Positions 1 through 64,000 of a stretch of 64,000 nt of DNA are shown here, in pieces. The notes under the pieces are model-generated. The model saw only the letters and a list, made by a program, of their open reading frames with translations. It ran no database searches and was not told the origin of the DNA. The DNA comes from Thermaerobacter marianensis (GTDB lineage: Bacteria; Bacillota; Sulfobacillia; DVGY01). The first letter of the stretch is position 1, and every line of letters starts with the position of its first letter. The position numbers and the translations under genes are program-made. The stretch spans positions 4,151-68,150 of the forward strand of contig DYGY01000008.1 in assembly GCA_020724425.1 (NCBI GenBank), written 5' to 3'.

Positions 1-1
1 T

Positions 2-1084
2 AGGTTAGCTGGTTTTGAATTTAACATTAATTCAACACAGCAACTAGGAAAGGTTTTGTTTGAGGAATTGGATTTGCCGGTGACAAAGAAGACAAAGACA
101 GGCTATTCCACTGACAGTGAAGTGTTGGAGTCTTTGTTGGATAAACATCCGATTGTTGAGTTAATCTTAGAATATAGACAGCTTGTGAAGCTTAGATCCA
201 CCTATATTATTGGTCTGCAGGAGGTTGTTGATAAGGATAGTGGTAGGGTGCATACAACCTTTAAGCAGACAGTGACTGCTACCGGGAGGCTATCAAGCAC
301 TGAACCTAATTTACAGAATATTCCGGTACGAATGGAGCTGGGTAGACGTTTACGGAAGGTGTTTGTGGCGCCTGAAGGTCATCTTTTGTTGGCTGCAGAT
401 TATTCGCAGATTGAGTTAAGGCTTTTGGCGCATATTTCTCAGGATGAAAAGCTAATTAAGGCTTTTGCGGATGGGGAAGATATTCATACCCGTACGGCTG
501 CAGAGGTATTTGGTGTAGACTTAAATGAGGTCTCTGCTGAGATGCGTAGTGCAGCTAAAGCTGTTAATTTCGGGATTATCTATGGAATTAGTGATTATGG
601 TCTGGCTAGAGGTTTGCATATCGGTAGAGGTCAGGCTCAGGCATATATAGATAGTTATCTTGAGCGTTACCCAGGTGTTAGGAAGTATATGCAATCTGTT
701 GTTGCTAATGCTTATGAGGATGGTTATGTGCGTACCATGTTTCAGCGAATCAGGTATTTACCTGAGCTAAATAGTCGTATTTGGCATAGAAGGCAGTTTG
801 CAGAAAGAACAGCGTTAAATACTCCTATACAGGGATCAGCTGCTGACATCATTAAATTAGCAATGATTAGAGTGTTTCAACGCTTGCAGCAGGAGAAGTT
901 GGATAGCAAGCTGCTTTTGCAGGTGCATGATGAGTTGATCCTCGAGGTAGCAGACAATGAGGTTAGGGTTGTAACAGAGATTCTTAAACAGGAGATGGAG
1001 GAAGTTGTTGCTTTAAGTGTGCCTCTTGAGGTAGATATTAAGGTTGGTCCAAATTGGTATGAGATGGTGAAGATTGATGCCTGA
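2..1084 (+). CDS. polA: DNA polymerase I, C-terminal polymerase domain (5'-truncated by window edge)
   Basis: Family A motifs TGRLSSTEPNLQNIP, ADYSQIELR, AKAVNFGIIYG, LQVHDEL; frame is open from position 2. Confidence 0.98.
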   Translation, partial: RLAGFEFNINSTQQLGKVLFEELDLPVTKKTKTGYSTDSEVLESLLDKHPIVELILEYRQLVKLRSTYIIGLQEVVDKDSGRVHTTFKQTVTATGRLSSTEPNLQNIPVRMELGRRLRKVFVAPEGHLLLAADYSQIELRLLAHISQDEKLIKAFADGEDIHTRTAAEVFGVDLNEVSAEMRSAAKAVNFGIIYGISDYGLARGLHIGRGQAQAYIDSYLERYPGVRKYMQSVVANAYEDGYVRTMFQRIRYLPELNSRIWHRRQFAERTALNTPIQGSAADIIKLAMIRVFQRLQQEKLDSKLLLQVHDELILEVADNEVRVVTEILKQEMEEVVALSVPLEVDIKVGPNWYEMVKIDA

Positions 1085-1880
1085 GTTACCTGAGGTTGAG
1101 ACAATTAGGAGAGATCTCTTAAAGGCTTTAAAGGATGAGGAGATTAAAGCTATAGGGGTGTATGATCTAAAGGCTCTGGAGGGTATATCTCAAGATGAGG
1201 CCAGCCACTTATGGCAAGGCAAAAGAATTACTGATATAAAGAGAAGGGGTAAGTATCTACTGTTTGAGCTTTTGGAGGGGTCTTTTGTTGTTCATCTGCG
1301 GATGACTGGGAAGCTCTTGGTGGTTCCTTTAGAGTCTGAGGTAAGGTATCAGAGGGTAAGGTTTGTTTTTTCTGATAAGGCGTTAGTCTTTGCTGATGTG
1401 CGTAGATTTGGCAGAATCTATGCTTTAGGGCTGTCTGCTTTAGACAGGTTAGGACCTGAGCCTTTAGAGGAAGAGTTTACAGCCCAATATTTAGAGAGTA
1501 TTTTGCAGAAGAGTGGTAGACCAATTAAGACTTTCTTGCTGGATCAAAATAATGTGGCCGGGTTGGGTAATATCTATGTTGATGAGGCATTGTTTATGGC
1601 TAAGATTCATCCTTTAAGACCAGCTAAGAGTCTTAGAACTGGTGAAGTTAAGGAACTGGTAGATGCTATTAAGATTGTGCTTGATAGGGCTATTAGTTTA
1701 AGAGGTACATCCTTTTCTGACTATAGGGATGGATTTGATAAAAAGGGTAGCTTTCAGGAGCATCTAAGTGTTTATGGTAGAGCAGGAGAACCCTGTATAA
1801 GGTGTGGCAGGGTTCTAGAGAAGATTAGAGTTGGTGGTAGAAGTACTGTGTTCTGTTATTCTTGTCAGAAGGGTGATTAA
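1077..1880 (+). CDS. mutM: Formamidopyrimidine-DNA glycosylase (Fpg)
   Basis: N-terminal MPELPEVE, HLRMTG, GLGNIYVDE and C-terminal CxxC...CxxCQ zinc finger; follows polA. Confidence 0.97.
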   Translation: MPELPEVETIRRDLLKALKDEEIKAIGVYDLKALEGISQDEASHLWQGKRITDIKRRGKYLLFELLEGSFVVHLRMTGKLLVVPLESEVRYQRVRFVFSDKALVFADVRRFGRIYALGLSALDRLGPEPLEEEFTAQYLESILQKSGRPIKTFLLDQNNVAGLGNIYVDEALFMAKIHPLRPAKSLRTGEVKELVDAIKIVLDRAISLRGTSFSDYRDGFDKKGSFQEHLSVYGRAGEPCIRCGRVLEKIRVGGRSTVFCYSCQKGD

Positions 1881-2226
1881 GATAAAGGTTAAGCGAGCTG
1901 TTTCTGTAACAGGGAAGGAAATGATTAGAAGGGTATATTGGGCAGATAGCTTCTGGCTAAGGTTAAGGGGTCTTATAGGCAGGGAGCTAGGAGATGATGA
2001 GGCTCTAGTGTTGATACCTTCTAAGAGTGTTCATTCGGTAGGGATGGCTTATGCTTTAGATCTAGTATACTTAGATAAAGACTTTCGGGTAATTAAGATT
2101 GAGAGAGGTTTTAAGCCTTTTCGTTTGGGAAAAATAGCGAAGGAAGCTCTAGCGATTCTTGAGTTAAGGGCTGGAATGGCTAAAGATATCAGTGTTAACG
2201 ATAAAATCATTTTTTTACCAGAGTAG
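1873..2226 (+). CDS. DUF192-family protein
   Basis: ADSFWLRLRGLIGR, SVHSVGMAYALDLVYLD and LELRAG motifs; GTG start overlapping the mutM stop (ATG 1921 is an alternative). Confidence 0.75.
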   Translation: MIKIKVKRAVSVTGKEMIRRVYWADSFWLRLRGLIGRELGDDEALVLIPSKSVHSVGMAYALDLVYLDKDFRVIKIERGFKPFRLGKIAKEALAILELRAGMAKDISVNDKIIFLPE

Positions 2227-2307
2227 ACTTGTTTATAAGCTAATGTGGTATAATAGAAATGGCCAGGTCATCTGGCCATTTCATTATGTATATGTGGGAG
2301 GAAGGGT

Positions 2308-2508
2308 ATGTTTACCTTTGCATTAGAGTTTGAAGAAAAAAATGAAGTTGATAAGGTTATTAAGAAGCTTAAATCACAGTATGGTGTAACAGGTGAGTTA
2401 CATGTTCAACCTGTTGATAATGGTAAGTGGCGTTTGACTGTCTATTCTGAGAAGAATCTTAGGGAGACAACTATTGAGAAGCTTGGTCAGGTTATTGAAC
2501 TTGCATAA
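2308..2508 (+). CDS. Small hypothetical protein (66 aa)
   Basis: Good RBS (GGGAGG), upstream extended -10 TGTGGTATAAT, sits directly before coaE. Confidence 0.7.
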   Translation: MFTFALEFEEKNEVDKVIKKLKSQYGVTGELHVQPVDNGKWRLTVYSEKNLRETTIEKLGQVIELA

Positions 2509-2523
2509 GAGAAGGTGTTTACT

Positions 2524-3108
2524 GTGTTAGTTATTGGCCTTACCGGCGGAATAGGCACTGGCAAGAGTGAGGTAGGGAGAATTCTTACTGGTTTAGGTGC
2601 CTATGTCATTGATACTGATGTGCTGGCAAGAGAGGTTGTTATGCCAGGTAGGCCAGCGTTAAATGAGATTGCTTTAGCTTTTGGTGAGGAATATTTACAT
2701 GCCGGTGAGCTTGACAGGAAGAGGTTAGCTGATCTGGTCTTTAAGGATTCTCTGGCATTAAAGAAGCTTAATGCGATTGTTCACCCACAAGTGGTTGAAG
2801 AAACCACTAAGAGAATAGCTGAGTCAGGAGCAAGTGTGGTGGTAGTTGAAGTACCACTGCTAATTGAGTCAGGTATGATTAGTATGGTTAATCAGGTCTG
2901 GGTGGTTGTTTCTGAATATGAGCTAAGAATTAAGAGAATCATGGCAAGGAGTTCTTTGAATAGGGAGGAAGCTATTAGTCGTATTGCTTCTCAGCTTGGG
3001 CAGGAGGAGTATGTCGCCCATGCGGATGTAATTATTGATAATAGTGGGACCCTTACCGAGTTGGAAGAACAGGTAAAGGCCAGATGGGAGGAACTTGTCA
3101 GGTATTAG
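2524..3108 (+). CDS. coaE: Dephospho-CoA kinase
   Basis: IGLTGGIGTGKS P-loop, LNAIVHP, VEVPLLIE, IIDNSG motifs. Confidence 0.97.
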   Translation: MLVIGLTGGIGTGKSEVGRILTGLGAYVIDTDVLAREVVMPGRPALNEIALAFGEEYLHAGELDRKRLADLVFKDSLALKKLNAIVHPQVVEETTKRIAESGASVVVVEVPLLIESGMISMVNQVWVVVSEYELRIKRIMARSSLNREEAISRIASQLGQEEYVAHADVIIDNSGTLTELEEQVKARWEELVRY

Positions 3109-3115
3109 GTGAGGG

Positions 3116-3700
3116 GTGAACATTTTGTTTTTTGTTGGGCGATTGGTTTATTGGCTGATAAAAAAGCTTATTCGTTTGGGTTTGCTTCTACTGGTGCTAT
3201 ATTTTGTGGCCATGTTTATATTGCAGTTAGTTTTTCCACTTCATTATAGGGAAATTGTAGATCATTATGCTAAAGAATATGAACTACCTCCGGAGTTAGT
3301 TATGGCAGTGATTCGTGTGGAAAGTAAGTTTGATCCCACAATTACTTCGCAAAAGGGTGCTAGGGGTTTGATGCAAATTATGCCGAGCACCGGAGAGTGG
3401 ATTGCTGAGAAACTTGATTACAAGGATTTTCATGAGGATGATCTGTTTATCCCTGAGGTAAATATAGAGTTTGGAACTTGGTACTTGGCTCATCTATATT
3501 ATGATGAGTTTGATGGTAATCTTGCTGCAACCATTGCTGCGTATAACGGTGGGAGAGGTAATGTCCGCCAGTGGTTAGAGAGTGGTAAATGGTCTGGTGA
3601 ATTTGAAGATGTTTCTAATATCCCTTACAAAGAGACAAGAGAGTTTGTGGGGAAGGTAATGAATGATTATCGGGTTTATCAATGGCTATATTGGAGATAG
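3116..3700 (+). CDS. Membrane-anchored lytic transglycosylase (SLT domain)
   Basis: AVIRVESKF, GARGLMQIMP, AAYNGG, ETREFV motifs; N-terminal TM helix; typical position after coaE. Confidence 0.93.
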   Translation: MNILFFVGRLVYWLIKKLIRLGLLLLVLYFVAMFILQLVFPLHYREIVDHYAKEYELPPELVMAVIRVESKFDPTITSQKGARGLMQIMPSTGEWIAEKLDYKDFHEDDLFIPEVNIEFGTWYLAHLYYDEFDGNLAATIAAYNGGRGNVRQWLESGKWSGEFEDVSNIPYKETREFVGKVMNDYRVYQWLYWR

Positions 3701-3717
3701 GTTTGAGGTGAGTTCTG

Positions 3718-3951
3718 TTGTGGGGGACTAGAAAGTATTATTTAGAAAAATTTGTTCAAGAGGGTAAGGAGAAGAGAGAAAAAGAGGGTTTTGAACCTGA
3801 AGAGGAAGAGGTTCCACCACCTACTTGGAAGGATTTCTTAGCTTTCATGATTGCAGCTTATCAGGTTGTTTTACCTATGGTTTTTATTACTATGGGTGCT
3901 TTGATAGGTGGCTTTCTGGTGGTCTGGTGGATTCTAAACCGCATTCCCTAG
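3718..3951 (+). CDS. Small hypothetical membrane protein
   Basis: RBS GAGGTGA; charged N-terminus followed by a hydrophobic C-terminal half. Confidence 0.65.
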   Translation: MWGTRKYYLEKFVQEGKEKREKEGFEPEEEEVPPPTWKDFLAFMIAAYQVVLPMVFITMGALIGGFLVVWWILNRIP

Positions 3952-3994
3952 GTATTGAATTGTTGATTTTTTTATGTTAATATAACTAGTGCTT

Positions 3995-4078
3995 GCCGAA
4001 GTGGTGGAACTGGCAGACACGCGGTGTTCAGGGCGCCGTGAGCCTACGCTCGTGTGGGTTCAAATCCCACCTTCGGCA
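3995..4078 (+). tRNA. tRNA-Leu (anticodon CAG); CCA not encoded
   Basis: Acceptor GCCGAAG/CTTCGGC, anticodon stem CGGTG/CGCCG with loop TTCAGGG, long variable arm, T arm GTGGG-TTCAAAT-CCCAC. Confidence 0.96.
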
Positions 4079-4084
4079 CAAAGG

Positions 4085-4110
4085 CCTAAGACTATGTCTT
4101 AGGTTTTTTT
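4085..4110 (+). terminator. Rho-independent terminator after tRNA-Leu(CAG)
   Basis: CCTAAGAC-TAT-GTCTTAGG followed by a T7 tract. Confidence 0.85.
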
Positions 4111-4380
4111 GTTTGGGAAAGTAAAAAGGCTAGACCATTTGAGATCTAGCCCCTTAGAGATGGGATGGAAAAGTGTGGCTTGGTAGTTTTAAACTAAAAA
4201 TCTTTAAAATAATGCAGAATATCGTATTCTACATAAGTTTTTTGTTGGTTTTCCAAGCTATTGGATATAGTGTAACAGAGCATTTGCTCTTTGTCAAACA
4301 TGAATTTGCATTTTTTGCGGATTCAGAGGAAATTAGTTTGAGATTTAAGGGAAAAGGGGCAGTATTACTGACCCTTTTCC

Positions 4381-4578
4381 TCAAGATATCTCCGGTTTGG
4401 GTAGAAGATAAAGTAGGGCCCCAGTGAGTAGCATTACCAGCCCCATGACATTGATAATTTGCTCTACTAATTGGGACTTATCGGTGAGGAGAGAGGCAAC
4501 AATCTTAAGGATTATTAGCGTAAGAATTGTTAGTCCTACAATGCGATGAGTAATTCTTGTTATCTTTGATAGATTCAT
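4381..4578 (-). CDS. Small two-TM hypothetical protein (65 aa)
   Basis: RBS AAAGGGGTG before ATG at 4578; two hydrophobic segments. Confidence 0.6.
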   Translation of the reverse strand: MNLSKITRITHRIVGLTILTLIILKIVASLLTDKSQLVEQIINVMGLVMLLTGALLYLLPKPEIS

Positions 4579-4938
4579 AGTGTTCACCCCTTTGACTTCT
4601 AAGTGTATACTTCTATGATTAGAATGCAAGGGGTGTCTGTAAAAATCGGTCTGAAGCCCTAGATTAGAATAGTACGCTTGTGGCAGGGGTATAAGCTCAG
4701 GAAGAGTTAGATGTTAGTATTCTAACTATTACATAGGACTACATGGTATTAGACAGGCATAAGTATATTGTTGAGAGTTATTCCAATTTAACTTTAGTTA
4801 AATATATTTTCAAGAAAATTATCAGCGAATTTTTTTCTGGTTGATGTAAATGTAATTACGAGCCTAGAAATATGTGATAACTTTCATAGTAGAGGGACTT
4901 CTTTGCTAGTTGAAAAAACCTATGTGGAGGTGTTATTT

Positions 4939-4962
4939 GTGCCACCAGGCTTGGAAGGTTGA
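4939..4962 (+). CDS. Putative leader peptide MPPGLEG (uORF, copy 1)
   Basis: RBS GGAGGTG then GTG CCA CCA GGC TTG GAA GGT TGA; paralogous uORF at 6585-6608. Confidence 0.55.
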   Translation: MPPGLEG

Positions 4963-5011
4963 CTTGAGGCCTTGGGGTTTTATTTAAACTAGGTAAAGGG
5001 GGATTTAGAGC

Positions 5012-5740
5012 ATGGCAAAGGATGCTACTGCTTATGTCAGAGGGTTAATTGTGGTTCTGATGGCTACGGTAGCTGTATTCAGTATCATGGGAGGCGTTGG
5101 TACTGTATGTGTGGCTTGGAGTGCAGCGAGCTGGCCTCCATTTAGAGCTCTAGCCGAATATTCAGCTTTTTATAAGGCTACGGTATTCATTAATTTAGGT
5201 GTTGGTTTTGCTGCTGCAATTATCACTTATGCTTTTATTCGGGCTGAGAAGTGGGCTTATAAGGCTGCTATCTGGACTCTAGCGATTGGTGCGGGCTCTG
5301 GTCTAATCAAGATGTATGTCTCTAATATGTTAAGAGGGGCTACTTCTCCGACTGAAGTCAGGGTCTATGTTACTATCGCGGTTTTAGTTATCATGTTGAT
5401 AATTCGCTTGCCATTTATCTGGAACAAGATTGATCTTACTCGTTCCGATGGCAAATCAGGTTCCTATGGTATTCCTACAGGGATGGCATGTATGGCTGCT
5501 GGATTAGGTTTATTGGGTACGCCGTATATTGCAGGTCCTTCTCACACCTATGATGGTGTTAATTATGTCAATTATCTGTTGCCAGAGCTATATATCATTG
5601 GTGGTATATTCTTAGGTGTTGGTGTAGGTCTATTAACGTTAGTGAAGCTTGGAGTTAATATTGATGGCTGGGTAGCTAATCTTGGTAAGAGTCTGTATAA
5701 ATGGCTTGTACCGTCAGCCAGGGCAGAGGAGGTCAAATAA
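5012..5740 (+). CDS. Multi-TM membrane protein of unknown function (cassette gene A, copy 1)
   Basis: About 6 hydrophobic segments; motifs GVGTVCxAW, WPPFRA, IPTGMAC, GPSHTxDGVNYVNYL shared with 6654-7388. Confidence 0.9.
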   Translation: MAKDATAYVRGLIVVLMATVAVFSIMGGVGTVCVAWSAASWPPFRALAEYSAFYKATVFINLGVGFAAAIITYAFIRAEKWAYKAAIWTLAIGAGSGLIKMYVSNMLRGATSPTEVRVYVTIAVLVIMLIIRLPFIWNKIDLTRSDGKSGSYGIPTGMACMAAGLGLLGTPYIAGPSHTYDGVNYVNYLLPELYIIGGIFLGVGVGLLTLVKLGVNIDGWVANLGKSLYKWLVPSARAEEVK

Positions 5741-6394
5741 ATGGCTTTCCTAAAATATATGGATAGTATGTCGATTGCGATGGCGTTTGTTTTGCTAATT
5801 CTGATGTTTAATAGAATCAGTAGGCCGGGGAAAATGCAGCATTCCTTATGGTTTGCCGGGGCAGTTGCCTTAGCTACTGTTGTATTATTGGGAACTAGAG
5901 ATGTGGCTTTGGCGGTTAATTCTCATTATACTGCTATGGCGTTAATGGCTGTGGTTTTGATGGCATCTGGTTTTACAGCTGTTGCTGACAAAGAAGGTAA
6001 GTGGTCACCGTATTTCTCTTTGACCTTGGTGTTAGCTGCACTGGTATATGCTTTGATAAGTCATTACCGGGAATCTGTTACGGGTCAGGTTCTTGCAGAT
6101 CCAGTATTCTTAGTTGTGGCAGGTATTGCTCTTCTTATCTTGGTGTTGGTACCTGCATGGTTGTTCTTTACCGGTAAAGCGAACTATCATGCACTGGCAA
6201 TTTCGGTTGGCTGGATACTCGTTACTGTTGCTAGTTGGTACCAGTGGTCGGCAGCTACTGAAAGGATTGTTATGGAGGCCGATGCCTTAAGTTCTACTGT
6301 TTTCACCATATTGTTTATTGGTATGGTTTCGATTATTGCGGGGTTCTCTTTAACGGGATGGTTAGATGATGATAAGCAATCTGTAAGTGGTTAG
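5741..6394 (+). CDS. Multi-TM membrane protein of unknown function (cassette gene B, copy 1)
   Basis: Abuts gene A; KMQHxLWFAG, DKEGK, WYQWSAATER shared with 7389-8033. Confidence 0.9.
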   Translation: MAFLKYMDSMSIAMAFVLLILMFNRISRPGKMQHSLWFAGAVALATVVLLGTRDVALAVNSHYTAMALMAVVLMASGFTAVADKEGKWSPYFSLTLVLAALVYALISHYRESVTGQVLADPVFLVVAGIALLILVLVPAWLFFTGKANYHALAISVGWILVTVASWYQWSAATERIVMEADALSSTVFTILFIGMVSIIAGFSLTGWLDDDKQSVSG

Positions 6395-6406
6395 AGTAAG
6401 ATTAGG

Positions 6407-6441
6407 AAATAAGAGGAGCCGAAATATGGCTCCTCTTATTT
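6407..6441 (+). terminator. Stem-loop terminator after cassette copy 1
   Basis: Perfect 14-bp inverted repeat AAATAAGAGGAGCC/GGCTCCTCTTATTT. Confidence 0.8.
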
Positions 6442-6584
6442 GTCTTTGGTTCAATTGGGTGTCATATTGATAGTGTTTTTCATTAATAGATAATTGTGTA
6501 AGCGCAATTACTTAGCTGGTAGTGTATGATAATTTCGATAGTAGAAAGACTTCTTTTCTAATAGCCTTGTTGGAGGTGTTGACA

Positions 6585-6608
6585 ATGCCACCAGGATCAC
6601 AGGGTTGA
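6585..6608 (+). CDS. Putative leader peptide MPPGSQG (uORF, copy 2)
   Basis: RBS GGAGGTG then ATG CCA CCA GGA TCA CAG GGT TGA; same length and stop as copy 1. Confidence 0.55.
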   Translation: MPPGSQG

Positions 6609-6653
6609 TGTTGTGGCGTTGATGAAAACTACGAAAAGGAGGATTTAAAGCGC

Positions 6654-7388
6654 ATGAAAAAGGATATGACTGCCTATGTTAGGGGTATAATCGTGATCAC
6701 CATGGCTATGGTTGCGGTTTTTAGTATCCTAGCAGGTGTAGGTACAGTCTGTATTGCTTGGGGAGCAGCTAACTGGCCACCATTCCGGGCTTTTGTTCCG
6801 TATCAAGGTATTTATCAAACCATTACGATTATTACCTTGATGGTTGGTTTTGCAGCAACTGTTATTGCTTATGCGTTTGTTCGTGGCGAAAAGTGGGCTT
6901 TTAATGCAGCCATTGTAGCTATTCTCATTGGTCTTGTTTCCGGTGGAGTTCATATGTACTATTCTGATATGATTAGAGGCAGTACTACTCCGGCGAATCT
7001 ACGCGTTTATGTTGATATTATTGCACTTGTGGTCTTGTTTATTATCAGGATGCCGTTTGTCTGGAATAAGATTGATCTGACTAAGCCTTTAGGCAAGAAT
7101 GGTTCCTACACTATTCCTACGGGAATGGCTTGTGTGGCAGCAGGACTTGGTATGCTTTCCACTCCATTCTATGCTGGTCCTTCCCATACTTTTGATGGTG
7201 TTAACTATGTAAATTATCTGATGACTGAGTTGCTGGTTATTGGTGGAGTGTTGGTTGGCTTTGGAGCTATTCTCTTGGTCTTGGCTAAGATGAAAGTTCC
7301 GGTTGATCAATGGGTTGTTTCTTTGTTTAAGAGGGCAGCTGGTTTGTTTGGTTTTTCCTTTAAAGCTAAAGCAGAGGAGGGCAAATAG
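6654..7388 (+). CDS. Multi-TM membrane protein of unknown function (cassette gene A, copy 2)
   Basis: Paralog of 5012-5740 over its full length. Confidence 0.9.
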   Translation: MKKDMTAYVRGIIVITMAMVAVFSILAGVGTVCIAWGAANWPPFRAFVPYQGIYQTITIITLMVGFAATVIAYAFVRGEKWAFNAAIVAILIGLVSGGVHMYYSDMIRGSTTPANLRVYVDIIALVVLFIIRMPFVWNKIDLTKPLGKNGSYTIPTGMACVAAGLGMLSTPFYAGPSHTFDGVNYVNYLMTELLVIGGVLVGFGAILLVLAKMKVPVDQWVVSLFKRAAGLFGFSFKAKAEEGK

Positions 7389-8033
7389 ATGGCATTCCTA
7401 CAGTATATGGATAGTTTGTCTATTGGTGTTGCTTTAGTCCTGATGATTGTTACTTTGTGGCGTATAACTCAGGTTAACAAGATGCAGCATACTCTTTGGT
7501 TTGCAGGCTCTGTTTCCTTGATGTTTGTTGTAGCGGTTAGTACTAGAGATGTGTCCTTAGCAGTTAACCCTTATATTCAGGGAATTATTGCTTTTAGCCT
7601 AGGCTTATTAGCAGCAGGGTATTTAACTGCATTGGATAAAGAAGGGAAATATGCTCAATATTTCACTATCTATATCTTAACAGCAGCACTGGTGTTTTCG
7701 ATGGCAATGCATTATGTGGGCTCAGTGACTGGTGATGTACTTGGTACACCATTGTTTCTTTTATCCATTGGTTTGAGTCTTGTGGTTCTTGTTCTAGCTC
7801 CGCTGGCAATGATGTCAGCTGCAGGATTTCATGCTATCTGGGCAGCAGTTGGTTGGGTTTTAATTACTATTGCTGGATGGTATCAATGGTCCGCGGCGAC
7901 AGAAAGATTAGTTTTGGAAGGGGATTCTCTAAGTTCAATTGTATTTACTTTGTTAACAATTGGTTTAATCTTGATATTAGTATCTTTTGCAAATACCAAG
8001 TGGCTTGCTGAAGATGCTGATATGGCAGCGTAA
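7389..8033 (+). CDS. Multi-TM membrane protein of unknown function (cassette gene B, copy 2)
   Basis: Paralog of 5741-6394 over its full length. Confidence 0.9.
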   Translation: MAFLQYMDSLSIGVALVLMIVTLWRITQVNKMQHTLWFAGSVSLMFVVAVSTRDVSLAVNPYIQGIIAFSLGLLAAGYLTALDKEGKYAQYFTIYILTAALVFSMAMHYVGSVTGDVLGTPLFLLSIGLSLVVLVLAPLAMMSAAGFHAIWAAVGWVLITIAGWYQWSAATERLVLEGDSLSSIVFTLLTIGLILILVSFANTKWLAEDADMAA

Positions 8034-8042
8034 GAGTTATTT

Positions 8043-8069
8043 GGGAGCCATTTCTGGCTCCTTTTTTTT
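8043..8069 (+). terminator. Rho-independent terminator after cassette copy 2
   Basis: GGAGCCA-TTTC-TGGCTCC followed by T8; same GGAGCC/GGCTCC core as the copy 1 terminator. Confidence 0.85.
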
Positions 8070-8070
8070 A

Positions 8071-8098
8071 TTGACTCTGATAATTTATGTGGTATAAT
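8071..8098 (+). promoter_or_regulatory. Sigma-A promoter of tRNA-Leu(GAG)
   Basis: TTGACT-N16-TATAAT with an extended TG motif. Confidence 0.7.
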
Positions 8099-8120
8099 AG
8101 GATTTGCTTGAAAATTATAT

Positions 8121-8205
8121 GCGAGAGTGCTGGAACTGGCAGACAGGCACGTTTGAGGGGCGTGTGGCAACAGCCGTGCGGGTTCAAGTCCCGCCTCTCG
8201 CACCA
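8121..8205 (+). tRNA. tRNA-Leu (anticodon GAG), CCA encoded
   Basis: Acceptor GCGAGAG/CTCTCGC, anticodon stem CACGT/GCGTG with loop TTGAGGG, variable arm, T arm GCGGG-TTCAAGT-CCCGC, ACCA end. Confidence 0.96.
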
Positions 8206-8282
8206 GGGAAATCCGGGGTTATACCTGGATTTTTTTATTTTAAATTACATATGTTTTAAAAACCGAAAGGGAGGGTTTACCG

Positions 8283-8801
8283 ATGATTCAAAGGTGGGAA
8301 CTAGTTGGTGTTTTTGTTATTTTCCTTGTCGGTTCTGCTTATCACTTTGTTTATGACTGGTTAGGAGGTTGGGTGGTTTTAGCTGCTATTGCTCCAGTGA
8401 ATGAGAGTGTTTGGGAGCATTTGAAGATGGCTATCTGGCCTGCAATCTTTTATGCTTTAGTGGAGTATAGGGTGGTTCTTAATCGGGTGAAGGGTTTTTG
8501 GATGGCTAAGCTGGTTAGTATTTGTATGATTCCTGTTGTTATTGTGGTCTTGTTCTATCTTTATACAGGAATTGTTGGTCATCATGTTCTTTATGTGGAT
8601 ATCTTTATTTTCTTTGTGGCTATTGCAATTGGTCAGTATCTTAGTTATAGATTGATTGTGGGGGAGTTGTTTGAAGATAGATTAAATAATCTGGGTATAA
8701 TAGGTTTGGTTTTTGTTGTTGGTGTTTTTGCGGTGTGGACATTCATACCACCGGAGTTACCTGTTTTTTTGGACCCTACTACTGGGGGTTATGGCAGATA
8801 G
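8283..8801 (+). CDS. DUF6512-like membrane protein
   Basis: HFVYDW and PVNESVWEHLK motifs, multiple TM helices. Confidence 0.75.
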   Translation: MIQRWELVGVFVIFLVGSAYHFVYDWLGGWVVLAAIAPVNESVWEHLKMAIWPAIFYALVEYRVVLNRVKGFWMAKLVSICMIPVVIVVLFYLYTGIVGHHVLYVDIFIFFVAIAIGQYLSYRLIVGELFEDRLNNLGIIGLVFVVGVFAVWTFIPPELPVFLDPTTGGYGR

Positions 8802-8836
8802 CCTGCCGGTATCCGGGGTAACCGGCAGGGGATATT

Positions 8837-9409
8837 TTAGAAATATCTAGGACGAAGATAGTATTCTTGGACGTCGTTTAGGGCTTCACCGAAGCGCTGG
8901 AAGTGAACTACTTCTCTTTCGCGTAAGAATCTTAGGGCATCTTTAAGATCAGGATCATCTGTTAGGTTGATTAAGTGTTCATAAGTTGTTCTAGCTTTCT
9001 GTTCAGCGGCCATGTCTTCGTGAAGGTCGGTGATGGGATCACCGGTTGCTTGAATATATGCTGCTGTCCAGGGTACGCCGTTGGCATCGTTAACAAAAAG
9101 GGCGTGGTCGTGTTGAGCATAGTGTGCTCCAAGGCCTGCTCTTTCTAGTTCTTTTGCAGGTACTCCCTTAAGAAGCTTATAGACCATGGTTGCAATGATT
9201 TCTAGGTGAGCGAGTTCTTCTGTACCTATATCTGTTAGGAGTCCTTTGGCTTTGTCTGTAGGCATGGTATATCTTTGGTTTAGATAGCGGATAGCAGCTG
9301 ATAGTTCGCCATCTGGTCCACCATATTGAGTTATTAGGTATTTTGCCATACCTACATCTGGTTTTGATACTCTAACAGGGTATTGCAGTTTTTTTTCATA
9401 GACCCACAT
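8837..9409 (-). CDS. cotJC: Spore coat protein CotJC (Mn-catalase family)
   Basis: MWVYEKKLQYPV, QYGGPDGELSA, TEELAHLE, EREVVHFQRFGE. Confidence 0.96.
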   Translation of the reverse strand: MWVYEKKLQYPVRVSKPDVGMAKYLITQYGGPDGELSAAIRYLNQRYTMPTDKAKGLLTDIGTEELAHLEIIATMVYKLLKGVPAKELERAGLGAHYAQHDHALFVNDANGVPWTAAYIQATGDPITDLHEDMAAEQKARTTYEHLINLTDDPDLKDALRFLREREVVHFQRFGEALNDVQEYYLRPRYF

Positions 9410-9420
9410 GAGTTATCCTC

Positions 9421-9678
9421 CTAATATTCAATTTCCCAAGGCCATGGTCCCTCAATCCATTGCCAGGGTTCCCCGCTTGTGGTATAGCCAAAATGTGTGA
9501 GAGGGCCGTAACGAGATTCGTAGGCTTCCTTTAATCTCTGAAGAGTTCTTGTTGTTTCGTTATATCTTCTAAGTGGCTCTAAATCATCGGGGTGAGTATC
9601 AAGAAAAAGGTTGAGTTCTACAGCGACAAACTCATATTCTTGGATTTCTCTTAAGAGTTTGAGTCTTTCGGATTCCAA
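9421..9678 (-). CDS. cotJB: Spore coat protein CotJB
   Basis: ELNLFLDTHP, YGPLT, WQWIEGPWPWE. Confidence 0.95.
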   Translation of the reverse strand: MESERLKLLREIQEYEFVAVELNLFLDTHPDDLEPLRRYNETTRTLQRLKEAYESRYGPLTHFGYTTSGEPWQWIEGPWPWEIEY

Positions 9679-9692
9679 TGTTGTACACCTCC

Positions 9693-9860
9693 TTAGTGAT
9701 ATGGACGATAGAGTTCGGGGAATAGGGTGCCTTTTTGTAAGGCTTCTTTAGGGGAGAAGGTTTTATCAAAGGTTTGCCAGGGAACGTAAGCTTGAGCGAG
9801 TTTCATGTGGTGTTGTTCAGATGTTGTTTCTGTTTTTTGCTTATCAAGACGAATCCGCAT
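9693..9860 (-). CDS. cotJA: Spore coat associated protein CotJA (55 aa, absent from the ORF track)
   Basis: Manual translation MRIRLDKQKTETTSEQHHMKLAQAYVPWQTFDKTFSPKEALQKGTLFPELYRPYH; RBS AAAGGAGG; upstream of cotJB. Confidence 0.92.
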   Translation of the reverse strand: MRIRLDKQKTETTSEQHHMKLAQAYVPWQTFDKTFSPKEALQKGTLFPELYRPYH

Positions 9861-10000
9861 AAGAATCCTCCTTTCTTTAGTACGTAATATTTTACGGGAT
9901 TGTCTAAAAAAGGTTCAGAGATAGGAGGGGTGAATTTGCTCAAAGGTATTAATATTTTTAGCAAAAACTTCGACATATAGAGTATAAGGCAGGGAGGGGT

Positions 10001-11839
10001 TTGATAACAGTGTTAATATTAAGAAAGATTGGAGCTAGTTTGCAAGTCAAGCTTATGTTGATGATTGCAGTACTGATTGTGGTTATTTTGGCGGTTTCTA
10101 ATTTGGTCATTTTTGTGAAAATTATCCCATTAATGGACCAGTTAAACCATCGCTATGGTGAAAGTATGGGTGAGTTGCTTTCGGATATGGCTGAGCAGGC
10201 TATACATAGGGGTAATTATGAAGCGTTCACAGATACCCTTAAGGGGTTAAGTGAGAGCAATGATGACATAGCGTATTTCATGCTTGTTGATGGAGCAGGA
10301 AAGGTATTAGCTCATAGTGATAGTACAGAGCAAGGTAAATATCTTAATGATGAGATAGGTTTAGCAGCAGCAATGGCTACCGATACGGTTATTCATGAAG
10401 TATTAAGTGATTCGGGTGAGCTGCTTTTTGATGTGGCTGTTCCTCTTTATATTGATGGGCAGCACAAGGGTGCCATTAGGGTTGGTGTGACTGCCAATGC
10501 TACTCGTTCTATCTCGGATACAGGTAGGCAAGTTATTGTAATCACCGGTCTAACTATTCTTATTGCAGGCTTAATTATGGCGTTTTTCCTTAGTAGGAGG
10601 ACCTTAAGGCCTTTGCATGAGATTATGGATACGTCAGCTTTGGTGGCGGATGGTGATTTGACGCGTGAGCTTCAGGTTAAGTCTGATGATGAGATTGGTA
10701 AGGTGGCTGCTAGTATTAATGAAATGATTAAGGGTATGAGGGTTTTGGTTTCTAAGACGGGTGAGGCTGCAGAGAGCGTTATTGTTGCTAGCAAAGAGGT
10801 TTCTGCTGCTTCAGATCAAACAGCTTTAGCTGTTTCTGAGGTTGCTGAAGGGGTTAATCGAATTGCTCAGGGGGCACATGATCAGAATGAACAGGCCGAA
10901 CAGGCTACTTCATCAATGAAGGGGCTTCATTCAGCCATTGAGCAAATCGCTGAGGGTTCTCAGGAACAGGCTATTCATGTGGGTAAAACTTCAGATTTGG
11001 TTGTTCAAATGGTGGCTTCTTTAGAGGATGTTACCGGGAGAATTGGTGAGGTTGATAAGTTGGCAATAAATTCTGTTGCTTCTGCTAAGGAAGGTGCTGA
11101 GTCTGTTGGTACCATGATTAGTTCTATGGATAATATTAAAGAGAGTGTCTATGCTACTGCTAGCAGGATAAATGAAATGGGTGCTCAGTCAGAGCAAATT
11201 GGTGAGATTGTTGAGGTTATTGATGATATAGCTACACAGACTAATCTATTGGCTCTGAATGCTGCTATTGAGGCTGCTAGGGCCGGTGAACAGGGTAGAG
11301 GGTTTGCTGTTGTGGCAGATGAAATACGGAAGTTGGCTGAACGGTCTAGCAGGGCTACTAAGGATATTGCCGACCTTATTTATGGTATTCAGGAGGGTAT
11401 TCAGTCAGCCATTCAGGCTACCGACCGTGGTATTGAAGAGGTTGATACCGGAGTGGATTTAGCTGACTTAGCTCGGGGAGCATTGGCTAATATCTTGAAT
11501 GATGCTGAGAAAACTAGTTCGGAGATTGCTGCTATTTCTAAAGCAGTTGAGAGACTTGTGGCTGATAGTAATGATATTGCTGAGGCTATGGATAGTGTGG
11601 CTGCTGTAACAGAAGAGAGCAGTGCGGCCTCTGAAGAGATGGCCGCAGGAAGTGGTGAACTCAATAATATTGTAGAGAGTATGAATCATGTATCTCAGGA
11701 AAATGGTGCTTTGACTGAGGAGATTAGTGCTTCGGTTGAAGAGATTGCTGCTTCAGCAGAACAGGTAGCCAGTACAACAAAAGGATTGGTGGACATGTCT
11801 GATGAGTTAAATCGAATTATTAAGAACTTTAAGATCTAG
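10001..11839 (+). CDS. Methyl-accepting chemotaxis protein (Cache-like sensor, HAMP, MCP signalling domain)
   Basis: Two TM helices, HAMP ([13 protein letters not shown]), [35 protein letters not shown]. Confidence 0.95.
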
Positions 11840-12462
11840 AGAATGTCGATATCGTTATGGACGTCCTGGACACCGTTTACATGACGGACCAGGGCGTCTA
11901 TTTTTGTTTTTTCCCTTGGGTCAGTGACCTGTCCCTTTAGGTATATGGTTCCGTGTTGGACTAAGCCCCGTACGGATGTGTAGCCTGAGGATATTAGCAA
12001 ACGATTGGTTTCATTGGTGAGGCTGGCATCATCAAATCTTGTAGGTGTGCTTATGTCTGTTTGGTCTATAATGTCTTTGACTCCTCTGGTTTGGCTGATT
12101 GAGGTTAGAATGTTTTCTCTGTCAGATAGTGATGGGAAGGAACCATAGACTGTTACTGAACCACTATCAACCTTGATGGAGATCTCTTCTTTAAGGGTTG
12201 AAAGAAGTTCTTTCTCGATGTGTTTATCTGTGAATTGACCATCAGTGGCAATTGTTAGGTGGTTTTCCACCCAGTGAACACCAGGTACTGAGTATGCTAT
12301 GTGTTCGGCATCTTGTTTTTCTGAGAGGGTATCGACAATGCCTCTTAGCTCTACTCTACCGTTGTTGCTATGAATGTGAACATCAATACCCATTGATTCT
12401 GTCTGGTTTAAGAGGGCTTGCTTTACGTTTAATGAGAGTTCATTATTCTTTTTACTGCTCAA
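11836..12462 (-). CDS. BON-domain protein (three repeats)
   Basis: Repeated G-x-V-x-L-x-G...GV-x-x-V-x-N pattern; TTG start after RBS GAGGTGA. Confidence 0.85.
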
Positions 12463-12673
12463 AGAGATCACCTCACGTGTTAATATGTTATTAGCTTATC
12501 TGTAATTTAGCGAAATTATTAAAAAAACTATCTTTAGTGGATTTGCATAGATTCTTTTAAGATTGTGGGACAGTTTTAGTATGTGGGTTGTCTTTCATTA
12601 TATAGATTGCGATATACTGGTGAATTCCAGGGATGAGACTGGTATAATATAGAGTCAGCGAAGGAGGATGGAG

Positions 12674-13627
12674 ATGAGTTTTCTAGTTGGGGTTGATCTT
12701 GGTGGAACCAAGATTGCTGCTGTATGTACTACAGTGGATGGGAAGGTTTTAAGCAGTGTTAAGATACCCACATTGGCGGCTGAGGGTAAGGAGGCTGTTA
12801 TAGAGAGGATTATCCTTAGTGTAAAAGAGGTTATCAGTGAGGCTAATGTGACCGATATTCTGGGGATAGGCATCGGAGCACCAGGACCTGTAGATACTGA
12901 GAAGGGCCTAATTATTGCACCTCCCAACCTGCCTGGTTGGGACGAAGTAGGGTTAAGGGATATTATTAAGGAATACTTTGGTGTCAATACATACTTTGAT
13001 AATGATGCCAATGTGGCAGCTATTGGTGAGAGGTGGTTTGGTGCCGGTAGGGGTTATGATGATTTTATTTATATAACTGTTTCTACCGGTATTGGCGCTG
13101 GCATTTATCTTGGGGGTAAGTTGTATAGGGGTCATACAGATAGTGCAGGTGAGATTGGGCATATGATTCTTGATATTGATGGGCCGGTTTGTAATTGTGG
13201 TAACAGGGGCTGTTTTGAAGCATTGGCATCGGGTACGGCACTGGCTAAGAGAGCTTATGAGGCGGTTCAAGAAGGAAAACAGACAAGTCTTTCAAAGCTT
13301 CAAGAGATATCAGCTGCAGATGTCTTTTCTGCTGCTAATAAAGGAGATATACTGGCTAGGCAGCTTATAGAGAGAGAAACTACTTATGTGGGTCTGGGTA
13401 TAGCTAACATTATAACCATATATAATCCTGAGAGAGTAATTCTTGGGGGAGGGGTATCTCAGGCTGGGGAAGTGTTCTTTGAGCCGGTTAAGGAAGTGGT
13501 GAAAAAATCTGTTTTTGCTTCTAGAGCAAGGAATACGGAGATTGTTGCTGCAGAGCTTGGTTCTAATGCGGGTGCTCTGGGTGCTGCAGCTTTAGTGTTA
13601 GAAGAAAGGATGGATAGGATTGGATAG
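12674..13627 (+). CDS. ROK-family sugar kinase (glucokinase-like)
   Basis: GVDLGGTKI, NDANVAAIGE, GEIGH and CNCGNRGCFEA zinc motif. Confidence 0.93.
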   Translation: MSFLVGVDLGGTKIAAVCTTVDGKVLSSVKIPTLAAEGKEAVIERIILSVKEVISEANVTDILGIGIGAPGPVDTEKGLIIAPPNLPGWDEVGLRDIIKEYFGVNTYFDNDANVAAIGERWFGAGRGYDDFIYITVSTGIGAGIYLGGKLYRGHTDSAGEIGHMILDIDGPVCNCGNRGCFEALASGTALAKRAYEAVQEGKQTSLSKLQEISAADVFSAANKGDILARQLIERETTYVGLGIANIITIYNPERVILGGGVSQAGEVFFEPVKEVVKKSVFASRARNTEIVAAELGSNAGALGAAALVLEERMDRIG

Positions 13628-14678
13628 GAGTATCTTAAGTAGTGTAAGCAAGATGAAAACCTTGGACAGGAGTGGAATGTTACAACATCTGTATGGTTTC
13701 CCAGAACAGATGGAAGAAGCTTGGAAGCTTGCAGGTGAAGCTTCATTACAAACAGAGGGTAAGGTTTTTGATCATGTGGTAGTTACTGGCCTTGGGGGTT
13801 CTGCGATAGGTGGAGACCTATTGCGTACTCTATTAGCTGATGAGATTAGGGTACCGATTCTGGTTAATCGCAACTACATGCTACCTGAGTTTGTAAGTGA
13901 GAGGACGCTGGTGATTGCTAGCAGCTATTCAGGGAATACCGAGGAGACCCTAGCAGCTTATGATGATGCAACTAATAGGGGTGCTACAGTTGTTGCTGTA
14001 ACTACAGGTGGAAAGTTAGCAGAGAAGGCTAAGGGGAATGGTCATGATGTGATTTATGTACCTTCAGGACTACCACCGAGGGCAGCTACAGGTTACATGT
14101 TCATCCCAACGGTAGCTTTGTTGGAGAGGTTTGGCTTAATTGAAAGCAAGAGTGAGAAAGTTAAGAATACAGTGGCTCTCATGAAGGAGTTAAGAGAGCA
14201 ATATAGATTAGAGGAAGATGATAATCTAGCTAAGGAACTTGCTTTATGGTTGCATGAGCGTATGGCAATAATCTATGGGGCTGGAGATATAGGGCAGACT
14301 TTAGCTTTTAGATGGCAGTCACAGATTAATGAGAATGCTAAGGTCTTAGCACATGGACATACCTTTCCTGAACTCAATCACAATGAACTGATGGGCTGGG
14401 AACTTGTTGGTAAAGATCTGAATCTTGGTGTGGTTTTCTTAAGGGGTGTCGGGGAAATTGACCGTATCTCCAAACGGATGGATATTACCGGTGAGTTAAT
14501 TGGGCAAATGGTTGAGGTTAGAGAGATTGAGGCTAGTGGTAGTGATACTTGGCAAAAGACTTTCTCTTTAATGTATCTTGGTGATTATCTATCCTGTTAT
14601 CTCGCTTTACTTAATGGTGTTGACCCTACTTCAATTGATTCCATCAACTACTTAAAGGACCAATTGGCACAGTTCTAA
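13620..14678 (+). CDS. Bifunctional phosphoglucose/phosphomannose isomerase (PGI/PMI, SIS domain)
   Basis: GLGGSAIGG, SYSGNTEET, PPRAA, QINENAK, PELNHNE, GVDPT motifs. Confidence 0.92.
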   Translation: MDRSILSSVSKMKTLDRSGMLQHLYGFPEQMEEAWKLAGEASLQTEGKVFDHVVVTGLGGSAIGGDLLRTLLADEIRVPILVNRNYMLPEFVSERTLVIASSYSGNTEETLAAYDDATNRGATVVAVTTGGKLAEKAKGNGHDVIYVPSGLPPRAATGYMFIPTVALLERFGLIESKSEKVKNTVALMKELREQYRLEEDDNLAKELALWLHERMAIIYGAGDIGQTLAFRWQSQINENAKVLAHGHTFPELNHNELMGWELVGKDLNLGVVFLRGVGEIDRISKRMDITGELIGQMVEVREIEASGSDTWQKTFSLMYLGDYLSCYLALLNGVDPTSIDSINYLKDQLAQF

Positions 14679-14682
14679 TCTT

Positions 14683-14707
14683 GAGACCCAAACGGGTCTC
14701 TTTTTTT
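14683..14707 (+). terminator. Rho-independent terminator
   Basis: GAGACCC-AAAC-GGGTCTC followed by T7. Confidence 0.85.
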
Positions 14708-14720
14708 GAAACCGGTTCCA
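14707..14720. promoter_or_regulatory. LacI-family/cre-like operator
   Basis: Near-palindrome TGAAACCGGTTCCA upstream of the MCP gene. Confidence 0.45.
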
Positions 14721-14803
14721 CTTTTTGCAAGAGATATAACCCCGTGGGCTAAAGGTAACGATAAATAACTATATACTACAAAAAATAACGGGGGTGTCGT
14801 TTA

Positions 14804-16600
14804 ATGTGGGGGCGCATTAATCAGAGTTTGCAGTGGAAGCTAGGTCTTTTGTTAGTTTGTCTACTGATGCTTGTGGTAGCTTTTTTTGGGATGGTTGTAT
14901 TTTTGAAGGTTACTCCTTTAATTGGTGATGCCTATGGTGAAGGAATTGGTAGTGTTCTGCAGACGATGTCTAATCAGGCCATCAGGTCTGGAGAATATTT
15001 TGCTTTAAAGAGTACTGTTGCTGAGATGAATGCTACTAGGGATGATCTCTTATATTTCTCCTTGATTGATTATTCAGGTAGTGTTGTGCTGCACACTGAT
15101 GAAGCTCTTGAGGGTAGTGGCGTTAGTGTTGCTGGATATGGTGATGATGTTTCTACAGAGATAGTGAGTTTTGATGAGGGGCGGGCTTTACATATCACAG
15201 TTCCTCTGTGGTTAGGCGAAGAACTCTGGGGTTATATGGAGTTAGGACTTCTGGTAGCTTTAGATGAGAATATGCAGGGAACTGTATTAAAGATACTTCT
15301 GGTATTAAGCTTAGTGATTCTTTCTGTAACTTTGGGAGTTATCTATTTTGTGGGCAAGAGAAATGTTGCTCCTCTGCTGGAGTTAGCTAAGGCCTCAGAG
15401 GCTATGGCTTCTGGAGATCTCTCTGTAAAGGTGGGGGTACAGAGTGAGGATGAGATAGGTGTTGTTAGCAGGAGTTTCAATGATATGGTTGATAATATGA
15501 GAGCTATGGTCAAACAGATTGGCTTTGCTGCTAAGAGTCTTAAGGGTGGTTGCACTGAGGTTGATCAGGCGTCTAATCAAACTGTTGTAGCTGTTAATGA
15601 TATAGCTACAGGTATTTCTGGTATTGCTGTTGATTCTCTAGAGCAGGATAGGTTGGTTCAAGATTGTCTGACAGCTATTCAGGAGTTAGGTGCTGCAACT
15701 GAGCAGATTGCTACTGGGGCTATGGATCAGGCTAATCATGTTCAGGATACTGCTAAGCTTATTGCAGTGATGGATCAAGCTACTGATGATATAGGAATAA
15801 GGATTAGAGAGGTTGAAAGGTTAGCACAAAATTCTGTTTATAGTGCTCAATTGGGTTCAAAGGCTATTAAAGAAACTGTTGAGGCAGTATCTAAGATTAA
15901 GGGTAGTGTGGATAACTCGGCTTTGAGAATCAGAGGGATGGGGAATCAGTCTGAAGAGATTGGGAAGATTGTTCAGATGATTGGAGATATTGCTGAGCAA
16001 ACTAATCTTTTGGCATTAAATGCTGCTATTGAGGCAGCTAGGGCAGGTGAGCAGGGAAGAGGTTTTGCTGTAGTGGCAGAAGAGATACGGAAGTTAGCAG
16101 AGAGTTCAGGGAGAGCTACTAAGGAGATCTCTTTGTTGATTAAGGGAATTCAGGATAGTGTTCTTATGGCTGTAGAGGCAACCAAGACAGGAATTATTGA
16201 GGCAGAACGAGGGGTAGGGCTGGTTAATGAAGCAGCAGAAATCCTTGTCGGTATTGGTTCTGATGCAGAAGGTACTCGCAGAGAAATTGAGGGGATTGAG
16301 TTAGCTATAGAGAATTTGCGAGCAAGAAGTGCAGAGGCGGTTGGAGCTATGGATAGTGTCTCTGCCGTGACTGAAGAGAATACCGCAGCTACAGAAGAGA
16401 TTTCTGCTAATGCAGGTAGAACAAGGGAACTTGTAGGTAATTTGGCGATGGTCTCTAAGAATAACACTCAGAGGGTAGAGGATATTAGTAGCATGTCTGA
16501 GGAGATTAGTGCCTCCTCAGAAGAGATTGTAGGGGTTTCACAAAACCTTGTCAGGTTAGCCGAAGAACTTGAATTAATGCTAAAACAGTTTAAGTCTTGA
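14804..16600 (+). CDS. Methyl-accepting chemotaxis protein
   Basis: Two TM helices, [39 protein letters not shown]. Confidence 0.95.
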
Positions 16601-16657
16601 TATACCTAGTTATCTCCAATATAATGGAATTTAATATAGGATATTGGAGGACTAGAC

Positions 16658-17056
16658 TTGACAGGGGATTTGAAACAAATTATTTCGGGTATTCCGTATG
16701 CACAGCAGCTTGGAGTGACTATTGAGAGGTCGGTAGAGGGAAAGGCAAGGCTGGTTTTGCCTTGGGTAAGTAGTAACGCTAATCTCTATGGTGTGTTGCA
16801 TGGGGGGGCTATTGCCGGGATTATTGATGTTGCCGGTGCAGTTGCTGCTTTCTCTCTGGTTGGTGCAAAGAGCCCGCTTGTTACTGTAGATCTTAATGTT
16901 ACCTATATTGCTGCGGTACAGGGGGTAACAGTCTATGCTGATAGTTCTGTTCTTCATCGGGGGAAGAGACTGATGGTAAGTGATGTGGAGATTGTTGATG
17001 ACAAAGGGAAGCTCTATGCCAAGGGTAGAGTGACATATATGCTGTTAGAAAAATAG
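16658..17056 (+). CDS. PaaI-family thioesterase (hotdog fold)
   Basis: NLYGVLHGGAIAGIID and VTVDLNVTYI motifs. Confidence 0.9.
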   Translation: MTGDLKQIISGIPYAQQLGVTIERSVEGKARLVLPWVSSNANLYGVLHGGAIAGIIDVAGAVAAFSLVGAKSPLVTVDLNVTYIAAVQGVTVYADSSVLHRGKRLMVSDVEIVDDKGKLYAKGRVTYMLLEK

Positions 17057-17107
17057 ATGAAGGGCCTCGTATTGGGGCCCTTTTGGTTCTAGAGGGAGGA
17101 TGACAGT

Positions 17108-18943
17108 GTGGGAAGGAAACATGTGTATGTTCTTTCTTTGATTGTCCTTTATGTTGTTGTTTTTGCAGGGGCTATTGGTAGTATTGATTATGAGTCCCTC
17201 TGGGTGATATTTCTGCTGGCAGCGATTATTTTTGGTACTGAAAGGCTTTCTGTTCCTTTGCCTTTGACTAAGGGTTCTGTTTCTATTGCTCTTGTCTTTG
17301 ATATTGCTGCCATTTTAACCTTACCTTGGGGTTATGTGGTTTTGGGGTCTTCTCTGGGTCACTTTCTGGCTGATTTAAGAAATAAGAAGGAGTGGGATAG
17401 GCTTCTTTTTAATGTGGCTCAGATAGGTCTTGGTAATGTGGTTGCCAGCTGGTTTCTAATAACTAATGGCATTACTCCTGGGGTTTTTGTTTTTGCTGAT
17501 GACTGGTTTATACTGGTGCTAACCGGTTTAATCAGAGCACTGGTTAATATTGCTCTAGTTACTGTATTTTTTGTTCTGGCAGGTTATCTAGAGGTATATA
17601 AGCTAGGTGAATATTTTAAGAATGGTCCTTTGATAGGTTTTATGGTTCTAGTTCCCATGGGTATAGTTATAGCGTTGATTTTTGATGTGTATTTTCTGGG
17701 GCTTCTGTTTCTTCTGCCAGTCTTATTTTTGAATCAGCAGGCTATTAAATATCAGGTTAAGCTTGGTTGTGAAAATCTTATGTTGAGTGATCAGAATGAG
17801 TACTTGCAGGAAGAGGTATCTGTACAAAATAATGAATTGCAGAAGGTTCTCTTAAGGCTTAAGCATTTGCAGTCTGTCGGTATTTTCTTGGTACAGGAGG
17901 TTCAAATATCTAGAGCTTTAGAAACGGTTGCCAGGGAATTAACTCTTCTTACAAACAGTGATCAGGGCTTTATCGCTCTGTTTAGTGAGACCGGGGAACT
18001 AGAGGTTAAGGCTTGGGGGAGAGAGGAATATGCTTTTAAGCCAGAAAGGCTTGACCCTCAAGAACCTCTTGTGAGAGATACTCTTAGTGGTATTGGCGTG
18101 AGAATAGGGAGTTTGAGTAGTAGAAGGCTAGATTTTCTGGAAGGGTTCAAAGGGGAGTCGGCATTGTTTGTGCCATTGAGGGATCAAGCTAAAGTCTTAG
18201 GCTTGTGTGGTGTATTAAGTGAGAGATCCTGTGCTTATGGGGAGTTAGATATGCAAACTGCTACCATTTTAGCTAATCAGGCATTTATCGCCATTGAAAA
18301 GGACAGTCTTCAGAAAAAGGCCAGGGAAGCAGCTGTTTTGGCAGAGAGGCAGAGGTTATCAAGAGAGCTTCATGATTCTATGACGCAATCTTTGTTTAGT
18401 ATTTCTTTGCATGCTGAAGCTGCTTTAACTTATCTAGATAAAGACAGGGATAAAGCTATCCAGGCTTTGCATCAGGTAAGGGATGCTAGCAAAGAGACAT
18501 CAACTGAATTACGTAGCTTAATCTATGAGCTCCAGCCTGAAGCATTGTCTGCCAAGGGATTATTTTCGGTTATCAGGGAACATGTTTCTCTTTTTACCCG
18601 TAGGTCTGGTATTCTCGTTGAACTGCAAATGGTGGGGGAAAAGTCTTCCCATCAGTTAAACAAGGAACAACAGTGGGCTATATATCGGATAGTACAGGAG
18701 GCCTTGAATAATGTTTGGAAACATGCAAAGGTGGGTGAGGTTGAGTTATCTCTAAGGACAGAAGACAATAGTTTAAGGCTATCTATAAAGGATAGGGGGA
18801 TAGGTTTTGCTTTAGATAAGGTCGATGTTAACACCATGGGTCTTAAGAGTATGCAGGAAAGAGCTAATCTAATTGATGCTGATTTTAGAATCATTACCCA
18901 AGTAGGGTTGGGAACAGAAGTGATAGTTGAAACAAAACCATAA
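17108..18943 (+). CDS. Membrane sensor histidine kinase (multi-TM input, GAF, HisKA_3)
   Basis: ERQRLSRELHDSMTQ H-box, QEALNNVWKHA N-box, DRGIGF, GLKSMQERA. Confidence 0.93.
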   Translation: MGRKHVYVLSLIVLYVVVFAGAIGSIDYESLWVIFLLAAIIFGTERLSVPLPLTKGSVSIALVFDIAAILTLPWGYVVLGSSLGHFLADLRNKKEWDRLLFNVAQIGLGNVVASWFLITNGITPGVFVFADDWFILVLTGLIRALVNIALVTVFFVLAGYLEVYKLGEYFKNGPLIGFMVLVPMGIVIALIFDVYFLGLLFLLPVLFLNQQAIKYQVKLGCENLMLSDQNEYLQEEVSVQNNELQKVLLRLKHLQSVGIFLVQEVQISRALETVARELTLLTNSDQGFIALFSETGELEVKAWGREEYAFKPERLDPQEPLVRDTLSGIGVRIGSLSSRRLDFLEGFKGESALFVPLRDQAKVLGLCGVLSERSCAYGELDMQTATILANQAFIAIEKDSLQKKAREAAVLAERQRLSRELHDSMTQSLFSISLHAEAALTYLDKDRDKAIQALHQVRDASKETSTELRSLIYELQPEALSAKGLFSVIREHVSLFTRRSGILVELQMVGEKSSHQLNKEQQWAIYRIVQEALNNVWKHAKVGEVELSLRTEDNSLRLSIKDRGIGFALDKVDVNTMGLKSMQERANLIDADFRIITQVGLGTEVIVETKP

Positions 18944-18983
18944 GTGACCCTTTGAGTAAACAGGGTCACTTATGTGGAGGACA

Positions 18984-19127
18984 GTGAATTTTGAAACAAA
19001 GAGCAAGGGGAATGCAATACTTCTTTTTTCGACGGTTACCCACCAAACAAAATCTCTTGCTAATAGGATATCAGGTTTTGAATTATGGTACATCGGTCTG
19101 GTGACGGAGTATGGACTAATACTTTAG
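18984..19127 (+). CDS. Possible small protein (47 aa) between kinase and regulator
   Basis: GGAGG shortly before GTG 18984 (spacing short); frame open to TAG 19127; no recognisable motif. Confidence 0.35.
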   Translation: MNFETKSKGNAILLFSTVTHQTKSLANRISGFELWYIGLVTEYGLIL

Positions 19128-19153
19128 TCTGATATGGAAGCGGGGTGTTTCTG

Positions 19154-19789
19154 TTGATAGAGGTTTTGGTTACAGATGATCATCCTATGGTTAGGCAGGG
19201 TCTGATAAGCTTTTTGGAGTCTAGTGATAACATTACTGTAGTTGCAGAGGCTGCAACCGGGGAAGAGGCAATAGCTAAGGCCATCGAGTATAAGCCTGAT
19301 GTGGTTTTAATGGATATTGTACTACCTGGTATAGATGGTGTTGAAGCAACAAAGAGAATTCTTAAGGTTTGTAGGCATACTGCTGTTGTCATGTTAAGTA
19401 GCTATATTGATGAAGAAAAGATAGCTCAGGCTTTACAAGTTGGCGCTGTGGGTTATCTACAGAAAGATATTTCTCCTGTTGAACTGATTAAGGCGATTGA
19501 GGCTGTATCTAAGGGCCAGACATTTCTTCAGGTTGATCTTGTTAGGATTGTTCTGGCCGCTAAACAGGAACAGGAAAAGATCCAAAGAGACTTGGAGAGT
19601 TTAACATCAAGGGAACTAGAGGTTTTAAAAGCTATCGGTGAGGGGAAGAGCAATAAGGAGATAGCTGAGATTCTTTACATTTCTGATAGAACTGTTAAGA
19701 CGCATGTTAGCAATATTCTGCATAAATTAGGACTAGAACATCGTACTCAGGCAGCGATTTATGCGGTGAAGGAGAACATAGTTAGATAG
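19154..19789 (+). CDS. NarL/LuxR-family response regulator
   Basis: DDHPMVRQG, DVVLMD, LTSRELEVL...SNKEIA...TVKTHVSNILHKL. Confidence 0.96.
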   Translation: MIEVLVTDDHPMVRQGLISFLESSDNITVVAEAATGEEAIAKAIEYKPDVVLMDIVLPGIDGVEATKRILKVCRHTAVVMLSSYIDEEKIAQALQVGAVGYLQKDISPVELIKAIEAVSKGQTFLQVDLVRIVLAAKQEQEKIQRDLESLTSRELEVLKAIGEGKSNKEIAEILYISDRTVKTHVSNILHKLGLEHRTQAAIYAVKENIVR

Positions 19790-19833
19790 CGACTGGAAAC
19801 AATTGCCATGCATATGCTGTTATAGGTGATCTT

Positions 19834-20673
19834 ATGGTTAGGTTTTCTCAGGTACAATCAGATCAAGTAGGGGATTTGGCAGAGGCAATTAAAGAAGCAA
19901 ACATCTTGAAGCTGGTAGCTCATCTGGAGGTATCGGGATTTCATCTGGCGTTGGTGGCTAATAAGATTGTGGGTTTTGTTCATTTCTCCAAACCAAAGAA
20001 GGGTGAGGTTTGGTTACAGGCTATGCGTATTCTACCAGGCTATCAGAACAGTGGAGTTGGCACAGAATTTGTAGAGTATCAACTGATAGTGGCGAGGGAT
20101 ATGGGAGCAAGAGTAGTTAGATTAATGACGTTAAAGACCAATGAGAAGATTCAATGGATTATTGGTTCTAAGTACGGGTTCTGCCACTCTGGTATTTATC
20201 TGAGGGGTAGAAGGGCGAGTTTGCAAGATATTTGCTATCTTCATAGGGTTATGGTTGTAACTGCTGAGATTGCAGAGGAGATATGGGCATTCTGGCAAGA
20301 GGATTCTCAGAGTTTGGTTGCTGATGATTATGATGTTCAGAGTTATAAGTCATTTGATTTTGATGATTTGATGCAGTGGATTATCAAGCGAAGGTGCTTG
20401 GTAGTTTTTAGACAGGATACGGTGGATGGTGTACTGCTTTTCAGTGAACAGGAAAGAACTAATGAGCTATTTGTTAATAGGATATATGCAAAAACTGAAG
20501 AGAGTCTCATAAAACTTCTTGATTCTATAGGTTTCTTGGCGGCATATTACGGTTATACACTGGGAATATCAGTTGCAGAAGATAGGCTGACAGAAGTTAC
20601 GCGAAGATGGTGGAAAGAGCATACAAGACAGACGCTTCGAGAGTTTATAGTTTTTGAAAAGCAGCTAATCTAG
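19834..20673 (+). CDS. GNAT-family acetyltransferase with C-terminal extension
   Basis: WLQAMRILPGYQNSGVGT acetyl-CoA-binding motif A and KYGF. Confidence 0.75.
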   Translation: MVRFSQVQSDQVGDLAEAIKEANILKLVAHLEVSGFHLALVANKIVGFVHFSKPKKGEVWLQAMRILPGYQNSGVGTEFVEYQLIVARDMGARVVRLMTLKTNEKIQWIIGSKYGFCHSGIYLRGRRASLQDICYLHRVMVVTAEIAEEIWAFWQEDSQSLVADDYDVQSYKSFDFDDLMQWIIKRRCLVVFRQDTVDGVLLFSEQERTNELFVNRIYAKTEESLIKLLDSIGFLAAYYGYTLGISVAEDRLTEVTRRWWKEHTRQTLREFIVFEKQLI

Positions 20674-20703
20674 TTTTGGAAAGTATTTCTCCCCAGTACC
20701 TAA

Positions 20704-20731
20704 GCACATCTGCTTCAGGTAGGCATATGTT
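20704..20731 (+). promoter_or_regulatory. Sigma-K-like promoter
   Basis: GCAC-N16-CATATGTT matches the mother-cell sigma-K consensus. Confidence 0.5.
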
Positions 20732-20768
20732 GTTTAGGGGTAAGATGAATCAAGAGAAGGGGAGTATC

Positions 20769-21539
20769 ATGGCTATTATTGGAATTAGTGGTGGTGGATA
20801 TCTTAATAGTCGATTAAGGAGATATTTTTCTGAGAGAGGTCATGTGGTAGTTGATCAGGGTTTTCTCTTTAGGTTTCAGGAATCCCTGAAACCTGTTGAA
20901 TACTGGTTAGACTTTCTGGATTGTGAGAGTGTTGACTTCTCTAATAGATCAAAGATAGTTGAGCGTTTGAAACAGGTTGGAACTAAAGGCTATGTACTCA
21001 TAACCCCTTTGAATGACCTTTATGATGTAGAAAGTGAGAGATTCTTTGAAGAGTTTGTGTTTGATAAACCTAAAGATGTGAAGGCTATCTCTATTAGGAT
21101 TGCTGAACTCTTGGTGTTATCTGCTGCAAAGATACATCGCTTGCCTACAGCTGTTATTCGTCAACCGGAGGTTTATGGTCCACCGGATGATACTTCTAGC
21201 TCAGAGTTCCAGCTCTTACCCCGAGGTAAGTATTATCGGAACATAATCTATGTGGAAGACTTACTGAACTACTATGGTGAACTGATTGAATCAGGTTTTT
21301 TGCCGGTTGGTGCATTGCGTAATATTGTTGGTGATACAGTTAATCTTAATCAATTAGGGGAGTTGTTGAGGCAGTTATTGGATAGGGAGACTCACCGGAA
21401 GGTTTATTTACGTAGTGAAGTTAAGGGTATCAGGAGTTCACCTGTTCTATCTCTGGCAAGGAGTTGGCCGAGGAGAACGGGACTCAAGGAAGGTTGGGAA
21501 AAAACAATATCCAGTTTCATGAAGGAGTTTGGGAGCTAG
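20769..21539 (+). CDS. Degenerate NAD-dependent epimerase/dehydratase-like protein
   Basis: ISGGGYLN variant Rossmann motif, IRQPEVYGP, RNIIYVED, TGLKEG; no clear YxxxK. Confidence 0.6.
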   Translation: MAIIGISGGGYLNSRLRRYFSERGHVVVDQGFLFRFQESLKPVEYWLDFLDCESVDFSNRSKIVERLKQVGTKGYVLITPLNDLYDVESERFFEEFVFDKPKDVKAISIRIAELLVLSAAKIHRLPTAVIRQPEVYGPPDDTSSSEFQLLPRGKYYRNIIYVEDLLNYYGELIESGFLPVGALRNIVGDTVNLNQLGELLRQLLDRETHRKVYLRSEVKGIRSSPVLSLARSWPRRTGLKEGWEKTISSFMKEFGS

Positions 21540-21655
21540 ATAGGCTCCTTTTTTGTTTTGCCTTTCTCTTGTGGTGACTATATTTTGGATGATTGAAAGA
21601 ACAATATACTCTGGATTTCAATATTCTATAGGAGAAAATGGAAGGGGGAATATTG

Positions 21656-22762
21656 ATGATACTTGTGACTGGGGCTGATGGGTATCTGGGTTGGCCGGTC
21701 ATGTTACGTTTAGCGAAGACCTTTCCCCAGGAGAGAATTGTTGGTGTTGATAATGGTAAGAGACGTGTGTGGGTTAGAGAGGTTGGTAGTGTTAGTGCCA
21801 TACCTATTGCCTCCATGGTTGATAGGCAGGAGGTTGCCCATGATCGAGGGTTTGTAAACATTACCTTGATTGAAGGGGATCTTGCTGATGTTGAGTTTGT
21901 GAGAGAATTGCTAGGAGTGTTTAAGCCACGAGTAATTGTTCATCTAGGGGCTCAACCATCGGTATCTTATGCTGAGATTAATGCGGTAAAGGCTAGATAT
22001 ACTATGGAGAATAATTGTTCAATGTTGTGTAATCTTCTTTGGACCTTAAAGGAACTGAATTTGCTGGGTACTCATTTTATTGAGACTACTAGTACGGGTG
22101 TTTATGGATCTCTTGCCGATACTGTTTCAAAGACTAATAGGGAGGTCTTGGCTGATTCCTGGATGGAATCAAGCAAGGTTAATAATATTAATCTCTTGTA
22201 TCTTGCGCAGAAACAATGGGGTCTACCGGTTACAGATTTGCGAACAGCAATCATCTATGGGGTGGGAACTAGGGAGACTAGAGAAGCTCATCTACTGGCT
22301 ACACGTTTTGATTTTGATTTCTATTTTGGCACAGTGGTGAATCGGTTTGTGGCTCAAGCACTAGCTCTTTTCCCTTTAACGGTATATGGTAGGGGCTTGC
22401 AGAGAAGACCAGTGATTTCTCTAGAGGATGCTGTAGAATCAGTGGTACGTGCAGTAAAGGTGCCGTCGAGTAATAGTTTTAATATATATAATCAGATGAC
22501 TGGTGCTATAAGGATTGCTGACCTTGCTCAATTGGTGCAGAAAGCTTCGGATAAGCTTGGTTTGAAGGCTGAAGTAGTGCATGTAAGTAATCCTAGAATA
22601 GAAAAGGAAGACAATGAAATAGAGATAGATAATAGGGGATTTGTTAAGCTGCTTCATAAGTCACCTGCTGTTTTACAGGAAGCGATTGAAGAGATGCTTT
22701 TTGCTATGGCTCCTTATGATGATACTCTGAAAGCACATAGTGATCGTTTTATGGAGCGATAG
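21656..22762 (+). CDS. UDP-sulfoquinovose synthase-like (SqdB/Agl3-like) SDR with altered catalytic motif
   Basis: TGADGYLGWP, VDN..RR.W..EVGSVSAIPI, TRFDFDFYFGTVVNRF, PLTVYGRG, NPRIEKE. Confidence 0.8.
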   Translation: MILVTGADGYLGWPVMLRLAKTFPQERIVGVDNGKRRVWVREVGSVSAIPIASMVDRQEVAHDRGFVNITLIEGDLADVEFVRELLGVFKPRVIVHLGAQPSVSYAEINAVKARYTMENNCSMLCNLLWTLKELNLLGTHFIETTSTGVYGSLADTVSKTNREVLADSWMESSKVNNINLLYLAQKQWGLPVTDLRTAIIYGVGTRETREAHLLATRFDFDFYFGTVVNRFVAQALALFPLTVYGRGLQRRPVISLEDAVESVVRAVKVPSSNSFNIYNQMTGAIRIADLAQLVQKASDKLGLKAEVVHVSNPRIEKEDNEIEIDNRGFVKLLHKSPAVLQEAIEEMLFAMAPYDDTLKAHSDRFMER

Positions 22763-22764
22763 GG

Positions 22765-23778
22765 ATGAGAATATTGATGCTTGTTGAACGGTTACGTTTG
22801 GGGGGATTAGAAACCCATGTCATTACCTTGAGTAAAGCTCTTCAGGATTTAGGGCATACAGTCTTCTTGATGACTCCTGTGGTGACATCAGAAATGGAGG
22901 AGTTATTACAAGAATATGGTCTAGACTGTCTTCTCTATCCCGGTCCGAAGGAGACTGTAAACTGGATGAAAGATAAGGGGATAGATATCTTGCATTATCA
23001 TCCAGCTATTAATGACCTGAGTGTGGATTATATTATCCGGGAGACGGGTGTTCCCCTAATACTGACTAGTCACGGTTTCTTTTGTAGCTATATGCCCGTT
23101 TTAATCCCTTATATCGATAAGCTTATCTGTGTTAGCAGGGCTGTTAGGGCCTTTCAACTGAAAAAGAATCCTGAGCTTAAGGATAGGGCGCGAACAATCA
23201 TGAATCCCATAGATGTGGAGCGTTTTCATCCTAGGAACATGCTTTCAGAAAAGACAGTGGTTTTTCTAGGTAGACTAGGAAGGGATAAGTATATGGTGCC
23301 TAATTATGTCCTTAAAGCGATTGCGGGGGTTAGACTTCTGGTAGTTGGTGCCGGTCCTTATAGTCAGAAAGTTAAAGGGAAGATTATTGGTGCAGTTAGT
23401 GATGTCAGGCCCTTTATCTGGCAGGCTGATGTGGTTGTGGGAGAGAGCAGGGTAGCCATGGAAGCCATGGCCTGTGGAAAACCGGTACTTATTGTTGGCA
23501 ACTACGGATATATGGGAGTGGTAACTCCCACAAACCTTAAGAAGTTTGAGTATCATAATTATATGGCTTTTCAGAGAAAACGGAGTAGGGGGAATTTAGC
23601 ATTACTAGCAAGGGATATAAGAATACTGCTGGGGAATAGTGGATTGAGAGACGCTCTTGGGAAGTGGGGGAGAGAGGTAATAGAGGGTAGGTATTCTGCT
23701 AGGTCGATTACCAGTGAAATCCTCAATGTATACAGGGAAGTCTTGAAAGAAGATACTACACACGGGGGTTTAAGGTAA
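22765..23778 (+). CDS. GT4-family (GT-B) glycosyltransferase
   Basis: GGLETHVITL, NPIDVERF, RVAMEAMACGKPV. Confidence 0.88.
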   Translation: MRILMLVERLRLGGLETHVITLSKALQDLGHTVFLMTPVVTSEMEELLQEYGLDCLLYPGPKETVNWMKDKGIDILHYHPAINDLSVDYIIRETGVPLILTSHGFFCSYMPVLIPYIDKLICVSRAVRAFQLKKNPELKDRARTIMNPIDVERFHPRNMLSEKTVVFLGRLGRDKYMVPNYVLKAIAGVRLLVVGAGPYSQKVKGKIIGAVSDVRPFIWQADVVVGESRVAMEAMACGKPVLIVGNYGYMGVVTPTNLKKFEYHNYMAFQRKRSRGNLALLARDIRILLGNSGLRDALGKWGREVIEGRYSARSITSEILNVYREVLKEDTTHGGLR

Positions 23779-24012
23779 TTAATCTCAGTTCCTACTTCAA
23801 CAGGTGATGTCCTAACTCTGTAATTACTGTAGAAAAGTGTTTTCGACATCCATTTCAGCTAGAACAGGTTAGGATACTTGTATGGCTTAAGTATGATCTT
23901 CCTTAACCTAGAGGCTGTAATTAAGAACTCCGTAGGTAGGCGTCTTAGTAAAAGGCTTGTGTTGGACAAAATTAATGGAGGAGCATCTCTGAACTGTTTA
24001 GGTTCAGTTTTT

Positions 24013-24948
24013 TTAATAATCCATGCGTTTTCTTTGTCTTTGGCAATAGTGTTGTTCATTGAGTGTGGTTATTTCGGTTAAGAACTCTTGTTGTAATGGT
24101 GTTAGGTCGGTATTGTTGGGTCTTAGGACTACCAAGTTATAGCTCAGGGACAGTCCTTTAATAGGTATGGTGTGGAGTAGTCCAGAATCTCTTTCTCTTC
24201 GGACGGCAAGGCAAGAGAGTATTGATGCTGCTCGTCTTCCTTGAACCATGCATTTGATGCCATCGATGCTACCAAACTCCATTAGTATTTGCAGGTTCTT
24301 AAGGGCGAGGTTATGTTTGCTTAGTGCTTTTCTAATGATTGCATGAGTTCCACTGTTTTCTTCAGGTAATATTAGCGGGATGGTTAGTAGTTCTTGTAGA
24401 GTTATGTACTCTTTTTGAAGCCATTCTTTTGTGGGGGGGACTACAAGTGCCAGTTCGTCTTTAATAATCTGTTCGGCGGAATATTGTTTGTCTAGTTTGT
24501 CTTCTTCCACTAAAGCAATATCAATGAGGCCGTCATTGAGTTTTGAAAGTATTGCTTCTGTATTATCAACAACTAGTTTGATAGTTGCATCGGGGTGAGA
24601 GTTCTTGAAGTATAGGAGAGTACAGGGGAGTATATATCCTCCAAGTGTTGTACAGGCTCCAATAGATAGTTTTTCTGAGGATCTACGAATTTCTTCTAGT
24701 TCTTGTTCAAGGTTTTCTTTTAGGTTTAGGATTCTCTGACCGGTGTTATAGAGGCGTTCACCTGAAGGTGTTAGTAGGACCCCTTGTCTTGTTCTTTGCA
24801 GAAGGGTAACACCTAATGCAGATTCTATACCTAGAATACGTTGACTTAGTGAGGGCTGACTCATATGTAGGTTCTGAGCAGCTTTGCTGATGCTCTTTTC
24901 TTGAACCACCATGCAGAAAGCGCGTAAATCATCAAGACTTAGGTTCAT
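24013..24948 (-). CDS. LysR-family regulator (CysL/selenium-metabolism-associated type), copy 1
   Basis: SISKAAQNLHMSQPSLSQRI HTH, GACTTLGGYILP, ENSGT; divergent from the rhodanese-reductase operon. Confidence 0.93.
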   Translation of the reverse strand: MNLSLDDLRAFCMVVQEKSISKAAQNLHMSQPSLSQRILGIESALGVTLLQRTRQGVLLTPSGERLYNTGQRILNLKENLEQELEEIRRSSEKLSIGACTTLGGYILPCTLLYFKNSHPDATIKLVVDNTEAILSKLNDGLIDIALVEEDKLDKQYSAEQIIKDELALVVPPTKEWLQKEYITLQELLTIPLILPEENSGTHAIIRKALSKHNLALKNLQILMEFGSIDGIKCMVQGRRAASILSCLAVRRERDSGLLHTIPIKGLSLSYNLVVLRPNNTDLTPLQQEFLTEITTLNEQHYCQRQRKRMDY

Positions 24949-25022
24949 GGTATCACCCCTATAGCGTAGTAGATGTCTTAATTGTAACAGATACCAGATA
25001 ATTATTCAATTTCCTTATATCT

Positions 25023-25058
25023 ATGAGAAATAGTTATAGCGGGATAGGTAAAGAGTAT
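25023..25058. promoter_or_regulatory. Putative tandem LysR T-N11-A boxes, copy 1
   Basis: ATGAGAAATAGTTAT and ATAGGTAAAGAGTAT; similar pair at 31016-31049. Confidence 0.4.
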
Positions 25059-25216
25059 TATGCTTAAAGGCAATATTTTAGGACTTTGATAGCTATCTAG
25101 AAGTATTAAAGGCAAGGTAGGAAGTGGTTAGACACCCTTGTCAGGCTTTGTAGGACCTATAAGATAAGGTTAACAGGTTGTATCGAAAAATAATGCTAAG
25201 GAGTGAAGTAGTTGTG

Positions 25217-25726
25217 ATGAAGAAACTGCAGGTATTGGTAGTTGTCTTGTTGATGCTGGTTCTAGTTGGCGGTTGTAGTCAATCAGGTCAGAATGAGCCG
25301 GTGACTCCTGTAGCTCAGGCTGTTCCAGTTGATAAGGATGCGATTGTGTATGATGCTGTAGAAGGATTCTTTAAAGCACTTGGTACTAAAGAAGGGGTTT
25401 TAGGTAACAACTTGATTGAGGCCGATCAATTGTATGCGGAACTAAGTCAGGATCCGGGTGCATACTTTGTTGTTGATATTCGTGGGGCAGATGATTTTAA
25501 GGCAGGGCATATAGAGGCCGATTCTATTATAAATCTTCCTTTCCGGGAAGTCGGTGACAATTTGCATCTATTACCCAAGGATAGAACTATTGTGGTTACC
25601 TGTTATACCGGTCAAACTGCTGGGCAGACAATTGCAGCTTTAAGAATTGCTGGTTATGATGCAATTTCTTTGAGAAACGGAATGGTTAATGGCTGGTTAA
25701 AGAACGAACTGCCTGTCACTAACTAG
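25217..25726 (+). CDS. Rhodanese-domain lipoprotein (1a)
   Basis: Lipobox LVGGC, VDIR..DF..GHI, active-site CYTGQTA. Confidence 0.92.
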   Translation: MKKLQVLVVVLLMLVLVGGCSQSGQNEPVTPVAQAVPVDKDAIVYDAVEGFFKALGTKEGVLGNNLIEADQLYAELSQDPGAYFVVDIRGADDFKAGHIEADSIINLPFREVGDNLHLLPKDRTIVVTCYTGQTAGQTIAALRIAGYDAISLRNGMVNGWLKNELPVTN

Positions 25727-25743
25727 ACTGGGGAGGGACTGTT

Positions 25744-26271
25744 GTGGGTAGATTTCTAGTTATCTTCCTCGTAATCATTAGTTTATTCGTGAGTGGGTGT
25801 GCTCAAGAGGAACCTAAGAATGTGGTGCCTGAGTCACAAGTGTTTGCGGGTGAAGTTACGGTTGAAGGTACGGTAAAGAGATATTTTGCTGATTCTCCGG
25901 ATCGGGGAATGAACATGATTGATGCAAAAGTCTTATTAGAGGAGCTAGAGACCAATAGGGATCAGTATTTCCTTGTAGATATTCGCAGTCGGGAGGATTT
26001 TGAAAAGGGTTATATTGACTCAACTGATCTTAACGTAGCTTTTGCACAGGTCGGATATAATCTTGATCTTCTCCCTAGGGATAAGACGATAGTTGTTGGT
26101 TGTTATTCAGGTCAGACGGCAGGCCAGGTGGTGGCAGCACTGCGGATAGCTGGTTATGATGCTTATAGCATTCGCGGTGGTATTACCGGTGGTTGGATTA
26201 ATGCGGGATTTCCTACAGTCGGTGCACCGGTTGTGGATCCAAGTGCTGAGAGTTCCGGTGGTTGTGGTTAA
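25744..26271 (+). CDS. Rhodanese-domain lipoprotein with C-terminal GGCG tail (1b)
   Basis: Lipobox FVSGC, active-site CYSGQTA, C-terminus SAESSGGCG. Confidence 0.92.
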   Translation: MGRFLVIFLVIISLFVSGCAQEEPKNVVPESQVFAGEVTVEGTVKRYFADSPDRGMNMIDAKVLLEELETNRDQYFLVDIRSREDFEKGYIDSTDLNVAFAQVGYNLDLLPRDKTIVVGCYSGQTAGQVVAALRIAGYDAYSIRGGITGGWINAGFPTVGAPVVDPSAESSGGCG

Positions 26272-26286
26272 GGGGGAGGGATACCT

Positions 26287-28470
26287 GTGAAGAAAATGAA
26301 CAGAAGAAGTTTTATTAAGTTGAGTACTGTAGCTATGGCAGCTGCTTCAGGGACAGTCTATACTTCGAAGGCTAAGTGGACTGAGGCTGCTAGCAAGACT
26401 CCTCCATCTATAACAAGGAGTTTTTCTGTATGCAATAGTTGTGGAAACCGTTGCAACATTATTGCTTTTAAGCGACAGGGTCGACTCTGGCGAATTAGTG
26501 GTAATCCCAGGGATAATAAGACGGGTGGAAAGATTTGTGCCAGAGGGCATGCTTATGCGGCAATGGTTTATGATCGGTATCGTTTAGGTACCCCTTTAAA
26601 GAGGATGTCTAATGGTTTTGAACCGATTTCCTGGGAACAAGCTTATGAGGAGATTTCTGATAAGCTTAAGGACATCTTACGTAAGAATGGACCTGAAGCT
26701 ATTTTCTGGTCTGAGTATAGCAAGCCAATAAGTAATTTTTATGGTGCTAGGTTTATGGCAGCTTTAGGTTCGCCTAACTGGACAACGCATGCTTCTACTT
26801 GTTTTGCTGCTAGGAATGTTGGTTTTAATCATACTCTTGGTGGTCTACCTACTGGGGATTATGAGAATACCAAATATGTGGTCTTTATTGGTAGGGCTCC
26901 TGCAGATGGTATCGGTACTTCTATTCTCAAGGGCTTGCCAATGGCTAAACAGAAAGGTGCAAAGGTTGTCGCTGTAGATCCACGACTGAGTTATAGTGCT
27001 AATTCGCTAGCTAATGAGTGGATGGCCATAAGACCTGGAACAGATCTTGCTTTGCTGTTAGCTTGGATCCACATAATGATTAAAGAAAATCTATATGACA
27101 GGGAATTTGTTAGCAAGCATACAGTTGGTTTTTCTGATCTGGAAGCAGCTGTTTCGCAATACACTCCTGCTTGGGCTGCTGGTATAACGGGATTACCGGA
27201 AGAACAGATTAGCAGAGTGGTTAAAGAGATGGCTGCTGCTAAACCTGCTGCTTTTGTTGAACCAGGCTGGCATGCCGCTTATGGTTCTAATTACAGGAAT
27301 AGTACACAGACGGCTAGGGCTATAGCGATTATTAATGCTTTGCTTGGGAATTTGAATCAGCCTGGAGGTCTCTGTTTCTATTCAGGAGCTAATCTTGGGA
27401 GTCTTGATAGTAGCAGGCATCAGGCACCGCCGAATTCTCCGTATAAACGGGTTGATGGTGCAGGAGTAGCTGGTAAGTATCCACTTGCTCTTGGTAGTGG
27501 CTTACATCATCTCTTACCGGGTCTTGCTAAGGAAGGTAAATTCAAGGCAGGTTTCTTCTACTCTATTAATCCTGCTAGGACTGTTCCTGATAGGGAGTAT
27601 GTGGTATCTGGATACAAGAATTTAGAGTTGTCTGTAGTTATTGACTGGCAGTTCTCTGAAACTGCAGAACATGTTGCTGATTATATCCTGCCTGAGAGTC
27701 ATCCGCTGGAGAGAGATGGAATTGTTGAGCCGATATCTGCTAGGATGCCACAGGTAAGTATGCAGAGCAAGGCTATTGAACCTGTTCATCCTGGTGCTAG
27801 GGGTTTAGACAGGATTGTTACGGAATTGGCTCAGGCTATGGGTTTCGGTCGCTATTTTGATTTTAAGTTGGATGATCTTAATAAGGCTATGCTATTTCCG
27901 TTAAAGCTCTTTCCTGTACACTTGCAACAGAGGGGTCCTCAAGTGGCCGGTGGTGCATGGGACTATGGTCAAACCATGTTTAGAACTCCTTCAGGGAAGG
28001 TTGAATTAGCCAGCGGGACTTTTGCGGAACATGGATTTAGCAAGGTGCCTATATGGGAGAGTCCTTTAATTGAACCTTCAAGTGGAGAGTTCCGGATAAT
28101 TCATGGTCACCAGGCGTATCTTACCCATTCACAAACCATTAATAATCCTTATTTGGTTTCCATAGCTAAGGACTATCATGGTGAAGCTATCTGGATAAAT
28201 AGCAAGAAGGCAAGGGAATTAGGAATTGCTGATGGGTCAGACGTTATTGTTAGTGCTAAGGGTTATGAGAACAAGGTACGCTGTAAGGTTACCGAGAGAA
28301 TTCATCCAGAGGCGATTTTTGTGCCTGCAGGCTATGGTAGTTTTGCTAGCAAGCTGGAACGAGGATTTGAGCTCGGTATTAGTATGAATGATTTTGTACC
28401 TCATGCAAGTGAGGATATTTCTGGGCATGCCATGATGCAAGAAGCTGTAGTTAGCATCAGGAAGGCATAG
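26287..28470 (+). CDS. Tat-exported Mo-bisMGD oxidoreductase catalytic subunit, PsrA/PhsA/SrrA family, copy 1
   Basis: NRRSFIK twin-arginine signal, CxxCxxxC...KICARG FS0 motif, HASTCF Cys ligand region, RPGTDLAL, C-terminal molybdopterin-binding domain. Confidence 0.92.
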   Translation: MKKMNRRSFIKLSTVAMAAASGTVYTSKAKWTEAASKTPPSITRSFSVCNSCGNRCNIIAFKRQGRLWRISGNPRDNKTGGKICARGHAYAAMVYDRYRLGTPLKRMSNGFEPISWEQAYEEISDKLKDILRKNGPEAIFWSEYSKPISNFYGARFMAALGSPNWTTHASTCFAARNVGFNHTLGGLPTGDYENTKYVVFIGRAPADGIGTSILKGLPMAKQKGAKVVAVDPRLSYSANSLANEWMAIRPGTDLALLLAWIHIMIKENLYDREFVSKHTVGFSDLEAAVSQYTPAWAAGITGLPEEQISRVVKEMAAAKPAAFVEPGWHAAYGSNYRNSTQTARAIAIINALLGNLNQPGGLCFYSGANLGSLDSSRHQAPPNSPYKRVDGAGVAGKYPLALGSGLHHLLPGLAKEGKFKAGFFYSINPARTVPDREYVVSGYKNLELSVVIDWQFSETAEHVADYILPESHPLERDGIVEPISARMPQVSMQSKAIEPVHPGARGLDRIVTELAQAMGFGRYFDFKLDDLNKAMLFPLKLFPVHLQQRGPQVAGGAWDYGQTMFRTPSGKVELASGTFAEHGFSKVPIWESPLIEPSSGEFRIIHGHQAYLTHSQTINNPYLVSIAKDYHGEAIWINSKKARELGIADGSDVIVSAKGYENKVRCKVTERIHPEAIFVPAGYGSFASKLERGFELGISMNDFVPHASEDISGHAMMQEAVVSIRKA

Positions 28471-28481
28471 GGGGTGTAATT

Positions 28482-29186
28482 GTGGGTCAGTATGCAATGA
28501 TTATTGATAGTAATAGGTGTGTGAGTTGTTTTGCCTGTCGAGTTGCCTGTCAGCTACAGAATGACTTACCTCCAGAATTGAGTCGAATTAAGTTTACCGA
28601 ACAGGAAAAAGGGGTATTCCCCGATACAAGAGTACTGGTGTTACCCACTCAGTGCATGCACTGTGATGATCCGCCCTGTGTTGAGGTGTGTCCAACAGGT
28701 GCCTCGTTTAAGAGGGAGGATGGTTTGGTACTAATTGATTATGAAAAATGTATAGGTTGTCAGTATTGTGTTAGTGCTTGCCCTTATAGTGCAAGATCCT
28801 ATAACCCTAGGACTAAAACGGTAGATAAGTGTACCTTCTGTGCTCCCCGTTTGGCTCAGGGTCAGGGACCTGCCTGTGTTGAAGCATGTATAACAGGGGC
28901 AAGGATATTTGGTAAGGTTGATGAAGAGGGTTCACCGGTACAGGCGCTACTTAAAGATCAAAGGACTAACCAGGTTAAAGGGACCTTGATGTATTATCGT
29001 GTAGGTGAGAAATGGCTAGATGAAATACCTGCTGATGCACATCGTCCTGCCTATGCAAGCCGATTGGTTACCAGGCAACCTGTTGGTACAGCTCTCTTGG
29101 GATTATCTGCTGGAGCAGTAGCTGCCAGTTTTGTTCTCACAAGAGTACGCCGGTCTGGGGAGGGGGATCATGATGAAAAGGATTAA
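28482..29186 (+). CDS. 4x[4Fe-4S] electron-transfer subunit (PsrB/PhsB-like) with C-terminal TM helix, copy 1
   Basis: CVSCFACRVAC, CMHCDDPPCVEVCP, CIGCQYCVSACP, KCTFC...PACVEAC. Confidence 0.93.
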   Translation: MGQYAMIIDSNRCVSCFACRVACQLQNDLPPELSRIKFTEQEKGVFPDTRVLVLPTQCMHCDDPPCVEVCPTGASFKREDGLVLIDYEKCIGCQYCVSACPYSARSYNPRTKTVDKCTFCAPRLAQGQGPACVEACITGARIFGKVDEEGSPVQALLKDQRTNQVKGTLMYYRVGEKWLDEIPADAHRPAYASRLVTRQPVGTALLGLSAGAVAASFVLTRVRRSGEGDHDEKD

Positions 29187-29859
29187 GAGATTCAATGTGG
29201 CGGAAAGAGTAGCTCATTGGAGTCAGGCTTTTGCCTTTGTAGTCCTATTTCTAACTGGTGCAGGTTTAATCTTTCAGTTCTTTGGTGACTTCTTAGGTGT
29301 TGAGGGATTAAGAAGAGCAGGTTTATTGCATCGAGTTATCGGTATTTCTTTCCCGGTGATTGTGCTAGCTGTATTAGTATTGCTCACTCCAAAGACTACT
29401 AGAGAATGGTTAAAATCCTTAGTTTCCTGGAACAAGGATGATATACGGTTCTTAATGTTGTTTCCTAAGGAGTTTTTTGGTGGTCATGTAAAGTTACCTC
29501 CACAGGGGAAGTTTAATGCCGGAGAGAAAATCAACTCATTGTTAGTTATATTTTCGTCGGCAATTATGGTGATTACAGGGTGGATGTTGATTTTTAGGCA
29601 TCTATTTCCTGCCTGGATGGTTGTCTGGATACATCCTGTTCATGCTGGTACCGCGTTACTGTTAGCTGCGGTGATTCTTGCTCATGCTTATCTGGGTCTA
29701 GGGCATCCTAGCTCGCGGGAAGCTATGAAAGGTATGGTTAAGGGTACGGTGAGCGAGACGTTTGCTAGGGAACATCATCTATTATGGTATGAACAGGTTA
29801 AGGATACCGATTACGTTGTTGTTGAGAAAGAGGTTGAGCAAACAGCGTTGGAGAGTTAG
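29170..29859 (+). CDS. Di-haem cytochrome b membrane anchor (PhsC/FdnI-like), copy 1
   Basis: RFNVAERVAHW, LHR, GKFNAGEK, VHA...AHAY, M.KG.VS...A..HH..W. Confidence 0.9.
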   Translation: MMKRIKRFNVAERVAHWSQAFAFVVLFLTGAGLIFQFFGDFLGVEGLRRAGLLHRVIGISFPVIVLAVLVLLTPKTTREWLKSLVSWNKDDIRFLMLFPKEFFGGHVKLPPQGKFNAGEKINSLLVIFSSAIMVITGWMLIFRHLFPAWMVVWIHPVHAGTALLLAAVILAHAYLGLGHPSSREAMKGMVKGTVSETFAREHHLLWYEQVKDTDYVVVEKEVEQTALES

Positions 29860-29902
29860 ACAAGACCCCTGCACTTTGCAGGGGTTCTCTTTTTATGGAG
29901 GT

Positions 29903-30838
29903 CTATTCGTCTTTAATTGAAGTGTTGCAGAATCTTCTTTTTTCTGGATCTTCCATGAGATCTAGAAAACGCGTTTGTAGATCACTTAAAGGTTGGTCTT
30001 GCTGGTAAAGAATGATGAAGTCATAAATAAAGGAGAGGCCTTTGATTGGTACGACGTGTAGCAGGCCGGCGGCCAGTTCTTTACGTATAACAAGTCTTGA
30101 GAGCAAAGCAACCCCTTGGTTAGCTTCAACCATGGCTTTAATAGCATCTACACTATTAAGTTCCATAATGACGTTTAGCTTTTCTGGGTTAACTCCGTGT
30201 TGCGAGAGAATGCTCTCTATCACCTTTCTTGTACCGGAACCCTTTTCTCTGCTTAAGAAAGGGAGGTTAACTAGTTCTGCTAGTTCTAGGTATTCTCTTT
30301 CTTTCCACTCTTGAGTTGGTGGTACTATTAGTACCAGTTCATCTTGTGTTAGATGGCTTGATGTCATTTTTGGTATTTCAATGTTTTCTTCAACTAGTGC
30401 CATATCAATTGTGCCATCAAGGAGTTTTGATATTACCTTCTCGGTATTATCTACCACCATGCGAATGTCTGCGTCTGGATTGAGTTCTTTGAAGTATACC
30501 AGGGTACATGGTAGTGCATATCCACCTAAAGTAGTACTAGCACCTATAATTATTTGATCTTTTGCTGAGGTTCTCAGTCTTTCTAGTTCTTCATCAAGTC
30601 TCTCTCCGAGGTTGAGCATTCTCTGACCAAGATTGTAGAGGATCTCTCCTCCTGCAGTCATTGTGACTCCTTTGTGTGTTCTTTGCAAAAGAGTTATTCC
30701 CATCGATTGTTCTAGTGAACCTATTCTCTGACTTAAAGCAGGCTGGGTCATGTGTAGTTTTTTGGCAGCTTTGCTAATGCTTTTTTCCTCCACTACAATA
30801 CAAAACGCTTCTATATCTTCTAGGTTAATGTTCATCAT
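29903..30838 (-). CDS. LysR-family regulator, copy 2
   Basis: SISKAAKKLHMTQPALSQRI HTH, GASTTLGGYALPC, REKGSGTR. Confidence 0.93.
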   Translation of the reverse strand: MMNINLEDIEAFCIVVEEKSISKAAKKLHMTQPALSQRIGSLEQSMGITLLQRTHKGVTMTAGGEILYNLGQRMLNLGERLDEELERLRTSAKDQIIIGASTTLGGYALPCTLVYFKELNPDADIRMVVDNTEKVISKLLDGTIDMALVEENIEIPKMTSSHLTQDELVLIVPPTQEWKEREYLELAELVNLPFLSREKGSGTRKVIESILSQHGVNPEKLNVIMELNSVDAIKAMVEANQGVALLSRLVIRKELAAGLLHVVPIKGLSFIYDFIILYQQDQPLSDLQTRFLDLMEDPEKRRFCNTSIKDE

Positions 30839-31015
30839 ATCACCATCCTTTTGGGTCCTTTATAAGACCCATGTTCTATTATATCAATACTACTTTAGAA
30901 CTAAAAAGGGGTATGAAAGTTCTAGCAATCACAAGCCCTGAAAGGCCTAATATTACTAGTTTTCGGCAATTTAGCTTAGTTTAGGAATTAGTATTTTATC
31001 AGGTCATCGCCCGAT

Positions 31016-31049
31016 ATGCAATCTGCTTATAGGTATAATATTGCGTTAT
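31016..31049. promoter_or_regulatory. Putative tandem LysR T-N11-A boxes, copy 2
   Basis: ATGCAATCTGCTTAT and ATAATATTGCGTTAT in the divergent intergenic region. Confidence 0.4.
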
Positions 31050-31206
31050 GAAGAGTTTTGTCAAGTGGCCTGAAATGCTTATGGTATAAGGGATTACGAT
31101 ATCTTCGAAGGTAGTATGAAAGCTGTCTTGTCAGCTTGCCAAATAGGAGTACTCGAGTATAATTGAATTAAGGAAAGTGAACACATTCACAAAGGGGGCG
31201 TAATTA

Positions 31207-31713
31207 ATGAAAAAGAGAGCATTGTGGATTCTTACTTTTGTACTAATTCTTTCTGTAGCTTTGATTGCTGGTGGTTGTGGTCAGGAACAACCGGTTCAGA
31301 ACACAGAAACACCAGCACCACAAGTAGAAATTGATGAAGATGCAATTGTTTATGAAAGAATCATTAGTTATTTTGATGGGTTAAAGCAGAACAACAATAT
31401 GATTGCTCCAAGTGTGGTTTATGAGGCATTGCAGAGTGATCCAGGGGCATATTTCATCCTTGATATTAGAGCCGCTGATGATTATGCTAAGGGTCATATC
31501 GAAGCAGCTAGTATTCTTAATATAGCTTGGGCAGAGGTTGGTAGCAATATGCACCTATTACCAAGGGATCGGACAATTGTTGTTACCTGCTATAGTGGGC
31601 AGTCTGCAGGGCAGACAGTAGCTGCTTTGAGGTTAGCTGGTTATGATGCAATATCTTTGCAGGGTGGCATGAACAATGGTTGGTTGAAAGCTGAACTACC
31701 GATAGTTGATTAG
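31207..31713 (+). CDS. Rhodanese-domain lipoprotein (2a)
   Basis: Lipobox IAGGC, LDIR..DY..GHI, CYSGQSA; paralog of 25217-25726. Confidence 0.92.
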   Translation: MKKRALWILTFVLILSVALIAGGCGQEQPVQNTETPAPQVEIDEDAIVYERIISYFDGLKQNNNMIAPSVVYEALQSDPGAYFILDIRAADDYAKGHIEAASILNIAWAEVGSNMHLLPRDRTIVVTCYSGQSAGQTVAALRLAGYDAISLQGGMNNGWLKAELPIVD

Positions 31714-31740
31714 GAATTAAATGACCAGGGAGGGAAATTC

Positions 31741-32343
31741 ATGAATAACATTCGCGTATATTCGTTGCGGTTTGCTACCCTGGTCCTTTTGCTATCTTTA
31801 CTTGCCCTCACTTGGGGTTGTGGGTTAGAGGGGTCGGCTGGTCCGGCCCCTGCAAACCCCCAAGGAACTGAAGGTCTGGTAATCAAGGTAAGTGAAGTGG
31901 ACCAGAGTACGGCTGATGAGATTGTTTACAAACATGTAACAGAATATTTTAGTAGTTTGCAACGTGAGGGAGAACCAGCTTTTAATCTTGTTGATCCAGG
32001 TATTGCTTATGAGAATCTCAATAAGAGTCCCGAACAGTATTTTTTGGTTGATTTGAGAAGCAGAAGTGATTTTGAAGTTGCATTCGCCGCTGAGACTGAT
32101 TTAAATATAGCTGCTGCTGCACTTGCAGAGAATATGGATCTTCTACCTAAGGATAAGACCATTTATGTTGGCTGTTATACAGGGCAAACTGCAGGTCAGG
32201 TTGTAGCTGCATTAAGGGTTGCTGGTTATGATGCTTATAGTATTAGAGGTGGCATTACTAATGGTTGGATAGCTGCAGGCTTACCTGTTGTTGGTGCTCC
32301 TGCTAACACATCTGATAGTGCAGCTGGAGGTTGTGGTGGTTAA
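31741..32343 (+). CDS. Rhodanese-domain lipoprotein with C-terminal GGCGG tail (2b)
   Basis: Lipobox-like LTWGC, CYTGQTA, C-terminus DSAAGGCGG; paralog of 25744-26271. Confidence 0.92.
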   Translation: MNNIRVYSLRFATLVLLLSLLALTWGCGLEGSAGPAPANPQGTEGLVIKVSEVDQSTADEIVYKHVTEYFSSLQREGEPAFNLVDPGIAYENLNKSPEQYFLVDLRSRSDFEVAFAAETDLNIAAAALAENMDLLPKDKTIYVGCYTGQTAGQVVAALRVAGYDAYSIRGGITNGWIAAGLPVVGAPANTSDSAAGGCGG

Positions 32344-32374
32344 AGCGTTCTCTAGTGGTAAGGAGGGAAGATAG

Positions 32375-34585
32375 GTGAAACTGAATCGTAGAACATTCCT
32401 GAAATTGTCGGCTGCAACAGCGTCTATGGCAGCTTTAGGCGCTAGCAAATATAGATCGGTTGATAACTGGGCTAGTGCTAATGAAAGACCTTCTAATATC
32501 ACCACAGCATATTCTGTGTGTAATAGTTGTGGTAACCGGTGTGGAATTATGGCGTACTTGAGGAATGGACGGTTGTGGAGAATTACTGGTAATCCTGATG
32601 ACAATAAGTCTGGGGGTAAGATTTGTACTAGAGGGCATGGGTATGCTCAGATGGTTTATGATAAGTATCGTTTAAGCCAACCGTTGAAACGTACAAGTGA
32701 TGGTTCGTTTGTGGAGATCCCCTGGGAGCAGGCTTATCAGGAGATTGGTGATAAGTTAATGGGTGTTGTCCGTAAGTATGGTCCTCAATCTGTGTTCTGG
32801 AGTGAATATAGCAAGCCAATCTCTAATTTCTATGGTGCCAGATTGATGGCTGCTTTGGGATCCCCCAACTGGACTACTCACTCATCTACCTGTTTTGTGG
32901 GTAGGAATGTTGGTTTTGATTATACTTTAGGTGGTTTACCGAGTGGTGATTATGAAAATACCAAGTATGTTGTATTTGTTGGTCGTTCACCTGCTGATGG
33001 CATGGGGTTAAATATTCTTAAAGGTTTAGGTGTGGCTAAGAAGAAGGGTGCCAAAGTTGTTTCAGTAGATCCAAGGCTCAGTTACAGTGCCGGTGTCTTA
33101 GCTGATGAATGGGTGGCAGTTAAGCCTGGTACAGATTTGGCATTGCTATTGGCCTGGATGAATGTATTAATTGCTGAAAATCTTTATGATAAAGGATTTG
33201 TAGAAAACTATACAGTTGGTTTTGCTGAACTAAAGGAAATGGTTAAGCAATATACCCCTGAGTGGGCTGAGACCATCACAGGGGTTAAGGCAGAACAGAT
33301 TAGGAGAATTGGTCGGGAGTTAGGAGCAAATAGACCAGCGGCATTCTTGGAACCAGGCTGGCATGCAGCATATGGTTCTAACTATGCCAATAGTACTCAG
33401 ACAGCAAGAGCAACAGCCATTGTAAATGGTCTGCTTGGTAACATCAACAAGCCAGGTGGTCTATGTTTTTATAACAGGGTGAGTTTTGGGGGTTTGAATC
33501 CAGAGCTTTATCCAACTCCTCCAGCATCACCTTATGAAAGAGTTGATGGTGCTGGTGTTAAGGGTAAGTATCCCTTAACTTTATCAACTGGTTTGCATCA
33601 CCTGTTACCTGGTCTGGCTAAGGAAGGTAAACTGAAGGCTGGTATCTTCTATTCGGTTAACCCGGGAAGAACAGTACCTGATCGGAACTATGTGATTGAG
33701 GGATATAAGAACCTAGAATTGACTATCGTAATTGACTGGCAGATGTCTGAGACTGCTGAACAGTTTGCTGATTATGTATTACCAGAGAGCCATCCAATGG
33801 AGAGAGATGGTATAGTTGAAGCTATTGCTAGCAGTAGGCCTCAGGTTACGATGCAGGCTAAGGTAATTGACCCTGTTCATTCAGGTGGAAGGGGTCTAGA
33901 TCGCATTGTTAGTGAGTTGGCTACAGCAATGGGTCTAGAAAGATTCTTCAACTTTACTCTAGAGGATTTAAATAAGGCCATGCTATTCCCCTTAGGACTA
34001 TTCCCGGTTCATCTTAAGAGCAGGGGTATTGTGGATGGTGATGCAGGGCAGTGGCATTATGAGTTTCCTGTTGATGGTAGTGGTAAGCCAAGTTTAAGAA
34101 CTAAGTCGGGTAAGGTAGAGTTTTTTAGCTCTAGTTTTGCTGAGCATGGTCATAATCCTTTACCAGCATGGCAGGCACCTAAGGTGATGCCATCAGGGGA
34201 TAAGTTAAGGATGATTCATGGTCATCAAGCCTATCATACTCATGCCCAAACAATGAATAATCCATATTTGATGAGTATTACCAAGGACTATGAGGGTGAT
34301 TCCATATGGTTAAATACAGAGACTGCCAAAAGGTTGGGTATTAGTGATGGCGATACAGTACAGGTTAGTGGTAATGGTTGGGAGGCAAAATCTAAGGTTA
34401 AGGTAACTCAGAGGATCCATCCAGAGGCGTTGTTTGTACCTGGTGGCTATGGTGGTTTTGCCAAGAGTCTAGTTAGAGGTTATGGTATTGGGGTTAATAT
34501 AAATGACTTCCTAAAGCATGATACGGAACCAATTTCGGGGCATGCGATGATGGAAGAGGTTTTGGTTAGTGTAAAGAGGGCATAA
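32375..34585 (+). CDS. Tat-exported Mo-bisMGD oxidoreductase catalytic subunit, PsrA/PhsA/SrrA family, copy 2
   Basis: NRRTFLK, CNSCGNRC...KICTRG, HSSTCF, KPGTDLAL. Confidence 0.92.
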   Translation: MKLNRRTFLKLSAATASMAALGASKYRSVDNWASANERPSNITTAYSVCNSCGNRCGIMAYLRNGRLWRITGNPDDNKSGGKICTRGHGYAQMVYDKYRLSQPLKRTSDGSFVEIPWEQAYQEIGDKLMGVVRKYGPQSVFWSEYSKPISNFYGARLMAALGSPNWTTHSSTCFVGRNVGFDYTLGGLPSGDYENTKYVVFVGRSPADGMGLNILKGLGVAKKKGAKVVSVDPRLSYSAGVLADEWVAVKPGTDLALLLAWMNVLIAENLYDKGFVENYTVGFAELKEMVKQYTPEWAETITGVKAEQIRRIGRELGANRPAAFLEPGWHAAYGSNYANSTQTARATAIVNGLLGNINKPGGLCFYNRVSFGGLNPELYPTPPASPYERVDGAGVKGKYPLTLSTGLHHLLPGLAKEGKLKAGIFYSVNPGRTVPDRNYVIEGYKNLELTIVIDWQMSETAEQFADYVLPESHPMERDGIVEAIASSRPQVTMQAKVIDPVHSGGRGLDRIVSELATAMGLERFFNFTLEDLNKAMLFPLGLFPVHLKSRGIVDGDAGQWHYEFPVDGSGKPSLRTKSGKVEFFSSSFAEHGHNPLPAWQAPKVMPSGDKLRMIHGHQAYHTHAQTMNNPYLMSITKDYEGDSIWLNTETAKRLGISDGDTVQVSGNGWEAKSKVKVTQRIHPEALFVPGGYGGFAKSLVRGYGIGVNINDFLKHDTEPISGHAMMEEVLVSVKRA

Positions 34586-34610
34586 ATAGACCCGGAAAGG
34601 AGTGCGGCCC

Positions 34611-35306
34611 ATGTCTAAGTATGCAATGTTAATTGATGTTAATGAATGTATAGGCTGCTATGCTTGTCGGGTAGCCTGTCAGACTACAAATGACCTTCCT
34701 TCAGATATTAGTCGTATTAAGTTCATGGAAAAGGAGAAAGGGACATTTCCAGAGACAGAGATAGTTGTTTTGCCTACTCAATGTATGCATTGTGATGAAC
34801 CTGCTTGTGTTGATGTTTGCCCTACTGGAGCTTCCTTTAAGAATGAAGATGGTTTGGTTCTAATTGATTATGATAAGTGTATTGGTTGTAAGTATTGCAT
34901 CACTGCTTGTCCTTATGATGCAAGAACTTTCAATACCTCTACAGGAAAAGTTGATAAGTGTAATTTCTGTGCACCTAGAGTACAGAGAGGTATGCAACCT
35001 GCCTGTGTGGAGGCTTGTGTCAATGATGCCAGGTTCTTTGGTGAGGTAGATGACTCCAATTCACCTATTAGCAAGTTGATTGCTGAAGCAGATACTGCTA
35101 AAGTGGGAGGAACCTCGTTCTATTACAAGCTTCCTGAAGGCTGGGATGAGAGTTTGCCAGAGGATGCTATAAAACCTGCTTATGTTAAGAATCTAACAGA
35201 GAGAGTGCATCCTGCAGGTAAGGCTTTGTTAGGATTATCGGCAGGAGCTGTAGCAGCAAGCTATGTGATGACAAGAGTCAATGGCGGACATGAGGATGAA
35301 GAATAG
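34611..35306 (+). CDS. 4x[4Fe-4S] electron-transfer subunit, copy 2
   Basis: CIGCYACRVAC, CMHCDEPACVDVCP, CIGCKYCITACP, KCNFC; C-terminal hydrophobic helix. Confidence 0.93.
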   Translation: MSKYAMLIDVNECIGCYACRVACQTTNDLPSDISRIKFMEKEKGTFPETEIVVLPTQCMHCDEPACVDVCPTGASFKNEDGLVLIDYDKCIGCKYCITACPYDARTFNTSTGKVDKCNFCAPRVQRGMQPACVEACVNDARFFGEVDDSNSPISKLIAEADTAKVGGTSFYYKLPEGWDESLPEDAIKPAYVKNLTERVHPAGKALLGLSAGAVAASYVMTRVNGGHEDEE

Positions 35307-35323
35307 TTGAGGTGGTGACTACT

Positions 35324-36028
35324 ATGTCTAAAAAGGGCAATGTAAGGATAAAGCGTTTTAATTTGGCCGAGAGGGTAGCACACTGGAGTCAAGCCTTTGC
35401 ATTTGTTGTTCTCTTTCTCACTGGCTCTGCTCTAATCTTTCGTGGTTATGGTGCTTTGCTAGGAGCAGAGGGACTGAGAATTGCCGGGATGATCCATAGA
35501 ATTATTGGTGTTTCTTTTCCAATAATTATTCTGGCTATTCTGCTCCTACTGACTCCAAAGACAACCAAGGAGTGGCTACGTTCGGTATTTAGTTGGAACA
35601 TGAGTGATATTAAGTTTCTGGCTTTATTCCCCAAAGAGTTCTTTGGTCTTAAGGTGAAATTGCCTGCTCAGGGGAAGTTTAATGCTGGTGAGAAGATAAA
35701 CTCCTTGATTACCATATTTGGATCCATGTTGATGGTTATTACCGGCTGGATGTTGATTCTACAGGATAGGTTCTCACCTTCAGTTATTGCTTGGGTTCAT
35801 CTTTTGCATGCTTCAGGAGCCTTACTGATGGGAGCTGTTATTATCGCTCATGCTTATCTGGCTTTAGGACATCCTGGTTCCCGGGAAGCTATAAATGGTA
35901 TGATCTCTGGTACTGTTAGTGAAAAGTTTGCAAAAGAACACCATGAACTCTGGTATAATGAAGTTAAGGATACTAATAGGGTAGTTGTTGGAGAAGAGGT
36001 TCAAGATTTGAAAGAACGAGAAGCATAG
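35324..36028 (+). CDS. Di-haem cytochrome b membrane anchor (PhsC/FdnI-like), copy 2
   Basis: RFNLAERVAHW, IHR, GKFNAGEK, LHA...AHAY. Confidence 0.9.
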   Translation: MSKKGNVRIKRFNLAERVAHWSQAFAFVVLFLTGSALIFRGYGALLGAEGLRIAGMIHRIIGVSFPIIILAILLLLTPKTTKEWLRSVFSWNMSDIKFLALFPKEFFGLKVKLPAQGKFNAGEKINSLITIFGSMLMVITGWMLILQDRFSPSVIAWVHLLHASGALLMGAVIIAHAYLALGHPGSREAINGMISGTVSEKFAKEHHELWYNEVKDTNRVVVGEEVQDLKEREA

Positions 36029-36147
36029 CTTCTTAGAGATGGTTGGGAGACCTGTAATAGGTCTCCCACAAAAATATATGATATGTAAGAGGAATTGTGA
36101 TATGATAAAGAGAGCAGAAATTATTGTCAATCGTGGAGGTGTCCCAG

Positions 36148-36375
36148 TTGTTTGGTGGAAAAATAGGTCTATGGGAATTAGTTCTTATTTTAGCAATTGC
36201 ATTAGTGATTTTTGGGCCACAGAAGTTACCGGAGATGGGACGTTCATTGGGTAAGGGTATTAAGGAGTTTCGTAAAGCAACAAAGGAATTAACTGAGGAA
36301 ATTGATATCGATGAAGAACCAAGCAAGGAGAAGAAAGTAAAGGAAGAAAAAACGGAAGAAGATAAGAAGGAGTAA
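36148..36375 (+). CDS. tatA: Twin-arginine translocase TatA
   Basis: GLWELVLIL...[23 protein letters not shown]; TTG start after GGAGGTG. Confidence 0.95.
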
Positions 36376-36402
36376 CCTTCATATTAGCCTGGGGGCAGGG
36401 TT

Positions 36403-37143
36403 ATGGATGAAAGGCAGATTAGAGAAGATGAGGGGATGACCCTTGTTGAACATCTTGAAGAATTGCGAAAACGAGTAGTTCGGATTATTGTGGTTAGTAT
36501 TCTGGCTATAGGTGTAAGTTTTGTTTTTGCTTCTGATTTGCTGGCTTATATAGTTGAACCGGTAGACTCCCTGGTTATTTTAACACCGGGTGAGGGTTTT
36601 TTTGCTACTTTGCGGCTGGCAATAATGATGGGTTTGGCTTTAGCATCACCCTTTATTATTTATCAGCTAGTTGCTTTTATATTGCCTGCTTTGACTAAGC
36701 AGGAAAGGAAGTATTTATATGTACTGCTGCCTTTTGGATACATACTCTTCTGGGCAGGAGTACTTTTTGCGTATTTTGTTATTGTTCCCTATGTGTATCG
36801 GTTCTTTATTGGCTTTACTTATGAGGGGTTAATGGAACCATATATTTCTGTAAGTAGTTATCTAGGGTTTGTTCTTGGGGTAATTATTCCTTTTGGTATT
36901 ATTTTTGAGTTACCGATTCTTGTTTCTTTGTTAACCATTATTGGTCTTGTCACTCCAGATATTTTAAAGAAATATAGGAAGTATGCTATTCTGCTGGTTT
37001 TTGTGGTGGCTGCCTTTTTTACCCCACCTGATCCTATTTCTCAGGGGTTAATGGCAGGTCCTTTGATTCTTCTATATGAGTTTAGTATTTCGATATCAAA
37101 GATAGTGTACAAGCGTAGGCTAAGGAGAGAGGATTTTGAGTAG
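36403..37143 (+). CDS. tatC: Twin-arginine translocase TatC
   Basis: MTLVEHLEELRKR, FILPAL...E, FELP, TPPDPISQ, LYE. Confidence 0.96.
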   Translation: MDERQIREDEGMTLVEHLEELRKRVVRIIVVSILAIGVSFVFASDLLAYIVEPVDSLVILTPGEGFFATLRLAIMMGLALASPFIIYQLVAFILPALTKQERKYLYVLLPFGYILFWAGVLFAYFVIVPYVYRFFIGFTYEGLMEPYISVSSYLGFVLGVIIPFGIIFELPILVSLLTIIGLVTPDILKKYRKYAILLVFVVAAFFTPPDPISQGLMAGPLILLYEFSISISKIVYKRRLRREDFE

Positions 37144-37654
37144 AGTGCCTGTCTTTTCTATTGTGGGTAGGAGTAATAGTGGGAAGACTACCCTGCTTGA
37201 GAGAGTAATTAGGGGTTTAAGGGAACTAGATATACGTGTAGCCACTATTAAACATGATACTCATGGTTTTGATATTGATCATAAGGGTAAAGATACGTAT
37301 CGTCACAGGGAGGCAGGTGCTGAGGTGGTGTTGATCTCCTCAGTAGAAAGATTGGCTTTTATGCAGGAATTAAGGGAAGAGTTGGAGTTAGTGGAGTTAG
37401 TAGCTCTGGTGGAAGAGAGGGCTAAGGTAGATCTTATCCTTACTGAAGGCTATAAGACGGGTAGTGTTCCCAGGTTAGAGGTATTTAATCAGGGTAGATA
37501 CACTGAGCTTGTTTCTGATTTGGAAGCAACTCATCTTACCGCCATAGTTACTGATAGGCCAGAGAGTATTGAGATTGATAAACCTGTCTATCATTGGGAT
37601 GATGTTGATGGTGTGGTTAGACATATTTTAGAGGTGACAGGATTAGGAGGATAG
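37136..37654 (+). CDS. mobB: Molybdopterin-guanine dinucleotide biosynthesis protein MobB
   Basis: GRSNSGKTTL, IKHDTHGFDID..GKDT, EGYK. Confidence 0.94.
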   Translation: MSRVPVFSIVGRSNSGKTTLLERVIRGLRELDIRVATIKHDTHGFDIDHKGKDTYRHREAGAEVVLISSVERLAFMQELREELELVELVALVEERAKVDLILTEGYKTGSVPRLEVFNQGRYTELVSDLEATHLTAIVTDRPESIEIDKPVYHWDDVDGVVRHILEVTGLGG

Positions 37655-37659
37655 GAGTA

Positions 37660-38280
37660 ATGCTTGCCGTTGTCTTAGCCGGAGGGCAGAGCAGACGTAT
37701 GGGTCAGGATAAGGCTCTTCTTACCCTGGCAGACAAGACATTTATTGAGACTATTTATGATGAGCTCCGGGGATATTTCTCTGAGATAGTTATCTCAGCT
37801 AACAATCCGGAGCCTTATTTTCATCTGGGATTAAAGATATTAAGAGATGAATATGAGGGTCTTGGTCCTTTAGCAGGTATTCATAGTGGTCTTTCCTATG
37901 CACAAAAAAGGGGCAAGAAGCATATTTTTGTGGTGAGTTGTGATATGCCGATGATCTCTGGAAGACTAGCTTACAGGATGGTAGAGCTTTTGGAAGAGGA
38001 CTATCAGGCGGTTGTACCTAAGGCTGGTGATAGGATCTTCCCTACCTTCAGTGCCTATAGTGTAAGGGCATTTGCTGAGATTGATCAGGCATTAAGAGAG
38101 GAAAGATTACGTTTACAGGCTATCTTAAGGGAATTAAATACATACTGGCTGTTGGAGGATGAAATTGCTTTATATGGAGAGCCACTAAAGATACTAAGGA
38201 ATGTCAATAATCTTAAAGAGTATCTGGATCTCAGGGATATCTATGGAGAGGAAGAGGATAGTGAGAGAAATAAGGGCTGA
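37660..38280 (+). CDS. mobA: Molybdenum cofactor guanylyltransferase MobA
   Basis: LAGGQSRRMGQDKA, GPLAGI, SCDMP, NVN. Confidence 0.94.
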   Translation: MLAVVLAGGQSRRMGQDKALLTLADKTFIETIYDELRGYFSEIVISANNPEPYFHLGLKILRDEYEGLGPLAGIHSGLSYAQKRGKKHIFVVSCDMPMISGRLAYRMVELLEEDYQAVVPKAGDRIFPTFSAYSVRAFAEIDQALREERLRLQAILRELNTYWLLEDEIALYGEPLKILRNVNNLKEYLDLRDIYGEEEDSERNKG

Positions 38281-38842
38281 AATGTATGGAATAATGGCAG
38301 AATGCTTTAGAGAACCTTCAGAGAGTTTCATTGAAGATGTCAATGAGGGAATACTGGAAACAGAGGTTTCAGAATTGCTTCATAGTTTGAATATAACTGT
38401 GGAGGGATTAGGACAAGTTGATTTAGAGGCTGAGTATTATAATCTTTTTGTTAACCCTCAGGGACAAAGATTGGTTCCTGTGGAGTCTATTTATCGTCCT
38501 TGGACCATGTCAGATGAGGAGAGTATTCTTGGGAAGACTAAAGGATATCTGATGAGTGATTGGGCGATGCATCTCATGAATGTTTATGAAGATATGGGGA
38601 TTGAGCTACCAGCTGAATATCAGTCAAAACCTGATCATTTGACCCTTGAGTTAGAGTTTATGGCTCTTTTGCTACAGTTAGGGGAAGAGGAGGTTTCTAA
38701 GCAATTCTTTAGGGACCATCTTGATTGGTTAGGGGACTTGTTCACTGATGTTAAAGAGAGGTATTCACTAGGACCCTTTTATACATATGTTTTCGGAGTT
38801 CTAGAGGCATTCTGGAGACATGAAAAGGACCTCATTGGTTAG
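38243..38842 (+). CDS. TorD/DmsD-family molybdoenzyme chaperone
   Basis: EY..LF, PVESIY, PDHLTLELEFM, F..HLDW. Confidence 0.9.
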   Translation: MERKRIVREIRAEMYGIMAECFREPSESFIEDVNEGILETEVSELLHSLNITVEGLGQVDLEAEYYNLFVNPQGQRLVPVESIYRPWTMSDEESILGKTKGYLMSDWAMHLMNVYEDMGIELPAEYQSKPDHLTLELEFMALLLQLGEEEVSKQFFRDHLDWLGDLFTDVKERYSLGPFYTYVFGVLEAFWRHEKDLIG

Positions 38843-38853
38843 GAGGAACAGCT

Positions 38854-39993
38854 ATGGCCTATTTGGATAATAGTGCTACAACAAGGCCCCATGAAGAAGT
38901 ATTGAGAGTGATGTGGGAGGTGTATGCTGACCATTATGGTAATCCTTCATCTATTCACACTAGGGGTCTAGAAGCTGAGAGAATAGTTAGAGGTGCTGAA
39001 GAGGTACTAGCTGATATGCTAAATGCGAGTCCTGAGGAGATTATCTTCACTTCTGGAGCTAGCGAAGCTAATAATATTGCTATCCAGGGTATTGCGAAAG
39101 CGTATAGACGAAAGGGTAAGCATCTTGTTACCAGTACCTTTGAACATTCCTCTGTATTAGAGACGATGAAGGCTTTGGAAAAGCAGGGTTTTGAGGTCAC
39201 TTATGTTAATCCTAAGGCAAATGGTATGGTTAGTGTTAAGGATATAGGTAAAGCAATCAGGAAGGATACAATCCTTGTTAGTCTTATGCATGTTAACAAT
39301 GAAATTGGCACTATTCAATCTATTGAGGAAATTGGTAGAATATTAGGTCCAGGTACTTTCTTACATGTGGATGCAGTTCAGGGTTTTGGTAGAGTTCCTC
39401 TTGATGTTAGAAGAATGGGGATTGATCTTCTATCATTGAGTGGCCATAAGATTATGGGACCTAAGGGTATTGGTGCTTTGTATATAAGGCAGGGAGTTAG
39501 GGTAGCACCTGTTTTATATGGTGGTGGTCAGGGCCATGGTCTTAGACCGGGTACCGAAAATGTACCTGGGATTAGAGGTCTTGCTGAAGCTACTCGTCTA
39601 TGGGAGGTTCATGGGGAAGAGTGGTCAGTTAGAGTGCAAGGTCTGAAAGAGCAGATGATTGCCGGGTTGCAGGGTGTTGGTGAAATACGAATTAATGGTG
39701 ATTTGGAAAGAGCTGTACCGCATATTGTAAGTGTTTCCTTTGCTGATGTACCAGGGGAGGTTCTTGTTCATTCTCTGGCTAAAGAGGGTGTGTTTGTATC
39801 TACAGGTTCAGCTTGTTCATCAAAGCATAAAGGAAGTCATGTTTTGCATGCTATTGGCCTTGATGAGCGTTTCCGGGAGGGCACGTTAAGAGTTAGTTTT
39901 AGCCCTATGAATACTCAAAGAGATGTGGAGATGTTTCTTGAGGCTATTGGCAAGGTAGTACCGCTATTGCAAAAGATGAAGCGTAGGCGTTAG
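38854..39993 (+). CDS. iscS: Cysteine desulfurase (IscS/NifZ-like, ThiI-associated)
   Basis: YLDNSATT, GNPSSIH, HVDAVQ, SGHK, STGSACSS; adjacent to thiI. Confidence 0.9.
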   Translation: MAYLDNSATTRPHEEVLRVMWEVYADHYGNPSSIHTRGLEAERIVRGAEEVLADMLNASPEEIIFTSGASEANNIAIQGIAKAYRRKGKHLVTSTFEHSSVLETMKALEKQGFEVTYVNPKANGMVSVKDIGKAIRKDTILVSLMHVNNEIGTIQSIEEIGRILGPGTFLHVDAVQGFGRVPLDVRRMGIDLLSLSGHKIMGPKGIGALYIRQGVRVAPVLYGGGQGHGLRPGTENVPGIRGLAEATRLWEVHGEEWSVRVQGLKEQMIAGLQGVGEIRINGDLERAVPHIVSVSFADVPGEVLVHSLAKEGVFVSTGSACSSKHKGSHVLHAIGLDERFREGTLRVSFSPMNTQRDVEMFLEAIGKVVPLLQKMKRRR

Positions 39994-40010
39994 TGAGGAT
40001 GGTGTAAGAT

Positions 40011-41192
40011 ATGTTGTTGATTCGTTATGGTGAGATAGGTCTAAAGGGAAAAAACAGGCCTATGTTTGAAAAAAAACTTGTATATAATATTCGCAATGGT
40101 CTAAGAAGGGCTGGTTTCAAGGATTTCCGGGTGGAGAGGAAGAGAGGAAGGATCCTTCTTTCAATGTCATCAGTCCTAGATGAAGAAAAGGCAGAAGCAG
40201 AGTTAAGGAAGGTATTTGGTATTGTTGCTATTTCCCGGGTAAGGCAGGCTAATTCTGATATTTTTGATATTCAGGAGGTTGCCTTAGGGTTATTAAAAGG
40301 TAGACAGGCTGGTACCTTTAAGGTTGAGACTAGACGTACTGATAAGAGGTTTCCGTTAATATCTCCTGAGGTTAGTAGGTTGGTAGGAGGATATGTATTA
40401 GAGAATACAGATAACCTTTCTGTGGATGTTCATCATCCAGATGTGGTAGTAGATGTGGAGATTAGACAGGAAGGTGTTTATGTATATACTGATAGTATAA
40501 GAGGGATTGGAGGGCTTCCTGTTGGGGTTAATGGGAAGGTGCACTTGCTCCTTTCAGGAGGTATCGATAGTCCGGTTGCCTACTGGATGTCTCTTAAGAG
40601 AGGGGTAGAGGTGGAACCCATCCATTTTGATAGTCATCCTTTTACCAGTGAAAGATCTAGGGAGAAGGTTATTGATATTTGTAAGGTGTTAGCTGGTTAT
40701 ACTCCAGAGTCTGTGGCTTTACAGCTAGTATACTTTACAGAAATCCACAAGGCTATTGTCTTAGATGTCCATGCTGATCTTGGGGTTACGGTAATGAGAA
40801 GGATGATGTTTAGAATCTCTGAACAGATAGCTAAACAGAGGAATGGTTTGGCCCTAGTTACCGGAGAGAGTCTTGGTCAGGTTGCATCTCAAACTCTTGA
40901 GAGTATGGCTGTGATTAATGATGTGGTTAGGTTGCCGGTGTTGCGTCCTCTTGTAGGTTTTGACAAAGAGGAGATTGTTCTAAGGTCTCAGAACATTGGT
41001 ACATATGATATATCTATTAGGCCTTATGATGATTGCTGTTCACTAGTTGTGTCATCTTCACCTAAAACAAGACCTAATCTTGAACAGGTCTTAAAAGCGG
41101 AAGAAAAGCTTGATGTGGATGGTTTGGTTGCTGAGGCTATTGAGAAGACTCAGGTGATTATGGTTGATAGGAAGGGGATAGAGAGTGACTGA
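40011..41192 (+). CDS. thiI: tRNA 4-thiouridine synthase ThiI (no rhodanese domain)
   Basis: RYGEIGLKGKNR, THUMP domain, LSGGIDSPVA PP-loop, GESLGQVASQT, PYDDCC. Confidence 0.95.
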   Translation: MLLIRYGEIGLKGKNRPMFEKKLVYNIRNGLRRAGFKDFRVERKRGRILLSMSSVLDEEKAEAELRKVFGIVAISRVRQANSDIFDIQEVALGLLKGRQAGTFKVETRRTDKRFPLISPEVSRLVGGYVLENTDNLSVDVHHPDVVVDVEIRQEGVYVYTDSIRGIGGLPVGVNGKVHLLLSGGIDSPVAYWMSLKRGVEVEPIHFDSHPFTSERSREKVIDICKVLAGYTPESVALQLVYFTEIHKAIVLDVHADLGVTVMRRMMFRISEQIAKQRNGLALVTGESLGQVASQTLESMAVINDVVRLPVLRPLVGFDKEEIVLRSQNIGTYDISIRPYDDCCSLVVSSSPKTRPNLEQVLKAEEKLDVDGLVAEAIEKTQVIMVDRKGIESD

Positions 41193-42927
41193 TAATCCTA
41201 AGTTGCAGAGATATATTGAGTTTGATCCACTCCTCTTACCCGAGGTGAAAGAGAATACGATTGGTGAGGGTACTATTGGCGGTAAGGCTAAAGGGATTGC
41301 TTTTGCTAGGCATATTCTTAATGAGAAAGCTGTGGATATTAGGAATGAGGTAGTAATTCCGGAGAGTATGTTTCTGGCAACGGAAGTCTTTGAGGAGTTT
41401 GAGGTCATAAATAATCTGCAGGATATTGAACAGGAAGAAGACTTTGAGGAGATTGAAAAGGCTTTTATCAATGGGCGTTTTCCTGTTGCTATTGAGAAGG
41501 AGCTAAGAAGAATACTAGAGAGGATAACCTATCCTTTGGCCATTAGATCTTCTTCAAAGCTTGAGGATGATCCTAAGTATTCTTTTGCAGGTAAATACCT
41601 TACAACCTTTATTCCCAATACAGGAGATCTTGATGGTCGTTTGGAGAACTTAAAGTATGCTATTAAGTTAATTTATGCGAGTGTTTATGGGCCGAATGCT
41701 GTTGAGTATAAGCGGAAGCACAAACTTTCAGGTGAACAGATGGCTGTAATTATCCAAAGACTAATGGGCAGAGAACGTAAGGGCTATTTCTATCCTGAGC
41801 TTGCTGCAGTTGGCTTTTCTCGTAACTATAGACGCTGGAGTGAGAGACTTAAGCAAGAAGATGGAGTAATCAGGTTGGTTTTTGGTCTGGGTACAAGATG
41901 TACGGGGAGGGGTTATGCAAGAAACATTTCGTTGAGTAATCCCAATCTTAGACCTGAGGGACAGAATCCTAGAGATATAGCTAAATACTCTCAAGAGACT
42001 TTTGATATGCTTGATATGGAGACAGGTCAGTTGTTGGCAGTTAATATCAACGCAAAGACGGAAATATTTAGGGAACATCCCAATATTGGGCGTTTTGTGA
42101 AGGTATATTTGCGAGATAGTGATGAGCTTAAGGATATGTGGTCCATTTCTCATGGTAAACCGGGAAGTCAAAAGTATATCTTCGCTTTTAAGGACTTCCC
42201 TAATGCGTATCCTGAGATTCTAGATACTAGTGGTCGGTTATTTAAGTGTTTTGAAGAGGAAATGGGTGTTCCTGTAGATATCGAGTTTACCTTTGATACT
42301 GCTGATAAGAGTTATGCGTTAGTACAATTACGTCCGTTAAGCAGTTATGAGGAATACAGGAAGATTAGGGTTCCTAGGAGTCTTGCTAAGAGCGAGATTA
42401 TTCTCCGTGGCGACCGCATGCTTACTAATGGTAAGGTGAAAAACATCAAGACTATGGTCTATGTTGATCCTCAGGGGTATTCTGAGGCCAGAGATAAGTA
42501 TGCTGTGGCTAGGGAAGTTGGTAGAATTAATGAGCAGTTAAATGGTGAGAAGTATATCTTGATTGGTCCGGGTCGCTGGGGTTCAACTAATCCTGATCTT
42601 GGTGTACCGGTGAGATACAGGGAGATTTTTAACTGTAGCGTTCTAGTTGAGTTGGGTATCAGTCATGGCAACTATACACCGGAACTATCTTATGGCACGC
42701 ACTTCTTTGCTGATTTGGAGTTAGATGGAGTGCTGTATTTGCCTGTCTTTGATAGTGTGCGTTCTAACATTATTAACTGGGAATGGTTTAATGATAAGCC
42801 ATACAAAGAGACAAACCATCCAGCAGTACGGGTATATGAAGGGGATTTCGGTACCTATCTTGATGGAGAGCGTTTAGATGGCGTTATCGTGGACGCTGAG
42901 GCCAGAAAGAAGCGGATGAAGGGTTAA
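41185..42927 (+). CDS. PEP/pyruvate-binding (PPDK_N ATP-grasp) domain protein of unknown function
   Basis: IGGKAKG, LAIRSSSKLED, FAGKY, VFGLGTR, PVDIEF, LVQLRP; C-terminal IGPGRWGS and SYGTHFF. Confidence 0.8.
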   Translation: MTDNPKLQRYIEFDPLLLPEVKENTIGEGTIGGKAKGIAFARHILNEKAVDIRNEVVIPESMFLATEVFEEFEVINNLQDIEQEEDFEEIEKAFINGRFPVAIEKELRRILERITYPLAIRSSSKLEDDPKYSFAGKYLTTFIPNTGDLDGRLENLKYAIKLIYASVYGPNAVEYKRKHKLSGEQMAVIIQRLMGRERKGYFYPELAAVGFSRNYRRWSERLKQEDGVIRLVFGLGTRCTGRGYARNISLSNPNLRPEGQNPRDIAKYSQETFDMLDMETGQLLAVNINAKTEIFREHPNIGRFVKVYLRDSDELKDMWSISHGKPGSQKYIFAFKDFPNAYPEILDTSGRLFKCFEEEMGVPVDIEFTFDTADKSYALVQLRPLSSYEEYRKIRVPRSLAKSEIILRGDRMLTNGKVKNIKTMVYVDPQGYSEARDKYAVAREVGRINEQLNGEKYILIGPGRWGSTNPDLGVPVRYREIFNCSVLVELGISHGNYTPELSYGTHFFADLELDGVLYLPVFDSVRSNIINWEWFNDKPYKETNHPAVRVYEGDFGTYLDGERLDGVIVDAEARKKRMKG

Positions 42928-43559
42928 TGTCTCATCAGCATGTTTTGGACACACTGAGACGAATCTATGAGGGTAGGGAGAGTCCCCTAAGGTTTAACAA
43001 CCCCTTTGAATTGCTGGTTGCTACTATTCTTTCTGCTCAGTGTACTGATGAAAGGGTTAATCAAATTACTGAGAATTTGTTTAAGAGGTATCCTGATTCT
43101 AAGAGTCTGTGTAGAGCGAGTATTGATGATATTGCCAAGGAAATAAGGTCTTGTGGTCTGTATCGTAACAAGAGCCGATATTTAAGGGACATGGCCTGTA
43201 TTCTGGTGGAGAAACATAATGGTGTTGTTCCTAGGGAGAGAGATTCCTTAGAGTCTTTGCCAGGGGTGGGGAGGAAGACTGCTAGTGTTGTTTTGAGTAA
43301 TGCTTTTGGCATGCCGGCAATAGCTGTGGATACTCACGTTTTTCGTACGGCTCACCGTTTGGGGTTGGCATCAGGCAAGACTCCAGAGAGAGTGGAGAAG
43401 GAACTAGAGCAGGTAATACCGGAAGAAGATTGGGCAGAGGCCCATCACTGGCTACTATTTCACGGTAAGGAGCTGTGTACGGCCTTAAATCCCCAATGTG
43501 GTAGCTGTGATTTTTCAGATAAATGCAGATGGCTAAAAGAAAGAGAGCAGAGTTCATAA
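42927..43559 (+). CDS. nth: Endonuclease III
   Basis: LVATILSAQCTD, LPGVGRKTA HhH, AVDTHVFR, C-terminal FeS motif C-x6-C-x2-C-x5-C. Confidence 0.96.
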   Translation: MSHQHVLDTLRRIYEGRESPLRFNNPFELLVATILSAQCTDERVNQITENLFKRYPDSKSLCRASIDDIAKEIRSCGLYRNKSRYLRDMACILVEKHNGVVPRERDSLESLPGVGRKTASVVLSNAFGMPAIAVDTHVFRTAHRLGLASGKTPERVEKELEQVIPEEDWAEAHHWLLFHGKELCTALNPQCGSCDFSDKCRWLKEREQSS

Positions 43560-43579
43560 AACCTGCTCTCTCAATATAT

Positions 43580-44599
43580 CTAGGATAACGGGTAGTGACA
43601 GGCGACGAAGTGATTATTACCTACATCGACTAGTTCAGGTATCTCCCGTTTACAAATGTCTTGAGCGTATTTACATCTGGTATGGAATCTACAGCCAGAT
43701 GGTGGGTTTGCTGGGCTGGGAACATCACCCTCAAGGACAATTCGTTCTCTCTTAGATTGAATCCGTGGATCTGGAATCGGAATCGCCGAGAGAAGTGCCT
43801 CGGTATATGGATGTTTGGGTTCCCGATAGAGGCTATCTGAATCAGTTAGCTCTACTAGTTTGCCCAGATACATTACACCGACACGATCACTAATGTGCTT
43901 GATAACGCTAAGATCGTGAGCGATAAAGAGATAAGTCAGGTCAAACTCTGTCTGTAGGTCTTCTAGCAGGTTAATTACCTGTGACTGAATCGAAACATCA
44001 AGAGCTGATACTGGCTCATCAAGAACAATAAGTTTGGGTTTTAGAGCAAGAGCACGTGCTACACCAATTCTCTGACGTTGACCACCTGAGAATTCGTGCG
44101 GATAACGTCTCATATGCCATTTACTTAAACCTACGGTTTCAAGTAGTTCCTGAACTATTTTGTCCTTTTTTGCACCTTTGGCAATGCCATGAATCTCAAG
44201 TGGCTCGCCTATGATATTTCCTACGTTCATACGTGGGTTTAGAGATGCATAAGGATCCTGGAATACCAGCTGCATTTCACGACGCATCTTACGCAAATCA
44301 TGCTTATTCAGTGAGAAAACATCTTGTCCTTGAAAGTATACATGACCTGCTGTAGCATTCATCAAGCGAAGGATGGCGCGACCAGTTGTGGTCTTACCAC
44401 ATCCAGACTCACCTACTAAACCAAGGGTTTCACCCTTCATAATATCAAAGGAAATGTCATCAATAGCTTTAACGTGACCAATTACACGAGAGAAAACACC
44501 ACCGGAAATCGGGAAGTATTTCTTAAGGTTCTTAACTTGAACCAGTGCATCAGGGTTCAGCTCGTGTTCTGGTAACTTATTAACAGCTTCTTTGCTCAT
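43580..44599 (-). CDS. oppF: Oligopeptide/dipeptide ABC transporter ATP-binding subunit (OppF/AppF)
   Basis: [28 protein letters not shown]-terminal GCRFHTRC. Confidence 0.93.
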
Positions 44600-45609
44600 G
44601 AGGACACCTCCTTGCTTACTGCCTTGCTTGCCTGGCCTTCTTCAGTATATAGCCAGCATCTTACGGTGTGGCCATCTTCTTTTTTGATCAGCTCAGGCAT
44701 CCTCTCTAAACAGATCTCCCGTACATGAGGACATCTTGGGTTAAATGCACAACCTGTTGGCATGTTAGCAGGATGAGGAACAGATCCCTCAATAACATGC
44801 AATCTCTCTTTACCTCTATCCATACGGGGAATGGAATTCAGTAGCCCCTGTGTATACGGATGTAACGGCTTATGGAAGAGATCATCCACAGGTGCCTCTT
44901 CTACAATTTTACCAAGGTACATAACGATAACGCGTTCTGCCATATCGGCTACAACACCAAGGTCGTGGGTGATTAGCATAATGGCGGTACCTGTCTCATC
45001 TCTAAGTTTCTTCATCAGCTCAAGAATCTGAGCCTGGATTGTAACATCAAGAGCAGTAGTTGGTTCATCAGCAATTAGTAGCTTAGGATGGCAGGAAAGA
45101 GCCATAGCAATCATAACCCTTTGTCTCATACCACCTGATAACTGATGAGGATACTCCTTTGCCCTTTGTTCAGGCATTGGGATACCGACTAATGTAAGCA
45201 TCTCAACAGCTATCTTATGAGCCTTTTCTTCACTTACACCTTGGTGCAACTCAACTGCTTCAGCAATCTGATCACCAACGGTAAACACAGGGTTTAGTGA
45301 GGTCATTGGCTCTTGAAATATCATGGAGATATCATTACCACGAATCTTTCTCATAGCTGAATCAGATTTCTTTAGGAGATCTTCTCCTTCAAAAAAGATC
45401 TGACCATCAACAATCCTTCCAGGAGGATCTGGAATTAGGCGCATAACTGAAAGTGAGGTTACGCTCTTTCCACAACCAGACTCACCTACGATTGCTAATG
45501 TTTCACCCTTGTTAAGGTGAAAGCTAATTCCGTTTACAGCGGGAACTTCACCGTCACTTGTATAAAAGTGTGTGTGTAGATCTTTGACTTCTAGCAACTT
45601 TTCAGTCAA
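44596..45609 (-). CDS. oppD: Oligopeptide/dipeptide ABC transporter ATP-binding subunit (OppD/AppD)
   Basis: [34 protein letters not shown]. Confidence 0.93.
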
Positions 45610-45641
45610 GGGCTCACCCCCTGATAATTTATTTTAGTTAA

Positions 45642-46580
45642 TTAGTCTTTCAAACGTGGATCAAGTGCGTCTCTTAGACCGTCACCTACAAGGTTAATAC
45701 TTAACACTGTTATGAAAATAGCAGTTCCGGGTGGTACCCAAAGCCACCATTGATATTGCAGTGCTTTTAGTGATTCAGCAGCTACTAGCATGTTACCCCA
45801 ACTTGGAATAGGTTGCTGAACACCTAGACCAAGGAAGCTAAGGTATGCTTCCATTAGAACCGCACTTGCCATTCCTAGTGTAGCAGAAACGATGATTGGT
45901 GCCATAGCATTAGGTAGAATATGACGGAAGATAATCCTTCCTTCACCTGCACCAATTGCATGAGCTGCTTCCACATAGTCTCGTTCACGGATACTTAGGA
46001 ATTCACCACGAACAAGACGGGCGGTCCCGGTCCAACTCAGAAGACCGATGATAATAACGGTGTTTCTAAAGTTTGGTCCAAGTATCGCCGCAATAGTAAT
46101 AGCGATGACTAGGAAGGGGAAACTGATAACAATATCGGTAAATCGCATGATAACCGTATCAACCCAACCCCTGTAATAACCTGCTAAGGAACCCAAGAGG
46201 ATACCAATTGACAAAGAAATCGCTACCGCCACCACACCAACTGTCATAGATATACGTCCACCATATAGTAGACGAGATAAAACATCTCTTCCCAATGTAT
46301 CAGTTCCCAATGGATGCTCTGCTGACGGTGGTTTCTCTCTATATCTAACGTTTGTAGTGTTAGGGTCATGAGGAGCAATCCATGGTGCCATAATGGATAG
46401 AGATGCTAAAATTAACAGTACAATGGTTCCTGTAATTGCTAATTTATTTCTTCTGAAACGAATCCAGAAAATACGTCCGGGACTCATAATCTGTTGAGTT
46501 TTCAATTCTTTATCAGTTGTTTTGTTTTTGTTTTTTTTCAAAATTTCCTCTGATCTCATATCGTTTGGTTTGTTTCTCAT
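45642..46580 (-). CDS. oppC: Oligopeptide ABC transporter permease (OppC/AppC)
   Basis: HPLGTDTLGRD, YVEAA..IGA, HILPN, GDGLRDALDP. Confidence 0.93.
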   Translation of the reverse strand: MRNKPNDMRSEEILKKNKNKTTDKELKTQQIMSPGRIFWIRFRRNKLAITGTIVLLILASLSIMAPWIAPHDPNTTNVRYREKPPSAEHPLGTDTLGRDVLSRLLYGGRISMTVGVVAVAISLSIGILLGSLAGYYRGWVDTVIMRFTDIVISFPFLVIAITIAAILGPNFRNTVIIIGLLSWTGTARLVRGEFLSIRERDYVEAAHAIGAGEGRIIFRHILPNAMAPIIVSATLGMASAVLMEAYLSFLGLGVQQPIPSWGNMLVAAESLKALQYQWWLWVPPGTAIFITVLSINLVGDGLRDALDPRLKD

Positions 46581-46604
46581 TGTTTGTCATACACCTCCTT
46601 CAGC

Positions 46605-47567
46605 TCAATCATAGCGAATACGTGGATCAACTAGAGCATAGAAGATATCCGCTAGAAGGTTACCAACGATTGTCCATATAGCAAACATAAGATTTGTTGC
46701 CATGAGAATAGGATAGTCTCTTTGAACAACGGCATTGTAACTGAGTGTACCCATTCCAGGTAATGAGAATATTGTTTCTGTTACCAGAGCACCTGAGAAC
46801 ATGCCGGGTAAGGAAAGACCTAAAATAGTGATAACCGGAATCAGGGCGTTCCTGAGTGCGTGCTTGTAAATTACGACTTTCTCGGATAATCCTTTTGCTC
46901 TAGCGGTACGTATATAGTCTTGGCGTATGACCTCTAACATACTAGAGCGAGTATAACGCATGAAGCTTGCCATATATAATAGGGCAAGGGTCATTGACGG
47001 TAGCACCAAGTGGTAAAGCATGTTAAAGATGTTCTTTGGGAACTCATACGTCACACCTGGTGTTGTCAAACCACCACTTGGGAACCATTGTAACTGCAAG
47101 GCAAAGAGCCAGATTAGGACTAACGCTAAAAAGAATACTGGTATGGAAATACCCGCAAAAGCAAATACCGTAAATAGGTTGTCCCATTTGGAATATTGCT
47201 TAGTTGCTGAGTACACACCAATTGGAATAGCAAAAACCAGCGCTATCGTTAGTGCTAGCAATGAAAGAGTAAAGGTCGGTCCGATTCTCTCTTTTATTAA
47301 GTCACCTACTGGTTTAGAATATTTCGTTGAGAATCCGAGGTTTCCTGACAAAAGTTCGCCCAACCATCTGAAGTATTGAACATATTTAGGATCATTTAAT
47401 CCCAGTTTTTCGCGTGCCGATTCAAGATCTTCTTTTGTAATATTCGGATCCATCATATGACTGAGTGGATCGCCAGGCATCGCTTGGGTTAAGGCAAAAA
47501 TGATTATGCTTACGCCTAGTAATATGGGAATAGCTTGTAGAATACGGCGGATAATGTATTTTTGCAA
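46605..47567 (-). CDS. oppB: Oligopeptide ABC transporter permease (OppB/AppB)
   Basis: MPGDP, DYIRTARAKGL, HALRNA, VDPRIRY. Confidence 0.93.
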   Translation of the reverse strand: MQKYIIRRILQAIPILLGVSIIIFALTQAMPGDPLSHMMDPNITKEDLESAREKLGLNDPKYVQYFRWLGELLSGNLGFSTKYSKPVGDLIKERIGPTFTLSLLALTIALVFAIPIGVYSATKQYSKWDNLFTVFAFAGISIPVFFLALVLIWLFALQLQWFPSGGLTTPGVTYEFPKNIFNMLYHLVLPSMTLALLYMASFMRYTRSSMLEVIRQDYIRTARAKGLSEKVVIYKHALRNALIPVITILGLSLPGMFSGALVTETIFSLPGMGTLSYNAVVQRDYPILMATNLMFAIWTIVGNLLADIFYALVDPRIRYD

Positions 47568-47617
47568 TGGAAAACCTCCTTTCCAGGATTAGCAAAGAGC
47601 ATATATTAAACAAGGTA

Positions 47618-47697
47618 CTACCCGACCTAGGGGTCGGGTAGAATAACCCTATGTTTTGTCTATTCTTGCAGTAACCCCGGCGTCAGAGACGCCGGGG
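47618..47697. promoter_or_regulatory. Two GC-rich stem-loops between the binding-protein gene and the permease gene
   Basis: CTACCCGACC-TAGG-GGTCGGGTAG (47618-47641) and CCCCGGCGTC-AGA-GACGCCGGGG (47675-47697). Confidence 0.7.
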
Positions 47698-47730
47698 ACG
47701 CCTTACTTAGAATCTACTTTTCCGTCTCTA

Positions 47731-49431
47731 TCAGTCTAACCACCATTCGTGAATGTTGAACTGGAATGATAAGAAGTTAGGCTGTGCATTCTTAACTCTA
47801 TCGTTGATAGCAACGATGTCATTCTGCTGATACAAGAAGACGTATGGTAGTTCTTCGTTGAGTAACGCTGCCCATTCTTGGTAGATTGGTTGACGTTCTT
47901 CAATAGCTAATACTGAACGACCTTCTTGCATTAAGCGAAGGCTATCAGGATGAACGAACTGAACTGCATTCCAGGCAGTATCTGCACCCCAGATACCTGT
48001 CTGGTCAGGATCAAGACTTAAGCTCCAGCCCATTAGGTAGAGGTCAAAGTCTTTGTCTGTATAGACCATGGTGACCAAGGTTGGGAAATCATAGATTTCC
48101 AAGTTAACTTTGATACCAAGCTGGCTCAGGTTCTCTTGAATAAGAACTGCTGAGTTAATACGGACTTTGTTACCTGTGGGGTACTTAAGGGTTACTTCGA
48201 ACCTTTCACCCTTTGCGTTCTTTAACCAAGCACCATCTTTGGTCCAGCCAGCTTCTGCTAGAAGCTCAGCAGCTTTTGCAGGATTGTACTCATACTCGCT
48301 TACGTTAGGATTGAATGCCCAAGACATTGATGGGAATGGCTGGTTCAGTACCTGACCTTGGCCATCAAGTAAGCCTTCTACGATACCGTCACGATCGATA
48401 CCATAGGCAAGTGCCTGGCGTACTCTCTTGTCTGACAAGAAAGGATGGGTGGTGTTGATACCCATGTACTGATAACCAAAGGATTCCCACTTCATAACGT
48501 TAACATGGTTCATGGCTTCTACCATGCTGAGGTTGTCAGCGGAAACGTTGATGAAGTCAACTTCGCCATTACGTAGCTGACCAATGGCAACTTCCTGGTT
48601 TACGATTTTGTAGATAATCTTTTCAATGTATGGCTTACCTCTGTGGTAATCTTCGTTACGTACTAACTCTACATACTGATCGGTTCTGTACTCAACGAAC
48701 TTGTAAGGACCAGTACCGATTGGCTTAGTAGTTACTGCTGGAGAGGTTACATAGTCAGCAACTGCATAACCATCAAATGCGTGTTCTGCAGAGATACCCC
48801 AGGTTGCAACTCTTGGGAAGAAAGGAGCATCTGTCTGTGTTAGAACGAATTTAATGGTGTAATCATCAAGAACCTGAATACCAGATACGTCATCAGCGTC
48901 ACCTGCACGGTAATCTGCAGCACCTTCGATGAGGAGCCAGTTAGATGTACGAACACCGGTGTAGTCAGGATGTAGCATGTTCTTGAAGGTGAAGGCTACG
49001 TCATGAGCAGTTAGGCCAACACCATCATGGAATTTAACATCTTCTCTGAGGTAGAAAGTGAAGGAGAGGTTATCTTCTGCAATTTCTACATCTTTAGCAA
49101 GATTGAATTCGAGCTCTAAGCTCTCGGTGTAGCTCATCATACCATCATACAATAAGTCGTTGACATTGCCATCATAAAGACTCTCGTAGTAGTTGATGTT
49201 GAACTTTCCTTCAGGTGCGGAGAACTGGCTCATGTATAATGTGCCGCCCTCTTTAGGACCAGTTGATGGCTCTTCTTTAGGCTGTTCTACTGGCTTTGGA
49301 TCGTCCTTTGGCGCATCTTTGCTGGTATCGTCTGTCTTACCACATGCGGAAAGCATCAAAGCTGCAACCAACAGAAGCATCAGCAGAATGGCCACTTTGT
49401 TATGACCAAACAGTTTCCTTAAATTTGTCAA
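47731..49431 (-). CDS. oppA: Peptide ABC transporter substrate-binding lipoprotein (OppA/AppA, SBP family 5)
   Basis: Lipobox LSAC, F.LR..VKFHDG..LTAHDV.FT, PIGTGPYK, VRQALAYGIDR. Confidence 0.92.
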   Translation of the reverse strand: MTNLRKLFGHNKVAILLMLLLVAALMLSACGKTDDTSKDAPKDDPKPVEQPKEEPSTGPKEGGTLYMSQFSAPEGKFNINYYESLYDGNVNDLLYDGMMSYTESLELEFNLAKDVEIAEDNLSFTFYLREDVKFHDGVGLTAHDVAFTFKNMLHPDYTGVRTSNWLLIEGAADYRAGDADDVSGIQVLDDYTIKFVLTQTDAPFFPRVATWGISAEHAFDGYAVADYVTSPAVTTKPIGTGPYKFVEYRTDQYVELVRNEDYHRGKPYIEKIIYKIVNQEVAIGQLRNGEVDFINVSADNLSMVEAMNHVNVMKWESFGYQYMGINTTHPFLSDKRVRQALAYGIDRDGIVEGLLDGQGQVLNQPFPSMSWAFNPNVSEYEYNPAKAAELLAEAGWTKDGAWLKNAKGERFEVTLKYPTGNKVRINSAVLIQENLSQLGIKVNLEIYDFPTLVTMVYTDKDFDLYLMGWSLSLDPDQTGIWGADTAWNAVQFVHPDSLRLMQEGRSVLAIEERQPIYQEWAALLNEELPYVFLYQQNDIVAINDRVKNAQPNFLSFQFNIHEWWLD

Positions 49432-49529
49432 TTAAATTGACCCCCTTATTTTTGAATTAATTTAGCCGCAACGCTTACGTTCAAAGCAGGATACTTCACC
49501 CCCCTTTTTAATGTTACGGCCACTTGGTG

Positions 49530-49558
49530 GTATTCGACGAAACCTTATCGAATCCTGC
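49530..49558 (-). promoter_or_regulatory. Sigma-H-like promoter of the opp operon
   Basis: Minus strand GCAGGATTC-N11-GTCGAATAC matches RNAGGAWWW-N11/12-RNNGAAT. Confidence 0.55.
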
Positions 49559-49882
49559 CTATTACACTACAGAAGGAATAAAAAAGTTGTTTTTTATTTC
49601 CTTTGAGTATGAAAAGAGGATTCTTTGGATTTCGCAACGTGGAATTTGCGCAAGAAAACCTACGCAAACTACGTTTTCCTTGTAGTACATTATAATGGTA
49701 AATTCCTAATTTTTGAACCACCTATTTTATCCACTTTGCAAAAATTTTATTCAGTTATATATCTATTTAGAAGAAAAAAATTCTAAATAGGTTATATTTT
49801 CGTAAGTTTTTAGCTAGGAAGAGAACTGATAGGAGAATTGTCTTTAATGTTGAAAGTTTTAGGATGATGAGGAGGAAGACCA

Positions 49883-52828
49883 ATGTTGAGGCAATTAGTT
49901 ACCGGATCAATTAAAGATTTAGAGCAGGAGATATTTAACCTTATTATGGAGGAAAAACAAGAACCGCTTAAACCTATGGTAGTTTTGGTGGGTTCTAATA
50001 TATTAGGTATCTATCTGAGGAGAAAATTAGCTTCCTTGGGTTTTTCGCATGCGGGTGTTCGTTTTATCACTCTTTCTGAGTTAGCATATACTTTAGCTAA
50101 TTACAATCAAGCTAATTCATGGTCTACAGAAATAGGTTTTATACTCACAAGTGAATTGCTAAGTGAAAAGGACGAACAGGATTTCTTGAGCCAAAAAGCA
50201 TTGACCCCAGTACTTTATAGTTTGTTTGAGGAACTAGAGAATGGATCATTTTCGGAACTGAATCACTCTGAATCCCCTAAACTACAGCTTATTAGCCAAT
50301 ATTACAATAAATACAGGCAATATCGCAAAGAGTTTTATCACATAACTGATGCTATGAAAGCTGCGAATTTTGATATATTCCCTAGAGTTTATGGTACGAA
50401 ATATCTATATATTTATGGTTTGTCTGATCTTAATCAGGTGCAGAGGAATTTTCTAAATCAGGCCATAGAGAATCTAACTGTAGATGTTTATGTGCCCTGG
50501 GAAGATAAATTGTCATACCGGTATACTGAAGAATATGTTAGATGGCTTAATAGCTACAAGCCGATACATAAAAAGGCATTGGCTGAATCTGAATATGATA
50601 GTCTTCTTGATTTTTTGAAGGCTAATTTATGGACTGATTTAGGAATAGTGAAATCTGATTCTTCTGTTAAGATCTTTGCTGCAATCTCTTCTGATGCAGA
50701 AGGTAGAGAGATCATGAGAGAATTAATGGGTAGGGCTGAAGAAGGTACTCCTTTTTATAAAATGGCGATTCTTTCACGAGACTTAGGACAATACAGAAAT
50801 ATATTAAGGAGACATCTTGATAAGCTTGGTATTCCATACTATATGAGCAAGGCCATTAATTTAGGAGATACTCCTGTTGTCACTAGTTATCTGGCTCTTT
50901 TAAGAATCCAGGTAAATGGATGGCAAAAGGATGATGTGTTGTCTTGGTTAATTCAGTATTTTAGTTTCTTTTACAAAGATGATATAGATGAAGCTGTTTG
51001 GCGACTATTATCTAGTTATATGGTAGATAAATATTCCTTTGAGGATGGTCTTTTTCAACTAAAACAGAATGTTAGTGTTCTAGCAGAAGAGAATGGTCTT
51101 GTAGCGGAGTATTTGAGTTCAGAGCTAGATTTAATTTCAGCAGGAATATCTCTTTTACGGGAATCTCTAGGAAGATTACCAGGGAAAGCAACCTGGGTAG
51201 AGTGGGCTGATTTGTCTTTCAATCTAGTTTCTTCTATATATAAAGAAGAAACAGAAGCCAGAGAAAAACTATTGCTAGTTCTTAATAAGATTCGAGAGTC
51301 AAAAATATTGAAAGAGGTTGAATTAGAAAATTTTATCGAAATAATCGAGTTGTTTATCAGTGAGCAGTACATTGCATATGGACGATTTGGTGAAGGTGTC
51401 TTTGTAGGTAGTGTCATGGAGGCTAGGGGTTTAAGCTTCGACTATGTATTTGTACCAGGGATGCTTAGTAGTTCTTTTCCGTTAAGAGCAAGAGAAAATC
51501 CATTGCTTAACGATAGGGAAAGGCAGTTGGTCAATAATAAGGATTCTGTTTTAAGTCTTAAGGCAAATAGGTCTATGGAAGAGAGATATTTGTTTTTTCA
51601 ATTATTAGGTTCCGCAAAGCAAGGTATCATGTTAACTTATCCTCGTTTTGATATGGTTAAGGGTAGGGTGCTGACACCTTCACCGTATCTTGTCGATATA
51701 GGTAAGGTGGTATCTTATAAAGATGTACATTTGGAGAATTTGTGTAAGCTTGAAATTGTGAGCTGGCAGTCTGTAAGTCAGCCATTAGAGAATCCTTTGT
51801 TAGCATTGGATGAAACAGAGTTTAATCTTGCCATGTTGAAGGCTTTTCCTGCTTATGCTAGTCTTCTAAAGAATAGTGATCGGTTAATAGCTGATTATGA
51901 TAAGGCCTATAGGGCTATGTATGAAGGGGAATTATTAAGTCCTTTTGAAGGTATGGTGGGAGAGACTAAGCTTAGCAGTGTTTCTATTAGTGGCTTAGAG
52001 AGTTATGCAGAGTGCCCAATGGGGTATTTTTTTAGTAGGGTGCTAGATTTAAGGATAGAGGATACTGTTTTGTGGAGTGGTTTGGACGCTCTTTCTAAGG
52101 GACAGCTAGTTCATAAAATACTAGAAGATTTTTATTATAATAATGAGTTACCTCTGAAAAGAGAGAGGCTAGGAGAATATTTAGAGCAGATTGCTGAGTT
52201 AGTGGATAAAGAGTTATCTCAAGGGCCGGTGAGTCAGATTTTCTTTGCTAGTGAAAGGGAAGGGCTAATAGGTGATCTTCAGGGTTGGTTGTTAATGGCT
52301 GAAGGTCTTTATGATGAACCTTATGTACCCCATTATTTTGAGTTGCCTGTGGAGTTCTCTTATGCGGATGTGGTTTTAGGCGGAAGAGTAGATAGGTTGG
52401 ATTTGGGTTCAGATGGCAGTTTTGTACTGGTTGATTATAAGACTGGTAAGAGTTTTTCTAGTAAGGATAACAGTTTTCAGCAAGGGGAGGCCTTACAGCT
52501 ACCTATCTATCTATTGGCCATACAGAAGAAATATGGATTAGATCTGGCTAAGGGAGAGGCTCGTTATGTGGGTGTTAGCAGAGCTAGTCAGTATAAGATT
52601 GTACATTTTGAGGGTGAGGAAATACTTAAGAGACAAGAGGAACTAGAGACAATACTTAAGGGTTTGCTTTCGGGGATCAAACAGGGGGCCTTTCATTTTA
52701 ACCCGGGTCAGCATTGCCGGTATTGTGAATATCGATATATCTGTAATCAAGATAGAAAAAGACTCTTTGATAATAAGAAGAGTGATCCGAGTTTGCAATG
52801 TTTTCTAGCTGTTAAGGAGGTGGAATAA
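49883..52828 (+). CDS. addB: AddB-like subunit: inactive helicase-like region plus PD-(D/E)xK nuclease with FeS cysteines
   Basis: EARGLSFDYVF, EERYLF, ECPMGYFF, GRVDRLD, VDYKTG, CRYCEYRYIC. Confidence 0.8.
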   Translation: MLRQLVTGSIKDLEQEIFNLIMEEKQEPLKPMVVLVGSNILGIYLRRKLASLGFSHAGVRFITLSELAYTLANYNQANSWSTEIGFILTSELLSEKDEQDFLSQKALTPVLYSLFEELENGSFSELNHSESPKLQLISQYYNKYRQYRKEFYHITDAMKAANFDIFPRVYGTKYLYIYGLSDLNQVQRNFLNQAIENLTVDVYVPWEDKLSYRYTEEYVRWLNSYKPIHKKALAESEYDSLLDFLKANLWTDLGIVKSDSSVKIFAAISSDAEGREIMRELMGRAEEGTPFYKMAILSRDLGQYRNILRRHLDKLGIPYYMSKAINLGDTPVVTSYLALLRIQVNGWQKDDVLSWLIQYFSFFYKDDIDEAVWRLLSSYMVDKYSFEDGLFQLKQNVSVLAEENGLVAEYLSSELDLISAGISLLRESLGRLPGKATWVEWADLSFNLVSSIYKEETEAREKLLLVLNKIRESKILKEVELENFIEIIELFISEQYIAYGRFGEGVFVGSVMEARGLSFDYVFVPGMLSSSFPLRARENPLLNDRERQLVNNKDSVLSLKANRSMEERYLFFQLLGSAKQGIMLTYPRFDMVKGRVLTPSPYLVDIGKVVSYKDVHLENLCKLEIVSWQSVSQPLENPLLALDETEFNLAMLKAFPAYASLLKNSDRLIADYDKAYRAMYEGELLSPFEGMVGETKLSSVSISGLESYAECPMGYFFSRVLDLRIEDTVLWSGLDALSKGQLVHKILEDFYYNNELPLKRERLGEYLEQIAELVDKELSQGPVSQIFFASEREGLIGDLQGWLLMAEGLYDEPYVPHYFELPVEFSYADVVLGGRVDRLDLGSDGSFVLVDYKTGKSFSSKDNSFQQGEALQLPIYLLAIQKKYGLDLAKGEARYVGVSRASQYKIVHFEGEEILKRQEELETILKGLLSGIKQGAFHFNPGQHCRYCEYRYICNQDRKRLFDNKKSDPSLQCFLAVKEVE

Positions 52829-55800
52829 TGGGTAGGCTGGTTGATGCAGTTGAAAGGGAAAAGCTGATTAAGGATCTTGATACCTCATACTGTGTTGAGG
52901 CTAGTGCCGGAACAGGTAAAACGACTATCTTAATTGGTAGGTTAATTAGCATTATTGAGCAGGGTAGGGCCAGGCTGCCTGAAGTTGTAGCAATCACCTT
53001 TACAGAAAAAGCAGCTGGTGAGTTGGCGGATAGATTAAAGAGTGAACTAGAAAAAAGGGTAAAGAGTGAAGAAGGTATCAAACAGGAGAGGTTTCTTTTG
53101 GCTCTTGAAGATATCTCGTTAGCTCATATTCAAACGATACATTCCTTTGCTGGGTCTTTGCTGAGAAGATATCCCCTTGAGGCTGGGTTAAGACCTGATT
53201 TTGAGGTTGTTGATGAAGCTGAAAGAGAGGTTCTTTTGGAGAAGTTGTGGCAGGATTGGCTACAAAAGGAAATGCTACAGTCTGAGGATCTGATACTTGA
53301 GGCAATGAATCTGGGCCTTAGTGTGGACAAATTAAAGGAGTTGGCTTATGAGGTTATAGATAACCGGGAATATCTAGGCAATAGTTACCCTGGAGCTTTT
53401 GTAGAGTATAGGGATACTGTTGATGAGTTTCTGGAACGGTTCATTTCTGAGGTAAATAGCCTGCTTGAAGATGCTAAAAGAGATTGTGTCAACCGGGAAG
53501 ACCAAGCATATCAGCAGATTACAACTCTTCAGAGAATGGTTAAGGAGTCTTGCTATCTATCTAAAAGCATGCAAAGGAGATTTCTGTTAAAAGAGATTAA
53601 GATTTTAAAGAACAAGGGGAATAAGAAGAACTGGCAAGGTGATTCGTTGGGGGAATTTAAGCAGCGGATTGCAGACTTGAGAGAGGATTTTGACACATCT
53701 AAAGAAAAAGCACAGGGTTTGTTATTAGAGGGGCTTTTGGGGAAACTAGCTAGCTTTGCAGAATGCTATCGACAGGAGAAGAAAAGGTTAGGAGTATTGG
53801 ATTTTGATGACCTACTATTGCTTGCTAGAGACTTGCTTGTTGATAACCTTCAGGTAAGGCAGGATATTAAAGAACAGATTAGGTTTTTGTTTGTTGATGA
53901 GTTTCAAGACACTGATCCTGTTCAGGCAGAAATAGTTTTCTTGTTAGCTAATGAGGGTAATGGTAGCTGGCAAGAGGGTAGGGTGGTGCCGGGGCGTCTA
54001 TTTATCGTCGGGGATCCAAAGCAATCAATTTATCGTTTTCGTAAGGCGGATATTGAGATCTATGAAAAAGCTAAGGAGGTTCTTTTGGCTTCTAAAGGAG
54101 AGCTTATCTACTTAAGGCAAAACTTTAGGACTGTTAAGGGCATTACCACCTGGGTTAATGAGACATTTGCGCAACTGCTTAAAGATGATGAATATAATCC
54201 GGAATACAGAGGTCTATTTCCTGTACGGGATAACCTAGATGGAAAACCAGTTAAGCTTGTGTCCAATGTACCTGATGAAAAAGCTAGAGCAGATGAGATT
54301 CGTAGTGATGATGTCAAACGGGTTATCGGTACCATTAATAAGGTTGTTTTAGAGTCTTGGCAGATCTTTGATAAAGAGGCTAATGTGGTTCGTAATATTT
54401 CTTATCGCGATATGGCTATTCTTTTCCCGACTATGACTGGACTCAATCATTATGAAGATGAGTTTAGAAGAATGGGGATACCTTACCGAATTGCTGGCGG
54501 CAAATACTATTATCAAAGGGAAGAGTTGAGAGGTTTTTTGTATGTTTTGAAAGCTATTAGGAACCCTTATGATTCCCTAGCTATTGTTGGTGCTTTGAGA
54601 TCACCCTTTTTCTCTTGTTCTGATAGGGATATTTTTGAGTGGAAGTTGCAATATCCTTTGACATATAGGAAGGATATTGGTGAGGATTCGTGTATTGCTA
54701 ATGCGTTTAAAATTCTTAGAGATCTATCGCGGTTATCTAGGAGTGTTTCTGTTGTTTCTTTGTTTGAGGCTATTTTTCAAAAAACAAGAATATTAGAGAA
54801 GTATGCCATGCAAGAAGGTAAAGAACAGGCTATCTTGAACCTGAGAAAGGTTATCGATCAGGCTAATGATTTGAGTTATGATATTGATCAGTTTATCATC
54901 TGGCTTGAAAGAAGAGTGGTTCAAGAAAAGGAAGAGGGTGAGGCTCTTCTTTATGATGAAAGTATTGATGCTGTAAATTTAATGACTGTACATAAGTCTA
55001 AAGGGCTGGAATACCCTATGATTATTCTTGTTAATCTTCATGATCGTGGGTCATCTCATGGTTCTTTAGTTCTTCCTAACAAGGAGGAAAATAGGTTGGA
55101 AGCAAGACTGGGTGATGGTTTTCAGACCAGTAACTACTCAAAAATAGAACAGGAAGAGCAATATAAGTTAGAAGCTGAAAGGAAACGATTGTTTTATGTG
55201 GCAGTTACTAGGGCTAGGGACTATCTGGTTCTAATTAGTAATGAGATTGATAAACCAAAGGGGTTTGAACAGTACCTTAGTGAGACTCTGTTACAAACGA
55301 CAGAAAGTGTTAGAGAAGGGCTAAGTCTAGAGCATTCTATCAAGATGTCTGATACTGAAAAGAGGTATTTGCAGGATCAGCTACCTCTGTATTCTTGGTC
55401 TTCTAGAGAGAGTATTTTGAGTGAGTTGGTTAAAAGAGAGGAACTTTTGCCTAAGTTAAAAAGGCCAAGCAAGGAGAAGGATGATATAAAGGAATATCGA
55501 GGTGGAAGTTCTTTTGGTCTTGAGTTAGGTAGTGCCTTTCATCAGCTGATGCAGGATTATCGTTTCTGGTCAGAAATAGATAGGGAATCTTTAGAGGTTC
55601 TGGTTGATGATATTTTGGTGCGCTATAACTATTCACATGATTTTGAGAAAAAACTGATGTTTTTTGCTTATAATGTCTTAGAGTCAGGGTTGTATAAGAG
55701 AGTTCTTGCTGCTGATGCGGTATATCGAGAACTACCCTTTAGTTATTATAGGGAAGGGGAGTTGGTTGAAGGAACTGTGGATCTTGTTTTTGTTGAAAAT

Positions 55801-55983
55801 GAGGAATTAGTTATTGTGGATTATAAGACAGATTACCTTTCTAAGAATGAGGTAGGGGAACGGGTTAAGCTTTACTCTCAGCAGGGGCAACTTTATAAGG
55901 AAGCGGTAGAGAAAATTTCTGGGAAAAGGGTTAAGGAAGTTGTTTTTGAGTTTGTGGAGCTTGGTGTAAGCGGAAAATTGTAA
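52828..55983 (+). CDS. addA: AddA-like UvrD helicase with C-terminal RecB-type nuclease
   Basis: ASAGTGKT, ITFTEKAA, VDEFQDT, VGDPKQSIYRFR, TVHKSKGLE, YVAVTRARD, GTVDL...VDYKTD. Confidence 0.88.
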   Translation: MGRLVDAVEREKLIKDLDTSYCVEASAGTGKTTILIGRLISIIEQGRARLPEVVAITFTEKAAGELADRLKSELEKRVKSEEGIKQERFLLALEDISLAHIQTIHSFAGSLLRRYPLEAGLRPDFEVVDEAEREVLLEKLWQDWLQKEMLQSEDLILEAMNLGLSVDKLKELAYEVIDNREYLGNSYPGAFVEYRDTVDEFLERFISEVNSLLEDAKRDCVNREDQAYQQITTLQRMVKESCYLSKSMQRRFLLKEIKILKNKGNKKNWQGDSLGEFKQRIADLREDFDTSKEKAQGLLLEGLLGKLASFAECYRQEKKRLGVLDFDDLLLLARDLLVDNLQVRQDIKEQIRFLFVDEFQDTDPVQAEIVFLLANEGNGSWQEGRVVPGRLFIVGDPKQSIYRFRKADIEIYEKAKEVLLASKGELIYLRQNFRTVKGITTWVNETFAQLLKDDEYNPEYRGLFPVRDNLDGKPVKLVSNVPDEKARADEIRSDDVKRVIGTINKVVLESWQIFDKEANVVRNISYRDMAILFPTMTGLNHYEDEFRRMGIPYRIAGGKYYYQREELRGFLYVLKAIRNPYDSLAIVGALRSPFFSCSDRDIFEWKLQYPLTYRKDIGEDSCIANAFKILRDLSRLSRSVSVVSLFEAIFQKTRILEKYAMQEGKEQAILNLRKVIDQANDLSYDIDQFIIWLERRVVQEKEEGEALLYDESIDAVNLMTVHKSKGLEYPMIILVNLHDRGSSHGSLVLPNKEENRLEARLGDGFQTSNYSKIEQEEQYKLEAERKRLFYVAVTRARDYLVLISNEIDKPKGFEQYLSETLLQTTESVREGLSLEHSIKMSDTEKRYLQDQLPLYSWSSRESILSELVKREELLPKLKRPSKEKDDIKEYRGGSSFGLELGSAFHQLMQDYRFWSEIDRESLEVLVDDILVRYNYSHDFEKKLMFFAYNVLESGLYKRVLAADAVYRELPFSYYREGELVEGTVDLVFVENEELVIVDYKTDYLSKNEVGERVKLYSQQGQLYKEAVEKISGKRVKEVVFEFVELGVSGKL

Positions 55984-56012
55984 AGGGCCTCTCTTTGGGA
56001 GAGACCCTGAGC

Positions 56013-57329
56013 TTAGAGTCTTGCTTCTTTGAAGAAGCGGTTAGTTTCTGCCACTATGATTCCACTTAGACCTATTAGGCCTATTAGATTGGGTACTGCC
56101 ATTAGACCATTCATTACGTCTGCGAAGGCCCAGACTAGATTTAGTTCTGCTATGGCACCGAAGAACACTACTGCTACAAAGAGGTACCGGTAATAGGGGA
56201 TGGCGCTTTCACCAAGGAGGTATTCCAGGCATTTTTCGCCGTAGTATGACCAGCCAAGGATGGTTGAGTAGGCAAAGAGAATTATACCTATGGCGACTAT
56301 TAGGCCACCTATGGTGGGGATTCCTTCGTTAAAGGCGGCTGTGGTCAGGGCTGCACCTGTTTGGTTAGAAAATGTTAAGGCTCCTGATGATAATATGGCT
56401 AAAGAGGTTATTGTACAGACTATGATGGTATCAATGAATGTCTGGGTCATGCTTACCAGGGCTTGTCTACCTGGGTAATCGGTTTTTGCTGCTGCTGCGG
56501 CTATTGGGGCACTACCTAAGCCTGCTTCGTTGGAGAATACGCCTCTGGCAACTCCGTAACGTATTGCTGCTCCTACTGTACCTCCGGTGATTGCACTCCC
56601 TGTAAAAGCAAAGCGAAAGATTGAGGAGAATGCTTCAGGTATTTCATTTATATTGACCATGATGACTGCAAGGCCTCCAATGATGTAAAAGGTAGCCATG
56701 ACAGGGACAAGATAGCTTGTAACTCTACCGATACTCTTGATTCCTCCTAGAATGACAAGGGCTGTAAATATGGCTAGTGTTGCTCCTGTAATTGTTGGCG
56801 ATAGTTTGAAGGTTGTTTCTACAGCACTGGCAACGGAGTTGGCCTGGACCATGTTACCAATACCAAAGGCGGCTATGGCGCCAAAGAGGGCAAAGGCTAT
56901 ACCAAGCCATTTCCAGCCAAGGCCTTTCTCGATGTAGTACATGGGACCACCGCTCATTTCTCCCTTTTTATCTACGGTTCTATACTTTACTGCGAGGATT
57001 GCTTCTGCGTATTTGGTGGCCATACCTACTAGACCGGTAATCCACATCCAAAATACTGCCCCTGGTCCACCTAGGACGATGGCTGTAGCAACACCGGCTA
57101 TGTTTCCTGTACCTATTGTAGCTGCTAGGGCTGTTGTTAGTGCTTGGAAGTGGCTGATATCTCCTTCGGCATCTTCGTCTTTTGAGAAGATGAGTTTGTG
57201 AGCATAGATTAGTTTGGTAAATTGTAGGCCCCTGAGGCGAATTGTTAGGAATAGGCCTGTGCCAACAAGGAGAGTTAGCATTGGGGGGCCCCAGACGATA
57301 TCACTTAAAGTTGTAAAGAAGTCTTCCAT
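56013..57329 (-). CDS. Sodium:alanine/glycine symporter (AGCS/AlsT family)
   Basis: [40 protein letters not shown]. Confidence 0.95.
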
Positions 57330-57411
57330 TTCAATCACCATCCTTTGTAGAGATAGTCTTTCTTTTCTCTTGTTGGATTATGATATGTAAGCCTGTCACG
57401 GTTTTGACAGG

Positions 57412-58062
57412 CTATCCTCCTAGGGTTATGTCTTGGTGGTTATACCATTCTAGTGCTTCATAGAAGTGTTCTTGCTTGAATTCTGGCCAGAGGTCATCAA
57501 TTACATAGAAGTCGGAATAGATGGATTGAACGGGGAGAAAGCCACTGAGTCGGCGACGGCCTCCCCAACGGATGATTAAATCCACTCTGGATATATCCCA
57601 GGAATTTAGTCCGTTTATCAGGCTGTTCTTGCTATTTATTTTCTCCATGTTTTCTAGAAGGTTTGCTAGATCCCAATACCAGCCATAGTTTACCAGGAAG
57701 TTAACTCTGATTGTAGCATCACCAAAGTTCTGACGAGTTGTGTAGGGAAGGAGATCTTTAGGGAATATTGGGCTTTGATGGTTACCTACCACTAAAAGAG
57801 AGGCTCCTTCGTTAGCTAGCATTTCTACTGCTTTGACACAGGCATCTATAAAGGCTTGTACCTGGTTACCGGGTCTCTTGGTGTTGTCTGTAGTGAAGCC
57901 GTAGTATGTCATCTCCTTTATGCCTGTTTTTTTAGCAAGTCTTAGGAGTTCTAGACCAGGATCAAGTCCTTTGCTGTAGCCTGATTCTTTAGATAGACCC
58001 TGATTTACTGCCCAGCGCCTGTTGCCATCGGGAATTATGCCTATATGATCGGGAATGCGCAT
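57412..58062 (-). CDS. Undecaprenyl-diphosphate synthase family (cis-prenyltransferase), short paralog type
   Basis: HIGIIPDGNRRWA, FTTDNTKRP, NYG, DLIIRWGGRRRLSGFLP. Confidence 0.88.
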   Translation of the reverse strand: MRIPDHIGIIPDGNRRWAVNQGLSKESGYSKGLDPGLELLRLAKKTGIKEMTYYGFTTDNTKRPGNQVQAFIDACVKAVEMLANEGASLLVVGNHQSPIFPKDLLPYTTRQNFGDATIRVNFLVNYGWYWDLANLLENMEKINSKNSLINGLNSWDISRVDLIIRWGGRRRLSGFLPVQSIYSDFYVIDDLWPEFKQEHFYEALEWYNHQDITLGG

Positions 58063-58271
58063 TGTTTGCACCTCCAAAAACTAGATATCATTTGCAAAGA
58101 TACCCAGTTGTGTGGTGGTTTATTCGTCGGGTAAGAGTTGACTGCCGATTAGCTGATGGCTCCTGTGGTTCCTTCAAAAAGAATGTCTGCTATTATAAGC
58201 AGTCTCAAAGCCTGCCACAGATGCGTACAAACCTCGTGTTGCTTAAGTAAAATACGGACTCTTTTACAAGA

Positions 58272-58421
58272 AAGTGAGATTAGAAGGGTGACATACTCCC
58301 ACCACCTACGCTAATGCTTAGAGGGGGGGGCTTCTTGGGACGTACCAACTAACGTTGATATAATTACCAAGTTAACCCCGTTTGCCCAACGGTTTTCTAG
58401 TCATATATGCTCTTTATGACT
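58272..58421 (-). ncRNA. Putative TnpB-type omega-RNA (reRNA) scaffold plus about 16-nt flank-derived guide
   Basis: AACCGTTGGGCAAACGGGGTTAACTTGGTAA...CCAAGAAGCCCC...GTATGTCAC resembles Firmicute IS605 tnpB 3'/right-end RNA; guide would be CCTTCTAATCTCACTT; boundaries approximate. Confidence 0.6.
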
Positions 58422-58516
58422 GATTATATATAGCATAACATATGTTCGGGTGTTTTCAACGAGGCAACAATTCATCCCCCACCTAAAGAGGATGGGGGAC
58501 TTCTTGTCGCATTAGG
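58288..58516 (-). mobile_element. Non-autonomous IS200/IS605-family miniature element (left end, promoter, omega-RNA/right end; no tnpA or tnpB)
   Basis: Minus strand: TTTAA target then left end with AAGT guide and hairpin TCCCCCA/TGGGGGA; right end with GAAG guide, C-rich/G-rich subterminal hairpin and terminal TCAC. Confidence 0.8.
58432..58459 (-). promoter_or_regulatory. Sigma-A-like promoter with LexA (Cheo) box-like site inside the element
   Basis: TTGAAA-N16-TATGCT; CGAACATATGTTAT overlaps the spacer and -10. Confidence 0.5.
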
Positions 58517-58909
58517 TTAAAACAGATAAACGAGGGCTACCCGGGGGCTATTTTCACAGCCGGTTCGCCTTTTTTAAGATTCATTGCAGTACAAACTAGC
58601 AACATCTGTATCATTACCTTCTTAAGACCTCTTAAAGTAGTCCACCGCGAATTATGTTATCTGTGTTCAAGTCAGGCTATCTATGCTTAACATGACAGAG
58701 AGTTTGTAGTCCTTAGATCTTTTCGTATGAAAGAATGAAGAGGCTTTAGCATATACCGGCTACTTGGTGAAGAGCTAATGAGTTGATACATTGATTGTTG
58801 GGGCTCTATGAAGAGTTCTTTTTCGTTGTATTAGGGAAGATAATAGATTATAATACTTGGCCAAAGGGCGAGGGGCGAGGTAAGAATACTCTTCTAGGAG
58901 GAAAGATTA

Positions 58910-60388
58910 ATGGCCGGATATGATGCAATTACAGGTAAAATCAAAAATTATCGCTCTCTACAGATTAAGCTAACATTGTTTATAGCTATCTACATAACAG
59001 TTTTGATTTCTGTTAGAGAAATGTCACTAGCGTTTATCAGGCAGTATTTTGCAGGAGAAGTATTTATTCTAGTTTCTACTGGTTTACTAACTGTAGTATT
59101 GGCCGGTGTTGGCGCAGGGTTAATTCTGCGTATGTTTATTTCTAATCCTCTAGGAAAACTGAGGCAGTTTGCTGAGCAGATTGGTGATAGGGATCTATCT
59201 AGCTCGGTACAAATTAGTTCTGGTGATGAATTTGAACAGCTGGCAACTGTCTTTAACGAAGTGGTACATAATTTGGGTGATTTTATGGCAGATACCAAAG
59301 GAAAGGCTCTTAGGGTAAAGAAACATAGTGATGCTTTAAGTGTTAATTCTAAAGATTCTCAGACCGTTCTTAATGAGGTTAAGTTGGCCTTAGAGGATTT
59401 TGTACAGCGAAGCTCCTTGCAACAAGAAGAGACTGAAGAAATCAGTAAATTACTTGATGAGCTTAAGAGAACGAATGAACAAACTGCAACCGGAGCGGAG
59501 AGTCAGGCTGAGAGCATGGCTGAGATGTTACAATCACTACAGACCATGGCTAGAAGTATAGATAAGATCATTGCAGATGTTGATACAGCCAGTGCAGCTT
59601 CATTAGAAGCCATTCATGATGCCAAATCTGGTAGCAGGACTATTGAAGAGTCAATCGATAGTTTTATGAATATTGAAGAGGTGGCCTTAAATGCTAGCCG
59701 TATTGTTCAGGATTTAGGTGCTAAATCAGCAGAAGTTGGTGAAATTGTATCTATTATTACCGACGTGTCTGAACAGACGAATCTTCTAGCTTTAAATGCA
59801 GCTATTGAAGCAGCAAGGGCTGGAGAGCAGGGTAGAGGTTTTGCTGTGGTTGCTGAAGAGATTCGAAAGTTAGCTGAAAAATCGAATAGGTCTGCTGCTG
59901 ATATCGCGAGAATAGTAGATGAGATTAAAAAGGGTACAGCTGATGCAGTATCAGGAATGTTTCTTGTAAATGATAAGGTTAGTCAAGGGACTTCCTTGGC
60001 TACTGATGCTCGAGAGTCTTTTGAGTCTTTAGTGAAGGCCTTAAATGATAGTGAAGAACGTTTTACCTCCATCGTTCAGATGACTAAGGGTATGGGGACT
60101 ACCATTAATCAGGCTTTAGATAGTGCTGAGCATGTGGCCGCTATAACAGAGGAGCATTCTGCAGCTACTGAAGAGATGCTTGCTTCTGCAGAAGAAGTTA
60201 GTGAAAAGACAAAAACAGTCACTGGAATTGCACAGGGGAATACGAGAAGAGTTGTGGATATGGAAAAATTACTAAAAGAAGTTGATAAGACCTTTCAGGA
60301 TATCGTTTATAAAGCTAGTGATTTGAATAACCTATCGGAGCAATTAAACAATCAGATTGAGTTATATAGGGTTGAGGGTCTCTCGTAA
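58910..60388 (+). CDS. Methyl-accepting chemotaxis protein without an extracellular sensor domain
   Basis: Two closely spaced TM helices, [39 protein letters not shown]. Confidence 0.94.
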
Positions 60389-60402
60389 GAAGGGCTCTTT
60401 CT

Positions 60403-60905
60403 GTGTCTCCGGCATGGGCGATAAATTGGCCGTAGGAACCATTAGCTAAAGGTAAGGGTGTCCATCGTGAGGTGAAATCTGAAGGAGGCCAGAGGCAGCA
60501 TGATTCAGAGACTGCGAAAGCTCAATCAATTAATCATTGGTTGGGTCAACTACTTCGGCATTGCTGATACGTGCGGTCTTGCTAGAACATTTGATGGATG
60601 GGTTCGACGTAGGATACGCAAGTGCTATTGGAAACAAAAAGTTTCCACCAAATATAACAACCTTATGCGATTAGGCATACCCAGACAATAGAGGACAATA
60701 CAAGAAAGAGCTAATGGCGTATAGCCAAGAGCCCATTCCTTGCGCAAGCTCTTCCTAATGAATACCTGCAGAGACTAGGTTACCAGTCAGTCGCTATTAG
60801 ATATTCATTAGTTTCTCGATCCTATTGAACCGCCGTATACCGGGTCGGTATGTACGGTGGTGTGAGAGGACGCTGGATGAATTAATCATTCAGCTCCTAC
60901 TCGAT
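60403..60905 (+). mobile_element. Internally deleted group II intron, class IIC
   Basis: 5' end GTGTCTCCGGCATGGG after a terminator-like hairpin; D5 GAACCGCCGTATACC...GTACGGTGGTGT with CGC triad; D6 ending CCTACTCGAT. Confidence 0.88.
60500..60828 (+). pseudogene. Remnant of intron-encoded RT/maturase (domain X and C-terminus only)
   Basis: LNQLIIGWVNYF, DGWVRRRIR..YWKQ, then frameshifted NTRKS*WRIAKSPFL..AL.N.YL..LGY; RT domains absent. Confidence 0.85.
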
Positions 60906-61152
60906 TGAAAGTTATCCTTCTAGAGCTTATGCAACGTTACTAGCAGGAACATATCATCTGCAGAGATACTGGGTTAAGAGTTGGTTGTTTAAGAACACGC
61001 TTTCCTTGCAGCGAAGGACAGTCCTGGCGCCATGAGGAGCTTCAAAACCTGCTAGAGGTTATCTGTCTAAGACAAAAGGCAACTTGTGTCAGCTCTACCG
61101 TTCAGAGAATACCTTTAAGCTTTCATGCCTAGGTTGAAATATGGGATTACTT

Positions 61153-62301
61153 TCAGACTACATATCCTAGTTCCCTAGCTACTTCTAGTATTTTTGAGAG
61201 TACCTGTTTGCGACGGTCTTCTATCTGCTGGAAGTTCATGTTTGGTACGTAATATGATTCTATTTTGTCGTGGAGTTCCTTGGCGCGGCGGAGGTACCAG
61301 ATGGCAAGATCAAAGGATTGTCTGTAAAGGTCTCTAGCCCGTTGTCTTTCTTCAGCTAAGCTTGAAGCTAAGGTTTGGTTAATGAATTCTACGGTGTTAA
61401 TTACTTTGTCTCCGGGTTGGGGTGTATAGAAATGTGGTTCGACGATGTTTATGACAGCTAGAGAAAGCTCAGGAATTATTAGATGATCTATCTTGGTTGG
61501 GTCTAGTGAGCAATGATAGGCTTCTACGAAGTAGCCATGCATTAGTGCTGCATCCATTAGGCGTGTGATGAGTTCGTTTTTGCCTGTTCCATCATCACCT
61601 TCAATGATGTATCTCTTGTTTAGGCTGTCTACCAGGGTTTCGATGTAGTTGACCGGTCCATCGGGAGTAATGGCGGTGGCAAATAGATGCCGTACAGGAT
61701 GTTTGCTAGTTTTTGCTGGATGCCCGTTAGTTACTGGTTTATGGAAGGTTTCTTCAATTAGTCTAAGAGCATAACGGTTTAGTTTTTGTCCATCTAGTAT
61801 TCCTGTTTGTTTGTAGTATCCTTCTATCTCGTCTAAGAATATTTTGGCAGCGGCTAGGTAGCTATAGGCTCTTCTAAAGAGTCTGGATATTTCTTTGTTG
61901 AGTGTTAGGATTTCGGTTTTGTTTTTACGCATTTCGTGTTCGTTCCAATAGTCGCCTAGATGGATTATCTCATCTACAGCTCCGGGGTTTTTGGGATCAA
62001 CTATGTGAGGTGCTGTTCCATCGATAATGGCGATTTCAAGGTCGGGTATGTGGATACCATCAAGTGAGTCATTGTCTGAAGAACAATGATGATACTCGAT
62101 GTTGAACCCTTTCTCTAGGAGATCAGAAGCTATTTTTTTCATGAAGGTTGATTTGCCAACTCCCGGGCCTCCTTTGATAACAAAGATTCTGTTAGCATCA
62201 GGAGTGATGATGTAGTCATAGAAGGAATGGAATCCATATGAGGTGTTGCCTCCTGGGAATACTCGGCGAATGTATCCTGTTTTTGGTCGGGTTTTTGTCA
62301 T
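61153..62301 (-). CDS. P-loop NTPase of the PRK06851-like family
   Basis: FPGGNTSYGFHSFY, IKGGPGVGKSTFMK, HCSSDNDSLDG, DGTAPH; degenerate second P-loop EGDDGTGKN. Confidence 0.8.
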   Translation of the reverse strand: MTKTRPKTGYIRRVFPGGNTSYGFHSFYDYIITPDANRIFVIKGGPGVGKSTFMKKIASDLLEKGFNIEYHHCSSDNDSLDGIHIPDLEIAIIDGTAPHIVDPKNPGAVDEIIHLGDYWNEHEMRKNKTEILTLNKEISRLFRRAYSYLAAAKIFLDEIEGYYKQTGILDGQKLNRYALRLIEETFHKPVTNGHPAKTSKHPVRHLFATAITPDGPVNYIETLVDSLNKRYIIEGDDGTGKNELITRLMDAALMHGYFVEAYHCSLDPTKIDHLIIPELSLAVINIVEPHFYTPQPGDKVINTVEFINQTLASSLAEERQRARDLYRQSFDLAIWYLRRAKELHDKIESYYVPNMNFQQIEDRRKQVLSKILEVARELGYVV

Positions 62302-62395
62302 TTTTACTCCTCCCTTTTGATTCTTACGCTATAGTGTATTGCTAAAGTTTGAGATGGTGTCTTTAGTTTTGGGTAGACTATGTGAGGGTGAATTG

Positions 62396-63100
62396 ATGAT
62401 GGAGTACTTAATAGTTATTTATCGCATGATTACAGTAATTATGATTTTTTTGCTGGTAGCTTTGATGATGGGTAAGAGGCATATTGGTGAATTATCGGTG
62501 TTCGATCTGATAATTGCAGTAACTTTGGGTGCAGTTGCTGGTGCTGATTTGGCTGACCCTAAGGTGCCTCATGGGCCAACTCTGTTTGCTATTGCTGGTC
62601 TGGGGTTAATCCATATTTTCTTATCAAGGGTGGTTTTAAAAAGCAGATTAGCGGGGAAGTGGTTATCTTTTGACCCTACCATTGTGATTGAAAATGGGGT
62701 TATCCTTGAGAGGAATCTTGAAAAGTTAAGGTATACGGTAGATGAGCTTTTGAGTCACTTGAGGGAGAAAGAGGTGTTTGATATAGGTGAGGTTGAGTTT
62801 GCCGTATTGGAGCCTAGTGGGGCATTGAGTGTTCAGAAGAAGAGCCAGTATCGAAGTGTTAAGCTTAAAGATCTGGATTTAGATAGTGAGTATGAGGGTC
62901 TTTCAACGGCTGTAGTTCTTGAGGGGAAAATATCTTTAGAGGGACTAAGGGCTGTTGGTTTAAGTGAAGAGTGGTTACAGGATAGATTAAGAGAGAGGGG
63001 TTATGAGGTTAGTGATGTCTTCTTGGCCATATTGAATACCAAAGGAGAGCTTTATGTTACTCCATTAGGAGCTTTAGCTAGGGAGACATTGGCTGTATAA
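62396..63100 (+). CDS. DUF421 (YetF-like) membrane protein
   Basis: MGKRHIGELSVFD, P..VIENG, LREKEVFD..EVEFAVLEPSG.LSV. Confidence 0.88.
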   Translation: MMEYLIVIYRMITVIMIFLLVALMMGKRHIGELSVFDLIIAVTLGAVAGADLADPKVPHGPTLFAIAGLGLIHIFLSRVVLKSRLAGKWLSFDPTIVIENGVILERNLEKLRYTVDELLSHLREKEVFDIGEVEFAVLEPSGALSVQKKSQYRSVKLKDLDLDSEYEGLSTAVVLEGKISLEGLRAVGLSEEWLQDRLRERGYEVSDVFLAILNTKGELYVTPLGALARETLAV

Positions 63101-63138
63101 GGAAGAGCCAGCCTAACTTTTAGGCTGGCAAGAGATTT

Positions 63139-64000
63139 TTAATATGCTTTTGCAAAATATACTTGATGTTGTGCTTTATTGTTACAGTATACACAGGTGC
63201 CTAGATCATTTGGTTGATTTATCGGTATGTTTCTAATGGTTGCTCCTGTTTCTTCTTTGACTTTTGTTTCACATTCTGAGGAGCCACACCAGCCTGATAG
63301 GGCCATTCCTTTTTTCTCTACAACCGCTTCTCTTAGTTCTTCCATGTTGGTAGCCTGCTGGGTATGATCTTCCATAAATTTTTTAGCTTTGTTGAAGAGA
63401 TTGCTTTGAATTTCTGTTAAGAGAGTATCTATTGTGCTTTCTAGTTGATCTAGAGATGTAAAGATTTTTTCACCTGTGTCTCTTCTTACTAGGACTACCT
63501 GGTTATTCTGTATGTCTCTTGGACCGATTTCAATTCTTATGGGTATGCCTCGCATTTCCCATTCGTTGAATTTCCAGCCTGGTGTATATTCTTCGCGGTC
63601 ATCTAGACGTGTTCTAAATGAGTTTCCTAGTCTTGTTTGGAGTTCTAGTGCTTTTTCTTTGACCATTTCTTTGTCTTTACCAGCCATAATTGGTACGATT
63701 ATTACCTGGGTTGGTGCTGCTTTTGGTGGTAGGACTAGGCCTCTATCATCACCGTGTACCATAATCATGGCACCAATAATTCTGGTGCTCATACCCCAGG
63801 AGGTCTGATAGACGTATTTAAGCTGATTGTCTTCATCAAGGAATTGTATGTCAAAGACCTTGGCAAAGTTTTGACCGAGGTAGTGGGAGGTACCGGCTTG
63901 GAGTGCTTTGCCATCTTGCATTAGTGCTTCTATTGAGTATGTGTCAATGGCACCTTTGAATTTCTCCATTTCTGTTTTCTTACCGGGTATGACCGGGATG
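63139..64000 (-). CDS. proS: Proline--tRNA ligase, archaeal/eukaryote type (5'-truncated by window edge)
   Basis: ALQAGTSHYLGQNF, QTSWGMSTR, HGDDRGLVLPP, PGWKFNEWE, C-terminal FAKAY. Confidence 0.96.
   Translation of the reverse strand, partial: IPVIPGKKTEMEKFKGAIDTYSIEALMQDGKALQAGTSHYLGQNFAKVFDIQFLDEDNQLKYVYQTSWGMSTRIIGAMIMVHGDDRGLVLPPKAAPTQVIIVPIMAGKDKEMVKEKALELQTRLGNSFRTRLDDREEYTPGWKFNEWEMRGIPIRIEIGPRDIQNNQVVLVRRDTGEKIFTSLDQLESTIDTLLTEIQSNLFNKAKKFMEDHTQQATNMEELREAVVEKKGMALSGWCGSSECETKVKEETGATIRNIPINQPNDLGTCVYCNNKAQHQVYFAKAY

Follow-up and report, generated by a model that had tools for sequence, protein, structure and literature searches.

A protein-less IS200/IS605 derivative carrying a stand-alone omega-RNA scaffold at TTTAA sites of a Thermaerobacter marianensis genome

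Analysis of a 64,000-nt stretch of a Thermaerobacter marianensis contig (the window) identified, on the minus strand at positions 58288-58516, a 229-bp element that encodes no protein, derives from the IS200/IS605 family, and carries a stand-alone omega-RNA scaffold. A Y1 transposase acting in trans has probably copied this element to at least nine TTTAA sites. The element is very probably a PATE, a palindrome-associated transposable element, that arose from an IS605-group tnpA-tnpB element, contains an omega-RNA core, and persists at this locus as an orphaned, decaying relic. By the proposed mechanism, an internal deletion would have removed tnpA (the Y1 transposase gene) and tnpB, fusing two non-coding parts. 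The left part would comprise a hairpin, the DNA guide AAGT, the former tnpA promoter region, and a leader; the right part would run from just after the tnpB stop, through the whole omega-RNA core of about 108 nt, to TCAC. A transcript that starts at the old tnpA promoter and passes through the scaffold into the flank could serve as a ready-made guide RNA. Its target would be TTTAA plus flank, the unoccupied insertion site of the element itself, and the RNA could be taken up in trans by any compatible TnpB. The window copy itself is probably inert at this locus, and a present-day function for it is unlikely.

Searching the assembly (2,076,718 bases in 45 contigs, 92.35% complete) with the element returned nine matches, which answers the original prediction's call for sibling copies. 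Six are full-length (C13, which is the window copy, C3, C19, C35, C11, and C30) and three are partial (C6, C7, and C41), with pairwise identities from 86.4% to 100%. On the minus strand the layout is TTTAA, then the element starting with CCTAATGCGACAAGAAGT and the hairpin CCCCCA..TGGGGG and finishing with GTATGTCAC, then the flank CCTTCTAATCTCACTT. The TTTAA target (58517..58521, minus strand) is the left cleavage site and would-be TAM and lies outside the element. In the flank alignment, TTTAA followed by CCTAATGC opens all eight copies retaining a left end; what precedes TTTAA is unrelated from locus to locus except for one flank common to C30 and C7. All seven copies with a right end close with GTATGTCAC, and sequences diverge beyond it. 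A wider query found the limits of similarity at window positions 58521 and 58288. Because the flank-aligned copies share these ends, the element proper is 58288-58516 and 58272-58287 is flank, and the common boundaries bear out the proposed 229-bp minus-strand element at TTTAA that ends in TCAC. There is no target duplication: TTTAA is absent after TCAC, and the right flanks are mutually unrelated. The two ends are not inverted repeats of one another, and each has a subterminal hairpin. Full-length relatives (L026, L068, and L023) likewise begin after TTTAA. Stops interrupt all six frames of the 229 bp, and protein-domain and homology searches found no tnpA or tnpB similarity within it, in agreement with the proposal that no coding sequence for either protein is left.

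Relatives that still carry genes account for both parts of the element. A motif pattern derived from the right part was scanned over 185,579 species genomes and recovered at least 120 stretches in two length classes. Among the 79 loci with listed titles, the names are ones that we take to be Bacillota in all except one (Cetobacterium). At many listed loci, a frame of 354-423 codons ends 13-49 nt upstream of the pattern. The locus L026, from Desulfosporosinus paludis, is a complete element of about 1.79 kb in which TTTAA is followed by a left end, tnpA, tnpB, and a right end that closes with GTATGTCAC, finishing GTCAC. Its tnpA product has 133 aa (Y1_Tnp, 1.4e-42), and its tnpB product has 374 aa with all three Pfam domains (HTH_OrfB_IS605, OrfB_IS605, and Cas12f1-like_TNB). 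Nucleotides 1-60 of the window element share 90% identity with the left end of L026 and 85% with that of L068 (Paenibacillus mesophilus). The first ~120 nt as a whole resemble the left end, tnpA promoter region, and leader of Desulfosporosinus and Paenibacillus tnpA-tnpB IS605 elements, with homology extending through the tnpA -10 box and leader to about the ribosome-binding site. The last 107 nt differ at seven positions, by hand count on the alignment, from the L026 stretch directly after the tnpB stop codon. This homology of both parts to IS605-group elements indicates that the element consists of the left and right untranslated parts with the genes removed. Thus, the full-length tnpA/tnpB parent that had been anticipated has related representatives, in other genera (L026 and L068).

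The right part had been described as a scaffold resembling the 3' end of tnpB; the homologous region exists, and it is the sequence after the stop codon and not tnpB coding sequence. A frame reading KTVGQTGLTW* was first taken for the TnpB C-terminus and then rejected, as it is open for only 7-63 codons in the 120 listed loci and the true tnpB frames terminate 22-49 nt further upstream. In the TTTAA family the tnpB stop precedes the scaffold by about 25 nt, which leaves the protein and RNA sequences free of overlap. None of 40 same-class genomes, none of them related more closely than class, contained the element, and an exact 30-nt left-end stretch had no matches in a metagenome scan.

The omega-RNA scaffold spans 58288..58396 on the minus strand, an assignment based on a covariance model and on the covariation of its stems and pseudoknot. 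Stem 1 (58392-58388 with 58382-58378) encloses the pseudoknot loop (58387-58383), whose 3' strand is at 58293-58290. Stem 2 joins CUUGG (58371-58367) to CCAAG (58338-58334), stem 3 joins 58360-58354 to 58349-58343, and stem 4 is the right-end hairpin (58330-58298), all on the minus strand. The covariance model R1, built from 24 tnpB-linked scaffolds only, matches the window copy over model positions 1-108 of 108 with 116.6 bits and an E-value of 1.1e-23, a rough figure like all R1 E-values, given the shortened calibration. All six full copies match over the same 108 positions with 113-121 bits, and the model also matches two partial copies and a scaffold beside a TnpB fragment on another contig, C1 (59.9 bits). 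The match ends at 58288, the last base common to the copies, and the guide would therefore come from the flank, where the would-be 16-nt guide CCTTCTAATCTCACTT (58272..58287, minus strand) is assigned by position alone. The original prediction of a stand-alone omega-RNA scaffold with a guide drawn from the flank CCUUCUAAUCUCACUU, and its suggestion of a covariance-model comparison, are thus borne out as far as the identity of the scaffold is concerned, by an end-to-end match and by covariation.

This covariation was assessed in the gene-linked family. RNAalifold on 24 tnpB-linked 3' regions found no conserved structure inside the tnpB frame; structure starts at CCGTN, which is the start of the right part of the mini-element. 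Across 61 distinct short-class sequences, the 19 pairs of stem 1, a GG/CC pair, and stems 2 and 3 were paired in 95.3% of cells, compared with 82.0 ± 0.7% in shuffles, and had a covariation score of 0.368, compared with 0.113 (0 of 500 shuffles as high in either case, in tests that are inflated by the relatedness of the sequences). Sliding the partners by 1-3 columns lowered pairing to 31-54%. At the fifth pair of stem 1, UA was counted 26 times, AU 22, GC 11, and CG 2; the search pattern fixed stem 2 together with the 3' half of stem 1, neither of which can therefore vary. The pseudoknot, formed by the stem-1 loop with positions -6 to -3, was paired in 94.6% of 368 cells from 92 distinct records (shuffles, 74.5 ± 2.0%, 0 of 2000 as high, in a test inflated in the same way), with compensated exchanges at L5/-6 (C-G 60, A-U 13, G-C 13) and L4/-5 (A-U 55, C-G 30). 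Every base pair of stems 1-3 and of the pseudoknot is intact in the window copy. These stems and the pseudoknot are features unneeded by a transposase. A single-sequence fold of the scaffold (z -1.15) is uninformative alone, and Rfam 15 gave no match to 58272-58521 at E up to 10, although Rfam may have no such model. A search of the wider region 57500-59300 against Rfam returned one chance-level match (PK-BYV, 58889-58916, E 4.4).

The architecture resembles that of the ISDra2 omega-RNA from Deinococcus radiodurans, for which the cited sections of Nakagawa et al. 2023 (PMC10097598) give a scaffold of 116 nt comprising stems 1-4 and a pseudoknot that joins -105..-103 to -5..-3, preceded by a dispensable 5' part from -231 to -117. 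Compared by description, both RNAs have a stem 1 that encloses the 5' strand of the pseudoknot, followed by stems 2 and 3 and a terminal stem 4, and both place the 3' strand of the pseudoknot just before the guide; the core is ~108 nt here versus the 116 nt given there. They differ in the TAM/target, which is TTGAT in ISDra2 and TTTAA here, and in that tnpB and the scaffold do not overlap in the TTTAA family. An alignment of the parent TnpB to the solved structures of ISDra2 TnpB (8bf8, 8exa, and 8h1j) spans the whole protein, with E 5.5e-67. Judged from sequence, the right part is a complete ISDra2-type omega-RNA core of ~108 nt, as the covariance-model match and the covarying stems and pseudoknot indicate. 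Together with the DNA-guide/cleavage pair described below, the comparison of more than 120 loci yields an omega-RNA structural model for a group of TTTAA-targeting TnpBs found widely among genomes with Bacillota names. Hairpin-bearing short repeats are common in bacterial genomes, and a REP-like repeat or an assembly artefact could resemble a transposon by accident. We consider this barely credible here, in view of exact TTTAA and TCAC boundaries across copies, the homology of both ends to tnpA-tnpB elements, a covariance-model E-value of about 1e-23, and the presence of the element in contigs of independent runs.

The element also retains the DNA features that a transposase of this group would recognise. 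The left end forms an imperfect palindrome (58464..58510, minus strand; outer stem GCGACAA/TTGTTGC, inner stem CCCCCA/TGGGGG), identified by DNA folding and by homology. As single-stranded DNA it folds with -12.8 kcal/mol (z -4.33), which none of 200 shuffles equalled, and in C30 and C7 a C>T change in its stem is compensated by G>A; the left-end hairpin that had been proposed is thus well founded. Its proposed counterpart at the right end is present and weak in the window copy, with -4.7 kcal/mol (z +0.48; equalled by 139 of 200 shuffles), compared with -8.8 kcal/mol in the consensus copy C3 and -9.2 kcal/mol in the parent L026. The putative left DNA guide AAGT (58499..58502, minus strand) lies 5' of the foot of the left hairpin and is proposed, by analogy with IS608, to pair with the target TTAA. 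The right DNA guide GAAG (58331..58334, minus strand) lies 5' of the right-end hairpin and is assigned from family covariation and likeness to IS608. The right cleavage site TCAC (58288..58291, minus strand) forms the final four bases of the element, is found at all seven right ends, and is alike in the tnpB-bearing relatives. Among 119 distinct right ends listed, base 4 of the guide tracks base 4 of the cleavage site (G with TCAC 66, C with TCAG 13, T with TCAA 26); about seven misparsed rows fit too, and about seven are true exceptions, mostly protein-less copies.

In IS608 of Helicobacter pylori, the model for end recognition in the IS200/IS605 family, the left cleavage site TTAC goes with guide AAAG and the right site TCAA with guide GAAT, as given in the cited part of PMC5934647. 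According to PMC3201880, 19 nt separate its left site from the left hairpin, and no more than 10 nt separate the right site from the right hairpin. In both elements, then, a cleavage site is read by the tetranucleotide 5' of each hairpin, and the spacings are similar: 18 nt from target to left hairpin here versus 19 nt, with TCAC ending 10 nt after the right hairpin and thus within the same limit. In the right guide/cleavage pair, positions 1-3 are shared with IS608 and position 4 forms a Watson-Crick pair. The elements differ in target (TTAC there, TTTAA/TTAA here) and in end (TCAA there, TCAC here), and the one described here encodes no transposase. Of the IS608 pairing rules invoked in the original prediction, that for the right end is supported by the GAAG/TCAC covariation; the left pair AAGT/TTAA would follow the rule by analogy.

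Between the left hairpin and the scaffold lies a promoter-like region (58423..58459, minus strand) with TTGAAA at 58459-58454, TATGCT at 58437-58432, and TATAAT at 58428-58423, delimited by a consensus scan and by alignment with the parents. The TATAAT lines up with the -10 box (TAAAAT/TATAAT) that precedes tnpA in L026, L068, and L023. TTGAAA-16-TATGCT scores 9/12 against the consensus, and the promoter scan returned 4 sites per 800 bp compared with 1.9 ± 1.4 in shuffles, which is not above chance. The predicted promoter is no more than consensus-like, with a TATAAT kept at the parents' -10 position. Downstream, the hairpin AGTCATA-N9-TATGACT (58399..58421, minus strand) is found as predicted, with arms at 58421-58415 and 58405-58399. 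It belongs to the former tnpA leader and ends at the deletion junction. Its arms are intact in C3, C19, and C35 and partly deleted in C11 and C30, and no counterpart was seen in the parent elements.

The distribution of the copies bears on their movement. C3 and C19 match at every one of 235 bp (100%) and have different flanks. Occupation of nine loci and the presence of two identical copies at different sites suggest that the element was mobilised in trans, as had been proposed, and the identity of C3 and C19 at different loci suggests that a transposase was available recently. Together with the spread of identities from 86.4% to 100%, this suggests mobilisation that was long-lasting and continued until recently. 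Every copy is intergenic; among the six full ones, five share the orientation of neighbouring genes, and the genes that the copies adjoin are unrelated.

The same copies have also drifted. The window copy has five private differences from the family consensus, among them G>A at 58372, a base that is invariant in 24 of 24 tnpB-linked scaffolds, and A>C at 58325, within the right-end stem, which reduces the predicted stability of the DNA hairpin there from -8.8 to -4.7 kcal/mol. By sequence comparison alone, these two private changes may be tolerated. Other copies have other lesions: the left guide is destroyed in C11, a G>A change breaks stem 2 in C30, the right hairpin is deleted in C6, and C41 consists of the last 62 nt only. 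This scatter of lesions looks like neutral decay, and the copy alignment showed the window copy to be no better conserved than the others. Drift at conserved positions, together with the lack of an intact TnpA or TnpB in the assembly (see below), leads us to regard the window copy as an orphaned, slowly decaying relic at this locus.

The surroundings of the window copy bear on whether the insert could have acquired a local role. The downstream ORF (57412-58077, minus strand) encodes 221 aa with a start that reads as UppS-like and lies ~210 nt from the element, separated from it by a terminator-like hairpin at 58187-58202. An exapted insert might provide an outward promoter or a structured RNA that modulates this gene, or a TnpB-independent small RNA. 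The element does point towards the ORF, most full copies read in the same direction as the genes beside them, and the insertion is present at the same locus in contigs of two further public runs. IS200/IS605 elements have a known insertion strand bias, from which co-orientation is also expected. Given the intervening hairpin, the unrelated neighbours of the other copies, and the conservation of the window copy, which is no better than theirs, we regard exaptation as very unlikely.

Flank contigs of the public runs X5 and X6, from two other studies, continue into the element on one side or on both, which places the insertion in those runs too; summed word depth in these runs is ~6 to 22 times higher in the element than in its flanks, a ratio that is not a copy number. 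The empty-site allele that the original prediction had looked for was not seen: no joint skipping 58288-58516 occurred in the contigs of four public runs (X5, X6, X8, and X10). Of the public runs listed as containing the locus, none is recorded as RNA, and the contigs of X8 and X10, two runs tentatively taken for RNA, say nothing about expression. Among the 7347 TTTAA sites of the genome, the best TTTAA-flanked match to any of seven guides had 3 mismatches in 16, and the best match elsewhere to the guide of the window copy had 5 mismatches in 16. A TldR-type reading, in which a guide complementary to a TAM-flanked site such as a promoter would work with a nuclease-dead TnpB homologue nearby, has no support, as there is no near-match target for any of the seven guides and no TnpB-like gene beyond a fragment in the assembly.

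A TnpB or TnpB-derived regulator encoded elsewhere in the genome had been envisaged; only fragments were found in the 92%-complete assembly. Domain models and tblastn detected no intact TnpA, TnpB, or TnpB-derived protein in the 2.08 Mb. The Y1_Tnp model PF01797 matched two fragments, at the contig ends of C45 and C23, which come from a different IS200-like element with other hairpins; that transposase gene is interrupted by another insertion, and its product is read as having lost the HUH histidines. TnpB models matched a single 67-aa C-terminal fragment (C1:22174-22377; PF07282, 3.8e-18; NF040570, positions 321-381 only), which is of a different subfamily and adjoins a scaffold of the other length class. 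PF01385 (OrfB_IS605) had no match in the assembly, and tblastn with the parent TnpA and TnpB returned the same fragments only. The assembly is 92.35% complete and broken at repeats, and it may thus have missed an intact tnpA/tnpB element. A search of plasmids with the parent TnpB gave 2439 records, with Bacillus at the top and no Deinococcus among the 25 listed.

The element could alternatively be a working stand-alone omega-RNA cassette, transcribed from the retained tnpA promoter and served in trans by a TnpB from an unassembled copy, a plasmid, or a prophage, whose cutting of TTTAA+CCTTCTAATC... would restore the element after excision. Such a cassette would fit the complete scaffold with all stems and the pseudoknot intact, the perfect TATAAT at the parents' -10 position, the recent mobility implied by two identical copies, and the incompleteness of the assembly; moreover, according to the portion of PMC10691335 cited here, experiments in other systems have demonstrated that stand-alone omega-RNAs can be used in trans. 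We nevertheless judge it unlikely, because no intact TnpB or TnpA occurs in 2.08 Mb, the window copy has private changes that hit an otherwise invariant base of the scaffold and the stem at the right end, the inactivating lesions vary among copies in a manner typical of neutral decay, and the promoter has a poor -35 match and a scan result not above chance. For the copies as a set, there is a small chance that they form a live library of "promoter plus single-guide RNA" genes served by an unassembled, extrachromosomal, or incoming TnpB/TnpA. Such a library would account for the occurrence of two 100%-identical copies alongside tnpA and tnpB genes that are all broken in the assembly, and, if it exists, guide cassettes can outlive and outnumber the nuclease of a lineage, waiting for it.

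The preferred reading, an orphaned PATE with an omega-RNA core, has close precedents. PATEs of Haloquadratum walsbyi, as characterised in the cited part of PMC3119063, have no transposase or inverted repeats, have near-terminal palindromes, cause no target duplication, and arose from IS605-type transposons through core deletion. Meers et al. described PATE-like elements in Geobacillus stearothermophilus that, in the passage cited, "often encode" omega-RNAs for which the TnpB of another IS must act in trans (preprint 10.1101/2023.03.14.532601). Measured against these partial accounts, the present element is alike in its descent from an IS605-type transposon by loss of the core, its multiple copies, a length too short for a transposase, palindromes near the ends, and the lack of terminal inverted repeats and of target duplication. 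It differs in host lineage and end sequences, in that the deletion removed almost exactly both ORFs and left both untranslated parts, and in that no cognate TnpB or TnpA is assembled in this genome. Altae-Tran et al. 2023 reported, in the section of PMC10691335 on stand-alone omega-RNAs, mobilised omega-RNA loci that lack effector and transposase and work in trans, with reference to their 2021 paper; the present element resembles these loci, but the genomes in that section also have effector loci, whereas only the 67-aa TnpB fragment is found here. Gene-less IS605 derivatives with omega-RNAs used in trans are therefore an already published kind, and the element adds an example and not a principle. 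It is a clean, well-bounded bacterial example that retains exactly the non-coding parts, namely the transposase sites, the promoter region, and the guide scaffold.

Protein-less copies recur within the surveyed family. Seventeen of 54 parsed loci were without a TnpB motif in at least 300 nt of upstream sequence, and six further protein-less loci were of a Shimazuella type. Five genomes with similar protein-less copies comprised two with pseudogene pieces only and three with a full-length TnpB, which shows that the in-trans arrangement is common elsewhere.

In public genomes carrying TnpB proteins of the element's group (L015-L133), the tnpB frame ends 13-49 nt upstream of the omega-RNA core, which means that the nuclease gene and its guide scaffold have no bases in common. 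Across the same loci, the omega-RNA scaffold is near-identical between distant genera (Alicyclobacillus, Desulfosporosinus, Paenibacillus, and Lucifera). A Christensenellaceae MAG (G041) gives a second example in which guide cassettes have outlasted their nuclease. It has at least four copies of a protein-less element of about 330 bp (L021, L078, L089, and L131), which runs from TTTAA to GTCAC and contains the promoter-like pair TTGACA / TGTGATAGAAT. There are 31 TnpB matches in this MAG, nearly all of which are broken by stop codons, and none of the 31 scores above the family cut-off.

Pieces of related transposons are also found in the genome to which the window belongs. A TnpB C-terminal fragment of 67 aa, comprising the zinc ribbon and RuvC-III, lies within 21999-22377 of contig C1 (L012/L014). 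After it comes an omega-RNA scaffold that belongs to the longer of the two length classes (59.9 bits with R1, the covariance model built from tnpB-linked scaffolds), and before it lies the left-end hairpin of an IS200-like element that is also found on C45; this stretch of C1 is a graveyard in which IS200/IS605 pieces are nested. Two contig ends (C45:27700-27862, L011, and C23:1-330, L010) carry the parts of an IS200-like tnpA. The other element that separates these parts has inverted ends (GTGGTGTAAA..) and probably breaks the assembly at several places. This tnpA carries a frameshift, and its HUH region appears to be deleted.

Two copies of the protein-less element, C30:48378-48605 and C7:87399-87497, agree in their left flank and over the element's first ~97 nt, after which the sequences part, and contig ends are close to both. 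Either the pair is one locus in two assembly versions, or that copy has received a second insertion.

In the window, the element is directly preceded by a short reading frame on the minus strand (58541-58650, reading ...RGLKKVMIQMLLVCTAMNLKKGEPAVKIAP) with stops ahead of it. This frame may be what is left of the C-terminus of an IS1182/IS5-type transposase and would then be a leftover of another insertion sequence. On the other side, the stretch that separates the element from the downstream 221-aa ORF contains a terminator-like hairpin on the minus strand (58187-58202, CTGCTTATAATAGCAG) followed by a T-rich run, which could either stop read-out from the element or be part of the leader of the 221-aa ORF.
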